From Escherichia coli (lineage in GTDB: Bacteria; Pseudomonadota; Gammaproteobacteria; Enterobacterales; Enterobacteriaceae): DNA of 603 bases. A model generated the notes under the pieces. That model was not told where the DNA came from, made no database searches, and was given only the letters and a program-made list of their open reading frames with translations. The stretch is from assembly GCF_003334255.1 (NCBI RefSeq), contig NZ_QOWU01000211.1; one strand, given 5' to 3'. Both the position numbers and the translations under genes were made by a program. Positions 1-603 of the stretch are shown one piece after another; the stretch's first letter is position 1; the number at the start of each line of letters is the position of its first letter.

Positions 1-117
1 TCTCAGTGGGCGGCAATAGGCGTGCTGGGGAGTCTGCTGTTTGGGCTGCTGACATATCTGACTAACCTGTATTTCAAGATTAAAGAAGACCGGCGTAAGG
101 CGGCGCGGGGAGAGTAG
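1..117 (+). CDS. essD: Phage class II pinholin, S21 family (lysis protein S), 3' portion only; 5' end lies upstream of the window
   Basis: Frame +1 reads through from base 1 with no stop until TAG 115-117, giving [38 protein letters not shown]. This is a hydrophobic helix ([17 protein letters not shown]) followed by a short, strongly basic/acidic tail. From memory it matches, nearly residue for residue, the C-terminus of phage 21 S21 pinholin and the E. coli prophage EssD/EssQ proteins; that is a recalled match, not a database hit. The symbol is a family-level label: the same protein is called essD, essQ or S depending on the prophage. Confidence 0.85.
107..114 (+). promoter_or_regulatory. 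Shine-Dalgarno / ribosome binding site for the downstream ORF, embedded in the last codons of the holin
   Basis: GGGGAGAG at 107-114 is purine-rich and complementary to the 16S rRNA anti-SD core (GGAG). It lies about 6-9 nt upstream of ATG 121. The holin stop TAG (115-117) sits between the SD and the start, the classic layout for translational coupling. Confidence 0.6.
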
Positions 118-120
118 ACG

Positions 121-603
121 ATGAATAAACAATACGAACTGGTTGTTAAAGGGATAAATAATTACCCGGATAAGATTACTGTTACTGTAGCGCTGGAAAC
201 GGGTGGGTATACGTCACTGTTGTTGCCAAATGTGGTGATTGATCTTGATCGTGTTGAAGGTGCCCCGCTGGAGTTTTACGAAGCTGAGGCGAAAAAACAG
301 GCGAAGCAGTTTTTCATGGATATTGCTGCCGGGTTATGTGAAGGGGATGAACAGTCACAGGAAAAGTGCCTTTGTTCCGAAGATCGGTATACCATACAAA
401 TTAACAATGCATATAACACGATACTGTCAGAAAAAGATGATATCGAATCACGCATTGAAAAACTGGAGAATTGCGTCGTTGAACTGAATAAAAAACTGTC
501 GACGCTGATGCCTTCTGAAGATGCAAAAAAACGCCGCGATGAGCAGTTCGCGGCGTTTTACGATTATTGCATTGAAGTTACTCGCAGGAATTTTGTGAAG
601 GCT
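121..603 (+). CDS. Hypothetical soluble prophage protein with a C-terminal coiled coil, located between holin and the expected endolysin; possibly YdfR/DUF1327-like; 3' end beyond the window
   Basis: ATG at 121 follows a good SD and opens a frame +1 ORF with no stop through base 603 (161 codons seen): MNKQYELVVKGINNYPDKITVTVALETGGYTSLLLPNVVIDLDRVEGAPLEFYEAEAKKQAKQFFMDIAAGLCEGDEQSQEKCLCSEDRYTIQINNAYNTILSEKDDIESRIEKLENCVVELNKKLSTLMPSEDAKKRRDEQFAAFYDYCIEVTRRNFVKA. It uses typical enterobacterial codons (CTG, GAA, AAA, CGC) and has no in-frame stop over 483 nt. It has no hydrophobic stretch long enough for a TMD or signal peptide, and nothing resembling a lysozyme catalytic region. The YdfR/DUF1327 assignment rests on recalled gene order in Qin (essQ-ydfR-rrrQ) and a vaguely remembered N-terminal similarity; it is unverified. 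Confidence 0.8.
   Translation, partial: MNKQYELVVKGINNYPDKITVTVALETGGYTSLLLPNVVIDLDRVEGAPLEFYEAEAKKQAKQFFMDIAAGLCEGDEQSQEKCLCSEDRYTIQINNAYNTILSEKDDIESRIEKLENCVVELNKKLSTLMPSEDAKKRRDEQFAAFYDYCIEVTRRNFVKA

Follow-up and report, generated by a model that had tools for sequence, protein, structure and literature searches.

A tight pinholin-DUF1327 gene junction in an Stx-phage-like prophage of Escherichia coli: a compact late-operon boundary with probably loose translational coupling

Translational coupling in its classical form, as in trpE-trpD and galT-galK, consists in the termination and reinitiation of ribosomes at adjacent cistrons, and phage morons are independently transcribed inserts in late operons. 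The closest known locus to the one treated here is the essQ-ydfR-rrrQ-rzpQ cluster of the Qin prophage in E. coli K-12, in which a holin of the same family is followed, 4 nt past its stop codon, by a DUF1327/YdfR gene. As at the present locus, the Shine-Dalgarno (SD) sequence of that gene (AGAGGAGAG) lies within the terminal codons of the holin, and an R21-like lysozyme and a spanin gene are found downstream. The S21-R21-Rz genes of phage 21 and DLP12 (essD-rrrD-rzpD) are likewise tightly packed and share with the present locus a pinholin family with a C-terminus ending in KAARGE, terminal holin codons that form the SD of the next gene, and an R21-type SAR endolysin (matches to PDB 3hde and 4zpu). 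A cassette of pinholin and SAR endolysin has been described as typical of Stx phages (PMC8136144, PMC10462455), and a gene between these two is not discussed in either of these Stx-phage comparisons. Having an R21/RrrD-like lysozyme and a class II holin, the locus analysed here therefore represents an Stx-typical cassette with one additional gene between S and R. The locus as such is already known, thousands of E. coli genomes having it in their annotation, K-12 with its Qin prophage included.

The window, meaning the whole 603-nt stretch of E. coli DNA that was analysed, carries the following features; coordinates marked L001 refer to a 12.6-kb locus that contains the junction.

1-117, plus strand: 3' half of a class II holin gene (phage 21 S-type, pinholin), with the second transmembrane segment, the charged C-terminal tail and the stop (frame 1 translation)
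107-114, plus strand: SD sequence GGGGAGAG for the DUF1327 gene, made of the holin's terminal Arg-Gly-Glu codons CGG-GGA-GAG
115-117, plus strand: holin stop TAG, preceded by the codons 106-108 CGG (R), 109-111 GGA (G) and 112-114 GAG (E) (direct reading)
118-120, plus strand: spacer ACG, 3 nt, between the holin stop and the next start (direct reading)
121-603, plus strand: first 161 of the 169 codons of a DUF1327/YdfR-family gene, whose ORF leaves the window and ends 27 nt past its end
121-360, plus strand: DUF1327 domain, aa 1-80, which is the part conserved across the family and consists of one helix and three beta strands (Pfam PF07041, AF2 model)
442-603, plus strand: variable C-terminal helical-hairpin module, aa 108-168 (AF2 helices 108-129 and 133-168, low confidence; modular alignment)
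578-603, minus strand: last 8 codons and stop of a convergent 86-aa ORF (L001 6578-6838), an annotated CDS (phrog_2572, E=3.6e-50)

An earlier note on this DNA had placed the holin stop at 115-117, the SD at 107-114 and the next start at ATG 121, with a gap of 3 nt between stop and start, and all of these coordinates are correct by direct reading. ATG 121-123 is the earliest possible start past the holin stop, and Met1 of the DUF1327 protein is invariant in the family alignment. The GGAG core of the SD (109-112) stands 8 nt 5' of ATG 121, also by direct reading. The duplex energy of GGGGAGAG with the anti-SD is -8.1 kcal/mol, which is the best value in the window, and an equally good and suitably spaced SD is found at 5.2% of the 249 plus-strand ATGs and at 3.4% of all plus-strand positions in L001. 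Based on this rarity and on the duplex energy, the SD goes beyond what would be expected by chance. The gap of 3 nt between the holin and the DUF1327 gene is the smallest non-overlapping gap in the late region of L001.

The window was matched in 2,908 of 5,426 complete E. coli genomes. Its identity to a prophage of E. coli STEC17-183 is 99.8%, and that to PhiR12 phages is 99.3%. The gene order is Q, a nanS-p-like esterase, DUF1378, DUF826, the holin, the DUF1327 gene, the convergent 86-aa ORF, the lysozyme, two small ORFs, an Rz-like spanin and the terminase, with 319 nt, including the convergent ORF, between the DUF1327 gene and the R21-like SAR endolysin. Related viral loci from IMG/VR, 78 in number, derive from the closest 80 of 329 relatives and are not independent samples. 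In 77 of them a class II holin precedes the ATG, with a spacer of 3 nt in 20 loci and of 4 nt in 57; in the single exception the upstream ORF is frameshifted. The junction, taken as 120 nt, occurs in 35 distinct variants, among them essQ-ydfR of K-12 Qin with its 4-nt spacer, and across these variants the terminal codons of the holin are nearly always CGG or AGA, followed by GGA and then GAG.

The complete holin has 71 aa (L001 5902-6117) and matches Pfam PF04971 ('Bacteriophage P21 holin S') with E=8e-33 over residues 5-67 (model positions 1-63 of 64), in addition to PHROG holin families. No family matching the holin or the DUF1327 protein was found in NCBIfam. Read by eye, the N-terminus M-Y-Q-M-E-K of the holin may represent a dual-start motif. 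The partner of this pinholin is an R21-type lysozyme that matches R21 (3hde) and RrrD (4zpu), the N-terminal region included, and that is predicted to be a SAR endolysin; its N-terminus is rich in Gly, Ala and Ser. In DLP12 the endolysin itself occupies the position behind the holin, with a TAATG overlap. In another E. coli prophage (L091) the same holin end abuts, across a 3-nt spacer, a 217-aa protein that has no DUF1327 domain and is in that respect unrelated. Together with the Salmonella and tail-module homologues described below, these arrangements show the tight spacing to be a property of the holin 3' end, which serves as a generic slot, and not of the DUF1327 gene.

A pR'-like promoter (TTGACA-18-CATAAT, 11 of 12 consensus matches) is located at the extreme end of Q in locus L002, about 3.7 kb upstream of the junction. 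A tR'-like hairpin with a T-run follows about 40 nt downstream of this site in L002, giving the classical pR'/tR' layout. A scan of the plus strand for sigma-70 promoters, which is a crude consensus search that weak or alternative-sigma promoters would escape, returned no other promoter-like site from the pR'-like site to the junction, nor any in L001 5000-8700, and no plus-strand terminator-like site was found between L001 6121 and 6950. As the gap is only 3 nt and the stretch back to pR' is free of recognisable promoters, the DUF1327 gene is expected to lie on the same transcript as the holin. Judged from these sequence signals, its co-transcription with the late lysis genes is well supported. 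The earlier note had proposed that the downstream protein is made from the same late transcript without a promoter of its own. This proposal holds up well, since 3 nt leave no room for a promoter, the scan is negative back to pR', and K-12 ydfR is nearly silent: RNA-seq of K-12 in ordinary growth yielded almost no ydfR reads, and ydfR is described as co-transcribed with its neighbours (PMC13232886). For the one exception that the note had allowed for, an internal promoter further upstream, no candidate emerged either, the consensus scan having given no plus-strand site between pR' and the junction, holin gene included. In the literature on essQ/rrrQ, on PhiR12 and on Ribo-seq of induced O157 lysogens, nothing usable was found on expression across the junction.

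Several terminator-like hairpins lie between pR' and the gene and, by analogy with lambdoid biology, transcription that reaches the lysis genes should need Q antitermination. One terminator-like hairpin with a 12-bp stem and a T-run is located between the DUF826 and holin genes (L001/L002 5836-5864, plus strand), where it would stop transcription that is not antiterminated before the lysis genes. In the stem of this hairpin, a G-T to G-C change distinguishes the two loci.

With respect to translation, the stop lies close to the start, as in coupled gene pairs (TAG 115-117, ATG 121), and both genes would share one transcript according to the consensus scan. A structure masking the ribosome binding site, which is what enforces coupling in many cases, is absent from the junction. 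The fold of the 120-nt junction is no more stable than that of shuffled sequences (z=+0.72), and its minimum free energy structure leaves both GGAG and ATG unpaired. A consensus fold of 16 diverse variants (RNAalifold) has no pairs at the SD, spacer or start columns and a consensus energy of -4.3 kcal/mol. Opening the stretch from -17 to +12 around the ATG would cost 12.2 kcal/mol, which is at the background median (207 positions, 13.3 +/- 4.9), and an Rfam scan of L001 5000-8700 at E<=1 returned just two sub-threshold chance matches, both away from the junction. The further suggestion, that synthesis of the downstream protein probably keeps a ratio set by translation of the holin, did not find such backing, given a strong and well-spaced SD, no masking structure, and homologues that have their own GGAG-type SD without tight spacing.

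The explanation that best accounts for these observations, and to which we give a probability of roughly 70%, is a compact intercistronic junction in a late lysis operon that depends on Q and belongs to a lambdoid (Stx-phage-like) prophage, with loose coupling between the two genes. A Q-antiterminated pR' transcript would carry nanS-p, DUF1378, DUF826, the pinholin S, the DUF1327 gene, the SAR endolysin and Rz. The DUF1327 gene would have no promoter of its own and be transcribed along with the holin, presumably late. Ribosomes would start at ATG 121 by way of the GGAG-type SD that doubles as the three terminal codons of the holin. Since this SD is strong, well spaced and unmasked, mostly ordinary SD-driven initiation is expected, and ribosomes terminating 3 nt upstream may add some re-initiation or local unfolding, probably the lesser share next to de novo initiation. 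Coupling would then be loose and not an obligatory fixed ratio. Some re-initiation by holin ribosomes is plausible, and a fixed stoichiometry of DUF1327 protein and holin is possible. The junction itself is a routine compact operon junction, an instance of textbook compaction that is genuine and conserved. Two points could be held against loose coupling and mere compaction. An opening energy of 12 kcal/mol is not negligible, and unfolding by holin ribosomes could contribute more than assumed here. In addition, the spacing of 3-4 nt is invariant wherever the gene follows a holin in E. coli, and selection for true coupling could be the cause.

Alternatively, ribosomes that finish the holin could be the main source of initiation at ATG 121, and DUF1327 protein would then be made in fixed proportion to holin by strict termination-reinitiation. 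We regard this as unlikely, with enough in its favor to carry some weight. The stop-start distance of 3-4 nt recurs in 77 of the 78 loci and in Qin, the Qin chain is tight throughout (essQ, 4 nt, ydfR, ATGA overlap, rrrQ, 4-nt overlap, rzpQ), and the ribosome binding site sits in moderately structured, GC-rich mRNA, as reflected by the 12.2 kcal/mol. However, the SD is strong and correctly spaced and no conserved hairpin masks it, and homologues elsewhere are not tied to a closely preceding stop. In Salmonella enterica (L085 2183-3007), a 168-aa DUF1327 homologue with 74% identity follows a holin of the unrelated family PF16080 after a spacer of 18 nt that contains its own SD CAGGAGAG (GGAGAG). 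Stand-alone, distant DUF1327-domain proteins of 72-76 aa are also encoded outside lysis cassettes, in lambdoid prophages where their genes separate the tail genes M (PF05939) and L (PF05100) (L087 511-966, L088 446-992, L089 2501-2986), and these have their own GGAG-type SD, 19-65 nt past the upstream gene.

The homologous loci differ further in their neighborhoods. A ParE-toxin/HTH pair, located between Q and the holin, is a further feature of the Salmonella locus. Each of the DUF1327 genes in the tail modules is followed by a small convergent ORF of 70-99 aa on the reverse strand, and a convergent layout of two genes is thus recurrent. BLASTP among these small convergent ORFs, from the tail modules and from the locus of the window, gave no alignment, and they belong to different PHROGs or to none. 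The 86-aa ORF of the window's locus shares 53 nt with the 3' end of the DUF1327 gene, has a good SD (GAGGTG), and runs against a late operon that is otherwise unidirectional. The same ORF is found alongside the 169-, 183- and 211-aa variants of the DUF1327 protein and the Salmonella homologue. No identity was obtained for it in Pfam, NCBIfam or PADLOC, and PhiR12 records carry the mere label 'DUF1823'.

Behind the convergent ORF, outside the window, the start of the R21-like endolysin (L001 6930-6952) has no SD (ATAAATATCC-ATG, anti-SD energy +0.6 kcal/mol). Its leader is AU-rich and very open (opening energy 1.8 kcal/mol) and is kept in all loci. With 319 nt between the DUF1327 gene and the endolysin here, as opposed to an ATGA overlap in Qin, translation of the endolysin apparently needs neither an SD nor coupling. 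Between the convergent ORF and the endolysin (L001 6861-6900, plus strand) lies TTGACATACCCTGGCCAGTGCCCACCACTGGCGGGGTGA, which was not flagged in the promoter scan. This element may resemble the lambda pL/OL1 region (TTGACA...ACCACTGGCGGTGATA).

The DUF1327 protein itself matches PF07041 over residues 1-80 (E=1.4e-34; the model has 93 positions), and the AF2 model of this part has a pLDDT of about 70-90. Over its full length it matches phrog_2091 (E=1.2e-84), with further PHROGs 1085, 2735 and 406, and its protein cluster P0001 has 446 member sequences. The family consists of a conserved N-domain of about 80 aa and strongly mosaic C-terminal modules, and its members are 92 to 385 aa long. At window positions 349-370, where the N-domain ends, megablast matches to Stx phages stop, which marks this point as a mosaic breakpoint. 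A permutation of the domains is seen in L091 (1600-3403), where the order is holin, 3-nt spacer, 217-aa protein, a 75-aa DUF1327-like gene and lysozyme. The 217-aa protein lacks the N-domain and is made up of C-terminal modules known from long DUF1327 proteins, and its N-terminus is the counterpart of the module at 442-603. In PADLOC, no credible defence-system match was obtained for the DUF1327 protein, for the convergent ORFs or for the 217-aa protein.

The functional data that were found all concern K-12 YdfR. Its residues 1-72 bind the N-terminal half of RNase E, as reported from bacterial two-hybrid and co-purification experiments, and YdfR co-purifies with RNA, its over-expression having changed the transcriptome little (PMC13232886). 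The N-domain of the window's protein is only about 40% identical to that of K-12 YdfR. A role of DUF1327 proteins in RNA metabolism during late infection is a lead held with low confidence. Perhaps, though this is quite doubtful, the DUF1327 domain is a late-expressed, dsRBD-like factor binding RNA and RNase E that was put in the post-holin slot for delivery together with the pinholin. The argument for such a factor is a weak one and combines the reported interaction of YdfR with RNase E and RNA (PMC13232886) with the invariant junction. If it were true, the protein could, for instance, shield late or lysis mRNAs from RNase E or tune the timing of lysis, and the linkage to the holin would be functionally meaningful beyond compaction.

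It could also be argued that the DUF1327 gene is a moron, that is, an insert driven by a promoter of its own within the holin gene and expressed in lysogens independently of the late operon. Relative to the S-R arrangement of phage 21/DLP12 the gene is indeed an insertion, the DUF1327 domain family is inserted between the tail genes M and L as well, and PMC13232886 cites database evidence that the Qin cluster is up-regulated under cold stress. Nevertheless, we consider a moron very improbable. There is no plus-strand promoter-like site from pR' to the gene and no plus-strand terminator-like hairpin after the gene and before R, growing K-12 gave almost no ydfR reads (PMC13232886), and with an SD inside the holin codons the gene is physically fused to the holin 3' end.

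Similarly little credit can be given to the view that the downstream ORF is a decayed pseudogene without a functional product. This view derives from RefSeq, where PGAP annotates only L001 6121-6366 and marks it as a pseudo DUF1327 gene ('incomplete, missing C-terminus'), although the 169-aa ORF is intact and recurrent. The highly mosaic C-terminal parts of the family would fit decay, but an ORF intact at 169 aa, with an end-to-end match to phrog_2091, 446 members in its cluster and the same 169-aa protein in PhiR12 phage records, which list laboratory E. coli strains as hosts, argues against it, and the mosaic C-terminus has probably misled the PGAP annotation into an artefactual flag. Finally, read-through of the TAG to give a membrane-anchored holin-Thr-DUF1327 fusion, suggested by the shared frame of both ORFs in the window with only TAG ACG between them, has a negligible chance and was rejected, as the in-frame relation is not conserved and is lost in the majority with 4-nt spacers (57 of 78 loci, where the frames differ), most loci use TAA, and no read-through signal is known or evident.

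By itself the junction has little weight, as a short gap and an SD inside the upstream gene are standard in phage late operons. It does fix the start codon and, presumably, the expression class (late and Q-dependent) of a widespread uncharacterised protein family, which sits between pinholin and SAR endolysin in most Stx-type phages. It also follows that the RefSeq pseudogene flag on the 169-aa variant is probably wrong. If expression were locked to that of the holin, this would be a first clue to a role in lysis control.

Among known mechanisms, the junction comes closest to classical coupling, with which it shares a distance of a few nt between stop and start, an SD inside the upstream coding sequence and, as predicted, one transcript. 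It differs from classical coupling in that the masking structure that often enforces dependence is absent. Like a moron, the DUF1327 gene is an accessory gene inserted between conserved late genes, with relatives inserted between tail genes M and L, but the scan detected neither a promoter nor a terminator belonging to it, and its ribosome binding site is fused to the coding end of the holin. Among known loci, phage 21 and DLP12 have the endolysin itself in the slot behind the holin, whereas the window's phage has the DUF1327 gene there and an endolysin without SD. A final difference concerns Qin. YdfR of K-12 has 103 aa, is 39% identical and carries another, short C-terminus, with an ATGA overlap between the ydfR stop and the start of the lysozyme, whereas the protein of the window's phage has 169 aa with a helical C-terminal module and is separated from the lysozyme by a 319-nt segment that harbors the convergent ORF.

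Follow-up and report, generated by a model that had tools for sequence, protein, structure and literature searches.

The window analysed here, that is, the whole stretch of 603 nt of Escherichia coli DNA, covers the 3' end of a holin gene (S), most of an open reading frame (ORF) of the DUF1327/YdfR family, and the 3' end of a small convergent gene on the opposite strand. The prophage context was taken from the 40.6-kb prophage L001 of E. coli STEC17-183, the locus of which is 99.8% identical to the window. The following features could be recognized:

1..117, plus strand: 3' end of the S21-type (class II) holin gene S, comprising the last 38 codons and the stop codon TAG at 115-117 (translation)
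107..114, plus strand: Shine-Dalgarno-like GGGGAGAG in the last holin codons, with GGAG at 109-112, 8 nt before the ATG at 121
118..120, no strand: 3-nt spacer ACG, the left junction of the variable S-R module (alignment with 933W)
121..603, plus strand: DUF1327/YdfR-family ORF, codons 1-161 of 169, with the stop codon 27 nt past the window (L001 20628-20630)
121..366, plus strand: mosaic segment A, DUF1327 N-terminal domain (aa 1-82), with BP-4795 being similar up to 366
367..415, plus strand: mosaic segment B, linker, with two unrelated alternative alleles in alignments
416..570, plus strand: mosaic segment C, helical and coiled-coil-like; similarity to Stx1_14744 (94%) ends at 570
528..559, no strand: perfect 12-nt inverted repeat with an 8-nt loop (AAAACGCCGCGA N8 TCGCGGCGTTTT), from inverted-repeat search and folding
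571..603, plus strand: start of mosaic segment D, ORF tail and antisense-gene module, common to PhiR63_1; Stx1_14744 has unrelated DNA
578..603, minus strand: 3' end of the convergent 86-aa antisense gene, whose stop codon is the complement of 578-580 (RefSeq CDS WP_001625288.1)

Genes and features between S and R

The complete S gene occupies L001 19902-20117, and the allele in the window is GC-rich and 933W-like. Its product matches the Pfam model PF04971 'Bacteriophage P21 holin S' at residues 5-67 (E = 8e-33) as well as phrog_9876 and phrog_20 (both holin), and is named 'class II holin family protein' in RefSeq. Similarity to phage 933W stops at the S stop codon (TAG in the window, TAA in 933W), and the sequence beyond differs. 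In every locus compared, the DUF1327 ATG was found 3-4 nt past the S stop with GGGGAGAG upstream. This element, which probably acts as a ribosome-binding site, precedes the DUF1327 gene in BP-4795, Stx1_14744, PhiR63_1, Qin, and E. albertii, and is also present before R in 933W.

The ORF lies directly downstream of the S21-type holin gene of an enterobacterial lambdoid lysis cassette, both in the window and in the nine loci compared with it. Residues 1-80 match positions 1-80 of the 93 in the Pfam model PF07041 (E = 1.4e-34, 118.6 bits), and the protein also matches phrog_2091 (full length, E = 1e-84), phrog_1085, phrog_2735, and phrog_406, all of which are labelled as unknown function. It is 39% identical to YdfR of K-12 over 99 aa (E = 4e-22), and a 169-aa protein of identical length belongs to a database cluster with 446 members. 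No match to NCBIfam profiles was obtained for either the ORF or the antisense gene. Two PADLOC hits, PDC-S11 (coiled-coil-type; E = 0.0027, 15 bits) and PbeC (E = 0.018), were rejected as low-complexity or helical noise.

An AlphaFold2 model of the ORF protein was built from a 28-sequence alignment (mean pLDDT 62, pTM 0.41). In this model, segment A is predicted to form three beta strands and one long helix (pLDDT 65-90, residues 1-73), segment B to be disordered (pLDDT <50, residues 73-106), and segment C to form helices at residues 108-129 and 133-168 (pLDDT ~60). The N-terminal domain has the conserved core DRxEGAxLEFYEAxA. Megablast coverage breaks at 349-370, at the border of segment A, and segment C is common to the Stx1_14744 and PhiR63_1 forms and missing from the 114-aa BP-4795 form. 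A Foldseek search of the model against the PDB returned nothing below E = 0.1 (TM <0.25), and a search of solved structures with the ORF sequence returned nothing below E = 0.09. When L001 and PhiR63_1 were compared, 4 synonymous and 10 non-synonymous codon changes were found in the C-terminal part of the ORF, and 3 and 9, respectively, in the antisense gene; neither gene has a synonymous excess of the kind that purifying selection would leave, and the 13-18 differences between these two diverged copies are few.

The antisense gene (L001 20578-20838, minus strand) overlaps the 3' end of the ORF by 53 nt and carries GAGG 5 nt before its ATG. Its product matches phrog_2572 over the full length (E = 3.6e-50; labelled as unknown function) and has no significant Pfam match; the label 'DUF1823' used in the PhiR12 records was rejected, the Pfam match reaching only E = 0.042. 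The gene has a G+C content of 41.8% and a GC3 of 0.34-0.35 (z = -3.9 relative to prophage codon usage). The hairpin at 528-559 begins 18 nt past the stop codon of this gene and lies within the coding sequence of the ORF, 69 nt before the ORF stop, and the same layout is present in PhiR63_1. On the minus strand, it folds with -22.5 kcal/mol (z = -4.9; 0/200 shuffles fold as well) and is followed by a U7 run, and on the plus strand with -24.5 kcal/mol (z = -4.3) and only a U4 tail. It looks like a bidirectional terminator that would work best on the minus strand; a consensus terminator scan did not list it. Between the antisense gene and R, a structured element in the conserved 76-nt leader was considered and rejected on shuffle scores, as the leader folds no better than shuffles (z = -1.5, +0.3, and -0.1). 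An Rfam search of the S-R region gave no match at E <= 1.

Base composition across the junction

On the basis of hand counts, the original prediction described a fall in G+C content from about 55% in the holin tail to about 42% in the ORF, with about 30% in the first 60 nt of the latter. Exact counting gave the same picture (55.0% for 1-120, 42.1% for 121-600, and 30.0% for 121-180), and the drop was correctly placed at a gene boundary, since the holin frame ends with TAG at 115-117 and the ATG at 121 opens the next ORF. Inside the window, the statistical support for the step is weak: Fisher's exact test, with the boundary set beforehand, gave p = 0.014, and an unsupervised scan of the window located the best single changepoint at about position 49, not 120 (permutation p = 0.12). 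As this changepoint is non-significant and the best break lies near 49, the 603-nt window alone cannot carry the claim of a step.

The wider prophage was much more informative. In L001, the G+C content is 54.6% for the holin gene S, 41.8% for both the DUF1327 ORF and the antisense gene, and 54.7% for the lysozyme gene R, and the changes from S to the ORF and from the antisense gene to R, with 12.9 points each, rank above all others among the 53 G+C jumps between adjacent genes. A 120-versus-480-nt step of such size was found at 0.9% of L001 positions. The S-R island (832 bp, 43.0% G+C) falls within the lowest 1.9% of L001 windows and the lowest 0.1% of the late region, and its right edge at R is as sharp as its left edge at S. 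The same dip across S, insert, and R could be observed in independent phages (52.3/47.2/53.9% in BP-4795 and 54.6/44.1/54.7% in Stx1_14744), and DUF1327 genes have 42-47% G+C in all contexts examined. The G+C step is confirmed as real and as the left edge of an AT-richer accessory module between S and R.

Alternatively, amino-acid composition (a Gly/Ala/Arg-rich tail beside a Lys/Asn/Glu-rich ORF), the usual AT-richness of gene 5' ends, or chance could have produced the step as an artefact, which would fit the non-significant changepoint test within the window. Simulation of codon usage showed that amino acids alone predict 51.0% G+C for the holin tail and 45.6% for the ORF, which corresponds to about 5.4 of the 13 points of the step (~40%); the remaining ~60% is due to synonymous codon choice. 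Gene 5' ends in L001 average 4.5 points of G+C under gene bodies (Wilcoxon p = 1e-5), and the very low G+C content of the first 60 nt of the ORF is partly such a general effect; among 54 gene 5' ends of the prophage, that of the ORF is the second lowest.

Codon usage across the prophage, which had been proposed as a check, sets the ORF apart from its neighbours. Its GC3 is 0.42-0.43, lower than in the upstream late genes (0.49-0.58), R (0.61), and S (0.69). A GC3 of 0.42 is the sixth lowest among the 54 prophage genes and similar to those of early/immunity-region genes, hence not extreme here. The GC3 of 0.43 is nevertheless lower than the 0.53 expected from the amino acids of the ORF itself under prophage codon usage (P = 0.004-0.008, simulation), and the holin (GC3 0.63-0.69) and the ORF lie on opposite sides of the codon-usage expectation. 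The original prediction had itself cautioned that a Gly/Ala/Arg-rich protein tail can be GC-rich by composition. This concern proved unfounded: essQ of K-12 and PhiR63_1 code for the same tail protein (97% aa identity) with a G+C content of 47.9% and 45.3%, respectively, and thus the tail amino acids do not force a high G+C content. The artefact reading is largely refuted by the codon-usage simulation, the gene-jump ranking, and the tail-allele comparison; with an equally sharp edge at R and a dip that recurs in independent phages also standing against it, it is considered highly improbable.

Variable presence and mosaic structure of the module

In 933W and most Stx2a phages, the S-R spacer is 4 nt, whereas S and R are 832 nt apart here. 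The late region of 933W has the same gene order as L001 (nanS-p-like esterase, S, R, and Rz), and its R is 91.8% identical at the nucleotide level. Its holin is 100% identical to that of the window in amino acids (99.1% in nucleotides), yet S is joined to R, and the block is therefore variably present. The lysis cassette of 933W has the order S-R-Rz, like the phage 21 type, and in 933W the putative ribosome-binding site inside S is used by R. The suggested comparison of synteny thus bore out variable presence at this junction, 933W and most Stx2a phages being without the block, in the case of 933W despite the near identity of S. Among sampled phage records, S-to-R spans of 754 (no insert), 1149, 1528, 1582, and 2050 bp were found, and the no-insert span of 754 bp was observed in 37 of the 53 records having both genes. 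In 5426 complete E. coli genomes, at least 1286 contain the S|DUF1327 junction and at least 647 the direct 933W-type S|R junction. The ORF is therefore distinguishable from neighbouring phage genes and is not universally present between S and R.

Several YdfR-family ORFs are known from the same locus of lambdoid and Stx phages, including ORF47 of BP-4795 (114 aa), those of PhiR63_1 (183 aa) and Stx1_14744 (263 aa), and orf5 of Stx2 phage 86. Their N-terminal domain is 91-99% identical to that of the window ORF in nucleotides, and they differ in the linker allele, the presence of the helical segment, the C-terminal extensions (114-296 aa), and the antisense cargo. The 'DUF1327 containing protein' of PhiR12_1 has 169 aa; over the full window, this phage shows 99.3% identity, and its S-R block, in which the antisense gene is also annotated, can be aligned over its entire length (98.7%).

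YdfR itself (b1555, P76160), encoded by the Qin cryptic prophage of K-12, resembles the ORF in belonging to Pfam DUF1327 (PF07041) and in following an S21-type holin gene (essQ) and preceding a lysozyme gene (rrrQ), with a start codon 4 nt past the holin stop. Unlike the ORF product, it has 103 aa and is devoid of the 90-aa linker and helical C-terminal extension. The ydfR stop overlaps the rrrQ start, hence Qin has neither the antisense gene nor the 76-nt leader, and the holin neighbour is AT-rich (46.3% G+C), hence Qin has no compositional step. Qin-type cassettes show no step, their S being just as AT-rich as their DUF1327 gene. This implies that the step arose where alleles of unlike composition, all from one phage gene pool, were joined.

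The explanation we consider quite probable is that the step is the edge of an exchanged S-R accessory module, at which a GC-rich S allele stands beside an AT-richer block, and that the DUF1327 gene is not an autonomous moron. The step would appear because a GC-rich (933W-like) S allele adjoins a block that has 42-47% G+C wherever it is found. The module would be approximately 0.83-0.86 kb in length and, relative to 933W types, would begin at the S stop codon and end near codon 9 of R; compared with R of 933W, the first 27 nt of R are 60% identical and the rest 97%. Its parts would be the DUF1327/YdfR gene, the small convergent antisense gene, the terminator-like hairpin, and the conserved 76-nt leader before R, and it would itself be a nested mosaic exchanged among Escherichia, Shigella, and Salmonella prophages. 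The DUF1327 gene would most likely be translated from the Q-antiterminated late transcript and coupled to S via the ribosome-binding site in S. The block is a well-known, variably present accessory block, and a step of this kind is ordinary phage mosaicism, already known.

The direction of the exchange could also be reversed. It is possible, though on balance unlikely, that the order S-DUF1327-R (as in Qin) is ancestral, that the 933W-type S|R junction is a deletion, and that an AT-rich gene already in place came to be flanked by GC-rich S and R alleles through recombination. The S|DUF1327 junction is the commoner of the two in complete genomes, the cassettes of Qin and PhiR63_1 are AT-rich throughout and show tight coupling of S, ydfR, and R, and in all homologous loci with available upstream sequence (E. 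albertii, E. coli E69, and a Qin-like contig) the gene follows an S21-type holin gene. However, insertion and deletion or replacement would account equally well for the diverged 27 nt at the start of R and for the different S stop codons (TAG/TAA).

AT-rich accessory genes of enteric bacteria are typical targets of H-NS. Selection might keep the G+C content low, either through silencing of the antisense gene by H-NS in the lysogen, through unstructured mRNA for coupled translation, or through attenuated expression between S and R, and the 42-47% G+C of DUF1327 genes in every context and the ORF 5' end, among the most AT-rich in the prophage, would be in line with this. On the other hand, copies are near-identical across hosts, which suggests recent spread and so leaves little time for selection on composition, and such an explanation is regarded as improbable.

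Moron character, donor, and possible function

In the strict sense, a moron needs its own promoter and terminator. The morons of lambdoid phages, of which lambda bor and lom are examples, were reportedly defined by Juhala, Hendrix and colleagues. The original prediction regarded the ORF as a moron acquired from an AT-richer source, and part of this description stands: like such morons, the block adds DNA between two genes that lie side by side in relatives such as 933W, and its composition is unlike the flanks, the G+C content and GC3 of the ORF being under those on both sides. The autonomy implied by the term does not stand. The DUF1327 gene is on the late-operon strand and coupled to S, with its ATG 3 nt past the S stop and the putative ribosome-binding site inside S. 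A simple consensus scan of L001 19700-21600, which might miss an unusual promoter inside S, found no plus-strand sigma-70-like site, and no terminator was found downstream of the ORF, the single hairpin being located inside its coding sequence before the stop and scoring better on the opposite strand. For the antisense gene, the same hairpin and its U7 run, 18 nt past the stop, provide a candidate terminator of its own; with its own Shine-Dalgarno sequence in addition, this gene looks more moron-like than the DUF1327 ORF.

The AT-richer source fared no better. All 270 homologues found (270/270) are prophage genes of Escherichia, Shigella, or Salmonella directly after an S21-type holin gene. 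When 100,044 species genomes were searched for a donor taxon rich in AT, only E. albertii, E. coli, and two MAG contigs were obtained; these contigs are 88-91% identical to Qin of K-12 and probably misbinned. Moreover, AT-rich S alleles exist in the same gene pool. An autonomous unit from an AT-richer organism inserted between S and R, i.e., a classical moron, is therefore regarded as improbable. The step in G+C content that was noticed by eye between two genes did mark a real mosaic joint, and 'moron from a foreign donor' over-reads it.

Some information on function is available for YdfR. Its residues 1-72 mediate binding to the catalytic N-terminal half of RNase E, and RNA co-purifies with the protein (PMC13232886). 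Its overexpression changed few transcripts, and almost no ydfR reads were present in RNA-seq of K-12 under standard growth (PMC13232886). The conserved core DRxEGAxLEFYEAxA falls inside this interaction region. By analogy with YdfR, to which it is only 39% identical, the ORF product may bind the N-terminal half of RNase E as well. Because YdfR binds RNase E and co-purifies RNA, a late-expressed accessory factor that binds RNase E or RNA would be the most likely function of the ORF product, which is proposed with low confidence. Phage-encoded modulators of RNase E include Srd of T4, Dip of phiKZ, and gp0.7 of T7. If the YdfR-RNase E interaction holds for the ORF protein, it would join these as a further phage protein in contact with RNase E. 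The analogy is a functional one only; structure-database searches by sequence and by Foldseek revealed no sequence or fold similarity between them and the ORF.

A more elaborate scheme, which is a long shot, would make the S-R junction a dedicated cargo site, where an RNase E-binding DUF1327 N-terminal domain is combined with swappable C-terminal modules and antisense genes, interchangeable and expressed from the lysogen, land at the gene 3' end, which also acts as their bidirectional terminator. The protein might then tune RNase E late in infection, for instance by affecting the stability of the S-R-Rz mRNA and lysis timing. The literature was found to contain nothing joining ydfR with the holin, and DUF1327 was found there in a single genome-comparison paper. 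The DUF1327 family occurs in at least roughly a quarter of complete E. coli genomes, including Stx-phage-like prophages, and is located inside the lysis cassette that controls the release of toxin and phage; if the RNase E interaction is true for the family, the late gene expression of Stx phages or the timing of lysis could be influenced by these genes.

Composition at the holin boundary

The G+C drop between the S21-type holin gene (S) and the downstream ORF is real, which was settled by the context of L001, a 40.6-kb prophage locus of E. coli STEC17-183 that is 99.8% identical to the window (induced phages PhiR12_1, _2 and _5, 99.3%). It marks the edge of a widespread accessory gene block that already has an annotation and is an instance of ordinary lambdoid mosaicism.

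Features of the window
1-117, plus strand: 3' end of S, last 38 codons (frame 1 translation), stop TAG at 115-117
118-120: 3-nt spacer ACG between the holin stop and ATG 121
From ATG 121, open past the 3' end (full gene L001 20121-20630), plus strand: DUF1327 ORF, 169 aa
528-559 (L001 20528-20559): perfect 12-nt inverted repeat, 8-nt loop, inside DUF1327 codons KKRRDEQFAAF
578-603 (L001 20578-20838), minus strand: convergent 86-aa gene WP_001625288.1, phrog_2572 (labelled unknown function)

The hand-counted G+C values of the original prediction, 55.0% (1-120), 42.1% (121-600) and 30.0% (121-180), were reproduced exactly. Within-window statistics for the step are modest: Fisher's test at the boundary gave p = 0.014, and an unsupervised changepoint scan placed its best break at about 49 (p = 0.12, not significant). 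Among the 53 adjacent-gene G+C jumps in the prophage, the top two are S to ORF and antisense gene to lysozyme gene (R). A 120-vs-480-nt step of equal size occurs at 0.9% of prophage positions, and the 832-bp S-R island (G+C 43.0%) falls in the lowest 0.1% of late-region windows. The dip recurs in BP-4795 (52.3/47.2/53.9) and phage Stx1_14744 (54.6/44.1/54.7).

Composition of prophage genes (G+C; GC3)
Holin S: 54.6%; 0.69
DUF1327 ORF: 41.8%; 0.42
Convergent 86-aa antisense gene: 41.8%; 0.34
Lysozyme R: 54.7%; 0.61
54 prophage genes: mean 51.4%, sd 5.1

The 30% G+C of the first 60 nt of the ORF is partly generic, with 5' ends across the prophage being 4.5 points lower in G+C than gene bodies (p = 1e-5) and that of the ORF ranking second lowest among 54. 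It is mostly due to an Asn/Lys/Tyr/Ile-rich N-terminus (35.8% expected from amino acids vs 30% observed). When the proteins were re-encoded according to the codon usage of the prophage itself, the holin tail was expected to have 51.0% G+C and the ORF 45.6%; amino acids therefore account for about 5.4 of the 13 points, and the remainder is synonymous codon choice. GC3 of the ORF was 0.43 against 0.53 expected (P = 0.004-0.008), and that of the holin was above expectation. Codon usage also distinguishes the ORF from its neighbours (GC3 0.42 vs 0.69 for S and 0.61 for R).

The caveat that a Gly/Ala/Arg-rich tail forces high G+C did not hold. A 97% identical holin tail protein is encoded at 47.9% G+C in K-12 essQ and 45.3% in PhiR63_1, vs 55% here, so Gly/Ala/Arg content is not the cause. 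The S21-type label is correct, because the holin, annotated as 'class II holin family protein' in the STEC17-183 and PhiR12 records, matches Pfam PF04971 'Bacteriophage P21 holin S' (E = 8e-33). A comparison of L001 19902-20117 with L007 6371-6586 (K-12 Qin essQ) and L006 1405-1620 (PhiR63_1) revealed two alleles, GC-rich 933W-like (GC3 0.63-0.69) and AT-rich Qin-like (GC3 0.43-0.44), whose proteins are 76-81% identical with almost the same C-terminal tails. Third-position changes across the whole gene are strongly directional (24 GC to AT vs 6 AT to GC).

A variable, nested block between S and R

The 1582 bp from S through R were compared with 50,697 phage records, of which 369 matched and 60 were sampled at even steps. 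An insert was present in 16 of the 53 sampled records having both S and R.

S-R forms (span; content; examples; sampled records)
750-754 bp; S and R abut; 933W, Min27, most Stx2a phages; 37
1143-1149 bp; 114-aa YdfR-family gene; BP-4795, Stx1a phages; 10
1528 bp; 183-aa ORF; PhiR63_1; 1
1582 bp; form of the window; PhiR12_1; 1
2050 bp; 263-aa ORF; Stx1_14744; 1
1106, 1165, 1418 bp; other insert forms; vB_EcoS-813R8, PhiR40_1, Evi; 3

The 933W S is 99.1% identical to S here (100% in amino acids), and its R is 97% identical but only 60% in the first 27 nt; this places the left edge of the variable block at the S stop codon and its right edge at about codon 9 of R. The S|DUF1327 junction was found in at least 1,286 of 5,426 complete E. 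coli genomes and the direct 933W-type S|R junction in at least 647. The DUF1327 gene is variably present, being absent from 933W-type cassettes, yet very common. Either the block was gained at this locus or the 933W lineage lost it.

Alignments of four variants and, separately, of 28 proteins resolved the block into the segments of a nested mosaic.

Segments of the block (window coordinates)
A, 118-366: DUF1327 domain; in all forms
B, about 367-415: one of two unrelated linker alleles
C, about 416-570: helical segment; missing from 114-aa forms
D, from 571: ORF tail and 86-aa antisense gene
E: 76 conserved nt before R

Within the window, the segments are similarly AT-rich (G+C 43.9, 40.7 and 39.4%). 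In Stx1_14744, segment D is swapped for unrelated DNA containing a 233-aa antisense ORF. This candidate ORF (L005 2254-2955, minus strand) carries no annotation and lies opposite the last third of the 263-aa DUF1327 ORF, which is annotated; Pfam, PHROG and PADLOC gave no match for the antisense ORF or for the plus-strand tail opposite it. The aligned DUF1327-family proteins are modular, and their lengths (92 to 296 aa) vary with the choice between the two linker alleles, an optional ~29-aa insertion (STPTKNEVLAADEMKETILDRAAHLSCASRLKEHLQ) and the long C-termini, of which there are alternative kinds (segments of phrog_36381 and phrog_26186). Little varies, even in Salmonella, in the N-domain or in the tail KKRRDEQFAAFYDYCIEVTRRNFVKxFEExKSLQ.

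The leader of about 76 nt before R (L001 20874-20949) is conserved in all insert-bearing forms (L004, L005 and L006 too) and contains the hairpin GCCAGTGCCCACCACTGGC; it folded no better than shuffled controls. Whereas 933W R uses a Shine-Dalgarno motif inside S, none was recognisable before the R start (CCTGATAAATATCC-ATG) in insert-bearing forms.

Around L001 15974-17194, the late-region layout is that of Stx phages (methyltransferase, Ile/Arg/Arg tRNA genes, then a nanS-p-like SASA esterase). At the stx position, only an unannotated gap of about 970 bp is present. The prophage appears to be an stx-less relative of Stx phages in a STEC strain.

Origin of the block

The original prediction of a moron from an AT-richer source stood in part: the block is AT-richer and variably present, but its DUF1327 gene looks coupled to S and no AT-rich donor was found. 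In every locus the DUF1327 ATG lies 3-4 nt 3' of the S stop, preceded by GGGGAGAG within the last S codons, and the same motif precedes R where S and R abut. A consensus scan of L001 19700-21600 for sigma-70-like sites found no plus-strand promoter-like site. Based on these features, the gene looks like a translationally coupled late-operon passenger rather than an autonomous unit.

All 270 homologues belong to Escherichia, Shigella or Salmonella. Apart from E. albertii and E. coli, a donor scan of one genome per species (100,044 species) returned just two MAG contigs. These contigs, L009 (JAIJJM010000943.1, 'Collinsella sp.') and L011 (JAEWTL010000010.1, 'Bacillota bacterium'), share 88-91% identity with K-12 Qin essQ-ydfR-rrrQ and probably represent Escherichia prophage sequence that was wrongly binned with Gram-positive MAGs. 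The Qin and PhiR63_1 cassettes lack the step, since their holin genes match the DUF1327 gene in AT-richness (holin/DUF1327 G+C 46.3/43.6 and 44.4/46.2). The apparent coupling to S, the enteric-only homologues and these stepless cassettes indicate that the step arose by recombination, within a single lambdoid gene pool, of alleles that differ in composition.

The DUF1327 protein and the antisense gene

Pfam DUF1327 (PF07041) matches ORF residues 1-80 (E = 1.4e-34), and PHROG families 2091, 1085, 2735 and 406, all labelled unknown function, match the whole protein. A 446-member database cluster, 'DUF1327 domain-containing protein', is headed by a 169-aa protein of identical length. RefSeq/PGAP on STEC17-183 presents the ORF as a pseudogene ('missing C-terminus') ending with the DUF1327 domain (L001 20121-20366, window 121-366). 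The 170-codon frame is unbroken, and elsewhere an accession exists for the identical 169-aa protein; the mosaic C-terminus explains this inconsistent annotation. AlphaFold2 gave a weak model (mean pLDDT 62), in which a disordered linker (residues 73-106) separates an N-terminal part of three strands and one helix (1-73) from a helical hairpin (108-168). Fold comparison of this model gave no informative matches, and a solved-structure search found no relative.

Family and profile libraries gave no function for the block proteins. The one experimental clue is K-12 YdfR, which came out of a two-hybrid screen in a 2026 study; its residues 1-72 bind the RNase E N-terminal half, both RNase E 1-598 and RNA co-purify with it, and its overproduction altered few transcripts (PMC13232886). 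Given these data, 39% identity to YdfR over 99 aa and the retained core DRxEGAxLEFYEAxA, our preferred guess, a doubtful one, is that the window protein may be a late-expressed RNase E or RNA-binding accessory factor. The remaining interest lies in a very common gene of unassigned role inside an Stx-phage-type lysis cassette, and in a coding-embedded hairpin shared with interchangeable antisense genes.

The antisense gene overlaps the ORF 3' end by 53 nt, has GAGG 5 nt 5' of its ATG, and deviates more in codon usage than any other gene of the region (GC3 0.34-0.35, z = -3.9); no promoter was identified for it. It is a better moron candidate than the DUF1327 ORF. Its 'DUF1823' label in the PhiR12 records was unsupported (Pfam E = 0.042). 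On the minus strand, the 528-559 hairpin (-22.5 kcal/mol, z = -4.9) is followed by a U7 run, resembling a putative bidirectional intrinsic terminator. It starts 18 nt past the antisense-gene stop, with the same layout in PhiR63_1. Its 5' arm is made up of the KRRDE codons, which are missing from the 296-aa family members.
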